From positions 1-47,487 of the forward strand of contig CAZDTP010000027.1 of assembly GCA_964508365.1 (NCBI GenBank): a stretch of DNA of 47,487 nucleotides. The letters are read 5' to 3'. This DNA comes from an uncultured archaeon (GTDB lineage: Archaea > Asgardarchaeota > Lokiarchaeia > Sigyniarchaeales > SOKP01). The position numbers were made by a program, and so were the translations under genes. Positions 1 to 47,487 of this stretch are shown piece after piece (the first letter of the stretch is position 1; each line of letters opens with the position of its first letter). The notes under the pieces are model-generated. The model saw only the letters and a list, made by a program, of their open reading frames with translations. It had not been told where the DNA came from and searched no databases.

Positions 1-89
1 AACATTTACAGTAAACATTGGTCTACAAAAAATTATATATCTCAAATCTATTTATATTATATAAAAACACGAAAAATAGATGTTTGAAA

Positions 90-716
90 ATGGGTTTTCT
101 TAAAGATATGAGTAATTGGCTCTCAGGAGGCAAGAAAAAAGATACTGTTCGTTCTGCAACCGTCAAACTTAAAGTATTTAACAAGAGATTGATGAGACAG
201 ACGAAGAAAATGGAAATTACAGCAAAACAAGCTCGAGATAAAGCTGTTAGATTACGAAAGGCTGGTGATATGGATGGATCCGAATTCCACGCACGAAATT
301 ATCTTCAAGTTAAAAAACAGGCTAGAGCAATTGACCATTTTAGAACGAACTTAGAAGGAATGGTGTTTAAACTTGAGCAAGCTAACGCAGTTAAAGATAT
401 TTCTGACATTATGACAGGCATCGCTGCTAGTTTAGGTGCTTTAAAGAACCAATTGTCAGTCCCCCAACTAACAGAATTAATGACCGAAATCGGAGTTGAT
501 ATGGAAGACTTTGAAGTAACACAAGAAATTACTTCGGATGGAATCGATGATATGACTTTAGATACTGCTGTCTCAGATAGTCAAGTAAAAGAAGTATTAG
601 GCGAAATCGATGCTGAGATTCAGGTTGAAGTTGGTGGAGCATTACCATCAATAGATCCTGATGGTAAAGTTAAAGAATTAGAAGAAGAGTTAAATAAATT
701 GAAATCACGAGATTAG
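90..716 (+). CDS. ESCRT-III protein, Vps2/24/46 (CHMP1-like) class
   Basis: All-helical Snf7-like protein. It has an amphipathic N-terminus MGFLKDMSNWLSGG, a basic N-half and acidic C-half, the segment HARNYLQVKKQARAIDHFRTNLEGMVFKLEQA resembling CHMP1 helices 1-2, and a MIM1-like C-terminal helix ELEEELNKLK. ATG at 90 is preferred over the track's start at 18. Confidence 0.85.
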   Translation: MGFLKDMSNWLSGGKKKDTVRSATVKLKVFNKRLMRQTKKMEITAKQARDKAVRLRKAGDMDGSEFHARNYLQVKKQARAIDHFRTNLEGMVFKLEQANAVKDISDIMTGIAASLGALKNQLSVPQLTELMTEIGVDMEDFEVTQEITSDGIDDMTLDTAVSDSQVKEVLGEIDAEIQVEVGGALPSIDPDGKVKELEEELNKLKSRD

Positions 717-821
717 ATATCAGCAATATTTAGTTCCTCTTCCTTCCTACCTACCAAAATTTTTTAAGGTTATACTCTATTTTTAATTTATTCTTAAACT
801 CAATTTAAATGAGTGTTAAAA

Positions 822-1829
822 ATGAATCCAGAACTAATAGCAATTGGTAGTTGTACACTTGATTGTATGCTACAAGTTAAAGATATTCTTAGATTTGAGC
901 TTTTTGATAAGGATCTCGTTAAAAAATATACAGCAATTGAATATAGTCGCAAATTGAATGTAGAAGGAGTTTTATTCGTTCCAGGAGGTTCCGCTGCTAA
1001 TATTGCTTCAAATAGCGCAATGTTAGGCTTAAATAGTGCTTACATTGGGATATTAGGCAATGATTTTTCTGCTAATATATGTTTAGATGATATGAAAAAG
1101 AGGGGCGTTGACCTGTCGAATGTCATTCAAACTGATGAGGATTGTACTGCTTTTTCTGTAATTCTAAAAACAGATTGGGGAAAAGATCGAAGTATTTTAG
1201 CATATAAAGGTGCAAATAACATGTTGAAACCCGAGGATGTCAAAGAAGATTTTTTTCAAAATATCAAAGCTTTTGCTTGGACTTCCTTGACTTCAGAAAA
1301 TGGATGCAAAGCAATCGAAAAAGCACTTACTCTTACATTAGAAAATAATGGAAAAGTCTTTGCTGCTCCTAGTATGTCAATCATTAAAAATAGTCCAAAA
1401 TGGGCGAAAATTTTAATCTCGAACTCAGATGTCGTGTCGTTAAATAAAGAAGAAGCCCAAGAATTTACAGAGGAGACAGATAAAATTCCAATGATTCATA
1501 AATTTTTAGATATGGGAGTAAAACTAATATCTATTACTGACGGACCAAAAGGATCCATAATCTCAGACGGTCAAACCATTGTAAATAGTTCTATTTACGA
1601 AGGACCAGTTGAAGACACAACGGGTGCTGGAGATGCTTTCCTTAGTGGTCTTTTAATATCTCAACTCAATGGATTTACTTTAGAGAAATCTTCTAAGATG
1701 GCAACCGCAATGTCCTATTTAGAAAGTAAGGAGATTGGAGTTCGAGAGGGTTTACCTAACAGTTTGAAAGAATTAGAAGATTTTATTAATACTAATCCGA
1801 TAAAACAGATCGTATCTAAAATTGTATAA
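822..1829 (+). CDS. PfkB/ribokinase-family carbohydrate kinase
   Basis: N-terminal PGGSAANIA motif and C-terminal DTTGAGDAF signature. ATG at 822 (GTG at 813 is an alternative). Confidence 0.92.
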   Translation: MNPELIAIGSCTLDCMLQVKDILRFELFDKDLVKKYTAIEYSRKLNVEGVLFVPGGSAANIASNSAMLGLNSAYIGILGNDFSANICLDDMKKRGVDLSNVIQTDEDCTAFSVILKTDWGKDRSILAYKGANNMLKPEDVKEDFFQNIKAFAWTSLTSENGCKAIEKALTLTLENNGKVFAAPSMSIIKNSPKWAKILISNSDVVSLNKEEAQEFTEETDKIPMIHKFLDMGVKLISITDGPKGSIISDGQTIVNSSIYEGPVEDTTGAGDAFLSGLLISQLNGFTLEKSSKMATAMSYLESKEIGVREGLPNSLKELEDFINTNPIKQIVSKIV

Positions 1830-1862
1830 CATACAATTCTAATTACACTCTAAATTTGAAAT

Positions 1863-2725
1863 GTGCTTAAATCCAAATATTCGAAACCGATTCTCTTTTT
1901 ATTTTTTATTGTATTTTTATTTTGGGTCTTTCTATCGCTCTCTCACTATCAATTCCTCATCTAGATTTAACGTATTTTATTCCTATTCGAGATGTAGGTA
2001 TTGAAATTGGTTTAATTTTCATTATAATTATGCCATTTTCTTCTATCATAGGAATGCTGATAGGTGGATATCTTTTCGCTCCTTTATTTCTTTACATTCA
2101 TAAAAAGATTTTCGGTTCTAAAGTCGAATACGGGATTTATCAAAAGGAATATAAAGATTTCAAATTCCTTACTGAGGGTTTATTCACTTCACTTATGACT
2201 ATCAACATATCTCTCCTTTTAACCACACCAATTATCATAGCATTATCCGTTGGTTCAGATCCAGACAGTTTTATTGATGAACTTACTACTTTTCTCGCCT
2301 TATTAATGTTTGCAGTTGGCATAGCAAGTAGCTTGTTTGCAACTACGTGATTCCTTATGGATTCTGGCATTTTGTATTCTAAATTAAAAAAAGCTAATGA
2401 TATACATAAGCCAATTGAAATTAGGTCTGTAGGGAGGTGGTATGGACAATTTTTGAAAGGATATGCTGGACTATCCGTCGTGTTCTCTTATATTGAATTT
2501 ATGGAGTTATTTATCCCTCAACTCGCTAATGATCTCTCTGTACCACTGTTTATTATGCTTTTGATTGTATTTGTACCATTTCCGTTGATAGTAGTTATTC
2601 CGCTAATTCCTGCTTTAATATTATTAGATCGTCTAAAAGAAAAGCGGAACAGATTCATAAGAGAAAAAGCGAGAAAATTCGGGATATCGTCTAACGCAGA
2701 AGTTACTTTTGAATTAAAAAGCTAA
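1863..2725 (+). pseudogene. Polytopic membrane protein interrupted by an in-frame TGA (2348-2350) and a probable -1 frameshift in the T-runs at ~1896-1923
   Basis: Track ORFs 1922-2350 and 2357-2725 are in the same frame, separated only by TGA-TTC-CTT (SSLFATT*FLMDSGILYSK). GTG at 1863 gives a natural N-terminus VLKSKYSKPILFLFFIVFLF that joins LGLSIALS if one T is restored. Confidence 0.6.
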
Positions 2726-2818
2726 GCTGAAAAACATATCTTTCTAAGTTTTATGTTAAAAGATTAAATTTTAATTTCTTAGTGTATTTTTCATATCATT
2801 AAAGAACTTAAATAAAAA

Positions 2819-2950
2819 GCGCTGCTAGTATAGTTCGGCTGATTCTTAATCAGTCGAGTATAATGGTTAGTATGCCAGGTTGCCAAGAGATTTTTACCTA
2901 AAAATTCTCGCAATAACTTGGCGACCCGGGTTCGATTCCCGGGCGGCGCA
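2819..2950 (+). tRNA. trnG-GCC: tRNA-Gly(GCC) with two introns (2834-2863 at position 15/16; 2886-2915 at 37/38)
   Basis: The acceptor stem GCGCTGC(2819-2825)/GCGGCGC(2943-2949) pairs fully. T-arm is CCGGG-TTCGATT-CCCGG, anticodon arm is CCAGG-TT-GCC-A/A-CTTGG. Removing both 30-nt introns gives a 72-nt cloverleaf with G15-C48. CCA is not encoded. Confidence 0.93.
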
Positions 2951-2951
2951 T
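2935..2951 (+). repeat. att/TSD-like direct repeat, left copy (tRNA-Gly 3' end)
   Basis: ATTCCCGGGCGGCGCAT, versus ATTTCCGGGTGGCGCAT at 3966-3982 (15/17 identical). Confidence 0.75.
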
Positions 2952-2983
2952 TCTTTTTATATATACATTATCCATACCAGAGC

Positions 2984-3015
2984 AATAATTATTTACCTCG
3001 GAGGTAAAAAATTCA
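2984..3015. repeat. 32-bp palindromic site, copy A
   Basis: AATAATTATTTACC-TCGG-AGGTAAAAAATTCA. Arms AATTATTTACCT/AGGTAAAAAATT are 11/12 complementary. It is 27/32 identical to 3899-3930. Confidence 0.75.
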
Positions 3016-3356
3016 AGAACAACGATAATTCTATTTTGGATTAAGATTACTAACCCATTTCTAAAATACTTCCAAAAAGGAAAGATGTTGGAAATCACTA
3101 CTCAATAATAGTTTAACCAGTATTCTTTTTTGGAGAATTCATCATTGAAAAGATAAAACTTTCATTTTGTTATAGTTAAATTGATAACCAAAATCGTAAA
3201 TTCATAATAAAATAATGATATAGCATATCATTAACTAAAGTAAATTTTAATCAAAATAAAAGAATTGAGAATAATGCAATTGAGGATCAGGTAATTCATT
3301 TCCATTGTTATTTGAATAAACTTCAATTTCTATAATATGAAATAACAAAAGAAAAA

Positions 3357-3551
3357 TTAAGGAGTAATCCTAACTTGCATAATTCTATGATTTGGAAAAA
3401 AATCGATTTTTCCTTCTTCCATTCCAGATATTAGTAATCCAGAATTCATTAATTTATAATCAGCTTTTTTTAGGATTATATCTGGTAAGTGAGAAGGTCT
3501 TTTATGACCTATCAACCAAATTTTAATTTCTGCTGCTTTATCCCATTCCAT
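3357..3551 (-). CDS. Small hypothetical protein (64 aa), predicted beta-rich, inside the tRNA-linked element
   Basis: Clean ATG-TAA ORF with protein-like composition in otherwise stop-rich AT-rich DNA. No family recognised. Confidence 0.55.
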   Translation of the reverse strand: MEWDKAAEIKIWLIGHKRPSHLPDIILKKADYKLMNSGLLISGMEEGKIDFFPNHRIMQVRITP

Positions 3552-3610
3552 TTTAAATTCAACAATAGAAAGTTTAATTATAATATAGAATTAGAAATTT
3601 AAAAACAATG

Positions 3611-3757
3611 TTAGTAATTCTTTAATATTTCTTCCTTAGATAATCCCATCTTTACTAATTCATTGATTTTATAATAAAGTCTCCTGAAATATGGATCACA
3701 TGGTCATAGTATATTTTGGTGTTTCCAGGGAGATTTTTTACTTTTATTATTTAACAT
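3611..3757 (-). pseudogene. Small ORF (48 codons) with an in-frame TGA at codon 18
   Basis: GGAGGA precedes ATG 3757. Reads MLNNKSKKSPWKHQNIL*PCDPYFRRLYYKINELVKMGLSKEEILKNY, with TGA at 3706-3704. Below the ORF-track length cutoff. Confidence 0.4.
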
Positions 3758-3898
3758 GATCCTCCTGATAAAAAATATAAGCCCTTAATTTATAAAGGAA
3801 AAGTCATTATTATTTTACTAATTTCGATAAGATTCATTGATAGATTGAACGAAATACAATGATATTCCCGGGTATTGTCGGACAATCTCTAAAAACTA

Positions 3899-3930
3899 AA
3901 TAATTATTTACCCTAAAGGTAAAAAATTCA
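3899..3930. repeat. 32-bp palindromic site, copy B
   Basis: AATAATAATTTACC-CTAA-AGGTAAAAAATTCA. Differs from copy A at one arm position and the 4-nt centre. Confidence 0.75.
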
Positions 3931-3965
3931 CTGGTGGTATATATATTGTATACTTTTGTCGGAAA

Positions 3966-3982
3966 ATTTCCGGGTGGCGCAT
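3966..3982 (+). repeat. att/TSD-like direct repeat, right copy (degenerate tRNA-Gly 3' end)
   Basis: ATTTCCGGGTGGCGCAT, a GC-rich word in AT-rich DNA, with two C-to-T differences from 2935-2951. Followed by a T-tract like the left copy. Confidence 0.75.
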
Positions 3983-4353
3983 ACCTTTTTTTATTTTACA
4001 GAATTTATTAAATAAAATTAAACTTTGTTAGATTATGAGAAACTAAAAGGTTTTTTCACTTGGATAATAAAGAAGTTGGTAGATAGTGGGACAAAAATGC
4101 AGATAGTTGGATTTCGATAGATTCAAATAGAAAACTATTGTTTTACAAATATTATAGTAAAACAACTAAACAATCATATTTGTATTAATTTTTACCATAA
4201 AGCTTACTAGTCTTTCTATTGATCAATTATTAGGAAATTAGCTCAACGGAATATCCTCGTCTCATCCAGATACCTATCTCACTTCGTGAAAGGTGTGTTT
4301 CACGATCTATATTACATGAATTCTAAAAATTTTAAAAAAAAAGGTTAAAATTT

Positions 4354-6048
4354 TTACGATCTTCTAACTATTGGTATCGGTTCTTTCAAGCCATAATGAA
4401 GCATAAAAAATCCCATTACTAAAACATAAAGCGCCAAACTTGGCCAAAAAGAAGCCCATGGTGCATCGAATAAATGGAGTCTTGCGGTACTGATATCGAT
4501 CCCTAATTGTACAAGCAACGGATTGGACAATCCAAGAAAGCCTATTGCTTCGAACAGCAAAATATTGAATGCCATGAATAATGGGAAATATGCAATTACT
4601 TTCTTTGTGGTTAATTTAAAGCTGTAATTTCCCTTACTGATTAATAAAGTGACTCCTGGGATCATATACATTGCCATAATGCTTATTATTACTAAAATAT
4701 TACTCCCTAAAATACTTAGGAATATAAAGAGCATTATAATACTAGGTACAATGAAAAGGATTACCATAAGCCCCAATACTAACTCTTTTACCCACCTATG
4801 AACTTTAGATAGATAACCAAATGATAATCCTATCACAATTCCTATGAGAACAGACAAGCTGCAAACTATTATCGATGTTGATACACCATACGCTAATAAT
4901 CCAAGTACATCGCGTCCATATTTAGTTTGTCCTAAGGGATGAGTCGCAGATGGCTGATCCCAAGCCCCTGGATAAATGCCCGTTACTTGCTGTAATGTCA
5001 ATGGCGTCAATATTTGTGGAAATATAGCAACAATAATACTAAACGCTACAATCGCTAATCCAATTATTGTTAATGGAGATTTTAAGCGATAAAGTGTAAA
5101 ATCTTTAAATGTCTGGTCTGTATTGAAGTCGTATCGAGCGCCTTCTTCAACCATTTGCTCGGTTCTCCCGAGGTATTTAGTAATAATTTTCGATCGGCTT
5201 TCTTCTAAGAAGTAATTGTAAATTGTGTAAAAGATGTTTGATAGCAATAGAATAATTGCGGGAAGTACGATTAGAATAAATACGCATGCCCTGACTAACC
5301 AGTAGTCACTATTTCGAATTGCACTCATAAAAAGATCAAAAAATCCATGTATTCCAAAGGTAACTTCGAGAAGGAAAATGCTGGTAATTAATATGCTTAA
5401 ATTAAAGATTATTTTCATGCTGTTGGATAAAATATGTTTTTCCTCTGATTTCTTCAAATAATTAGAACGAACTTGTCTTGTCGTGAGAAATAAAGTTAAC
5501 AGAAATAATATACAAGACGGTAAAAATGGATCTCCAAAGACTGAAAAAATTCCCAATTGATATACAAAAGTGTATTGGGCCCACATTGCTACGACAAACA
5601 TTGACATCGAAATTCCTAAAATAATGAGAATTTGAATCAATAGTTTGATCAATCTGTATCTAACTTTAACTGATAATATACCTAGTACAATACCTGTGAT
5701 TAAGCCTAAAACAATCGATAATATTGTAAATTCAATAGTTGCTGGAATTCTCGCAGTTAAAAGTTCAATTACTGGTTGATATGGTGCGATAGCCATAGAA
5801 ATCCCTAGATTTCCTGAAAAGAGATCAGAAAGATATCTAAAGAACTGGACAATCAACGGTTGATCGAGCCCTAATAAATGAAGCATCGTATAATATTCTT
5901 CTGCTGTAAAATTATGAGGTAGATATGCAAGAACTGGGTCACCGGGAAGTAATCGAATAAACAGAAAACTCAGAACCAATCCGAAAAAGAATGGTATGAT
6001 AGAGAGTAAAATGGTATAAATTATGTTTCTAATAACAACTTTTAACAT
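4354..6048 (-). CDS. Fused DppB/OppB-DppC/OppC-type ABC permease, both EAA loops apparently deleted
   Basis: N-half has LLPGDP, LGLDQPLIVQFFRYL and RIPATIE (DppB-like). C-half has PSATHPLGQTKYGRDV and EAIGFLG (DppC-like). Start set at MLKVVIRN (6048). Confidence 0.85.
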   Translation of the reverse strand: MLKVVIRNIIYTILLSIIPFFFGLVLSFLFIRLLPGDPVLAYLPHNFTAEEYYTMLHLLGLDQPLIVQFFRYLSDLFSGNLGISMAIAPYQPVIELLTARIPATIEFTILSIVLGLITGIVLGILSVKVRYRLIKLLIQILIILGISMSMFVVAMWAQYTFVYQLGIFSVFGDPFLPSCILFLLTLFLTTRQVRSNYLKKSEEKHILSNSMKIIFNLSILITSIFLLEVTFGIHGFFDLFMSAIRNSDYWLVRACVFILIVLPAIILLLSNIFYTIYNYFLEESRSKIITKYLGRTEQMVEEGARYDFNTDQTFKDFTLYRLKSPLTIIGLAIVAFSIIVAIFPQILTPLTLQQVTGIYPGAWDQPSATHPLGQTKYGRDVLGLLAYGVSTSIIVCSLSVLIGIVIGLSFGYLSKVHRWVKELVLGLMVILFIVPSIIMLFIFLSILGSNILVIISIMAMYMIPGVTLLISKGNYSFKLTTKKVIAYFPLFMAFNILLFEAIGFLGLSNPLLVQLGIDISTARLHLFDAPWASFWPSLALYVLVMGFFMLHYGLKEPIPIVRRS

Positions 6049-6168
6049 TTTATTCCGCTCGTTTTTTTTTAATGAATTTTGGCAGTACGTATCATTAAGA
6101 CAATTATGTATATAAATATAGCGGACTCTTAACATTACAAAAATATTTCCAAATAATAACAGATTTCG

Positions 6169-7014
6169 TTATAGAGTACTGAGAAAATTAGAAACCACTG
6201 AAGCTCTTGGGATCTTAACCTTGAAATAATTTTCAACTATCTCGTAAAGAAACTCTAAGTATGCTAATTGGATTTTAACGTTGTGAACATTCGCTATCTC
6301 TTCAATTACCTCTATAGAAATAAGTTTCTCTTTCTTTTTTAAATTTTTGACTCTATCAACAATAGTTTCAGAAAGTTCGTAAGTTTTTTGGATTCCATTA
6401 TGCAAATAAATAACGCTTGGAATAAGTTCGTATTCTTCTAAAAATTTTCTTACTAAAGTTCTTTCAATAGTGATCTTCTTTGGATTAAGAATATCCTCGT
6501 TATCCTGAAGAATTTGGTTGTTTTTTAGTACAATATAATCTTTAAAATTCTCGGGTTGATATTGTTCTTCTGATATTATCAGTATAGAGGCGTCAAAGGA
6601 ATTTTTCGTTATGTAATCAAAAAAATTGTGAACTTGATCAACCATAAATGCTTGATCAGTAAGTATCAATACTTTTTTCTTAAGAAAAATCGCTCGAATT
6701 ATGTTTACTATTAAGGAGGCTGTTAAATTAAGTTTGATAAGGCTCACATCAATTGCTTCTAATTGAGGAGGAGTTTCAGGTTCTTGAACTTGTGGGGAAG
6801 TTATTTCAGGAAGCTCTAGTTGAAAATCTGCTATGAAAGTGTCTCTTATTGTAAGATTTTTATCGATGTAAGCAACGAAAGAATGTTCACAAGTTATTCC
6901 TTCTGAGACATTTACTGCAAAAACTCCTCTTGCGGCTTTTTCCACTTCTTCCTCTGAGATTTCAATATAACCTCTATTTAAGCAAGATGGACATCGAACT
7001 TCGAGCTTCTTTAT
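6169..7014 (-). CDS. Hypothetical protein with an N-terminal Zn-binding motif (CPSC...CEH); apparent ATA start
   Basis: The frame stays open upstream of the track's GTG (6945) through IKKLEVRCPSCLNRGYIEIS to an in-frame TAA at 7017-7015. GAGGT at 7027-7023 lies 8 nt before ATA 7014. Confidence 0.7.
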   Translation of the reverse strand: MKKLEVRCPSCLNRGYIEISEEEVEKAARGVFAVNVSEGITCEHSFVAYIDKNLTIRDTFIADFQLELPEITSPQVQEPETPPQLEAIDVSLIKLNLTASLIVNIIRAIFLKKKVLILTDQAFMVDQVHNFFDYITKNSFDASILIISEEQYQPENFKDYIVLKNNQILQDNEDILNPKKITIERTLVRKFLEEYELIPSVIYLHNGIQKTYELSETIVDRVKNLKKKEKLISIEVIEEIANVHNVKIQLAYLEFLYEIVENYFKVKIPRASVVSNFLSTL

Positions 7015-7174
7015 TTATAAAAACCTCATTATTGTAATTTAAATCAATTTTAAAGATTTTCTCGCAGATACAATTAAATTTTAAACGATCAATTATATAA
7101 AGTTTAGCTGAGAGAAAAAATAAAAATTATTATAGAATATACAATTCTTTCAAGATTGTATAGTTTGTGAAAGG

Positions 7175-7654
7175 TTAAAACCTTTTTATCTTTGCATATT
7201 TCTTTTCAATCAGGTTAGCTATAAGTAATGAGATTAGTGTTGCTAAATTTTCAGAAATCAAAAATGCAATTACACTATCTAAAAAAATCAGACATATCCC
7301 GTAGGTACAGATAAATATAATAGCAAAAATAGGAAAAACTATTATTATCGGTCTAATAATGGGAAAATATAGTATTTTTTGAAATTTAGATGACTCCAAC
7401 CTTGATTTTTGAAATTGATTTCTGAATTTCTTCCTCTTTTCAACTTGGACAAAAGATTCAAATATAATAACTACACCAAAAAACAGAGCTATGGTTGTGC
7501 CAATCGGTATTAATATTACGACTACATAATTCCCTACTCCCAGTATATATTGAGCTAAAAATATAAACAAGACTTGAAAAATTCCACACGCACCGAATAG
7601 CATTAGAGCAATTGGTATGTATTCCTTTGATGTCCAGCGAAATCTTATCGGCAT
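7175..7654 (-). CDS. Hypothetical membrane protein (about 4 TM segments)
   Basis: Four hydrophobic stretches. Start moved to ATG 7654 because the longer track ORF overlaps tRNA-Val. Confidence 0.75.
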   Translation of the reverse strand: MPIRFRWTSKEYIPIALMLFGACGIFQVLFIFLAQYILGVGNYVVVILIPIGTTIALFFGVVIIFESFVQVEKRKKFRNQFQKSRLESSKFQKILYFPIIRPIIIVFPIFAIIFICTYGICLIFLDSVIAFLISENLATLISLLIANLIEKKYAKIKRF

Positions 7655-7677
7655 TTTAATCCTTGTATTTTGTAATA

Positions 7678-7754
7678 TGGTGGGCCCGGCGCGATTTGAA
7701 CGCACGACCTTCTGCACGTCAAGCGGACGTCATACCGAGCTAGACCACGGGCCC
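7678..7754 (-). tRNA. trnV-GAC: tRNA-Val(GAC), CCA encoded, no intron
   Basis: Reverse complement is GGGCCCGTGGTCTAGCTCGGTATGACGTCCGCTTGACGTGCAGAAGGTCGTGCGTTCAAATCGCGCCGGGCCCACCA. Complete cloverleaf with one C29-A41 mismatch. Confidence 0.95.
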
Positions 7755-7972
7755 GTGATTGTTTTCTCTAATTTAAGCATAAAAAATACTAAAATTTGAG
7801 ATAAATAATTTATATTATTAAAAAATAAATATTTTATCAATCTTCGAAGAATTTCGAATTACTTCTTATCAAACATTTAATTAAATTTAAGGAGTGTTAA
7901 TTTAATGATAAAAAAAGAGTTAATTATTCTAATGTCAATTAAAAAAATAATAAAATATTAAAAAAAATAGAA

Positions 7973-9190
7973 TTATGGTTTTTTTTCTCTTAAAGCTCTA
8001 ACCATCGGCACTTCTTTTCCTGATAATATTTCTAGCATAGCACCCCCACCAGTAGAAATAAAGGAAACATCTTGAGCATAACCTGACATTTCTGCTGCAG
8101 TTCCCATTTCTCCTCCACCAATTACAGATAGAGCTCCATTTTTTTTAGTTGCTAATGCCATTGCTTCAGCCATATCAAAGGTACCTTTTCTAAATACTTC
8201 TTTTTCAAAAATACCAGGTGGTCCGTTAGCAATAATTGTTTTTGCTTTCATTATAATTTCTTTGAATTCTTCTGTAGTTTTAGGACCTATATCACCAGTT
8301 ACAGAGTTGTAATCCTTTAATTCACTGATAGAGATTGCTTTACGGTTCCCGTTTTCTTCAATTATTAAGTCCTTTGGCAAAATGATCTTGTCTTTAAATC
8401 TTTTGTAGGTTTCCTTAATATCATCCTTTGCTTTATCTAAATCTTTTACTATTGCTGCTCGATTTGGTTCTCCGGTTTCAACTCCTATCGCCTCAAAGAT
8501 TAATATAGCTGTTAGACCAGAGCAGAGTGCGTAATCTAATTTATCATTTTCAAAATTGAATTTCATTGCTTTAAACTTATCTAAAGCTTTAGCTCCTCCA
8601 ATAAGCATAACCATTGGCCTTTCAGGAGACTCTAAAATTTTACTCATGTATTCAAATTCCTTAACAGTTGTAGGACCTGCTAGTAAGGTAGGCCATCCTA
8701 TTATCGAAGGTTGTGCTCTATGGGCTGCTCCAAATGCATCTGCGATGAAGTAATCAAACAATGGAGAAAGAGTTTGAATCATTTCTAATTTTCCAGCTTC
8801 AGAGAAGTCTTTAAAAGTTTTATTTTCCAAATCCCAAGTGCGTACATTATTTAGGACTAATACTTCACCCACTTTAAGATCTCGAATTGCATTAATTGCC
8901 TTTTCTCCGAAGACATCTTCAACATATTTAACAGGGCGATCTAACAATTTTCTTATTTCTGCAGCGTGCATTTCTAAAGATGTAAAATCTTTATCACCTG
9001 GACGAGATTGGTGTGCCATAATTACTACAGCACTATCTTTAAGTTCTTCTAATGAGGGGATTAGCGCGTGAATACGAGGTGATTCGCGAATTCTGTTATT
9101 TTCGATGTCGATATTAGAGTTAATATCGACTCTCATCAAAATTTTCTTTCCTTTTAAATCAACATCTTTATAAGATTTATAATCAAACAT
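7973..9190 (-). CDS. pgk: Phosphoglycerate kinase
   Basis: MRVDINSNI, AHQSRPG, DAFGAAHRA, IGGAKALDK, ANGPPGIFE and ISTGGGA motifs. Confidence 0.97.
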   Translation of the reverse strand: MFDYKSYKDVDLKGKKILMRVDINSNIDIENNRIRESPRIHALIPSLEELKDSAVVIMAHQSRPGDKDFTSLEMHAAEIRKLLDRPVKYVEDVFGEKAINAIRDLKVGEVLVLNNVRTWDLENKTFKDFSEAGKLEMIQTLSPLFDYFIADAFGAAHRAQPSIIGWPTLLAGPTTVKEFEYMSKILESPERPMVMLIGGAKALDKFKAMKFNFENDKLDYALCSGLTAILIFEAIGVETGEPNRAAIVKDLDKAKDDIKETYKRFKDKIILPKDLIIEENGNRKAISISELKDYNSVTGDIGPKTTEEFKEIIMKAKTIIANGPPGIFEKEVFRKGTFDMAEAMALATKKNGALSVIGGGEMGTAAEMSGYAQDVSFISTGGGAMLEILSGKEVPMVRALREKKP

Positions 9191-9473
9191 TTAATCTCAC
9201 TCTGTGTAATTTTTGGTTGTAATAAAAGATAATATATTATATCAAAAAAAGTTTTCAAATGTTAAATGGAAATTTGCTACTCTATTAAAAACTGTTAATT
9301 ATGTGGAATCAGCAATTTTAATACAGCCCCATTTGAAACCAAGCAGTTCATACTATAGCTGGGCTAAACTTCACGATTTTTCACGATAGAATCAACGAAA
9401 AATAATAAATATCAAATGTATCATTTGATTTTTAGAATTAATAGATAAAATTAAGATTATTATAAATAAAACG

Positions 9474-9905
9474 ATGGAAAAATCAATTAAAAATCAATTG
9501 TCAAATGTGAAAAACTCCACAAGAATTAAAGTTAGATTCAACGATACAGATGCTATGGGTATTGTTCACTTTAAAAACTATTTAGTATATTTTGATGATG
9601 GATTTGTAAGCTTCATGAATGATGTACTTTCACCTAAAAGAATTGAAGAAACCGTTCATGAAGGAACTGTTTTTGGGGTAAAAAAAGTCGATATAACTTA
9701 TGAAGGTTCAGCAAAATTTGGCGATTATGTTATTGTTAAAACTGAAATAATAAAAATAGGAACATCATCTATTACTTTTCGACACGAGATTTTTAGGGAA
9801 TCAGATAATATTCTGATAGCAAAAATAGAATGTGTAAGGTTAGCAATGGATAATAAAACGAATAAATTGCTTAATGTTATTGATTTTTTTACTAATTATT
9901 TGTGA
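9474..9905 (+). CDS. Acyl-CoA thioesterase, hotdog fold (YbgC/4HBT family)
   Basis: VRFNDTDAMGIVHFKNYLVYF motif. Confidence 0.9.
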   Translation: MEKSIKNQLSNVKNSTRIKVRFNDTDAMGIVHFKNYLVYFDDGFVSFMNDVLSPKRIEETVHEGTVFGVKKVDITYEGSAKFGDYVIVKTEIIKIGTSSITFRHEIFRESDNILIAKIECVRLAMDNKTNKLLNVIDFFTNYL

Positions 9906-10204
9906 TTTAGCAATTTCACCTAATTAAAAACTATAAGAATTGTTTAAATTCTAAATTTTAATGAAAAGTATTAAAAAATCGAATTACAATATAATAACCA
10001 ATTTTAGCGAAAAAATTCTTTTACAACAAGGTTGCTGAACTGCGTCAATTTTTCCGTGAGATCTGTTCTATCTGATTTAAACCTATTTAAATGAAAATGC
10101 GAAAAAAAAATAAGTTGGAATATCTTTGTAAATTTATTAAGACTAAAAGATTTTTATGAGTATTGAGGTTTGAACATAACCTCTTACGAAATTTAATTCG
10201 GTGA

Positions 10205-10990
10205 TTGAGAGTGGATGAAATCAGAGAAATATTAAATCGGTTGTTAAAAAAAGAGTGCTCAGTCGAAGAAGCAGAGAAATTGTTAAAAGCAAATGCTATT
10301 GAAGAAATTGGAGATTTTGCTAAATTAGATATTTTTAGAAAGGTACGCACTGGTATCGTTGAGGTTATATATGCTGAAAACAAGAAACCCGAAGTAACTT
10401 TAGATATTATTTACTCTTTTTTGAATAAAAATAGGTTTGCCATTGTTTCAAGATATACAGAAGATTTAATCTCTCTAATATCAAAAGAATTCGAAAATAG
10501 CGAAGCTTATTCCGTAGATATAAATGAATTCGCTAAAACCTTGATAATAAAGGAAAAAACCTACAAATTTGAAAAAAAGGGGGGAAAATTAGGTATAATC
10601 ACGGCTGGGAGTTCAGATATTCCCGTTGCCGAAGAAGCAAAAGTGATAGCAGAATCGATGGGTTGCGAGGTTATTACCAGTTATGATTTAGGGATTGCGG
10701 GAATTCATCGTCTTTTTACACCTCTCAGTGAAATGATCAAAAAGGGTATTCAAGTAATCATTGTATGTGCAGGTATGGAGGGGACATTACCCGGAGTAGT
10801 TGCTGCGCTTGTGAACATTCCAGTAATTGGAGTTCCTATTTCTAGTGGTTACGGTTTAGGAGAAAAAGGCATTGGTGCTTTAACAACGATGTTACAATCT
10901 TGTTCGCCTGGATTGTTAGTTGTTAATATAGACAATGGTTTTGGAGCAGGAGCTTCTGCGGCGTTAATTGCAAATAAAATAGCAGAATAA
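10205..10990 (+). CDS. larB: Nickel-pincer cofactor biosynthesis protein LarB (PurE-like)
   Basis: DIFRKVRTGIVEVIY, AGSSDIPVAEEA, AGMEGTLPGVV, PISSGYG and SCSPGLLVVNIDNGFGA. Start could be GTG 10211. Confidence 0.93.
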   Translation: MRVDEIREILNRLLKKECSVEEAEKLLKANAIEEIGDFAKLDIFRKVRTGIVEVIYAENKKPEVTLDIIYSFLNKNRFAIVSRYTEDLISLISKEFENSEAYSVDINEFAKTLIIKEKTYKFEKKGGKLGIITAGSSDIPVAEEAKVIAESMGCEVITSYDLGIAGIHRLFTPLSEMIKKGIQVIIVCAGMEGTLPGVVAALVNIPVIGVPISSGYGLGEKGIGALTTMLQSCSPGLLVVNIDNGFGAGASAALIANKIAE

Positions 10991-11155
10991 ATTCACTTTT
11001 TAAGACTAAATTTTTTGCTTTCATTTTATCATTCAGTTTTTTCTTCGAGTAATGTAAGATGTTCAGTTTATAATGAGAAAGTAATTTATATAAGTAAAAC
11101 CAAGATTTTGTATAATCATATAACTAAATTTAAGATTAAAAAATAAGTGTATGTT

Positions 11156-11818
11156 ATGGCACCTACACCAGCTTCTGTTGAAGCATTATCAAAATTGAGA
11201 CAATTAAATCCTGTAACAGGTTGGTATGTTATAACTCTTTTTGTTATTGTTTTATATATATATGGTGTTGAGATCAAAAAAGCAAGAGAAACTAACAATT
11301 GGAGCACTGTCTTCGCTGGATTAACATTACTAGGCCTAGATCTTATTAATGAGATATGGAATGGATTAGTATTTGCGTTTTCTAATTACTCAGCGTTTTG
11401 GACTACTCCGGGAGCAAGTGCTTATATAATTCTAATTGGCTGGAACATAGAAATTGCTTTTATGTTTTCTATTGCCGGAATAGTCTTTACTAAATTCTTA
11501 CCTAAAGATAAGAATAAAAAAATGTTTGGATTACCGAACAGATGGGCTATGGCAATTGGATTCGCAATTTTCTCAGTCTTCGTTGAAATTTTATTGAATT
11601 GGGGTAATTATTTAATATGGGAATATACATTTTGGAATTGGTATAATCCGATATTTATATTCCTAATTGGCTACTTTCATTTCTACATTGGCACATTTTA
11701 TGTATATGACTTACCAGAAAGAAAGGATAAGATTAAGATCGTAGGGATCATCTATGGAATATCAATTGTTTTATTATGCATTTTTGGGCCATTACTAGGA
11801 CCCATAGGAATATTTTAA
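11156..11818 (+). CDS. Hypothetical polytopic membrane protein
   Basis: About 7 hydrophobic segments, Trp-rich (FWTTPG, IGWNIEIAF, FWNW). ATG 11156 preferred over GTG 11147. Confidence 0.8.
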   Translation: MAPTPASVEALSKLRQLNPVTGWYVITLFVIVLYIYGVEIKKARETNNWSTVFAGLTLLGLDLINEIWNGLVFAFSNYSAFWTTPGASAYIILIGWNIEIAFMFSIAGIVFTKFLPKDKNKKMFGLPNRWAMAIGFAIFSVFVEILLNWGNYLIWEYTFWNWYNPIFIFLIGYFHFYIGTFYVYDLPERKDKIKIVGIIYGISIVLLCIFGPLLGPIGIF

Positions 11819-11826
11819 AATACACC

Positions 11827-11837
11827 TTTTTTTTTTT
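11827..11837 (+). terminator. Oligo(T) archaeal-type terminator candidate
   Basis: T11 run 9 nt after the stop at 11818. Confidence 0.45.
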
Positions 11838-12106
11838 AATTTTGTTCTTTTTAATGTTTTAGATTAATTTTTGAGTGAGATCTTCGTTTAATTAGAAGCA
11901 TATTTGAATAAACCCTCTCTGCACCTTGGATAAATATTACTTAATGTTTAACCCAATTAGACATTAATAAATTTTCGCTCTATTTTTATTATCCTTACAC
12001 CTTATTCTTCAAATGTAAAAGTATAAATATATAGATCGATATAATTATTATTGATATTTCTAATTCTTTAATTCTAAATCTAATAAAAAAAAAAGAAAAC
12101 TATTAG

Positions 12107-12649
12107 TTGAGACCAATGGTCGCAACAGTTGATAATTTAAAGAAGTCGAAAGAATTTTTTAAAAGTGGCGATGTTCTTAATGCACTAGAGAGTTTTGATA
12201 AAACTTTAAACCAGTCAGATTCATCAAAAGACATTAACAAAAAAGAGTCAATTTTGTTTTTGGAAAATCTTTTACAACATTGTAAGGAAAACAACCTAAA
12301 AAACGAAGAAGCCATGGTTTTACGAACTTTAGGAAGAACCCATTCTAAATTTAAAAATCATGTGGAAGGGTTAAAATATTCCTATCAAGCATTAAAAATT
12401 CAAAAGAAAATTGGTAGAAAATTAGATGTTGCAGAGAGTTTAGCTTTTCTTGCTGAAGATCTCGAAATATCAGGTAATTACGACGAATGCATAAAATCTT
12501 TTACCGAGGCTGCTGAAATTTTTCATGAATTAGGCAAATTAAGTAAAGAAAAAGAAATTAAAATCGAAATAAAACGTTTGAAAGATTTTTCTGAAGAAAT
12601 AGTTAAGGACGAATATATCTTAAAAGAATTCCATATAGATGACTATTAA
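12107..12649 (+). CDS. Tetratricopeptide-repeat protein
   Basis: Helical repeats such as AMVLRTLGRTHSKFKNHVEGLKYSYQALKI and AESLAFLAEDLEISGNYDECIKSFTEAAEI. Start could be ATG 12116. Confidence 0.8.
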   Translation: MRPMVATVDNLKKSKEFFKSGDVLNALESFDKTLNQSDSSKDINKKESILFLENLLQHCKENNLKNEEAMVLRTLGRTHSKFKNHVEGLKYSYQALKIQKKIGRKLDVAESLAFLAEDLEISGNYDECIKSFTEAAEIFHELGKLSKEKEIKIEIKRLKDFSEEIVKDEYILKEFHIDDY

Positions 12650-12726
12650 AACCATCCGGGTACTGCCATTAAATTAAAAAGATACTTTTTTTTTCTTTGA
12701 TTTTTAATGAATAGCGTAAGCCACGA

Positions 12727-14013
12727 TTATAAATTATTCTTGTAAAGCATTTCTATCACATTTTGACAATAAATTAGTATTTCTCTAATAGTCAGAGATG
12801 TTTGTTTGCTGATTAAACTTAAATCTTCAAATTCAGGTTTGATATTGATTATTTCTGTTTTTTCTCCTTTTCTAATCAAAGAAATTTTAAAATTCAGTTC
12901 ATACCATTTACCATTGATTTCTATTTTTTCATTCACAATTTTACGTTCTATGCAAACGCGCTTGCTTGAATAAAATCTTACACCAAGCGTACCCAACTCT
13001 CTTAAAGTTTTAAGTATTAAATCATAATTATGAGAAGGATCACAAATAATCTTTATGATGTGGCCAGGACGATTTTTCTTAGTAATGCTTGGGATTATTT
13101 GAATATCTAGAATATCTTCATTTCCTAAAATATTTACAAAATTGCCTAAAATCTCTCCTGATACATCGTCTACAGCAGTTTCTAAAATACTGACTTCCTC
13201 AATGTAATTACTTAGAGGATGCAACATATTAGAACTCATCAAGTGCTTAGTTTCTCCGTAAAACAAACGAATAGTATTCGAAAAAGCGTTAAACTCTTTT
13301 TGTCCCGTCCCACAGGATATTTTTAATAGATTCATAGAGGGAACAAATTCTGAATAGGTTGGATGCAAATTTACCAATAGCGCTGCTCCGGTAGGCGTTA
13401 CTAATTCAGTTTCAATAGGTCCTCCTTTTAAAAAGAGATTAGATTTTTCTAATATTTTTACTGTAGCTGGAGCGGGAATAGGCAAGATTCCGTGCGCACT
13501 TTTTATTTTTCCACCACCCAAAGGCACTTCGCTACAATAATATGAGAAATTAGTATCAAATCCCCCTATTGTATCAATAAGTTTCGTCACTCCCAAAATA
13601 TCAATTAATGTGTCAACTGAGCTTAATTCGTGAAGGTGTATATTTTCGATTAAATTTCCATGAACTTCAGCTTCGGCTTTAAATAAAGTACTTAAAACTT
13701 TCCTTGCATACTCTTTAGCTTTATTCGAAAAATCTTTCTCATTAAGATACTCCTCGAGAGCGTTCGAAAGATCCTCTGGAGATCTATGCATTTTAGATTC
13801 CTCTATTATTATTTCAAGTTTATTAGTCTCAATCCCCATCCTTTTAACCTGCCTGAGATCAAGTTCTAATTTAGATACCCCTTTTAACTTTTTCTTTAAA
13901 TCTCTCAAATTTGTGAGGATTTGAGTTGTATCAGGTATTAAACCTAATAACGATGCTAATAACATATCTCCAGAGATTCCTGAGTTAGTTAAATCAAAAT
14001 ATATAGATTTCAT
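12727..14013 (-). CDS. larC: Nickel insertion protein LarC, single uninterrupted ORF
   Basis: SGISGDMLL, IHLHELSSVD, PIPAPAT, ELVTPTGAALL, KKNRPG and GTLGVR motifs. Confidence 0.95.
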   Translation of the reverse strand: MKSIYFDLTNSGISGDMLLASLLGLIPDTTQILTNLRDLKKKLKGVSKLELDLRQVKRMGIETNKLEIIIEESKMHRSPEDLSNALEEYLNEKDFSNKAKEYARKVLSTLFKAEAEVHGNLIENIHLHELSSVDTLIDILGVTKLIDTIGGFDTNFSYYCSEVPLGGGKIKSAHGILPIPAPATVKILEKSNLFLKGGPIETELVTPTGAALLVNLHPTYSEFVPSMNLLKISCGTGQKEFNAFSNTIRLFYGETKHLMSSNMLHPLSNYIEEVSILETAVDDVSGEILGNFVNILGNEDILDIQIIPSITKKNRPGHIIKIICDPSHNYDLILKTLRELGTLGVRFYSSKRVCIERKIVNEKIEINGKWYELNFKISLIRKGEKTEIINIKPEFEDLSLISKQTSLTIREILIYCQNVIEMLYKNNL

Positions 14014-14173
14014 CACATACTCACATCCACGATTATAATAGGTGAATTTGTACCTAGTAATATAAATAAAATAACAATACTAAAAATAATAAACCGTTGT
14101 TATTTTATCATAAATTGTACTTAATATCAATTTAATAGTTATAAATTTAAGAATAAAAGAGAAATGATTCGTT

Positions 14174-14908
14174 ATGAGTGAACTTCAGACAATCAAATGT
14201 TACTTAAATCAAATACCTTCCACTTTTATAAAGTTGCTAGGTATCGATCCACCCTCTGGAATAATTCCAGAACCCGTCAAAGAGGTTGTTGATCTCTATC
14301 ACGGTATTGAACGAATTAGTATTAGTACAATTGATAATTTTGGTTTATTTGAACTTACATTTAATAAACCCGAATTTATGATAACAAATTCCGAAGTAAT
14401 GCTGCTTCTCTCCACCAAAAACCCTTATACTTTAGGCGTTTTACATCAAATTATGTATGGAGGATTCGAGTTTGAACCCAACGGATTTCATTTGCTAAGA
14501 TATCTAAATGAACGCGGAAAGAAATCCTGCTTTGTTGGAAGAAAAAAAGACTTAGATAGATACGATGGAGGTACTAATTCGATTCCAAAAGAAACGGATA
14601 TGGCTACATGGGTTGAATCTGCGAAGGTTATTAATAATTTTGAAGTATCTTGGATGCATTATTTAGATTTTGAAAATCTTCACAAACAGCAACAAGCATT
14701 AAAACAAAGAACTCCCGAAGACTTAATTGATAAATTAATACTTCGTACTGACAAATGGATTTTAGGGAACTACAAACAACTTAGAAATAATTCTCTAATG
14801 GTAATTCTAGGCGATCACGGCAGAGTTAAATTAAATTTGGAGTTTTCTGGCAAGATAGCTCAATGGCGGGAAGCTAGCGTACCGATAGCTATTTTAATTA
14901 GGAAATAA
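14174..14908 (+). CDS. Alkaline phosphatase/nucleotide pyrophosphatase-fold protein, divergent
   Basis: Metal-ligand-like motifs IDNFG, HYLDFENLH and VILGDHG, plus a candidate Thr nucleophile in NPYTLG. Confidence 0.6.
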   Translation: MSELQTIKCYLNQIPSTFIKLLGIDPPSGIIPEPVKEVVDLYHGIERISISTIDNFGLFELTFNKPEFMITNSEVMLLLSTKNPYTLGVLHQIMYGGFEFEPNGFHLLRYLNERGKKSCFVGRKKDLDRYDGGTNSIPKETDMATWVESAKVINNFEVSWMHYLDFENLHKQQQALKQRTPEDLIDKLILRTDKWILGNYKQLRNNSLMVILGDHGRVKLNLEFSGKIAQWREASVPIAILIRK

Positions 14909-14935
14909 GTTTATACTATTTTTATAAAAATTAAG

Positions 14936-15469
14936 ATGTCTAAAATGGAAGAATATAAGCGCTTTACAGTTTCACTTCCTAAAGATTTATACGACAAATT
15001 TGAAGCTTTCAGGAATAATATTGGTATTTCGAGATCAGATAGCATAAGGAAAGCAATGTATGCTTTAATGGCTAGTGAAGAAACTATTCCAAAAGCTTCT
15101 GGAAATGTTGTTGGTTGCATTCCAATAGTTATGCTTCATGAACATTTTACCGATAAACATGAAAAGGAAGATATTACAGAGCATTATCATGAAATTAATC
15201 ATGATGATAAATACCATGATCACGAATATGATTCTAGACCAATATACGCCTCTGTCCAACAAACAGACGAAATCTTGAAAAATGACATTCAACATCATTT
15301 CTATGATGTTATTACATCAACTTTACACGTACATCTTGAATTTGAAAAATGTTTAGAAATTATTGCAGTGTCTGGTCCCTTTGAAAGAGTAAAAAAACTT
15401 AAGAAAGCTTTGCAAAGATTAAGAAGTGTCGTATCGATACAGGTTTTTGTCATTGATAAAGAATTTTGA
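14936..15469 (+). CDS. nikR: Nickel-responsive regulator NikR with a His-rich insertion
   Basis: RHH N-terminus (RFTVSLP...SRSDSIRKAM). C-domain QH...LHVH...CLEII supplies H120/H131/H133/C139 at the spacing of the NikR high-affinity site. Confidence 0.9.
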   Translation: MSKMEEYKRFTVSLPKDLYDKFEAFRNNIGISRSDSIRKAMYALMASEETIPKASGNVVGCIPIVMLHEHFTDKHEKEDITEHYHEINHDDKYHDHEYDSRPIYASVQQTDEILKNDIQHHFYDVITSTLHVHLEFEKCLEIIAVSGPFERVKKLKKALQRLRSVVSIQVFVIDKEF

Positions 15470-15777
15470 TATAAAATTAAGTATTGCCATTAAAAATAAT
15501 AATCTTGCTTAAAAGGAAGAGAAAAGAATAAAAAATTCTATTCATACAAGAAAAGAATAAAGATAAGGCGATTTATGAAGAATTTTTTATTCTATTAGAT
15601 CGTGTTTATTGTGTGTGTTATAACTACAATAACATATTTTTATTAAAAATAAGAATACATAGGAAAATTAGTAATTTTTCAGATATAAAAAAAAAGAATG
15701 ATTTTAATTTAATAAAAAAAAATTTTCCTTGCAGATGTTTATGAACAATAAATTTGCAGTCCTCTTAAGGATATTCT

Positions 15778-15975
15778 TTATAAATCCTTCTCTTGGACTG
15801 TTTTTCTACCGTTCGCTTTTGCACGACCAATCGCTTTATCGAGTATATCAATCAGCGCATTATTGAGTGCTGGACCATCAATTACATCTCCAGATGTGTT
15901 ACAATCCTTAGATTTGATATAGTCTCGAACTTTGGATTTTACGAATAAAACATCAACTGCTGCTTTTTTAGCCAT
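15778..15975 (-). CDS. Short histone-fold protein (Bd0055-like/face-to-face type, not HMf-like)
   Basis: LFVKSKVRDYIK...NTS...ILDKAIGRAKANGRKTVQEKDL. Ends at the RKTV..xDL motif with helix 3 truncated. Confidence 0.85.
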   Translation of the reverse strand: MAKKAAVDVLFVKSKVRDYIKSKDCNTSGDVIDGPALNNALIDILDKAIGRAKANGRKTVQEKDL

Positions 15976-16386
15976 TTTTTATTCCTCCTTTAATTATTTA
16001 AATATCTTTTAAAAATAAATTTGTGTTTAAAGAATATTTCTCCTACTCATATTTAAAGTTAGTTGAAAAAACATCATAGAAGGTTAATATTTTGGGTGTA
16101 CCAGCGATCTACAATATCGGTGTTAAATTGAAATTTAACAAGGTTTACTCAATGATCTTTAGGATTTGTGTATACGCAAGGTAAATCATATGCTAGAGTT
16201 GCTACATATGTAGTATCTTCTTACTTGTGAGTATAAGAGTTGTTCAAGCTATTTTAAACTAGATTAAGATCATATGACCTAACTCATCTAATTTGGATTA
16301 GATGGATTTTTCTAATTTTAAAAATTAACAGTTTTAACTATGAATGATGAATCAAAAAGTGAGAAAGATACTAATAAAACTTTAAT

Positions 16387-17385
16387 ATGAATTCCAAGAA
16401 TTCTGTTCTAGCAAGAGCACCAACAAGAATTTGCGACATTGGAGGATGGACAGATACATGGTTTTACCCAAAAGGAGCTATATTTAGTTTTTGCGTGAAT
16501 CTCTATAGTTATGTAAGACTTATTGAAAACAAAAGTAAAACGATAAAAATATTTGCTGAAAATCTTGAACAAAGCACTGAAATTCTTAATTTAAAGAAAA
16601 TTGAATATAATGGCGTTTTGGATTTATTAAAAGCAGCGATTAAAAGAATGAATATAGAAAATGGTTTAGATATTTTTGTGAGAGCAGACGCACCACCGGG
16701 ATGTGGAACAGGTACTAGTGCGAGTGTTGCAGTTGCTTTAATTTCTGCCTTAGCCACTTACAAAAGACAAAATATGGATCAAAACAATATTGCTGCTTTA
16801 GCACACAAACTCGAAACTGAAGAACTTGGGCTTGAAAGTGGAGTTCAAGATCAGTATGCTGCTGCTTATGGGGGAATTAATTTTATGGAGATTGCTTATC
16901 CTAAAGTAAAACTATCAAAAATAGAAATTAATGAGGATCGTATTCTAAAACTTGAAAAACAATTTATTTTAGTCTATTTTGGTTCAAGAAGTTCGAGTAA
17001 AATGCATAATGCAGTTATAAATAATTACATAAATCGAGATATGGCTACAATCAATTCTTTTGAAATCATGAGACAGTGTGCATATGAAATGAAAGTTTCT
17101 ATTAATTCTGACATAGAAATCCTTGGGGAGATTATGAATAGAAATTGGGAAGCTCAGAAATCTCTTCACCCCTTAATGATTAATCCTGTAGTAACTAAAG
17201 CAGAAAAAATTGCTAAGAATAACGGTGCGTTAGGGTTTAAGTGTAATGGTGCAGGTGGAGGCGGATCAGCTACTATTCTAGCTGAGTGTGGTCAAGAATA
17301 TCAGATCAAAAAAAAATTAATTGAAAACGGTTATACAATATTACCATGTAAATTAAGTTTTACTGGTGTAAGAAGTTATGACTAG
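16387..17385 (+). CDS. GHMP-family sugar kinase (HddA/heptose-7-phosphate kinase-like)
   Basis: RAPTRICDIGGWTD, PPGCGTGTSAS, GVQDQYAAAYGG and KCNGAGGGG. Confidence 0.9.
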   Translation: MNSKNSVLARAPTRICDIGGWTDTWFYPKGAIFSFCVNLYSYVRLIENKSKTIKIFAENLEQSTEILNLKKIEYNGVLDLLKAAIKRMNIENGLDIFVRADAPPGCGTGTSASVAVALISALATYKRQNMDQNNIAALAHKLETEELGLESGVQDQYAAAYGGINFMEIAYPKVKLSKIEINEDRILKLEKQFILVYFGSRSSSKMHNAVINNYINRDMATINSFEIMRQCAYEMKVSINSDIEILGEIMNRNWEAQKSLHPLMINPVVTKAEKIAKNNGALGFKCNGAGGGGSATILAECGQEYQIKKKLIENGYTILPCKLSFTGVRSYD

Positions 17386-17504
17386 TATGGCTTTATTAAA
17401 TGAAGATACTAATTCTAATCTAATTTACACTTGTTTATCTTTAATTTATAATGGAGAAAATGCAAAAGTTTGAGCTTTTTATAGTTTTAATTTAAAAATC
17501 TATC

Positions 17505-18311
17505 ATGGGAATTCCCGATCACTCTGCAATAGTATCAAAGATAAAACGAACTCCTGAAAAATTTAAAATTCACAATTTATTTATTTTCAATAAATCAGGG
17601 ATATGCATTTACGGATTAAATCTTACAAATCTTTACCCCATAGAGCAAGAACAACTCATCTCTTCTTACTTTACAGCCCTGATGTCGTTCACCAAAGAAT
17701 TAATTGGAGATAAAATTAAAACAGTTGAGATGGGGGGTGGTATAAAGCTAGTTGTTTTTGAAAAAAAGACATTATTTTACAGTATTCTTTGTAGTACAAT
17801 TGAAAGTATAGAGTTTCTTGAAGATTTAATTTCTAAAATAGAATTACAATTTTTGATTTATGTTAATAAAAATAACATTAAGACGGATTTAGAATATGTT
17901 TACGACGAGCATTTAAACTACCTCATAGAGGATATTATCAAGGAGCCTTTTAACAACGAATTTGATATAGCTCAACAAAAAGAGGTCATAAATTTCCTTA
18001 TCGACTTTAAGTCAAAAGACGATATTAAAGGTGTTATTCTTTTAACTCATAGAGGAAATGTAATTTACTCTTCAATAAATGACAACATGTTGAAACCATT
18101 CTTAAAAGAAGTAGATTTTAGGGTGAAAATATCGAATAATTCTATTTTAAAATTATTTTATACTTCTAAAAACAGGGAGTTAATTTTTTCTGAAAATGTG
18201 AACGATTTGTTTATAGTTATTCTTATTTTTGAAAGTAAAATTAGATTTGGAATAGCTGAGTTTTATTTACAAAAAGTTATAAAAAAAATTAAGACCCTTA
18301 TTGGAATGTAA
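17505..18311 (+). CDS. Longin-like plus roadblock/profilin-like two-domain protein
   Basis: N-domain IHNLFIFNKSGICIY...QLISSYFTALMSFTKEL follows the Asgard longin pattern. C-domain has IKGVILLTHRGNVIYSS. Confidence 0.7.
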   Translation: MGIPDHSAIVSKIKRTPEKFKIHNLFIFNKSGICIYGLNLTNLYPIEQEQLISSYFTALMSFTKELIGDKIKTVEMGGGIKLVVFEKKTLFYSILCSTIESIEFLEDLISKIELQFLIYVNKNNIKTDLEYVYDEHLNYLIEDIIKEPFNNEFDIAQQKEVINFLIDFKSKDDIKGVILLTHRGNVIYSSINDNMLKPFLKEVDFRVKISNNSILKLFYTSKNRELIFSENVNDLFIVILIFESKIRFGIAEFYLQKVIKKIKTLIGM

Positions 18312-18462
18312 CTAATGATGGCGTTAAGTTAATACTACATAATCTGAAACCTTCGCACTTGAAATAGAGAAACTGTAAACAATGGTTTCTTATTATTTAT
18401 AAAATACAAATTAAAATATTATAATAAATAATAAAATATAAAAATCTTAAGTGAAATTTAAT

Positions 18463-18966
18463 ATGACCAAATCAGAAGAGGGATTAAAAACAGCATTTGC
18501 TGGTGAATCCCAAGCCAATAGGAAGTATTTGGCTTTTGCGAAAAAAGCTGAGCAAGAAGGTTTTCCAGGTGTAGCGCGCTTATTCCACGCAGCTGCTGCC
18601 GCCGAAACAGTCCACGCACATAATCACCTGCGGGTCTTAGGAGGCATCAAATCAACTGCTGAAAACTTAAAGGAAGCAATTGAAGGGGAATTTTATGAGT
18701 TTAATAAGATGTATCCGGAATTCATAAAAGCAGCTATTAATGATGGAAACGAGAGCGCAAAACGTTCTTTCAATTACGCTAATGAAGTAGAAAAAATACA
18801 CCATGAATTATACAAAAAAGCATTAGAATTAGTGGAAAATGGGAAAGATCTAGAAGATAAATCAATGTATGTCTGTGCTGTTTGTGGATACACACATCAA
18901 GGAGATCCTCCAGATACATGTCCTGTCTGTAATTCTCCTAAAAAAGTATTTGATAAAATTGATTAG
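18463..18966 (+). CDS. rbr: Rubrerythrin
   Basis: AFAGESQA, ETVHA, EGEFYE and EKIH diiron ligands, plus a C-terminal CAVC...CPVC rubredoxin site. ATG 18463. Confidence 0.95.
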   Translation: MTKSEEGLKTAFAGESQANRKYLAFAKKAEQEGFPGVARLFHAAAAAETVHAHNHLRVLGGIKSTAENLKEAIEGEFYEFNKMYPEFIKAAINDGNESAKRSFNYANEVEKIHHELYKKALELVENGKDLEDKSMYVCAVCGYTHQGDPPDTCPVCNSPKKVFDKID

Positions 18967-18977
18967 AACCTTTTTTT

Positions 18978-20561
18978 TTAAATTGACCAAGGCTTATAAC
19001 CTTCCTGTATTTTACGGAAATAATCATCAATTGAGAATTCCAATTCCTTTTCAACCCTTCGCAACGCTCCCATAGTTGCTCCATTAGCGTAATACCGTAA
19101 GAGCAATTCGGAAGTAGAAGAATCGCCTAAGGAGATAAGTGCCTGTAATCTCGCAGCACTAATTGTTCTTTTTATATCTTTGAATTTAATTTTAATTGAA
19201 GAGAGTTTTCTTAATTCATTTTCTAATAATTTAAATCTGTCTAATAAAACATTTAGATTTTCAGATAAATAATAATGGCATTTATTCTCATATGGAGTGT
19301 TTAACTTAGGAACAAATGGGTTAATATTTACTTTTAGTTGATTTCCAGTAAAACCTAACTTTTCGATAGACTTTAAGAGAGTGACTATATCTAAAATATC
19401 ATCATCAGTTTCCCCGGGTAACCCTATAAGAAAATAAAATTTTATATTTTTAATTTTGGACTTACGAATCATCTCTATTGCGTGTAAAATTGAATCGTTA
19501 GAAACTTTTTTGTTTAAATCATATCTTAGTGAATCATTACCAACTTCAGGAGCTATTGTAATAGTTTTTATATCGCTTCGCTCAAGGATTTGAATAACAT
19601 GGGGTGTAATATGTTCAATTCTTATAGAAGGTATGCTAAGGCGTTTACCAGATTTAAGTATAAACTCACAAATTTCAGAAAATCTGGGATGTGAAGAGAC
19701 ACATGAACCTATAAGGCTAATTTTTTCAAAATTTGAATATTTCAATCCATTTTTAATCGATTTGATAATTTCATCGAAACTTTTATTTCTGAAAGGATAG
19801 TTATGAAATGAAGATAAACAAAACTTACAGCGAAAAGGACATCCCCTATTTATTTCAACTAAATAGTTCTCTTCAAAAATTTTTTTATTATTTTCACTTT
19901 TCGATAATAGTTGATATGCTGGAGTAGGTGATTGATTCAAATTTTCCAATACTGTGCGATTTGTAGGATTATCTATACTTGGAATATAAATACCTTCAAT
20001 TTTTGTAACCTTGTTAAAAAAATCTTCAATAGAATAATTTCTAGATTTGAAATCTAAGAATTTATCAAAAAAATCTTTCAGGTTTGGCTCTCCATCTCCA
20101 ATAAAAAAAAGATCAAACACTTTGCTCATTGGTAAGGGATTAGAGGTTATAGCGGGACCCCCACCTATTATTAGAGGAAAACCTTCAGAGTTTCGAGATA
20201 TATGGTTTAATCGTTTTTCGGATTCCAAAGGAATTTGTGCTTTCTCCAAAATCCATAAGATGTTTTTGAAATCGTTTTCATAATGAACGGAAAATCCTAG
20301 AATATCAAAATCTGTAGGTAATAATCTATTTTCAATGCTCCGAATGCGATTAATAGAGGAGAAATCATCAAACGCGGGATATTTTATATTTTCTGGAAGG
20401 AAAAATCGTTCACAAGCATAATTTGGATTTGAATTAATCATAAAGTAGAGCAATCTAATAGAATAAGAAGACATACCCATTTTATATGTATTTGGATATA
20501 TTAATCCAAATGACAAATCGATTTTTCTCCAATCTTTGATAATTAGGCTTTCTTCAAACAT
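18978..20561 (-). CDS. Radical SAM protein with an N-terminal B12-binding-like domain
   Basis: EINRGCPFRCKFC (CxxxCxxC), YPNTYKMGMSS, IIGGGP and FYFLIGLPGET. Confidence 0.9.
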   Translation of the reverse strand: MFEESLIIKDWRKIDLSFGLIYPNTYKMGMSSYSIRLLYFMINSNPNYACERFFLPENIKYPAFDDFSSINRIRSIENRLLPTDFDILGFSVHYENDFKNILWILEKAQIPLESEKRLNHISRNSEGFPLIIGGGPAITSNPLPMSKVFDLFFIGDGEPNLKDFFDKFLDFKSRNYSIEDFFNKVTKIEGIYIPSIDNPTNRTVLENLNQSPTPAYQLLSKSENNKKIFEENYLVEINRGCPFRCKFCLSSFHNYPFRNKSFDEIIKSIKNGLKYSNFEKISLIGSCVSSHPRFSEICEFILKSGKRLSIPSIRIEHITPHVIQILERSDIKTITIAPEVGNDSLRYDLNKKVSNDSILHAIEMIRKSKIKNIKFYFLIGLPGETDDDILDIVTLLKSIEKLGFTGNQLKVNINPFVPKLNTPYENKCHYYLSENLNVLLDRFKLLENELRKLSSIKIKFKDIKRTISAARLQALISLGDSSTSELLLRYYANGATMGALRRVEKELEFSIDDYFRKIQEGYKPWSI

Positions 20562-20597
20562 ACAGAAATTACCATGATTCGTTAGAACATTGTATGA

Positions 20598-21398
20598 TCA
20601 AGAATCTCGCTCTAGTACTTTTAATGATTTCTTAATTTCTTCAACAATTAAAGGTAAAACTCTCCCAATTTTATGGTGAATTACAACCTCTGCTTTCTCA
20701 TCTAAATCTGTTCGTTGATCATTTACGATGATTAACTTTCCCTTTTCTCTTAAAGTATATAATGGTAAATCACACGCAGGAGCAACTGAAAGAGAGGAAC
20801 CTGCAATTAGCATTACATCCGCTTTCTGAGCTAATGCTTGAGATTGATACATCTCGAACCGGGGTAGACCTTCACCGAATAAAACAACAGAGGGTTTAAG
20901 GGGTGCAGCACAAAAATCACAGCTAGGTCCTTGTTTCTTCTCTCTTTTTAATTTTCGATAAATTTGTTCTTTTGTATATGATGCTCTACATCCTAAGCAG
21001 CTAAACCTATTGATACTCCCGTGAACTTCATAAACTATTACATGGCCAGCCTTTTGATGAAGCTCGTCTATATTTTGAGTGATTACCGCTTTTAATATGT
21101 CCAAATTTTCGAGTTCCGCAAGAGCGTAATGTCCTAGATTTGGTTTTGCTTCGAATATATTAGGAGCAATCTTCTTAGCCATTTCCCAGAATTTAGCTGG
21201 ATTTTTAAGAAATGATTGTATGTTTCCATAAATTTCGGGTTTGTATTTTTCCCAAATACCTCCCTCGCTTCTAAAATCCGGAATTCCTGATTCTGTAGAG
21301 ATTCCTGCCCCAGTTAACGCTATTGCTTCTTTAGAATTAAGAAGTAAATTCGCTGCTTGCTGAATTTTCTTTTTTTCAAGTAAATTAATAATTTTCAT
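20598..21398 (-). CDS. cobB: NAD-dependent protein deacylase, Sir2 family
   Basis: TGAGISTESGIPDFR, TQNIDELH, HGS, two CxxC pairs, VVLFGE and GSSL. Confidence 0.96.
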   Translation of the reverse strand: MKIINLLEKKKIQQAANLLLNSKEAIALTGAGISTESGIPDFRSEGGIWEKYKPEIYGNIQSFLKNPAKFWEMAKKIAPNIFEAKPNLGHYALAELENLDILKAVITQNIDELHQKAGHVIVYEVHGSINRFSCLGCRASYTKEQIYRKLKREKKQGPSCDFCAAPLKPSVVLFGEGLPRFEMYQSQALAQKADVMLIAGSSLSVAPACDLPLYTLREKGKLIIVNDQRTDLDEKAEVVIHHKIGRVLPLIVEEIKKSLKVLERDS

Positions 21399-21657
21399 GT
21401 ACTTTGGTTACAATTTCTAGATTAAGAATTGAGTATCTATTCAATACTCTAGTGGCTTGATTATTTTTATTATATTTATAGAAATTATTAAAAGTTAATT
21501 GTTATAGAGGTACAGAAAAACTATAAAATTCCTAAAATTAAAATATATCTTATATTTCTTTTATTTAAACTTAATTTAAAAGAAAAGAATTAAATTTTTC
21601 ATTAATTTAAATTCTTAAGGGATATCTTAAGTATTGAGCTATTATTTTCTTTAAAAA

Positions 21658-22545
21658 ATGATTACTGGGTTCTCTATAATCATAGATGATGATGTGTTAT
21701 ATATTTCAAATGAAAACAAGTATCCCGCATTTGAAATTGTAATATTTGTACAGAAATTAATAAGTAGTCTTAATCCTAAAAATTTCTGGCGATTAACTGA
21801 CATCTATTTCGAAGGAGAAATTGGTAAAGAACGTATGATAATAAAACACCTTGTCACTGAGAATGATCAAAACCTATTTTATTGTATTACAGGTGATTTC
21901 CTTTCTAATTCTGAAGAAGTATCTAAGCTCATGACAGAGTATTATGAAAAAGTTACACTGAACTATGAAACGGCAGAAATTATTCAAAAAGCCTCAAAAA
22001 ATTCTGAATTTTCAAAAATTATCAAGCTTATTACTGGTTATCTCTGGGATAAATATAGAGAGCCATTGGAAGATGAAAATATCGAATTAAAATTTTCTGA
22101 TACGGAAAACAAAATAATTTATTGTGGAATTTCTTCTCAAGGATTGCCAATTATTTCACAATTATACGACAAAACGCTTCTACTCAACTTTCACAGAGAA
22201 GTTACGAATGAAAATATAGAATTATTAAGCTCAAATATTTCAGCTAAATTAGCTACGATAGCTATGAATACTCAAATTAGGGCTAAAACTAACATAAAAG
22301 AAGTTCATTTTGATGATTTAGGGGATAATGGAAGCAAAAAAATAATACTCTATAGTAATATTAACGATTACTCCTTAGATTTCATTGCTTCAGGGGATTT
22401 TGTTAAAATTAAAGAAATTTTCAAACAATTGGAAGAAATTATCTCTCAGGAACACGTTTTAAAAAATGAATTCATGGGTAATTTAAAACCATATAGATAT
22501 TTAAAAACTCATCTCGATGATATGATCCTTCAATTTGATCAATAA
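21658..22545 (+). CDS. Hypothetical protein, probable tandem longin-like domains
   Basis: Two beta-beta-alpha-beta units starting MITGFSIIIDDDVLY and IIYCGISSQGLPII. The fold assignment is by pattern only. Confidence 0.5.
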   Translation: MITGFSIIIDDDVLYISNENKYPAFEIVIFVQKLISSLNPKNFWRLTDIYFEGEIGKERMIIKHLVTENDQNLFYCITGDFLSNSEEVSKLMTEYYEKVTLNYETAEIIQKASKNSEFSKIIKLITGYLWDKYREPLEDENIELKFSDTENKIIYCGISSQGLPIISQLYDKTLLLNFHREVTNENIELLSSNISAKLATIAMNTQIRAKTNIKEVHFDDLGDNGSKKIILYSNINDYSLDFIASGDFVKIKEIFKQLEEIISQEHVLKNEFMGNLKPYRYLKTHLDDMILQFDQ

Positions 22546-22576
22546 TTCCTAAATAAAATGGTTCGTTCTTATCCAT

Positions 22577-23866
22577 ATGAAGGCTGTTATTTTAGCAGCA
22601 GGAAAGGGTACACGACTTAATCCCATCACATCTACGGTTCCAAAACCAATGATTCCTATTGGAGGTAAACCGTTATTAGAACACGCCTTATTAAACTTAA
22701 AAGACATCGGAGTTCAGGAAATTTTAATACTCGTCGGATATAAAGAAGAAATTATCAAGAATTATTTTAGTAATGGGCTATCTAAATTGAATGTTAAGAT
22801 CGAATATGCTACGCAATTAGAACACTTAGGAACTGCTCACGCGGTTGGTTTTGCGAAAGATTTCGTAGGAGACGATGACTTCTTACTAATGTATGGTGAT
22901 TTATTAACAGATCCACAAGTATTTAAAGAAATTTTGGAGATTTACAAGAAAAGTAGCTGCGAAGGATTGATTACTTTATTTAAAGTCAACAATCCACAAG
23001 AATATGGGATTATTTCATTGAATAAAGAAGCTTATGTTGAAAAAATAACTGAAAAACCTTCCGTAGATTTAACTCTCGGAAATCTAGCAAATGCCGGAAT
23101 ATTCATCTTTACTCCTTTAATATTCAAAGCAATAGAATTAACAAAGTTATCCATACGGAATGAATATGAGTTTACTGATTCAATGCAAATCCTGATTAGC
23201 CAGTTAAAGGGAAAAATAAGAGGATATGTTATAAAAGATTTATTCTGGAGTGATATAGGATTACCTTGGCACCTTTTAGAAGCAAATGAATTTATTTTAA
23301 AAAGAATGAAATCCAGTTTAGAAGGAAAACTTGAAGAAAATGTAAATCTGTCAGGAAATGTATTCATCGGTAAAAACACATTAGTCAAATCTGGTTCTTA
23401 CATTCAAGGGCCTTGTTATATTGGAGAAAATTCCTTAATCGGTCCAAATGCATATATACGACCATACACCTATATCGGTAATGAATGTCACATTGGAATG
23501 TCTGAGGTTAAGAATTCGTTAATTTTCTCAAATACCTCTATTCCTCATTTTAATTATATTAGTGATTCGATAATATGTGAAAATGTTAATCTCGGCGCAG
23601 GTACGAAAATATCCAATCTAAGATTTGATAATAAACATATTTCGATGAATATCAATGAAAAACCCATCAATTCAGGTAGAAGAAAATTAGGTGCTATTAT
23701 CGGACCTAACTCGCGAACGGGAATTAATTCCAGCATAATGTGTGGTAAAAAAATCGGGAGAGATTCGATAATAGGCGCTCAAACACTCGTAAACGAAGAT
23801 GTTCCTTCAAATACTTTATTCTACCAAGATGAAAACGGGATAATAAAAAAAACTAGAAAAATATGA
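22577..23866 (+). CDS. glmU: Archaeal bifunctional sugar-1-phosphate nucleotidylyltransferase/acetyltransferase (GlmU-type)
   Basis: ILAAGKGTRL...PKPM, EKP, C-terminal hexapeptide repeats, HFNYISDS and GRRKLGAIIG. Confidence 0.88.
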   Translation: MKAVILAAGKGTRLNPITSTVPKPMIPIGGKPLLEHALLNLKDIGVQEILILVGYKEEIIKNYFSNGLSKLNVKIEYATQLEHLGTAHAVGFAKDFVGDDDFLLMYGDLLTDPQVFKEILEIYKKSSCEGLITLFKVNNPQEYGIISLNKEAYVEKITEKPSVDLTLGNLANAGIFIFTPLIFKAIELTKLSIRNEYEFTDSMQILISQLKGKIRGYVIKDLFWSDIGLPWHLLEANEFILKRMKSSLEGKLEENVNLSGNVFIGKNTLVKSGSYIQGPCYIGENSLIGPNAYIRPYTYIGNECHIGMSEVKNSLIFSNTSIPHFNYISDSIICENVNLGAGTKISNLRFDNKHISMNINEKPINSGRRKLGAIIGPNSRTGINSSIMCGKKIGRDSIIGAQTLVNEDVPSNTLFYQDENGIIKKTRKI

Positions 23867-23921
23867 TATAACTGGATTTAAAAATCCAAAAAAACAATAT
23901 TAAACGCTAAAATTGTATCAA

Positions 23922-24731
23922 TTATTCAGAGGATTCTTCTTTAACTTCATCCAAATCACTTGAAATATCATTTGTAGAAGGCTCTGGTTTTTTATATGTT
24001 TTATTCTTAGCAAACTTCTTTACATTTATTCGCTCTGTTCTTTTTATGTCGCTTTTTCGAGATCGTTTGACATCAACTTCGACTAAATCAAAATCTTCAT
24101 CTTGAGTTACGTATACTGTATCCTCTCCCCCCTCTGGAACGCTTACCAATTTACATTTAATGATTGAGCAGTTCGATAGCGGATAAATAGTTTTAGCTAT
24201 TCTTAAGATTTGATTGGTAAATTCAGAATAAATCATTCCAGTAATGAATTTCTCATGGTTTAATGTTTTTGCGAACTCTTTCAAAATTTCTCTCATAATT
24301 TTACGAATTACAATTTGTTGCGAACTTCGGGCTTGTTTTATCGTAGTGCATATAATCGTTAATCTATAGATATAATTATCTTTAGTAGTTAGATTAATTA
24401 TGGTTTGAATCTTAGAACTTCCTCTTCCGATTAAGGATCTAACATAGTCGTTAGTATATGAATGCCCTAAAAACATAGATTGTGCTTGCTTTGTTTCTTG
24501 CTTGACTTGGATTACTTTGAATTTCAGTTTTAAACTTATATCTTCGTAACGATTCGTAAAATCATATAGTAGGGTTTCAATGGTTCTTCCGTTAATAGTG
24601 TTATCCATTCCTATTATTTCTCCAATAGGTTTAAAGTTGAAGCTTTTTGGGGCAATGATAGTGTACCAATCTTTATCTTTAAATGTTACTCTCCTTAACT
24701 TTGGCTTCTTTTTTTTTACTTTCTGACTCAT
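23922..24731 (-). CDS. rps3ae: 30S ribosomal protein eS1 (S3Ae) with a long C-terminal extension
   Basis: KDWYTIIAPKSF, GRTIETLLYDFT, KLKFKV and IYPL. Confidence 0.95.
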   Translation of the reverse strand: MSQKVKKKKPKLRRVTFKDKDWYTIIAPKSFNFKPIGEIIGMDNTINGRTIETLLYDFTNRYEDISLKLKFKVIQVKQETKQAQSMFLGHSYTNDYVRSLIGRGSSKIQTIINLTTKDNYIYRLTIICTTIKQARSSQQIVIRKIMREILKEFAKTLNHEKFITGMIYSEFTNQILRIAKTIYPLSNCSIIKCKLVSVPEGGEDTVYVTQDEDFDLVEVDVKRSRKSDIKRTERINVKKFAKNKTYKKPEPSTNDISSDLDEVKEESSE

Positions 24732-24740
24732 ACCTTATGT

Positions 24741-25199
24741 TTACCTCATCACAATTGTCCTAATTCTATCCGGATCGTATTTGAAATCAGGTTCGAGCAC
24801 TTTTTTTTCCTTGTAATATTTAATCAACCTATAAATCTTACTCTCTGTTCTTTGTAGTCCTTTCTTTGAATCCAAATCCTTATGGTTTGACTCCAAATGT
24901 TTTCTTAATACAAGCGCTTTTTTTACTAAATTAGTTAAGTCTTCTGGTAGAGGGGTTTTAATTTCATTTTCTTTAAGGATTTGTGAAATAGATTTACCGG
25001 TAACTACTTTCACTAAAGGGATACCATAAGAATCTCTTAATATCACGCCTATTAGGGATTGAGAAAAACCCTTTCTAGCTAATTTAATGACCTCGTTTTC
25101 TACTTCTTCAGAAGAAAGTTCTACCCACACAGGTTTTTCTAATCTAGCTGGGCGTGTACTTCCAGATTTCCCTTTTTTTCTTGAGTGCATTCGAGCCAT
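24741..25199 (-). CDS. rps15: 30S ribosomal protein uS15 (S15/S13e)
   Basis: MARMHSRKKGKSGS, IGVILRDSYGIP, PEDLTNL and ESKIYRLIKYY. Confidence 0.98.
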   Translation of the reverse strand: MARMHSRKKGKSGSTRPARLEKPVWVELSSEEVENEVIKLARKGFSQSLIGVILRDSYGIPLVKVVTGKSISQILKENEIKTPLPEDLTNLVKKALVLRKHLESNHKDLDSKKGLQRTESKIYRLIKYYKEKKVLEPDFKYDPDRIRTIVMR

Positions 25200-25340
25200 T
25201 TTATGCGGCCTAGTTTATGAATAATTTAATAATAGTAATTTTATTGATGAACTATATAAAGAATCATGTAAATTAAAATTTTTGAAATTACTAATTAAAA
25301 CCTTATTAATCTAAATATATCATAGGAATTTATTGTACAT

Positions 25341-25931
25341 ATGAAACAAGAAAAAGAAATAATTTATTTTATAACTGGGAATAATCATAAGTATAAGGAA
25401 ATTAAAAAATTATTCCAAAAGGAAGAATTAGATTATGATTTAAAGCAGAAAACCGCTGCAACTATTGAGATTCAAGCATCTAATATTAAAGAAGTCGCTC
25501 TCTTTAAACTTAATAGTGTAAAAACGAATTTTAATAACTCTTATTTTGTTGAGGATGCGGGATTTTTTATTGATGTTCCTCTCAAAGGATTCCCCGGAGT
25601 ATATTCCAAGTTTGTATTAAATACTATAGGTAATAAAGGTATATTGAGACTCATTAACGATTATTGGAACACTGCTGCTCATTTTGAAGCTGTAATCGCA
25701 CTTTATTTTCAACCTCTGAACGAAATCATAGTATTTGAGGGAACTGTAGAAGGAGAAGTTTCAGAGAAAATTAGGGGAACGGGAGGTTTTGGTTTCGATC
25801 CCATCTTTATCCCTAAAGAAATGCCAACAAGCACCTTTGCTGAATTAACTACTGAGGAAAAAAATAGTGTATCCCATAGAGGGAAAGCTTGGAAGAAAAT
25901 GTTTGAATTTCTTAAAAAAAATCCAATTTAA
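25341..25931 (+). CDS. rdgB: Non-canonical purine NTP pyrophosphatase (HAM1/RdgB)
   Basis: TGNNHK, VEDAG, GFPGVYSK, GFGFDPIF and KNSVSHRGKA. Confidence 0.96.
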   Translation: MKQEKEIIYFITGNNHKYKEIKKLFQKEELDYDLKQKTAATIEIQASNIKEVALFKLNSVKTNFNNSYFVEDAGFFIDVPLKGFPGVYSKFVLNTIGNKGILRLINDYWNTAAHFEAVIALYFQPLNEIIVFEGTVEGEVSEKIRGTGGFGFDPIFIPKEMPTSTFAELTTEEKNSVSHRGKAWKKMFEFLKKNPI

Positions 25932-25934
25932 TCG

Positions 25935-28901
25935 TTAAAATGTTTGCCGGAATATATCCATTACGCTTTGTCTGCTTAATTTTATAAGAATCAAATACAT
26001 ACCCAACGTACCCACGATAATTGAGATGGAAAAGACCCTAATAAGAACATCCGCAGGAATTGAAAAAACAATAGGCATTTCTGTAAATAGACCTAAATTT
26101 GTTTCCATTAAATACGCGCAATAGGTACCTATTATTGTTCCCATTGTCCCACTACTCAACATGATAATCAAACTTTCAACCAAGAACAAATTCCTAACAT
26201 CTTTGGTCTTCATACCCATGGATCTTAATATACCGATTTCAAATTTCCTTTCTAACATGATCGCATACATGGTACTAACTAATCCGAAGATAGCAATTAC
26301 GATCGCAAACCAAAGAATTACTTCCATTAAAACACTCTGTCTATCAAGCATATCTTGCATAAAAATGACTTTTGTAATTGCATCATCTAGAACATATTCT
26401 TTGTCTATAGCTAGTTTTTCTATTTCATCTTTTGTTTCATCGATAGTTTCTATGGAATCATCTGCTAATTTGATGAAGACTTTATCTATAATCATATTCG
26501 AACCACCAGGATTCTTAACATTCATTAAACGCATATAATTCTCAGTGGATACCATAATACCTCCTCCTTCTGCCGTAGCTTCAGAGCTTTTAAAGTTAGT
26601 AAAACCAGGCATTCCTCCTGAGATTCCTACAACGCGGAGAAGCGTTACATTTCCCGGATCGTTAGGAACTTGAGGGTTATAGAACGTTAATCGAATATAT
26701 TCACCAATTTCGTTTATTCCAAGGACGCTAGCTAAAGAATTCGCAATTATGCAAGTGTTATTATAATCATAAAGTTGACTAAATGAATAATTAAAACCAC
26801 TCTGTGGGCTACTCCAAATCATAAGATTTCCGTCCATTACTTTGTAATAATCTTTTTCAACGCCAATAAACCCAATTTCAATTTCATCAAAGTTTGCGAT
26901 ATCTCCTGCTATTACTTGAAATTTTGTAGAAGCTTGTGCAGAATAAAATTCAAAAATGTTTATGAACGATTCAGTGATAGCTTCTTCATCAAAACTAGCA
27001 GTACCTTCGCTGAAATCAAATAGTACTGATAAAATAGCGGTAAGATCAAACATGTTGAATAATGTTATTGCTGTATTGTCAACTCCATGAATCGATTTGA
27101 GTTCTTGAACTAAATCTAAAGTAATTGCATTGTTTTCAGAATCTAATCCTTGATTAATTAAAACCAAATCAGAGCCATACTGGAATTTTAAGTTTGTTGC
27201 CATATTTTTAGATTCCATTTCTGTAACGCTTGTTATGAAAAAAATAAACGAAAAACTAATAGCAAACATCACAATCGTGCTTGTATTTCGCCTTCTATTT
27301 CTTTTTAATGAAATTTTTATAATGTGAGCATATTTCTTAATTAATGGGGAAATAGCACCTATAAGTAGGCTTTGAATAATCGGGATAATACCTACTGATG
27401 CGAATACCAAACCAATTAATATAGCAACAATAAGTCCAATAAATAAGGCTGCTACAGTCATCAGTTCTCCTGTTACGAAAATGACTGGGAGGAGAAGAAA
27501 AACAATCATACCGATTGTCGCAAGAGAGATACCAATTAGAAAATTCCTAACGTTCATACTTCCCTCTTTTTTAATTTCCCAACCTTCTTCCTTTTGATGA
27601 AATGGTGTAATTGATTTTATGATATCAATTTTTGCGGTTCTTAGAGCGGGAAACATTGATACTACTAAAGAAACACCAAATCCCACCGAAAAAGCTATAA
27701 TAATTGTCTGTGGTTGAATTACATACTCCATATCTTGAATTAGAAAACCTGTCGCAATAAATAGTGTATTTACTATTGGTTCTGTTCCCACAAGTCCTAT
27801 GATAATCCCTATAATTGATCCAACAACTCCAACTATTACACCCTCAAAGACAACCATCTTCACGGGGAATGTCTTCTTTCCACCCACTACTCTTAGTATA
27901 CCATATTCCCTTACCCTTTCTTCTGATGATGTAGAGAGAATTGAATTGATTAAAATACCCGTAATAAGCATGGATATTATTGTAATAAACCAAAAAATGA
28001 TTGTCATGCTTATAAGCATAAATTGTTGACTAATTATTTGTTGTAATTTCGGCATTGATACGGAATAAATATTTGGATCTAATCTCTGTTGAATAAGCGT
28101 ACCAATTTCCCGTATTTTTCTTGTTGTGAAATCTACATCGCTTACAACATAAATAGATTGTGGATTTTCAATAGTACCCATAATTAAATTAATCTGTCCT
28201 ACCCTATCTAAAAATAATTGGGCTTGTTGTAAATTTATAATTACTAAAGCGTTTTCTAAATCAGTAAATCTAGAATCTTGCTTACAGATTGCGACAACTT
28301 CAACATCTAAAGTATCATATTGGTATTCTAAATGCACCACATCCCCCAAACTAACGTTTAGTAATTCTGCTACTGTCCATAAGATAACGCATTCTCCAAT
28401 TCCTGGCTCGCTATTATAAATTTCACCCGTTTCTTTGCCATCGTTATTAACTAAATTTAAATTTCCCATATGTCCATTAGTAGCTTCTTTAATAAAGTCA
28501 ATTCCATATATTTGTAAAGTACTAGTTGAGTTTATATTATCGGATGAAGCTTTTGCAAGCATCAATATCCTAGGAAAAAACTCTTCTACTCCACTTATAT
28601 CTTGCAATTCGTTATCGATTATAGTTTCATCGAAGAATGGATCAAATGTTAAATCTGATTTTGTAGCTTCTGATATGATGATATCCGAGCTCCCTGTACT
28701 GCTTGTGATCAATCCCATATAATTATAAGACATAGAATCATTAACCATTCCAATTGCAGTTAAAAGAATTATTGAAACTGCAATGCCCCCTATAGCAAAA
28801 ATAGCTTTTGCACGATCTTTTTTGATATTTAACCATGTCTGCTTCACGAACTGAAGCTTTATATTCGTTTTAATCTTGTATAAAACATTTTGTAAACTCA
28901 A
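25935..28901 (-). CDS. FtsX/MacB-like ABC permease (two fused repeats), copy 2
   Basis: Two large extracellular domains, each followed by FtsX-type motifs (SEERVREYGILRVVG and LERKFEIGILRSMG). TTG start. Confidence 0.92.
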   Translation of the reverse strand: MSLQNVLYKIKTNIKLQFVKQTWLNIKKDRAKAIFAIGGIAVSIILLTAIGMVNDSMSYNYMGLITSSTGSSDIIISEATKSDLTFDPFFDETIIDNELQDISGVEEFFPRILMLAKASSDNINSTSTLQIYGIDFIKEATNGHMGNLNLVNNDGKETGEIYNSEPGIGECVILWTVAELLNVSLGDVVHLEYQYDTLDVEVVAICKQDSRFTDLENALVIINLQQAQLFLDRVGQINLIMGTIENPQSIYVVSDVDFTTRKIREIGTLIQQRLDPNIYSVSMPKLQQIISQQFMLISMTIIFWFITIISMLITGILINSILSTSSEERVREYGILRVVGGKKTFPVKMVVFEGVIVGVVGSIIGIIIGLVGTEPIVNTLFIATGFLIQDMEYVIQPQTIIIAFSVGFGVSLVVSMFPALRTAKIDIIKSITPFHQKEEGWEIKKEGSMNVRNFLIGISLATIGMIVFLLLPVIFVTGELMTVAALFIGLIVAILIGLVFASVGIIPIIQSLLIGAISPLIKKYAHIIKISLKRNRRRNTSTIVMFAISFSFIFFITSVTEMESKNMATNLKFQYGSDLVLINQGLDSENNAITLDLVQELKSIHGVDNTAITLFNMFDLTAILSVLFDFSEGTASFDEEAITESFINIFEFYSAQASTKFQVIAGDIANFDEIEIGFIGVEKDYYKVMDGNLMIWSSPQSGFNYSFSQLYDYNNTCIIANSLASVLGINEIGEYIRLTFYNPQVPNDPGNVTLLRVVGISGGMPGFTNFKSSEATAEGGGIMVSTENYMRLMNVKNPGGSNMIIDKVFIKLADDSIETIDETKDEIEKLAIDKEYVLDDAITKVIFMQDMLDRQSVLMEVILWFAIVIAIFGLVSTMYAIMLERKFEIGILRSMGMKTKDVRNLFLVESLIIMLSSGTMGTIIGTYCAYLMETNLGLFTEMPIVFSIPADVLIRVFSISIIVGTLGMYLILIKLSRQSVMDIFRQTF

Positions 28902-28931
28902 TTTTTCCGGCTTTAACTACTCTTATTTTTA

Positions 28932-31900
28932 TTAGAAATCCAATATACTAAATTTTCTATTTTTAATTTCGTATTTTCTTAGATATTTACCTTTTTGATT
29001 TAAAATAGTTCTAATCTCCTCTTTCTCGCGTCTTATCAATCTAACACCTTCGCATTTTTTATTCTTACAATAGTAATTCTCGCTCGGTTCGTCTTTAAAA
29101 TACCATTTTTTGCAATTTATACAATGATAAGCCGCGTAAATTTGATCATGGTTGCATACAGGGCATAAATAATTAAAATCATTTGATTCAAACCATGACT
29201 TGCAATACTTACAGTGAAGAATTAATGGTCTAACTCGTCCTTCTTGAGTCTCTATTAACTCTATCCTTTTAATGTTTTTATCTTTATTAATAATTTGTAA
29301 CCTACTTTTCTCAGCTTTTGTATTTCTATGATCTCGAACAAAAAGATACGATATTATCACTACGATCACACCAACTGCAAGTAAGATTAGTACTGGTCCC
29401 CAAGTGCGTAGATATATTAATCCATTTTCTACTGTAACAAAAATTGTATATTCGGCTCTATTCCCTTCTGTATCAAAAGCTACGATTTTTATTTGATGCC
29501 GCCCATTGCTATATAATGTTGTATCCCACTGAAATGTTAATAGTCCCACCTCAGAATTGAAATTTAACGAATTTGAGTCGATTATCTGGTTATTTATATA
29601 CAAATATATTCTTGAATTATCTAATTCAACATCATCGCTGATATTAGCGTTAATTATAGTAAGGGAATTAACGACCCCCTCGTTTAGTGGGCTAATTAGT
29701 TCAATTATTGGAGAGATAAAATCAGTGGACTGATCATAACCTATGTATATGTTGGATAACAACCATCCGTGTCCTAGTCCTATGGAAAGATCGTTCGAAG
29801 AAAGTGTAAACTTTATTAAAACAATCTCATTAGAATATTGCGATAGATCAATGGATTCGTTTCCGGAAAGATTATCATCATCAAAGAAGTAAGATTTGAG
29901 AATAGTCCAACTCTCACCAAAATCTTTTGATATCGAGACGGTACAGTTATCTAAATCGTCACGATCTAAGAAAAATTCATTTTGTAAAGAAATATCATAA
30001 AAGAACTTCAGGAAAACATCATACTCCTCTCCGATAAGTAAGGGGCGGGTGATAAGCTCAATGTCCCAATTAGTCTCGTAACCTTGATCAAGACTTCCGA
30101 AAGCTTGACCTAATCCCCCATAAATATAAAATTGTTTAAGCCGTGAGAAAATATGCCAAGTATTATCTCCCAACAACCATGGAGTCAATTCTTTTTGACT
30201 AGGAGTTCCTAGTACATAATAATCTGTCAAATCAATATTTGAAAATTGATGACCGATTAATTTATTACTCTGGTTTACGTCAAATTCATATATTGTAGGA
30301 TTTTGAAACTTAAAAAAGGAATTGTCTTGATTATAATAACTCGTTGAGTTCACAAATTCTCCATCGAAAACATGGAACCTAAAAGATCGGTTAGCGAGTT
30401 CACTTAGAATTAACGATTTAACAAATAAAATCCCTCGATCATCGATAGAATCGAAACTTGCGTTCCACATTCCAAGAGTATTTATCATAGAATAATTATA
30501 GTTATTAATTTCAAGATAAACAAATTTAGGATAATTTCTGTCAGAATCAAAATATCTACAATAGAACTTATAACTATCGTATTTAAATCCTTGAGTTATG
30601 GGTAAATCTTCATTAATATCAAAAATAATTTCTGGTGAATTAAGATTAGTGTAGTTCTCTAAAGAGAAATAATCTAACATTAATCCTTTATAATTAATAG
30701 GATCAAACGCGTCATCTAGCATAGCGAGGAATCTAAATTGTACGTAATTACCTATATATTGGGTTATGTTTATTTCTTCGAGGAACCAATCGCTCTCTTC
30801 ATCCGTATAAGTTTCTAATGTAACCCAACCTGTCCAATTTGGATTGATTTGAAGAAACATAAAATCACCGGCATTTATACTTATCCTTAAACCGAATTTA
30901 GCAATAACTTGTGTATAATTTTTGTTAATCTGGGTGATGTTAAATAAAGGGCTTCTAATTGAACCGTTAGGGAATGGATTTGTAACAATATTTGGTTGAT
31001 ATGTGTAATTTGAGGGATAACTATGCTCTCTACCAAAATATATCGCAGACCAATTTTCAGCGTATAGGGATGATCGATTATCGTTTTGATTGTTTTGTGT
31101 TAGAAGTCCCCAACCAGTTCCATTATAAACCCAATCATCAACACCATTATTAAAATCGTGACTGTAAGGAAATCCTTTACTATCACTAGGAGATTCAATT
31201 GTGATATTAAATGATCCCGAGAGAGGGTATTGTATTTTATGTATACCATCACTAGCATTAAAGTAATAATGATACGTACCAGGTGTTAAGAATTTTACTA
31301 AGTCGCTTCTAAAAGTTGCTCCATTAGTGTAATTATTATCAAACACATTTAACTTAGTTAAAGTATAGCTTCTTGAAGTTTCCTCAATATGTACGTATAC
31401 TTCCTGAGGAGCGATATTTAAAGTATCGTTATCGAAATATTCTATATAAAACCAATAGCTATCAATAGTATAGTTTTTAGAGGGAATATTTCCATAAAAC
31501 TCATAGAGACTTATCACTGTATTATTTTTTGATCCTCCAAAATATGTAATTTCAGGAACTTTTAACTCCGGTGCGAAATCATTTTTAACATTTGAAAATT
31601 TTAAAGTAAAGTTACTATTGCCTTCTATCGCTTTTACGATAACTATACAATTTGTTTGGTTATAGCTTGGGATAAAATAGAAGAAATCTGAATCACCATA
31701 CCACTTTTGAGCGGTTTCTAGTAAAATAGGTTCTCCAAATCGATTCGATTCGTTCGAGAATAAAAATATATCAAAATCTGCATTTCCATCAACATCCGTT
31801 AAATTAAATAAATATTGAATATCTTTTTGTAAAGAAACCTTTCTGGCAAAAGCATGATTTCCGAGCGGATTAATCTTAGAACTTGTTAAATAATTATTTG

Positions 31901-33713
31901 TAGATTGATTTATCTCCATAAATTTCGTTAAAGCATCAATAGCGACTTGAATGTTCATCCTCCCATACCCTTCATGCTCGTCTTTTAAATTATATGATAA
32001 GCCATTATATAAAGAAGGGGAATAATTACTTTCGTCAATGTCTGTTTGGGGATCGTTTTCTCTTTCAAGATTTGTTTCTGTAGCAGTCATTAATAATATG
32101 GCTTTAAGGTTTTTAACCAATTTTGATAGATTCTGATTATTCCACTCCGTCCATGTATCCCATTTTGCTTCAATTAATAGATTTATAGCTGCTGATACAA
32201 TTGCCGCAGATATAGAGGTACCATATGCTGCAGTAACTTTATCTGACTTACCATCTGCGCTTATTATTGAACGCCCTCCCGGTAGTGCACTTCCTCCAGG
32301 AGCAACTAAATCTGGCTTAAGAATATTATTGCCAACATCTCCTCCCATGGAACTATAAGAAGTTATCTGATCCTTATCGTTGATTGCCCCTACGACAATT
32401 GCATTTTTGTTTTTCCCTAACTTGTTTAACGGTTCGGATCCTTCAATCCCATTGTTTCCAGCAGCAATTACTACTAAAATGTGGTTTTCAATTACCTCAT
32501 CAATCACCGCATTTATAGCAGAAACATCTCCTCCTAAAACTCCGATGCTTAAACAAACGCTAACGATGTGATGAGTCGTCCTATTTAGTATTACGCTTGC
32601 CATTGCGGATATTAGATCTGACACATAGCCTTTTCCAGTTTGATTTACAATTTTATACGCTACAATTTTAGTTGCATTGGCTATTCCAGTAAAATGATTA
32701 TAATTTTCGATATAAGCTTCTGGAAAATAAGTTATAGATGAATTAAACGAAAATTCTGGCACAGAATTACTTTTTTTGTGATATTTAATAATTACATCAT
32801 AAATCCCACTTTTAGTAGGAGTAATATCGTGAATTATCGAATAATATTGGGTTGGCGTTTGAATACTAGTTGTGTTGACTAAGCTTGAATTATAGTATAA
32901 TTCAAACCAGAATTTATCAATTTCATCTAATTGAAAGTAACTAGTGGAATTTATTACAATATGCGTATTTGTTTTTGAAACATTAGCAGAAAAAATCTTG
33001 ACTGAATAATTTTTGGGGGGTAAATATTCGTCAAAAAAATCTAAATGAGAATAATTCCCGTGCAATTTTACAATCGATGGACTAGAAGAGTTAAAATTTT
33101 TTGTCCCCGTACCCGCAATAACTGAAGAAATGAATGTACCATGACCGTTATTATCAGAAATTATTTCTTGATCCACCAAATTTTGCCATCCAATAATTTT
33201 TCCCTGTAAAAAATTATGGTTAGGATTTACGCCACTATCCAAAACGGCAATAGAAGAATTTGTATTACCGTTATAGCCATTTACATACCAAGATGAATTA
33301 ACTGCTTGGGTTTGCACGCTTGCATAGTTCATTTGAACTTCAACAATTTCATCTGTGTCAATATTTATGTCTGGAAATTTACTTGAATATGCTGAAATAT
33401 TTTCCATAGGAATTAAGCCAGCAAATCCAGAAAAACTGCTAAATACACTATTCCAGTCTTCATTTTCTTTCAAAGTCCCCCCATAAGACTCAAACTCACT
33501 TTTAGCGCTAATATTGTACACGGAATTGTTAAAAAAAACTATGACTGCTTTCATACCATTATTTGAGGAATGTAGATCATTATAACCTTCTGTTTGATTT
33601 ATTGGATTTATATGGTAATTATTTAAATTTAAAAAATCCAAAAAAAGACTTGATCCTATGGAGAAACTAATAGCAATGAATAAAACAAGAGTTATTTCAA
33701 TTTTTCTATTCAG
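28932..33713 (-). CDS. Membrane-anchored multidomain S8 (subtilisin-like) serine protease; CTG start proposed
   Basis: Triad motifs AVLDSG, GHGTF and YGTSISAA, plus oxyanion AAGN. Beta-rich repeats, an Ig-like domain, a C-terminal TM helix and a Cys-rich tail follow. The frame is open to CTG 33713, which adds a signal-like MNRKIEITLVLFIAISFSIG. Confidence 0.88.
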   Translation of the reverse strand: MNRKIEITLVLFIAISFSIGSSLFLDFLNLNNYHINPINQTEGYNDLHSSNNGMKAVIVFFNNSVYNISAKSEFESYGGTLKENEDWNSVFSSFSGFAGLIPMENISAYSSKFPDINIDTDEIVEVQMNYASVQTQAVNSSWYVNGYNGNTNSSIAVLDSGVNPNHNFLQGKIIGWQNLVDQEIISDNNGHGTFISSVIAGTGTKNFNSSSPSIVKLHGNYSHLDFFDEYLPPKNYSVKIFSANVSKTNTHIVINSTSYFQLDEIDKFWFELYYNSSLVNTTSIQTPTQYYSIIHDITPTKSGIYDVIIKYHKKSNSVPEFSFNSSITYFPEAYIENYNHFTGIANATKIVAYKIVNQTGKGYVSDLISAMASVILNRTTHHIVSVCLSIGVLGGDVSAINAVIDEVIENHILVVIAAGNNGIEGSEPLNKLGKNKNAIVVGAINDKDQITSYSSMGGDVGNNILKPDLVAPGGSALPGGRSIISADGKSDKVTAAYGTSISAAIVSAAINLLIEAKWDTWTEWNNQNLSKLVKNLKAILLMTATETNLERENDPQTDIDESNYSPSLYNGLSYNLKDEHEGYGRMNIQVAIDALTKFMEINQSTNNYLTSSKINPLGNHAFARKVSLQKDIQYLFNLTDVDGNADFDIFLFSNESNRFGEPILLETAQKWYGDSDFFYFIPSYNQTNCIVIVKAIEGNSNFTLKFSNVKNDFAPELKVPEITYFGGSKNNTVISLYEFYGNIPSKNYTIDSYWFYIEYFDNDTLNIAPQEVYVHIEETSRSYTLTKLNVFDNNYTNGATFRSDLVKFLTPGTYHYYFNASDGIHKIQYPLSGSFNITIESPSDSKGFPYSHDFNNGVDDWVYNGTGWGLLTQNNQNDNRSSLYAENWSAIYFGREHSYPSNYTYQPNIVTNPFPNGSIRSPLFNITQINKNYTQVIAKFGLRISINAGDFMFLQINPNWTGWVTLETYTDEESDWFLEEINITQYIGNYVQFRFLAMLDDAFDPINYKGLMLDYFSLENYTNLNSPEIIFDINEDLPITQGFKYDSYKFYCRYFDSDRNYPKFVYLEINNYNYSMINTLGMWNASFDSIDDRGILFVKSLILSELANRSFRFHVFDGEFVNSTSYYNQDNSFFKFQNPTIYEFDVNQSNKLIGHQFSNIDLTDYYVLGTPSQKELTPWLLGDNTWHIFSRLKQFYIYGGLGQAFGSLDQGYETNWDIELITRPLLIGEEYDVFLKFFYDISLQNEFFLDRDDLDNCTVSISKDFGESWTILKSYFFDDDNLSGNESIDLSQYSNEIVLIKFTLSSNDLSIGLGHGWLLSNIYIGYDQSTDFISPIIELISPLNEGVVNSLTIINANISDDVELDNSRIYLYINNQIIDSNSLNFNSEVGLLTFQWDTTLYSNGRHQIKIVAFDTEGNRAEYTIFVTVENGLIYLRTWGPVLILLAVGVIVVIISYLFVRDHRNTKAEKSRLQIINKDKNIKRIELIETQEGRVRPLILHCKYCKSWFESNDFNYLCPVCNHDQIYAAYHCINCKKWYFKDEPSENYYCKNKKCEGVRLIRREKEEIRTILNQKGKYLRKYEIKNRKFSILDF

Positions 33714-36700
33714 CTATCTACTTCACCTTCATTTTCTTTTTCTATAGTTACATCTTCTTGTGTTATAGACATTGAATTAAATCTATCTCTTAATGTATTT
33801 TCGATTTTTAGAATTGCATCGCTTCGAGATATTTTAAATAACATCAGCTCGTTTCTTAGAAGTTCATACTTTTTAACTTTATACCTTCTAGTTTGATATA
33901 CAAAAATAATTAAAACTATCGCTGCCACTATAGATGGACCTAATACAAAAAACATTTGTATATTTTCGGGAATTACAACTTTAATATCAACCCAATTAGA
34001 TGTATCGATAGATTTTCTTAAGTAGTAGTGTTCAATACTAGCAGGTTTGAGCTTTACTATTACTTTTGTTATTGCTTGAATTTTATAGGAAAATGTTATT
34101 TGTTCTCCAGGTGATAAATTTGAAATTGTATTTATAAGACTCCCACTTACTAATTCAAAGTTAATATTAGTGAAACTGGAAGCATCATTAATAGTTATAT
34201 TTTTTGCGCAAATATTCCCAATATTCCTTACTGTAATCGATACATCAATAACATCACCAATTTCTATTTGATTTTCATCGACTGATTTTACAATAGAAAA
34301 GTTAACAATTCCTAATATAATTGGGTTAGATAGCGCAATTTGAATCAAAGAATTATCCGAATTTTCGAAATAATTAACGGAAGGATAGTAATACCCTTTC
34401 CAATCCCTTTTTATTAAAGTGAAATTAACTGATCTAATTTCGTTATAACCTATATTTGCTAGAGTTAAAGTCTCATTGTCAATCCTCGCTAAATCACCAT
34501 ACTGATCATTCATTGAAATAGATAAGTTCTGAATATTTATCCCTTCAGGGCTTGTATTTCTAATGTATATCGATAAATTTAATTCTTCTCCTATAGCCGG
34601 TGCCAAATTCGATGTGTTATAATATATTTCTATAGTTTTGATGTAGGGAACCCGAGATAGGTAATCTACTGGAGCAGAGAAACATACTTCGTTAGGAAAT
34701 GTCTCTAAAGAAGTCGAATTCAAATTTTGAATGTGCTCCGAGTTATTATAATTAATGATTGTATTACTAAGGATTGCAGAATTTGGGACATAAAAAGAAA
34801 AAGCTACTCTTTCTTCTGCACCTGGAGCCAGTTCAGAGATAGTATATTTCAGATAATTTTCCTCAATAGTAAAATTAATAGGATTAAAAATTATACCAGG
34901 TATAGGTATAGATATGTTAATATTTTTCGCAAAATTAGAGCCAATATTTCTATATATTAGCGAATAGTTATTGATATTTCCTACATTTGAGCTATAACTA
35001 GCTAAATATGCATATGCTACAAGTGAAGACATCTCATAAGTACTCAATGATATTGTATTCGACTTTCTTACATATTCAACTACTCCACTTGATGATGTAT
35101 AAATAACTCTCGATCCTAGCACCGTATATTCGTTTATATCTCTATAATATAATTCGATATCTAAGTCGTTTATTGAAATGTTGAAGAGATTGCCGCTAGC
35201 TCCTTTAATTTTTAATAAAATCGTATGATTATATCTGGCTGAAGGATCAAATAACCAATTAAATGTTCTCTGATTTTTTACAAATGTATAGGTCGATGTA
35301 TTGTTAATAGATGAGGTCAAATATTGAGAAATATCTTGAAATTCCTCTGTAGTGTAATTAAAGACTTCAAAACTTAAGACATTACTAGGATCACTAAAAT
35401 TAACTAATATTGAAACTCGATCGAGTGTGTTATTAACTAAGTCTATTTCTGTCTCATTTTGAAATAGGAACTGAATTTCAATTTCATGTTGATCAATATA
35501 CTTTTCTTCCGATTCTACTATCCAGCTCTCGTTATCTGTATTTAATGCCATTTGAGGAGTTGTATCTGCGATTGAAACACCTGATATTATTGATGGGAGC
35601 GGAGGAAATGTTTCTTTAATACTGAAATTGTATTTATAAAAAGAGGAAAATGTGTCAAACTCTTCAACAGAAAAATTATTTTGGGTATAAGAAATTATTT
35701 CTTGTGGTTCTAGTTTCCAGTTATCGTCATTCCAAATACTATTTTTGTTAGTAAAAGTATCTTTTAGAGAATTAGAAGTTAGCCCTATTGAGGCTAAAGC
35801 AGCAATTAGTTGAGGATTACCATTTGGTCCAGATATTATATCAATCACATTGTTCATGTTTTCGTTGTAAGGGAGCAGATTAGTTAAATTATTGAGATTA
35901 GGATAATAAGAATCGACTAATCCCGTTCCAGATGTATCAAAATAAAATAATCGAGGGTTTTTATCAAAATTAAAAAAATCATCTAAAGAAGTGTATTGTC
36001 CGGAATATTCAACTCTTACAACTTCCCATATCGCCTCTTTAAGGTCTTCATCTAGTCCTAGAAGAACACCGAGCGGGCCAATAATTAGTGTAAAAACATC
36101 GTCTAATTCTATTGGGATCGGCGTAGGAACGCCCCAAGCGGTTTCATTTCCGACATTTTTAGCTGTAATGTTAAAAGAAAAATCGTTATAAACACCGTGC
36201 GATGCGTTGTTTCCAATTAACTCTTTAACAATAAGTATATTTGGTTCTGAATTCGATATTTTGTACGTTATTTCAAAGTCTTCAATAGGGTTAAATAATC
36301 CCGTAGGAATCCCCGGTAATCCTTGGAATCCAAGTAGGTGCAGAAAATTCATAAAATTTGTTGGATCGTTCAAATTCACAGGTTTGATATAGCTGCGTTT
36401 AAACCCATTCTCGTCTACCCAAAATAATTCAAATGAGTATTCCTTTAGCGTTTGAACATCAAAATCAACTCCTGCATAAAACAATAGCAAACTTATTTGT
36501 TCTAATAAAAATTCATAAAGTGTGAAATATTGAGGAGTTACATCTAATATATCAGTACAAAAGATTTTGATATCAATTTCGCTCATTAAGGCTCCGATTA
36601 ACGCGATAAATACCTTTTCGCTCGGTTGAAGCGAGTCTCCTTGATATCCTATGGCGTTCCATAAGTTAAATGTAAATTCATCTTCACCTATTTTTTTTAT

Positions 36701-37684
36701 ACCCGCACTTAAACCCTCGTATTGCACCGTTAAACTTACGTAGTGAGACTCGTTTGACAAATTTAAGGTGTTAAACACTTCGCCAAATTCCTCAAAATCC
36801 ACTTGAGTTGTTTGATTTGAATCAGTAAAATTTGAAATGTCCCCAAACAAGGATGGAATTTCTACAAGAATGTTTGAAAATTGCTCAAAGATATTATCAA
36901 CCTCAAAATTCTCTAAAAATTCTAAATCAAGTGAATCAAAATTAAAGTTGACTTGATCAATTGATTCGGTTATATCAAGATCCAGTAAATCCAAAGAATT
37001 TACCAAAAGAAATGTTGAGGATAAATGCTGGTTCTCAATATAATCTTCTGATATTAATCGTTCAATGTTTAAAGCTTTCCAATACCCGTCCATAGGAAGG
37101 TTATTAGTAATTTCGTAAAAAAACAATTCCCAATTAGGATAATATCCCACAAATGGAAAAAAGAATGGATTGGATTCATTAATCATAATAAGATCTAAAT
37201 CAAATTTTCTCTTAATAATTTCAAGAGCTCTATCTGCTCTTAATTGGATATCATCTACATTCATTTCTTCATCGTAATAAAGGAATCCTGAAAATCTATT
37301 AAATGTCATTTCGTATTGCTTACCATAACTATCCTCATTGAAGATGCGTGGAAAGATTTCTGGAGTAATTCCATTTGAAGCGCTAAAGAGAACATTACAT
37401 TTGTAAAATGCTGGATCTCTCGTATCAAAATGAGGCAATATACTTGTATCGTTAGTAAAAAGAGATTGTTTTATTAACGATTTATTCCCTGCAACAAATG
37501 CATTAATGCTTTCCGCATACAAATCTGTTCCTGCGATATCAGAAGGATGAATTAAATAATTTTCAGCTATATTTTCTCCTTCTACTTTAGGAACAGTGAA
37601 TTTTTCCATAAAAGTACTATATAGTGGAATAGAGAGAATATTCAGAATTATTATCAAAACTATTAGTTTTTTAATTATCTTCAA
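33710..37684 (-). CDS. Large secreted/surface protein with Ig-like (DUF11/CARDB/BatD-like) domains and a C-terminal TM anchor
   Basis: N-terminal hydrophobic signal. Repeated VSITVRNIG/NITAKNVG/YRNIG...LAPG strands, many N-x-S/T sequons, and a TM helix MFFVLGPSIVAAIVLIIFVY. Confidence 0.75.
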   Translation of the reverse strand: MKIIKKLIVLIIILNILSIPLYSTFMEKFTVPKVEGENIAENYLIHPSDIAGTDLYAESINAFVAGNKSLIKQSLFTNDTSILPHFDTRDPAFYKCNVLFSASNGITPEIFPRIFNEDSYGKQYEMTFNRFSGFLYYDEEMNVDDIQLRADRALEIIKRKFDLDLIMINESNPFFFPFVGYYPNWELFFYEITNNLPMDGYWKALNIERLISEDYIENQHLSSTFLLVNSLDLLDLDITESIDQVNFNFDSLDLEFLENFEVDNIFEQFSNILVEIPSLFGDISNFTDSNQTTQVDFEEFGEVFNTLNLSNESHYVSLTVQYEGLSAGIKKIGEDEFTFNLWNAIGYQGDSLQPSEKVFIALIGALMSEIDIKIFCTDILDVTPQYFTLYEFLLEQISLLLFYAGVDFDVQTLKEYSFELFWVDENGFKRSYIKPVNLNDPTNFMNFLHLLGFQGLPGIPTGLFNPIEDFEITYKISNSEPNILIVKELIGNNASHGVYNDFSFNITAKNVGNETAWGVPTPIPIELDDVFTLIIGPLGVLLGLDEDLKEAIWEVVRVEYSGQYTSLDDFFNFDKNPRLFYFDTSGTGLVDSYYPNLNNLTNLLPYNENMNNVIDIISGPNGNPQLIAALASIGLTSNSLKDTFTNKNSIWNDDNWKLEPQEIISYTQNNFSVEEFDTFSSFYKYNFSIKETFPPLPSIISGVSIADTTPQMALNTDNESWIVESEEKYIDQHEIEIQFLFQNETEIDLVNNTLDRVSILVNFSDPSNVLSFEVFNYTTEEFQDISQYLTSSINNTSTYTFVKNQRTFNWLFDPSARYNHTILLKIKGASGNLFNISINDLDIELYYRDINEYTVLGSRVIYTSSSGVVEYVRKSNTISLSTYEMSSLVAYAYLASYSSNVGNINNYSLIYRNIGSNFAKNINISIPIPGIIFNPINFTIEENYLKYTISELAPGAEERVAFSFYVPNSAILSNTIINYNNSEHIQNLNSTSLETFPNEVCFSAPVDYLSRVPYIKTIEIYYNTSNLAPAIGEELNLSIYIRNTSPEGINIQNLSISMNDQYGDLARIDNETLTLANIGYNEIRSVNFTLIKRDWKGYYYPSVNYFENSDNSLIQIALSNPIILGIVNFSIVKSVDENQIEIGDVIDVSITVRNIGNICAKNITINDASSFTNINFELVSGSLINTISNLSPGEQITFSYKIQAITKVIVKLKPASIEHYYLRKSIDTSNWVDIKVVIPENIQMFFVLGPSIVAAIVLIIFVYQTRRYKVKKYELLRNELMLFKISRSDAILKIENTLRDRFNSMSITQEDVTIEKENEGEVDS

Positions 37685-37700
37685 TATTTATCAAATCCTC

Positions 37701-40673
37701 CTACATAGTTTCTCTGTAAATTTCAATGATTTTCTTTTTTCGGGATCTCCTTAATAACAACTTAATTCCAATCAATGTAAAGATAATTGAGAGTGAAAAA
37801 ACTATGATCATATCAGATAACGGAAAAATAGGAATATTTGGCAAGCCACTCATCAAATTCAATGACATGGTTAACAATAACCCTGTTACCCATCCTACTA
37901 TAACCCCTACTGTCCCACTACTCATCATTATAATTAATGATTCAATTGTGAACAATCGTACGATTTCTTTGCCTTTTAGACCTAATGTTCTGATGATTCC
38001 AATTTCTTTCTTTCTTTCGATAATTGACGAATAAGAAGATGAAAGTAAACCAAAAAGGCAGATTAAAACTGTTGCGTCTAATGTTATTGAAAAAAATATA
38101 TTGACAATTGAAAATAATAATTGTTGTTGCGTAACTCTCTGTTGTAAGCTAATAACTTCAAAATCAAAATCATCCTCGTTCTCTTTGACGAGTGCCATTA
38201 TATTTTGAGATAATCCTTGGGAATATAAATTAAGTTTAACAAAAATTTTTTCCAGATAGGGAATAGGAGGGATATCCATAAGCGTCATATAAATGTCTTG
38301 CGAAATCATGACTCCTCCCATGTTTGCTGATGCGCTGGACCTCCCAAATTCCGAAGAAAATCCCGGCATAGCTGCTGCTACTCCCGCGATTTTAAATGTG
38401 TATATCTCATTTTCATAACCACGCTTAATTGAAATCCGAATTACATCCCCTAAATGCATATCTAAGCTTACAGACAAACCCTCGGAAATAATACACGTAT
38501 ATCCATCTGGACTGCTAAAAAGTTGTTCAAAAGACGAAATAATTTCACCTTGAGTAAAATCTACATATTGAGTTTTAATTGTAGAGGGATATTGTTCATC
38601 AATTCCTATTAAAGTAATTTCTTGGGTTGTTAAACCTGCGTAATCGCCAATCTCTGCGGTAAATTCTTGGCCTTCCTCTGAATAAATTTGAGTTAGGTGA
38701 AATGGACTCGCGATTACTGTAGAAACTCTCTCAATTCCCTCCATCTCTAACAATTCTTCTTCGAAATCGCTTGTCAAGATTCTATTAGGATTAATATTAT
38801 ATCCATTTTCTTGAGAAATACTGAGAATACCACCACCCCCTCCAAATAAAGTTAAAGCTTCAACTTCTTCTGGTTCATACCAACCTTGCGTCTCTATAAC
38901 TAAATCTGCTCCGTAGTTAAGGTGTGCACCAACTACCGATTCATTAGATAAGAAACTAAATATACTAGAAGTAAATATGATGAAAGAAAAAGTAAAAGCA
39001 AAAGTAAGAACAGTACTAGAATTTCTCCTTGCATATCGAAATATAAAAATTTTATACACTGGTGCTATTTTCCTACCAAATATTCTAAATAACCTTATAA
39101 AAAGTCTTAATATCAAGGGTAATATGGCTAGTCCTGCAAATGTCATTCCAATTAAAAAAATTACGAGAAGAACTATTAAAGTACCTGACATCAGCGCTAA
39201 ATCTCCAGTAGTTAATATTCTTGGAATAACAAAAAGGACAAAGGCACCATTTGCCGCCAATATAACACCAACTATTAATAATTTATAATTCACGGTAGCT
39301 TTTTTCTGGAGCTTATATAAAACATCTTCTTTCCGGTAAGGGTGAATTGATTCGATTAATTGGAGTTTCATCACTTTTACTGCTGGAGAAATGCTCACTA
39401 TAAGTCCTACGCTTACTCCTATAAAATATGATATTAAAATTGACCAAATAGTTATAGAAAATGTAACATTGCCAGCTAATCCCGGGATGGATTCTGCTAC
39501 GGCTGCTCCTGCGAAGGGAAGTATAATATATTGAGCGAGTAATTCAGCAAAAATGATACCTAATATCGTTCCAAAATTACATAACAAAAATCCTTGAACT
39601 AACACAATAAACAAATTATACTTCTTTGTAGCACCCACTGTCCTAAAAATTCCGAATTCTCTTATTCGTTCTTCCACTGAAGTTTTAAGTATTCCGTTAA
39701 TTAGTACTCCTGATATTAACATAGTGATCATAGATACAAACACAAAAATTATTGTTATTCCAACACTTAGAAATTCGGAAAAGCCCAAGACTTCTAATTT
39801 AGGTAATTCAATTTTAAATTCATTAATCCCTATTAATAGTTGAATATCACCCGCTAAATCTTTTACCCGATTTTCAGAACCTTCAATATCTCGAGAGTCA
39901 TACAAATTTAAGCCTTTTTTTACCGTAAGAATTAATTCATTACATGTTCCATTAATGGTTTCATTTCCAAAGAGATCATAAAGAGTGTTGATATCAACAA
40001 CAATTAATGGTCTATATGTATAGCTAACTGGCCATTTTAATTGAAAATCAAAAATTCGATCAATTGTAAAGTTTTTAACTCTCAAAAGATTTTTACTACC
40101 ATGTCGTAAACCCATACTAATTTCAATTGTGTCATTTTCTGCGTATCTTATTTCCTCATTCAACTTGTAATAAATGGCACAGTGATATAACGATAATTCT
40201 GTTAAGTCTAATAATTCATTTGATCCAGGTGTAATAAAACTCCCAAACTTTAATCTGTTTTCCAAAGTGAAGTTTATACCCGAGATCGATACTCCTACCG
40301 TTTCATTTTCTAATTCTTGGGTTCCAACCCCTTTCGATATGTTCACATCACCTTGTAAACCCATTCTTGGAATAAATCCTCCAATTTCGTCTATATTATT
40401 CTGTATCGTTTTTATTAACGGTTGAAACTCGAAATAATTAGATCTATTGTCTGGTTCACCATTATAATGCCTAACATTAATGTTAAAATCTTGTTGACCT
40501 GCGTCTATGCTAAGATAATCAGTAAATGTAACCGAAATAGAATCAGATAAAAAAAGAATCAGTGCTAAAAGCCCTACAGAAATCATTATACCAATTATGC
40601 CTAACGATGATCTTACTTTATGACGCGATAGGTCTTTAAATGCGTATTTGAATACTAATGTTATATTAGACAT
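37701..40673 (-). CDS. FtsX/MacB-like ABC permease (two fused repeats), copy 1
   Basis: VEERIREFGIFRTVG and IERKKEIGIIRTLG motifs. Same architecture and similar length as 25935-28901. Confidence 0.92.
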   Translation of the reverse strand: MSNITLVFKYAFKDLSRHKVRSSLGIIGIMISVGLLALILFLSDSISVTFTDYLSIDAGQQDFNINVRHYNGEPDNRSNYFEFQPLIKTIQNNIDEIGGFIPRMGLQGDVNISKGVGTQELENETVGVSISGINFTLENRLKFGSFITPGSNELLDLTELSLYHCAIYYKLNEEIRYAENDTIEISMGLRHGSKNLLRVKNFTIDRIFDFQLKWPVSYTYRPLIVVDINTLYDLFGNETINGTCNELILTVKKGLNLYDSRDIEGSENRVKDLAGDIQLLIGINEFKIELPKLEVLGFSEFLSVGITIIFVFVSMITMLISGVLINGILKTSVEERIREFGIFRTVGATKKYNLFIVLVQGFLLCNFGTILGIIFAELLAQYIILPFAGAAVAESIPGLAGNVTFSITIWSILISYFIGVSVGLIVSISPAVKVMKLQLIESIHPYRKEDVLYKLQKKATVNYKLLIVGVILAANGAFVLFVIPRILTTGDLALMSGTLIVLLVIFLIGMTFAGLAILPLILRLFIRLFRIFGRKIAPVYKIFIFRYARRNSSTVLTFAFTFSFIIFTSSIFSFLSNESVVGAHLNYGADLVIETQGWYEPEEVEALTLFGGGGGILSISQENGYNINPNRILTSDFEEELLEMEGIERVSTVIASPFHLTQIYSEEGQEFTAEIGDYAGLTTQEITLIGIDEQYPSTIKTQYVDFTQGEIISSFEQLFSSPDGYTCIISEGLSVSLDMHLGDVIRISIKRGYENEIYTFKIAGVAAAMPGFSSEFGRSSASANMGGVMISQDIYMTLMDIPPIPYLEKIFVKLNLYSQGLSQNIMALVKENEDDFDFEVISLQQRVTQQQLLFSIVNIFFSITLDATVLICLFGLLSSSYSSIIERKKEIGIIRTLGLKGKEIVRLFTIESLIIMMSSGTVGVIVGWVTGLLLTMSLNLMSGLPNIPIFPLSDMIIVFSLSIIFTLIGIKLLLRRSRKKKIIEIYRETM

Positions 40674-40724
40674 ATGAGGTAAAAAATTATAAATTTTATT
40701 TTAAATATTAAGTCGATGAATTTC

Positions 40725-41903
40725 TTATTCTAAAAACAATTCATCTCCAATAACTTTTCCACTAATATTATTTTCTTGTAATAATTCCACAAGAATATCG
40801 TTAAAATGTTCTGGTAAGTTCATAAGAATTGGATTTGGAACACTATTTTTAATTTCACTTACTTGGATATGATTTTTCCCTTGATTAGTGAAGAGATATC
40901 TAAAAATCATATTTTTACATTTTTCTTTATTAATTTCAGAGTCATGTTTCCTTTGTAACTGCATAGTTTCTGTTTCTTTTAAACCTCCAATTTTCCCCTT
41001 GTCGGTTAATTTTCCATCTCTCATGTGAAACACTTTTGAAGCGAACTCAGATACAGCTGCATCGTGAGAAACAGATATAAAAGTTGCCCCTCTCTTGTTT
41101 AAATCCCTAAGTAAATTTAAGATCATTACTCCAGTTTTTGAGTCCAAATCACCAGTAGGTTCATCTAATACGCATATAGCCGGATCGTTTGCAAATGCTC
41201 TAGCTATTGCAACCCTTTGCTGCTCCCCTCCACTTAACTCTGAAGGAGCATGATGGGAACGTTCTTCTAATCCAACAAGAGTTAATAAATCCATTGCTTT
41301 TTTTCTCTTACCTCTTCTACTTAACTTTCCGGAAAAATGTAAAGGAACCATCACATTTTCTAAAGCGGTCATTTGAGGTAGTAAATTATAGAATTGAAAT
41401 ACAAAGCCAATTCTTTCTCTTCTTATTTCTGCTAAGGCGTTGTCGTTAAGCATAGAAATATTTCGTCCTTCCAAGAAAATCTTTCCTCTCGTAGGAGTAT
41501 CTAATCCACCTATAAGATTTAATAGTGTTGTTTTGCCACTTCCTGAAGGACCCATTATATCTATGAAATTACCTTTATCAATCGTTAGATCAACGCCGCG
41601 TAAAGCCGCGACCGCTGTAGTTCCAAGTAAATAAGTTTTGTGTAAGTTTTCTACAACAATTAGATGCTCATAATCTCTTCCCACTTCTTTTTCTTGTTTT
41701 AATTCTGATTTGAATTTCTTTCTTTCTTCACGAGAGAGGGAAAGCGATTCCAAATTCTCCTTTTTTATCGTATTTTTTTGTTTTTTCATTTGCCATTTTC
41801 GAAATTCTTTACTTTCATTTCCTTTCCATATCGCAAGTTTTCCAGTTTCGTTTTCGTATTCATCCATTTCCTGAGTTTTTTTAACTATTCTTCCTTCAGA
41901 CAT
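40725..41903 (-). CDS. ABC ATPase, LolD/MacB family, with N- and C-terminal extensions
   Basis: Walker A GPSGSGKTT, FVFQFYNL, LSGGEQQRVAIARA, LDEPTGDLD and SHD. Confidence 0.95.
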   Translation of the reverse strand: MSEGRIVKKTQEMDEYENETGKLAIWKGNESKEFRKWQMKKQKNTIKKENLESLSLSREERKKFKSELKQEKEVGRDYEHLIVVENLHKTYLLGTTAVAALRGVDLTIDKGNFIDIMGPSGSGKTTLLNLIGGLDTPTRGKIFLEGRNISMLNDNALAEIRRERIGFVFQFYNLLPQMTALENVMVPLHFSGKLSRRGKRKKAMDLLTLVGLEERSHHAPSELSGGEQQRVAIARAFANDPAICVLDEPTGDLDSKTGVMILNLLRDLNKRGATFISVSHDAAVSEFASKVFHMRDGKLTDKGKIGGLKETETMQLQRKHDSEINKEKCKNMIFRYLFTNQGKNHIQVSEIKNSVPNPILMNLPEHFNDILVELLQENNISGKVIGDELFLE

Positions 41904-42078
41904 TAAGATTAACCCTTTTTTGAGTTTAGAAATATAAATTGTAGAACTAATACTAAGATAATCTTTATTGCAGTAGGTTTAGAAGTATTAGGAAGGTTTT
42001 AAACCTTAATATTCTATTTTATTCGAATATCTAATAAAAATTATTTTAGATATAAAACGATTGAAATAGGGGTAAATT

Positions 42079-42801
42079 TCATTTTCCTTGTAAGTATTTT
42101 AAAATTTTCAAACTAATATTTTTTTCTGCATCTTGTTTTGATTTAAGTTTATCCGATTTCAAGGAATTAGGTACCGTAATTAATTCTTTCTTATTGTTAT
42201 CAATTATTTTTGGATTTTTTGCAATCCAGCGAGCATCATTATCTGGACCTAGCTTTTCAAAATCACATACTATTGTGGGTGTTATCTTGAATTTATTCTG
42301 TAAATATTCTAAAAGCTGATTTTTATATAAGTGTGGTGATTCCTTTATTAACGACTCCCAATCAGTTATAAATCTATCAATAATTATTTTTTCAACAACT
42401 TGTAGATTATTCCCTGAATCGATAAAAATTGCTCCGCATATCGCTTCGAATACATCAGCAAGTATTGAAGTGTCTTTTACTCTTTGCTTATTAGAGGAAA
42501 AAATATATTTCCACAATTCCATTTCCGTCGCTACTTTTTGAAAAGTTTGGTTATCCTCTAAATGTGCCTTAATTATAGTTAATCTGCCAGGATCAACTTC
42601 ACCTTTATTATAGAGTTTTAAACTAAAGATTAATTTAATTACAGCATCCCCAAGCGTTTCGAGGATTTGATAGTGAAGAAGGCTTTTTTCGTTAGCAAAT
42701 TGGGGCGTAGTTAAGGCTTGAAGCAGCATTTCAGATTTATTAAAACGATAATTTATAAAATCTTGAAATTGATCTAGTAGGTCTACTGTAACCTTATCCA
42801 T
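42079..42801 (-). CDS. rnc: Ribonuclease III (RNase III domain plus dsRBD)
   Basis: LLQALT, signature variant QILETLGDA, LADVFEAICGAIFIDSG, and dsRBD YKNQLLEY...SKQDAEKN. Confidence 0.88.
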   Translation of the reverse strand: MDKVTVDLLDQFQDFINYRFNKSEMLLQALTTPQFANEKSLLHYQILETLGDAVIKLIFSLKLYNKGEVDPGRLTIIKAHLEDNQTFQKVATEMELWKYIFSSNKQRVKDTSILADVFEAICGAIFIDSGNNLQVVEKIIIDRFITDWESLIKESPHLYKNQLLEYLQNKFKITPTIVCDFEKLGPDNDARWIAKNPKIIDNNKKELITVPNSLKSDKLKSKQDAEKNISLKILKYLQGK

Positions 42802-42855
42802 ACTTTTATAAAATGTAAGGATAAATTTAAAAATTTAAATAAAGTTAGTTAGTAT

Positions 42856-43287
42856 ATGGAGCGAGAAAATTTATTAAAAGCTCTTTCACTTATAGAAGAC
42901 TTCGAGCAAAAAAATGTAGAAATAGATGAGGTTCTTTCAAATTTGCCAATATCCTCTCGTATTGAACTTCTTCAGGAAATTACGCGAGATATCATTGAAC
43001 AGAATAGCATTATTAAAGAACATGGATTTGCTAAAGAAAACATCTGTGATCCAGAATCATCAAATCAAGAGAACTCATCAATAAATTTGCTAATAGATAA
43101 TCTCATTTCAAATATTCAAAAAAATCCTTCCAAAAAAGTGCTCTATTTACGGTTATTCCTTGAAAGATTTCGAGATATTTCTGATCAAGATAAAAATGTT
43201 GTTATCCAGTCTATAAAGGATGAAGACTCTAAAGGATTAAAAGAAAAAATATTATCAATTTTAAAAGTATTCCAATTGGAAGGATGA
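42856..43287 (+). CDS. Hypothetical helical protein
   Basis: Intact 143-aa ORF filling an intergenic gap. No family recognised. Confidence 0.7.
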   Translation: MERENLLKALSLIEDFEQKNVEIDEVLSNLPISSRIELLQEITRDIIEQNSIIKEHGFAKENICDPESSNQENSSINLLIDNLISNIQKNPSKKVLYLRLFLERFRDISDQDKNVVIQSIKDEDSKGLKEKILSILKVFQLEG

Positions 43288-43353
43288 ATAGAAAAAATAG
43301 ATTTGATATGATCTCGAATTTAATTACTTAATCCCATTTGAAGTTATCTTATC

Positions 43354-43752
43354 CTATTCATATTCAAACAGTTTCATTAAAATGAGAACATTTTTAATAC
43401 CTTTTATTTTGACCCGAAAAGTGATGACTTTCCAAATAATAGATCCCATTGAAATATCACCCCCTCCCAAGAGTTCTACAAACACTTGAGTTTTTGCCTG
43501 TAGTAATCCATCCCAACCTAGAACCTTTTTAGATATATTCGATTTTGGGTTGTTTTCAATGCCCTCAACATAGATACTACCCTTTTCTATCACTAAAAGT
43601 GCAGCATATTTCCCATCTTTGGCATTTAAAAGAATTTTAATTAAAGAATCTTTAAAATCTTCTTTAAATTGCTCAATTGTGTTCAAGACTTCTATCTCCT
43701 TAGCCACAATCTTGGCAAATCCTTTTAATCGCGTCTTTTTTTCTTCAGTCAT
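43354..43752 (-). CDS. SCP2 sterol/lipid-binding-like protein
   Basis: Small alpha/beta protein ending FVELLGG...VITFRVKIKGIKNVLILMKLF, typical of SCP2 C-termini. Confidence 0.6.
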   Translation of the reverse strand: MTEEKKTRLKGFAKIVAKEIEVLNTIEQFKEDFKDSLIKILLNAKDGKYAALLVIEKGSIYVEGIENNPKSNISKKVLGWDGLLQAKTQVFVELLGGGDISMGSIIWKVITFRVKIKGIKNVLILMKLFEYE

Positions 43753-43906
43753 GGTTTATCATTCATTAAAGTAAAATCGTGATACGATAATTTCCTATTA
43801 ATTTAATTCTAATAATAATAATATATCTTTAAAATTGTCTTTTTTAACATTTAATACTAAGAAGAAGAATGATTCTATATCTGAGGAATGTTATCGCTCT
43901 GTAAGG

Positions 43907-44158
43907 TTAAAATCCCTCAGCACTACCAAGATCAAAGAATTCTTCAAATGCTTTTCTATCTTGATCAGAAATTTTAGCACTATTCATAGTTTCTTTCACA
44001 ACGATAGGAGCTGACTCTTTCTCGTCGTGTTTAATCTTTTTAACTATTTTAAAATCTTCTGCTTCAGCATCTAAATCGAATTCTTTATCGCATGCCTTGC
44101 AATATACTATTCCGTTTTTTGGAAAGATTATATTGTCGCAATCTGGACAGAACTTCAT
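43907..44158 (-). CDS. TFS/RpoM(Rpb9)-like protein with only the N-terminal Zn ribbon
   Basis: MKFCPDCDNIIFP...YCKAC. No second CxxC and no D-E hairpin. Confidence 0.75.
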   Translation of the reverse strand: MKFCPDCDNIIFPKNGIVYCKACDKEFDLDAEAEDFKIVKKIKHDEKESAPIVVKETMNSAKISDQDRKAFEEFFDLGSAEGF

Positions 44159-44459
44159 AATTTTATTTTTTTGGTTAACTATTCCTTAGGTGTCTTGTAT
44201 ATTATTCTATTGTCAATTAATATTTAAAATACTTAACATTTATAAACTTAACGGCGTCCAATGAGAGGATTTGAGTTTAGATATTTAAATTTTTCTTTTA
44301 CATTATTATTGTATAACTAATAAAAAGGTTATGAGAAATTAGTTTAAGCAAATAAAAGATATGAGAAGACATACTTTTATATTTCAATCTATTTAAATTT
44401 AGTCAAATATATAATTTTAATTAAAAAGTAATATTAAATTTCTTCAGCAAAAGTAGTTT

Positions 44460-45212
44460 TTGAGTGAGTTTTGTACAATGAGAGATTTGAAAAATCGTAC
44501 CTTAATTATAGGTCATCGTGGAGCAAGTGTAATTGCTCCCGAAAACACGCTAAAAGCATTTAAAAAAGCTATTGAACTTAAAGCGGACTACATAGAGTTT
44601 GATGTTCAAGAAACTCTTGATGGAGAGTTAGTAATAGTTCACGATGAAGATATTAAAAGGATAACTGGTCGCGATGGAATAATCTCTAAAATGACTCTCA
44701 ATGAATTAAAAATGTTGGATTTTGGTGAAGGTGAAAAAATTCCCACATTGAAAGAATTAGTTAAACTAACAAAAAACAGGATTAAATTAAATTGCGAAAT
44801 CAAGGTTGAAAAAATAACTGAAAAGGTGATAGAAATACTCCGAGAATGGGAGATTCTCGATACAACTATAATCAGTTCATTTATCCATGAAGAGCTCTTG
44901 GCAATTCAAAAATTAGAGCCTTCGATAAAATTAGCATCACTTGAACCAACTCCAGGGATAATAAAAATCGATTGGGCTAAAAAGAAGGAAATGATTGAAT
45001 ACTGTATTAACAATAAACTTTACGCGATAAATCCTATCGTTATGATGGTAGATCAGCAATTCGTTGATTTTGCCCATGCAAATGATATCAAGGTCTTTCC
45101 TTGGACAGTTGATTCTAGAGTGTCTATAAAAAAACTCATAAGACTGGGCGCTGATGGGATAATAACCAATGATATTACTAAAGTAAAAGATATTTTACAA
45201 TCATTTTCATAA
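44460..45212 (+). CDS. Glycerophosphodiester phosphodiesterase
   Basis: IGHRGAS...PENT, IEFDVQET, VIVHD and FPWTVD...DGIITN. Start could be ATG 44478. Confidence 0.95.
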   Translation: MSEFCTMRDLKNRTLIIGHRGASVIAPENTLKAFKKAIELKADYIEFDVQETLDGELVIVHDEDIKRITGRDGIISKMTLNELKMLDFGEGEKIPTLKELVKLTKNRIKLNCEIKVEKITEKVIEILREWEILDTTIISSFIHEELLAIQKLEPSIKLASLEPTPGIIKIDWAKKKEMIEYCINNKLYAINPIVMMVDQQFVDFAHANDIKVFPWTVDSRVSIKKLIRLGADGIITNDITKVKDILQSFS

Positions 45213-45244
45213 AAAAATGGTTAAGATTAGAAAAGGTCTTATTC

Positions 45245-45964
45245 ATGAAAAAAAAAAATGCTGATGTGCTTGTAATCGGACATAAGGGTGCGAGCGCAAT
45301 AGCTCCCGGAAATACATTAAAAGCGTTTCAGAAAGCTATTGACTTACGAGCTGATTATGTGGAATTTGACTCACATTTAACTAAAGACGGTGAAATTGTC
45401 ATAATTCATGATGCAGATACGTATAATTCAACTGGAGTTCATGGTTTGATTAAGGATAAAACTTTAGAAGAGATAAAGAAGTTAGATGCGGGCGAAGGCG
45501 AGCGAATACCCACTTTACAGGAACTAATAGCAATTGCTAAAGGTAAAATTGGTCTCCAATTGGAAATAAAATCTACAGGACTTCTTGAAAGGATGGTGCA
45601 AATTTTAGGAAAAGAAGATTTAATTCAAAATTCTATTATAAGCTGTTTTGCGTTTGATGAACTGGTAAAATTAAAGGAAATTGAACCTAAAATTAAAATA
45701 GGATTCTTACTGCCGGCTGAATTAGTGCGATCACAATTAATAAAAAGAAAGATTTTAAAATGTGTAAAAGAAGGTTTTTATGCCATTCATCCACATTTTA
45801 GTACAGTTGATAAAGAGATTGTAGAGTTTGCCCATACAAACGACATTAACGTAAATGTATGGACCGTAAACGATAGTGATATAATGAAGAACTTAATCCA
45901 ATTAGGCGTCGATGGGATAATTACTGATGACATTTCGCTAGCTCATGAAATGATTGGTTCATAA
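45245..45964 (+). CDS. Glycerophosphodiester phosphodiesterase, tandem paralogue
   Basis: IGHKGAS...PGNT, VEFDSH, IIHD and VWTVND...DGIITD. Confidence 0.93.
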   Translation: MKKKNADVLVIGHKGASAIAPGNTLKAFQKAIDLRADYVEFDSHLTKDGEIVIIHDADTYNSTGVHGLIKDKTLEEIKKLDAGEGERIPTLQELIAIAKGKIGLQLEIKSTGLLERMVQILGKEDLIQNSIISCFAFDELVKLKEIEPKIKIGFLLPAELVRSQLIKRKILKCVKEGFYAIHPHFSTVDKEIVEFAHTNDINVNVWTVNDSDIMKNLIQLGVDGIITDDISLAHEMIGS

Positions 45965-46059
45965 AATTACATTAAAAACTGAAATAATCATAATAAATTA
46001 TTTTAGTCAAGTTCTATTATATTTTTTAATAACTAAAACGAATTTTTCTTAGTTTAACA

Positions 46060-47487
46060 ATGTCTTCATTACAAAAATCATCAATAGATTTTAATAGATT
46101 ATTCTTTCCAAGAGCTATTGGGATTATTGGAGCAAGCCATGATCCTGCAGGTGGAGGTTTTTTTGTTCGAGTAATGAGGGGTAAATTTAAAGGAAAAACC
46201 TATTTATTTAATCCAAGGTTAGCTGGAAAGACATTATTTGATCAGAAAGTTTACGCATCAATTTTGGAAATTTCTGAACCAATAGATTATGTTATTATTG
46301 CGGTTCCAGCACACTTAGTTCCAAAGATCTTAGATGAAGTAGGTCAAAAGTCTATTCCATTTTGCACAATTTTCTCTTCAGGCTTCCGCGAAGTTGGTAA
46401 CGAGGATCTAGAACATCAAACTATTGAAACAGCTCGTAGACATAATATTCGAATCATCGGCCCAAATTGTATTGGTGTTTATAATCCTAAAGGTGGTTTA
46501 TTTTTTGCTTACGAGCAATCCCGTAAGTATGGTAATTTCGGAGGAATTTTTCAATCGGGAGGAATAGCTCAAAATATATCTCAACTCATAGTATCTTATG
46601 GCTTGTACGCATCTAAATTCATCTCTATAGGGAATTCCCTCGACCTATCTCCAGTTGAATTTTTAGAATATTTCTTAAATGACGAGCATACAAAAATTAT
46701 CGGCTTATACATTGAGAATTTAAGGAGTATTGAACAAGGGAGAAAATTTATGGATATTGTCAAAGAGTGTAATTTAAACCGCAAACCTGTTATTCTTTGG
46801 CGAGCGGGATACGGAGAAGCAACTAAAAAAGCGATATTATCTCACACAGGAGGATTAGCGGGAAACAACGAAATTTGGAAGGCTGTTGGAAAGCAAACTG
46901 GGAGTTGCATTACAAGTAATTCAAATGAACTTGCTGCGTTGGCGTCGGCTTTTAATTTAACTCATTTACCTGATTCGCGAAATGTTGGCGTGATTGGGAT
47001 TGGTGGAGGTTCTACAATAGAAGCGATAGATATTTTAGAGAAGTATAACCTAACGATTCCCCAACTATCAGAGAGAAGTATCGATAAAATGAAAAGATTC
47101 GTTCCTGATGTAAATACAAACCTATCAAACCCAATAGATCTAGGTGGGATGGGAATTCAACCCAATATCTACTATCGTACGATATTAGCGCTTGATAAAG
47201 ATCCCAACATTTCATCTATCCTTTTCATTAAGGATCCCGAGAGATTTGGAGGATTCGCGGACCTAATGGAAGAATTAGGGTACGGGGGATTAGATCTAAA
47301 TAAAGAATTTATCCGATATATATCAAAAGCGAAAAATGTGTGTACAAAGCCAATGTACTGCGTCATGCTGAAGATTAACGAGGGATTTGAAGAGTATAAA
47401 AGTAGATACAAGTTCAAGCTGAAATTACTTAATCGAAACGTTCCAGTATTTGAATCTTTAGATCTCGCAGGAACTGTCTTGGATAAA
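46060..47487 (+). CDS. NDP-forming acyl-CoA synthetase alpha-type/CoA-binding protein, truncated by the window edge
   Basis: Not in the ORF track because there is no stop. ATG 46060 gives MSSLQKSSIDFNRLFFPRAIGIIGAS...FSSGFREVG...IIGPNCIG...SHTGGLAG...NPIDL, open to the end of the window. Confidence 0.9.
   Translation, partial: MSSLQKSSIDFNRLFFPRAIGIIGASHDPAGGGFFVRVMRGKFKGKTYLFNPRLAGKTLFDQKVYASILEISEPIDYVIIAVPAHLVPKILDEVGQKSIPFCTIFSSGFREVGNEDLEHQTIETARRHNIRIIGPNCIGVYNPKGGLFFAYEQSRKYGNFGGIFQSGGIAQNISQLIVSYGLYASKFISIGNSLDLSPVEFLEYFLNDEHTKIIGLYIENLRSIEQGRKFMDIVKECNLNRKPVILWRAGYGEATKKAILSHTGGLAGNNEIWKAVGKQTGSCITSNSNELAALASAFNLTHLPDSRNVGVIGIGGGSTIEAIDILEKYNLTIPQLSERSIDKMKRFVPDVNTNLSNPIDLGGMGIQPNIYYRTILALDKDPNISSILFIKDPERFGGFADLMEELGYGGLDLNKEFIRYISKAKNVCTKPMYCVMLKINEGFEEYKSRYKFKLKLLNRNVPVFESLDLAGTVLDK

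What the first reader, a model, noticed from the sequence alone, without database searches (positions are those of the whole stretch)
2935..3982. ~1-kb integrase-less element at the tRNA-Gly 3' end with a direct repeat and symmetrical palindromic ends
Seen: a 17-bp direct repeat of the tRNA 3' end (2935-2951 and 3966-3982, 15/17). Two 32-bp palindromic sites (2984-3015 and 3899-3930, 27/32) sit 32 and 35 nt inside the repeats. Further inverted motifs are TATACATTAT (2962-2971) versus ATATTGTATA (3943-3952), 9/10, and ATACCA versus TGGTAT. No recombinase gene lies inside. Established: tRNA 3' ends are targets of tyrosine-integrase elements and of casposons (TIR plus target duplication). Inference: this is a MITE-like satellite mobilised in trans, or the collapsed scar of a larger island. 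The palindromes would be recombinase or accessory-factor sites.
Basis: partly seen in the sequence, partly recalled or inferred. Interest (0 to 1): 0.7.

Follow-up and report, generated by a model that had tools for sequence, protein, structure and literature searches.

The report
Decayed integrative element at tRNA-Gly
A 1,031-bp insertion behind a glycine tRNA gene of a Lokiarchaeial (Asgard) genome is the shrunken, integrase-less remnant of a family of ~12-kb integrating mobile elements; it is an ordinary kind of genomic scar, though its hairpin-bearing end structure has not, as far as I know, been described.

Summary
The 17-nt tRNA 3'-end repeat (15/17), the two 32-nt hairpin sites (28/32) and the inverted end motifs are at the stated coordinates, and none occurs by chance in shuffles.

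The 1,031 bp is a real insertion. Orthologous loci in sister genomes (for example G008) run from the tRNA-Gly(GCC) 3' end straight into the DNA that follows the right-hand repeat here.

The same end module, a 32-nt arm 'x' plus hairpin 'P', follows tRNA-Gly(GCC/UCC/CCC) and tRNA-Glu(CUC) genes in several other Promethearchaeia genomes and metagenome contigs. One metagenome contig (L189) holds a complete 11.8-kb relative. It is bounded by the same ends and a tRNA-end repeat, and carries a truncated tyrosine-integrase gene. Window 3578-3982 is homologous to its right end.

The window copy has no integrase, and its genome has no homologue of that integrase and no Cas1. A small end-proximal gene is frameshifted. 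A 96%-identical sister strain carries a differently rearranged version at the same site.

Best reading: an in-situ decayed remnant that keeps both att sites (CIME-like), not an amplifying MITE and not a casposon derivative. The role of the P hairpins is inferred, not shown. Interest is modest.

The parts
2819..2950 (+). tRNA-Gly(GCC) gene with two 30-nt introns (2834-2863, 2886-2915). It is the integration target, and attL keeps it intact.
   Evidence: Spliced in silico, ARAGORN calls a 72-nt tRNA-Gly(GCC). Orthologous tRNA genes are present in relatives.
2935..2951 (+). attL core: tRNA positions about 58-73 plus 1 nt; left copy of the direct repeat.
   Evidence: The identity to attR ends exactly where the empty-site flank begins.
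2952..2983 (+). Arm 'x': the outermost 32 nt of the element's left end. It is an imperfect inverted repeat of arm 'y'.
   Evidence: Conserved directly behind tRNA-Gly(UCC/GCC/CCC) genes in G017, G005, G136, G127, G102 and L189. x versus reverse-complement y alignment.
2984..3015 (+). Hairpin site P_L (stem TTTACC/GGTAAA with an A/T extension).
   Evidence: Seventeen distinct homologous P copies have an invariant stem and a loop of 5, 6 or 14 nt.
3016..3313 (+). Module 'B': non-coding, AT-rich element DNA joined to P.
   Evidence: 87% identical to G017:C23, where it is joined as A-P-B. About 70% identical to G089:C51 / L184, where it is joined as x-P-B.
3357..3551 (-). ORF64, a 64-aa open frame inside module 'C' (about 3297-3645). 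It is the only intact candidate cargo gene; function unknown.
   Evidence: Open with the same stop in 5 copies at two different tRNA-Gly genes. Only 5 protein clusters, all 64 aa, among 5.8 billion. No Pfam, PHROG or Atlas match. AlphaFold2 gives four beta strands at pLDDT 76, with no fold match.
3612..3759 (-). Pseudogene of a small end-proximal element gene (53 aa where intact), with at least two frameshifts here.
   Evidence: Intact in L185 80..241(-). Only residues 22-47 are found in one frame at 3620-3697(-), 65% identity, E 1.4e-5. Frames read.
3742..3898 (+). Arm 'A': conserved right sub-terminal region. It holds an invariant TATA-like box (about 3786-3797) about 27 nt upstream of the small gene's ATG, and a TTGTCGG motif that recurs in y.
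   Evidence: Four-way alignment with L189, L185 and G017:C23. The repeat TTGTCGGAMAAT at 3875-3889 / 3956-3970 is family D10.
3899..3930 (+). Hairpin site P_R.
   Evidence: Its TTTACC-loop-GGTAAA core is identical to the P of L189, L185 and G017:C23.
3931..3965 (+). Arm 'y': the outermost 35 nt of the right end, an inverted copy of x. It ends in TTTGTCGG, an imperfect copy of the T-stem 5' strand (the attP-derived half of attR).
   Evidence: The same y plus att' is seen in L189, L185 and L014.
3966..3982 (+). attR core: displaced copy of the tRNA 3' end (15/17; both differences are C-to-T).
   Evidence: It is followed by the DNA that directly follows the tRNA in empty-site genomes.
3983..4281 (+). 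Original chromosomal flank. It includes the decayed start (about 4060-4113) of the gene that follows the tRNA in relatives (MDDKEVGKYWDENAENW...).
   Evidence: Aligned to G008, G009, G015 and G017 downstream of their tRNA.

Best explanation
Window 2952-3982 is the remnant of an integrative element that entered the 3' end of tRNA-Gly(GCC) by tyrosine-integrase site-specific recombination and then shrank and rearranged where it sits. In this element family the attP core is a copy of roughly tRNA positions 52/58-73. The core is flanked on both sides by inverted arms: x or y (about 32 nt), a hairpin-forming palindrome P, and in some members about 20 more nt. Recombination, probably in the T-loop between the symmetric T-stem halves, rebuilt an intact tRNA at attL (2935-2951). 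It displaced the original 3' end to attR (3966-3982). Deletions and exchanges, several with a break at the edge of P, then removed the integrase and most cargo. What remains is x-P-B, ORF64, a frameshifted small gene with its promoter arm A, and P-y. Shown: the insertion, the att duplication, the family relationship, the integrase remnants in larger relatives, and the lack of an integrase here. Inferred: the crossover point, the order of decay events, and the role of P and the arms as protein-binding or cruciform-forming sites for assembling the recombination complex. Both att sites survive, so the remnant could in principle be excised by a cognate integrase supplied in trans (CIME-like). In this genome none is present, so it is most likely immobile.
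For: Empty site: in G008:C22 the flanks are 90% and 82% identical to the window, and the tRNA 3' end is followed directly by window 3983 onward. G009, G014, G015 and G004 also lack the insert. The interior matches only 6 of the other 134 family genomes at E<=1e-8 and has no second copy in its own genome. The x-P end follows tRNA-Gly(UCC) in G017, G005, G136 and G127, tRNA-Gly(GCC) in G102 and L182/L192, tRNA-Gly(CCC) in L189, and tRNA-Glu(CUC) in G150. L189 is a complete 11.8-kb element: tRNA-Gly(CCC), x-P, a PF00589 integrase remnant (E 2.9e-10), then A-P-y and a 14/15 att'. Window 3578-3982 matches L189 11514-11916 at 72% over 409 nt, and window 2921-2998 matches L189 94-171 at 86%. L187 has the same integrase remnant about 1 kb from an A-P-y-att-x-P junction. 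Full-length 339-340-aa homologues keep the motifs GARISE, NPHAFR and a C-terminal Tyr. attP-type junctions (A-P-y-att-x-P-B) occur in G089:C51, L184 and L187. att' matches the local tRNA in each case: GCC here, UCC in L014, CCC in L189. Decay: the small gene is frameshifted, and the genome has no integrase homologue (best tblastn E 0.13). Its only PF00589 hit is one 326-aa frame that matches PF00589 about as strongly as the single best hit in each relative searched, so it is probably a housekeeping Xer-type recombinase. In sister strain L192 (96% identity) x-P and module C are as diverged as the flanks, but a different segment lies between P and C and the right end is missing.
Against: No member with both the x-P ends and an intact integrase was found; the link rests on two truncated integrase copies. 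The full-length homologues (L190, L191) lie on contigs without recognisable x, P or a tRNA. No circular or excised form is demonstrated: the attP-type junction in G089 sits on a chromosomal contig, so it could be a tandem array. The att core is reversed relative to the element body in some copies, which a simple integrase model explains only by adding an inversion between the inverted arms. Two other very small derivatives keep an x-P left end and a y-att' right end (G150, 1.4 kb with a Fic gene; G005, 0.5 kb with ORF64). Retention of both ends may therefore not be accidental.
Confidence: 0.78

Rival explanations
1. The 1-kb unit is a functional non-autonomous mini-element (a CIME/MITE-like satellite) that arrived at this tRNA as a unit, mobilised in trans by the integrase of a full-length relative.
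For: Both att sites and both x/y-P ends are retained. Independent small derivatives of similar build exist: G150, 1.4 kb, x-P / Fic gene / A-P-y / att'; and G005:C163, about 0.5 kb, x-P / ORF64 / y / att'. ORF64-bearing elements sit at two different tRNA-Gly genes. A mini sub-element that excises is documented for another Asgard integrative plasmid, mini-Yucahu-i (PMC11529989).
Against: No second copy of this unit exists in its own genome or in 135 family genomes. The sister strain shares x-P and module C at flank-level divergence but differs elsewhere, which points to in-situ rearrangement rather than arrival as a finished unit. An internal gene is frameshifted. The genome has no cognate integrase.
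Confidence: 0.13
2. It is a casposon-derived, or other TIR-plus-target-site-duplication, transposon remnant. In that case the tRNA-end repeat is a duplication made by staggered cleavage, not an att.
For: There are inverted end arms of about 60-85 nt, a flanking direct repeat of fairly constant length (about 14-18 nt) that ends at the tRNA 3' end, and interiors found in both orientations relative to the tRNA. Casposons are known to target tRNA 3' ends (general knowledge; review PMC9939771 listed, not read).
Against: No Cas1 (PF01867) was found in this genome or in G127, G102, G089 or G150. None of the ten longest ORFs of the complete 11.8-kb relative matches Cas1 or a DNA polymerase in Pfam; the only match is a tyrosine-integrase remnant. 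Junction copies carry 22-25 nt of tRNA-like core, longer than the 17-nt repeat, as expected for an attP. The inner half of attR is an imperfect T-arm copy, typical of attP-derived sequence.
Confidence: 0.03
3. It is an IS200/IS605-type palindrome-associated element (PATE), moved as single-stranded DNA by an HUH transposase that recognises the sub-terminal hairpins.
For: There are two sub-terminal hairpins in the same orientation, 32 and 35 nt from the ends. Loop length varies while the stem is invariant, which fits a hairpin read in single-stranded or extruded form.
Against: IS200/IS605 elements make no long flanking repeat and do not target tRNA ends (general knowledge). None of the relatives' ORFs scanned against Pfam or PHROGs matched a TnpA/TnpB-type transposase family. 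The element occurs as a single copy.
Confidence: 0.02
4. It is not mobile DNA at all: a local duplication of the tRNA 3' end plus chance palindromes in AT-rich spacer.
For: The genome is 32% G+C, so short AT-rich repeats are common (many weak families).
Against: Both repeats reached 0 of 100 shuffles. Empty sites exist in relatives. The ends and interior are homologous to elements at other tRNAs in other genera.
Confidence: 0.01

Closest known systems
Tyrosine-integrase integrative elements and proviruses at archaeal tRNA 3' ends (pNOB8-type, integrase not split). In Asgard: HeimV1 next to tRNA-Gly(CCC) and aloposons at tRNA sites (PMC8813620), and Yucahu-i in Atabeyarchaeia (PMC11529989).
   Same: Insertion at a tRNA 3' end with duplication of the tRNA end and an intact tRNA at attL. 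Empty sites exist in relatives. The family carries a PF00589 integrase that lies inside the element rather than across the att.
   Different: The window copy has lost the integrase. The att core lies between inverted arms that each hold a conserved hairpin palindrome, a layout not mentioned in the passages I searched in those two papers. No nucleotide or integrase relative was found in IMG/VR.
CIMEs (cis-mobilisable elements derived from ICEs by deletion, Streptococcus; recalled from memory, not checked here) and mini-Yucahu-i (PMC11529989).
   Same: att-flanked DNA without its own integrase, derived from a larger integrase-bearing element. In principle it is excisable in trans.
   Different: Mobilisation has not been shown here, and no helper integrase is present in the same genome.
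Casposons (Cas1-solo self-synthesising transposons).
   Same: tRNA 3'-end target, terminal inverted repeats, and a flanking repeat of about 15 nt.
   Different: No Cas1 and no polymerase. There is a tyrosine-integrase remnant instead, and attP-like junctions with a longer core.
IS200/IS605 PATEs and integron attC cassettes (hairpin-defined units).
   Same: Short cargo bounded by conserved hairpin-forming sites. Module joints fall at the hairpin edge.
   Different: There is a tRNA-end att duplication, no HUH transposase or integron integrase was found, and the element is not arrayed or amplified.

Membership tests
tRNA-targeting tyrosine-integrase integrative element | Insertion bounded by a direct repeat identical to a segment of the target tRNA gene, with an intact tRNA at one junction | tested here: met
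   17-nt repeat at 15/17, 0 of 100 shuffles. The tRNA is intact after intron removal.
tRNA-targeting tyrosine-integrase integrative element | Empty-site allele in related genomes | tested here: met
   G008, G009, G014, G015 and G004: the tRNA is followed directly by the right-hand flank.
tRNA-targeting tyrosine-integrase integrative element | Integrase gene carried by the element | tested here: not met
   The window insert has none: no ORF over 66 aa and no tblastn match. Larger relatives L189 and L187 carry N-terminally truncated PF00589 genes.
tRNA-targeting tyrosine-integrase integrative element | attP junction (right end, core, left end) in an unintegrated form | tested here: inconclusive
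   A-P-y-att-x-P-(B or a second inward-facing arm) junctions occur in G089:C51, L184 and L187. G089's lies on a chromosomal contig, so tandem copies are not excluded.
CIME-like non-autonomous integrative element | Both att sites retained, no recombinase inside | tested here: met
CIME-like non-autonomous integrative element | Excision or integration driven in trans by a cognate integrase | not testable with these tools
   This needs reads spanning a circle junction, or an excision assay. No cognate integrase is present in this genome.
MITE | Many near-identical short copies dispersed in a genome | tested here: not met
   There is a single copy in the 4.07-Mb genome. The P and x motifs occur nowhere else in it.
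Casposon | Cas1 casposase (and usually PolB) in the element or the genome | tested here: not met
   PF01867 is absent from G000, G127, G102, G089 and G150. Pfam gave no Cas1 or polymerase match for the ten longest ORFs of the 11.8-kb relative.
Casposon | Terminal inverted repeats plus a fixed-length target-site duplication | tested here: inconclusive
   The inverted arms x/y-P are present and the repeat is 14-18 nt in four copies. Junction cores are 22-25 nt, and attR has an attP-like inner half.
IS200/IS605 PATE | Sub-terminal hairpins, no flanking repeat, Y1 HUH transposase partner | tested here: not met
   Hairpins are present, but a 17-nt flanking repeat exists, and none of the relatives' ORFs scanned matched an HUH transposase family.

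The most novel reading that the evidence does not exclude
The P hairpins may not be mere accessory sites. They could be secondary recombination or breakage sites at which modules are exchanged between elements. The joints x-P-B, A-P-B and x-P-other arm, and the deletions, all fall at the edge of P. Because the attP core sits inside a quasi-palindrome, it could be flipped, letting one element family insert its body in either orientation and into several tRNA species. That would make this a cassette-shuffling integrative system in Asgard archaea whose minimal products are 0.5-1.4-kb single-gene units (ORF64, Fic).
Probability: 0.15. Interest if true: 0.6.

Novelty: new member of a known kind. 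Interest (0 to 1): 0.33.

Why it matters
The finding marks the tRNA-Gly(GCC) 3' end as a hypervariable integration hot spot in this Lokiarchaeial genus: at least three different inserts occupy it in close relatives. It also defines the end signature (x arm, P hairpin, A arm) of an apparently undescribed Promethearchaeia integrative-element family that uses tRNA-Gly and tRNA-Glu genes. That signature can be used to delimit islands in fragmented Asgard MAGs, where contigs often break at these elements. The finding does not change how integration is understood. The only unusual aspect is the hairpin-flanked, quasi-palindromic attP and the recurrence of very small single-gene derivatives.

Tried and rejected
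- ARAGORN and Rfam on the unspliced region did not call the tRNA. This was solved by removing the introns.
- The genome-wide scan for the P pattern in 185,579 species genomes gave mostly chance hits in AT-rich bacteria; only five Asgard hits were real.
- The IMG/VR scans found nothing related: 19 chance hits for P, one for the A-P motif, and none for the integrase.
- G127:C61 and G102:C18 were chance matches.
- The contigs with full-length integrase homologues (L190, L191) showed no x, P or tRNA nearby.
- The 332-aa ORF next to A-P-B in G017:C23 is not a recognisable integrase.
- The 541-aa and 538-aa ORFs near two copies are unrelated to each other.
- ORF64 and the 53-aa protein had no Pfam, PHROG or Atlas relatives. 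An AlphaFold2 model of ORF64 (pLDDT 76) had no PDB fold match.
- Codon-level comparison of ORF64 copies (about 5 synonymous to 13 non-synonymous changes) does not settle whether it is under selection.
- The casposon, PATE and chance-repeat readings were considered and rejected for the reasons given under the rival explanations.
Full report
**Names used for the parts.** In window order:
- tRNA-Gly(GCC), 2819-2950
- attL core, 2935-2951
- arm x, 2952-2983
- hairpin P_L, 2984-3015
- module B, 3016-3313
- module C, about 3297-3645, containing ORF64 at 3357..3551 (minus strand)
- a small pseudogene, about 3612-3759 (minus strand)
- arm A, 3742-3898
- hairpin P_R, 3899-3930
- arm y, 3931-3965
- attR core, 3966-3982
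- the old chromosomal flank, from 3983

**1.
- The region was read directly.
- The repeat finder gives the 32-nt pair 2984-3015 / 3899-3930 at 88% (28/32) in direct orientation.
- Neither pattern appears in any of 100 dinucleotide-preserving shuffles of the window.
- Both 32-mers fold as DNA hairpins: -5.8 and -5.2 kcal/mol, z -4.8 and -3.3.
- The tRNA is missed by ARAGORN and only grazed by Rfam because it has two 30-nt introns. Spliced in silico, it is a canonical 72-nt tRNA-Gly(GCC).
- The repeat covers tRNA positions about 58-73 plus one base.

**2. It is an insertion.** I searched 40 relatives with window 2750-4350 and aligned the flanks.
- In G008:C22 the upstream genes (90% identity) and downstream genes (82%) are syntenic. 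The tRNA 3' end there runs straight into the sequence that follows attR in the window.
- G009, G014, G015 and G004 likewise lack the 1 kb.
- The inserted length is 1,031 bp (2952-3982, or equivalently 2935-3965).
- G017:C38 carries a different insert of about 0.5 kb at the same tRNA. It ends in a 39-45-nt repeat of the tRNA 3' part. G002 has yet other DNA there. The site is therefore a hot spot.
- The interior has no second copy in its own 4.07-Mb genome, and the x and P motifs occur nowhere else in it.
- Besides the window's own genome, only 6 of the other 134 family genomes match the interior at E<=1e-8.

**3. The ends define a family.**
- The x-P module lies directly behind tRNA-Gly(UCC) in G017:C78, G005:C163, G136:C169 and G127:C54. 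It lies behind tRNA-Gly(GCC) in G102:C20, which belongs to another genus.
- A metagenome scan with a conserved A-P motif returned further members.
- L182 shows the same intron-bearing tRNA-Gly(GCC) occupied by x-P followed by a different inner arm.
- L185 shows a right end A-P-y-att' like the window's.
- L184 and L187 show junctions of the form A-P-y-core-x-P, as in G089:C51.
- G150:C118 (Promethearchaeia ABR03) has a 1.4-kb unit behind tRNA-Glu(CUC). It consists of x-P, one Fic-domain gene (PF02661, E 2.7e-19), A-P-y, and a decayed copy of the tRNA end.
- G005:C163 has a 0.5-kb unit: x, a degenerate P, a GNAT gene fragment, ORF64, y, and a 14/15 att' matching tRNA-Gly(UCC).
- Record titles place these genomes in Promethearchaeota/Promethearchaeia (Lokiarchaeia). 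One P-bearing hit is labelled Odinarchaeota.

**4. A full-length relative carries a tyrosine integrase.**
- L189 (12.4 kb) holds tRNA-Gly(CCC) at 53-124 and x-P at its 3' end. Eleven kilobases further on it holds A-P-y and a 14/15 repeat of the tRNA end.
- Of its ten longest ORFs, one matches Pfam, and that match is PF00589 (183 aa, E 2.9e-10).
- Window 3578-3982 aligns to L189 11514-11916 (72% over 409 nt). Window 2921-2998 aligns to L189 94-171 (86%).
- L187 has the same integrase gene about 1 kb inside its junction.
- Both integrase copies lack the N-terminal half. Full-length homologues of 339-340 aa (55-59% identity) in G051 and G045 show the catalytic-domain motifs. Their contigs show no x, P or tRNA.
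- The tie between this integrase and these ends is therefore strong but rests on two decayed copies.

**5. The window copy is decayed.**
- It has no integrase. tblastn of the full-length integrases against the whole genome gives nothing better than E 0.13.
- The genome's single PF00589 match is one 326-aa frame that scores like the best hit in each relative searched, so it is probably a Xer-type housekeeping recombinase.
- A small gene that starts just inside arm A is intact in L185 (53 aa). It sits behind an invariant TATA-like box and a purine-rich AGGAGG stretch just upstream of the ATG. In the window it needs at least two frame changes, and only residues 22-47 are recognisable.
- ORF64 stays open in all five copies, but its coding status is unproven.

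**6. A close sister strain shows rearrangement in place.**
- Contigs that encode a 92%-identical ORF64 come from the same locus.
- L192 is 96% identical to the window through the flanks, the tRNA, x and P (to window 3013), and again through module C.
- Between P and C, however, it has a different inner arm plus a small zinc-finger-like ORF instead of B.
- After C it runs through 252 unrelated bases into window 4282. It has no A-P-y-att' and none of window 3983-4281.
- Other contigs of that population continue into further element genes, including Alba and a PFL-like fragment also seen on G017:C23.
- The parts shared by the two strains are as diverged as the flanks. I therefore infer one older insertion, followed by different deletions and exchanges in each lineage.

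**7. What P and the arms may do (inference).**
- Across 17 distinct copies the stem TTTACC/GGTAAA is invariant, while the loop is 5, 6 or 14 nt. This fits a hairpin or cruciform better than a duplex site with fixed half-site spacing.
- Joints between different modules fall at the edge of P: x-P-B in the window and G089, A-P-B in G017:C23, x-P-other arm in L192, L189, G127 and G102, and the deletion in G017:C78.
- A-P-B is what recombination between the two P copies of an A-P-y-core-x-P-B junction would leave.
- x and y are imperfect inverted repeats, so the core sits in a quasi-palindrome. In some copies the core is reversed relative to the element body. An inversion between the arms would explain this.
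- The inner half of attR (…TTTGTCGG…) is an imperfect T-stem copy, and the same motif recurs in A. These could be integrase half-sites.
- None of this is tested.

**8. Rivals.**
- Casposon: there is no Cas1 in this genome or in four other carrier genomes, and no Cas1 or polymerase match in L189.
- PATE: there is a flanking repeat, and none of the relatives' ORFs I scanned matched an HUH transposase family.
- MITE-like amplification: only a single copy exists.
- A trans-mobilised mini-element is the one serious rival, because small derivatives with both ends recur. I give it about 0.13.

**9. Comparison with the literature.**
- Integration of Asgard elements next to tRNA genes by integrases is known. 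HeimV1 sits next to tRNA-Gly(CCC), and aloposons sit at tRNA sites (PMC8813620).
- Integrative plasmids with a nested mini-element are known in Atabeyarchaeia (PMC11529989).
- A putative Asgard satellite described in 2026 is a different thing: a circular element linked to a virus.
- I found no description of the x-P-A end structure in the passages I searched in those papers. This is not an exhaustive literature check.

**Verdict.** This is a real, well-delimited, integrase-less remnant of a tRNA-targeting tyrosine-integrase element. It is a new member of a known kind and of modest interest.

Noticed in passing
window 2819-2950; L016, L015, L008, L019, L018, L020: The orthologous tRNA-Gly(GCC) gene carries different intron sets in sister species. 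The window, G004 and G015 have one pair of introns. G008 and G002 have a single intron elsewhere. G009 and G017 have a D-loop intron plus another. The repeated tRNA fragment behind the G017:C38 insert keeps the 3' end of the window-type second intron, although the functional G017 gene lacks that intron.
   Followed up: partly
window 1857-2742: The two small membrane-protein ORFs upstream of the tRNA (1922..2350 and 2357..2725) are absent from G008, G004 and G002, where window 1857 abuts 2742. They are at least partly present in G005, G014, G009 and G015. This is a second indel next to the hot spot.
   Followed up: no
window 4060-4113: This is the decayed start of the gene that follows the tRNA in relatives (MDDKEVGKYWDENAENW..., probably a methyltransferase). 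In G008 it is also truncated.
   Followed up: no
L015 (G017:C38) 6784-7320: A different insert of about 0.5 kb occupies the same tRNA. It has two small ORFs and a 39-45-nt tRNA 3' repeat, and no x or P motifs.
   Followed up: partly
L175 (G150:C118) 6571-8005: A 1.4-kb att-flanked unit behind tRNA-Glu(CUC) has a Fic/DOC-family protein (294 aa, HPFGDGNGR motif) as its only gene.
   Followed up: partly
L011 (G017:C23) 5612-6610 minus strand: A 332-aa ORF next to the A-P-B joint has CxxC, AHSIQKS and FCNHHD motifs and no Pfam match (only a weak PHROG hit of unknown function, E 0.007). It may be an uncharacterised nuclease-like family.
   Followed up: no
window 3091-3117; L011; L023: A tiny conserved frame (about 7-8 codons, MLEITTQ / MMLGFTTQ / MMLGIITK) lies behind an AAGGAA-like stretch inside module B. 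It is kept even in the copy that is only 70% identical.
   Followed up: no
L017 (G005:C125) 6272-6712: G005 has a diverged extra copy (66% identity) of the 258-aa gene (window 6169..6945) between the tRNA and the permease gene.
   Followed up: no
window 18-716 and L192 genes: The first ORF of the window corresponds to the gene annotated Snf7/ESCRT-III (PF03357) on sister contig L192. That contig continues into Vps4, ESCRT-II and EAP30 genes, so the hot spot lies about 2 kb from the Asgard ESCRT cluster.
   Followed up: no
L183 2-1513 minus strand: A DDE_Tnp_1 transposase (an IS) sits inside the element at tRNA-Gly(UCC). This probably explains why the matching G127 contig breaks 370 nt after P.
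   Followed up: no
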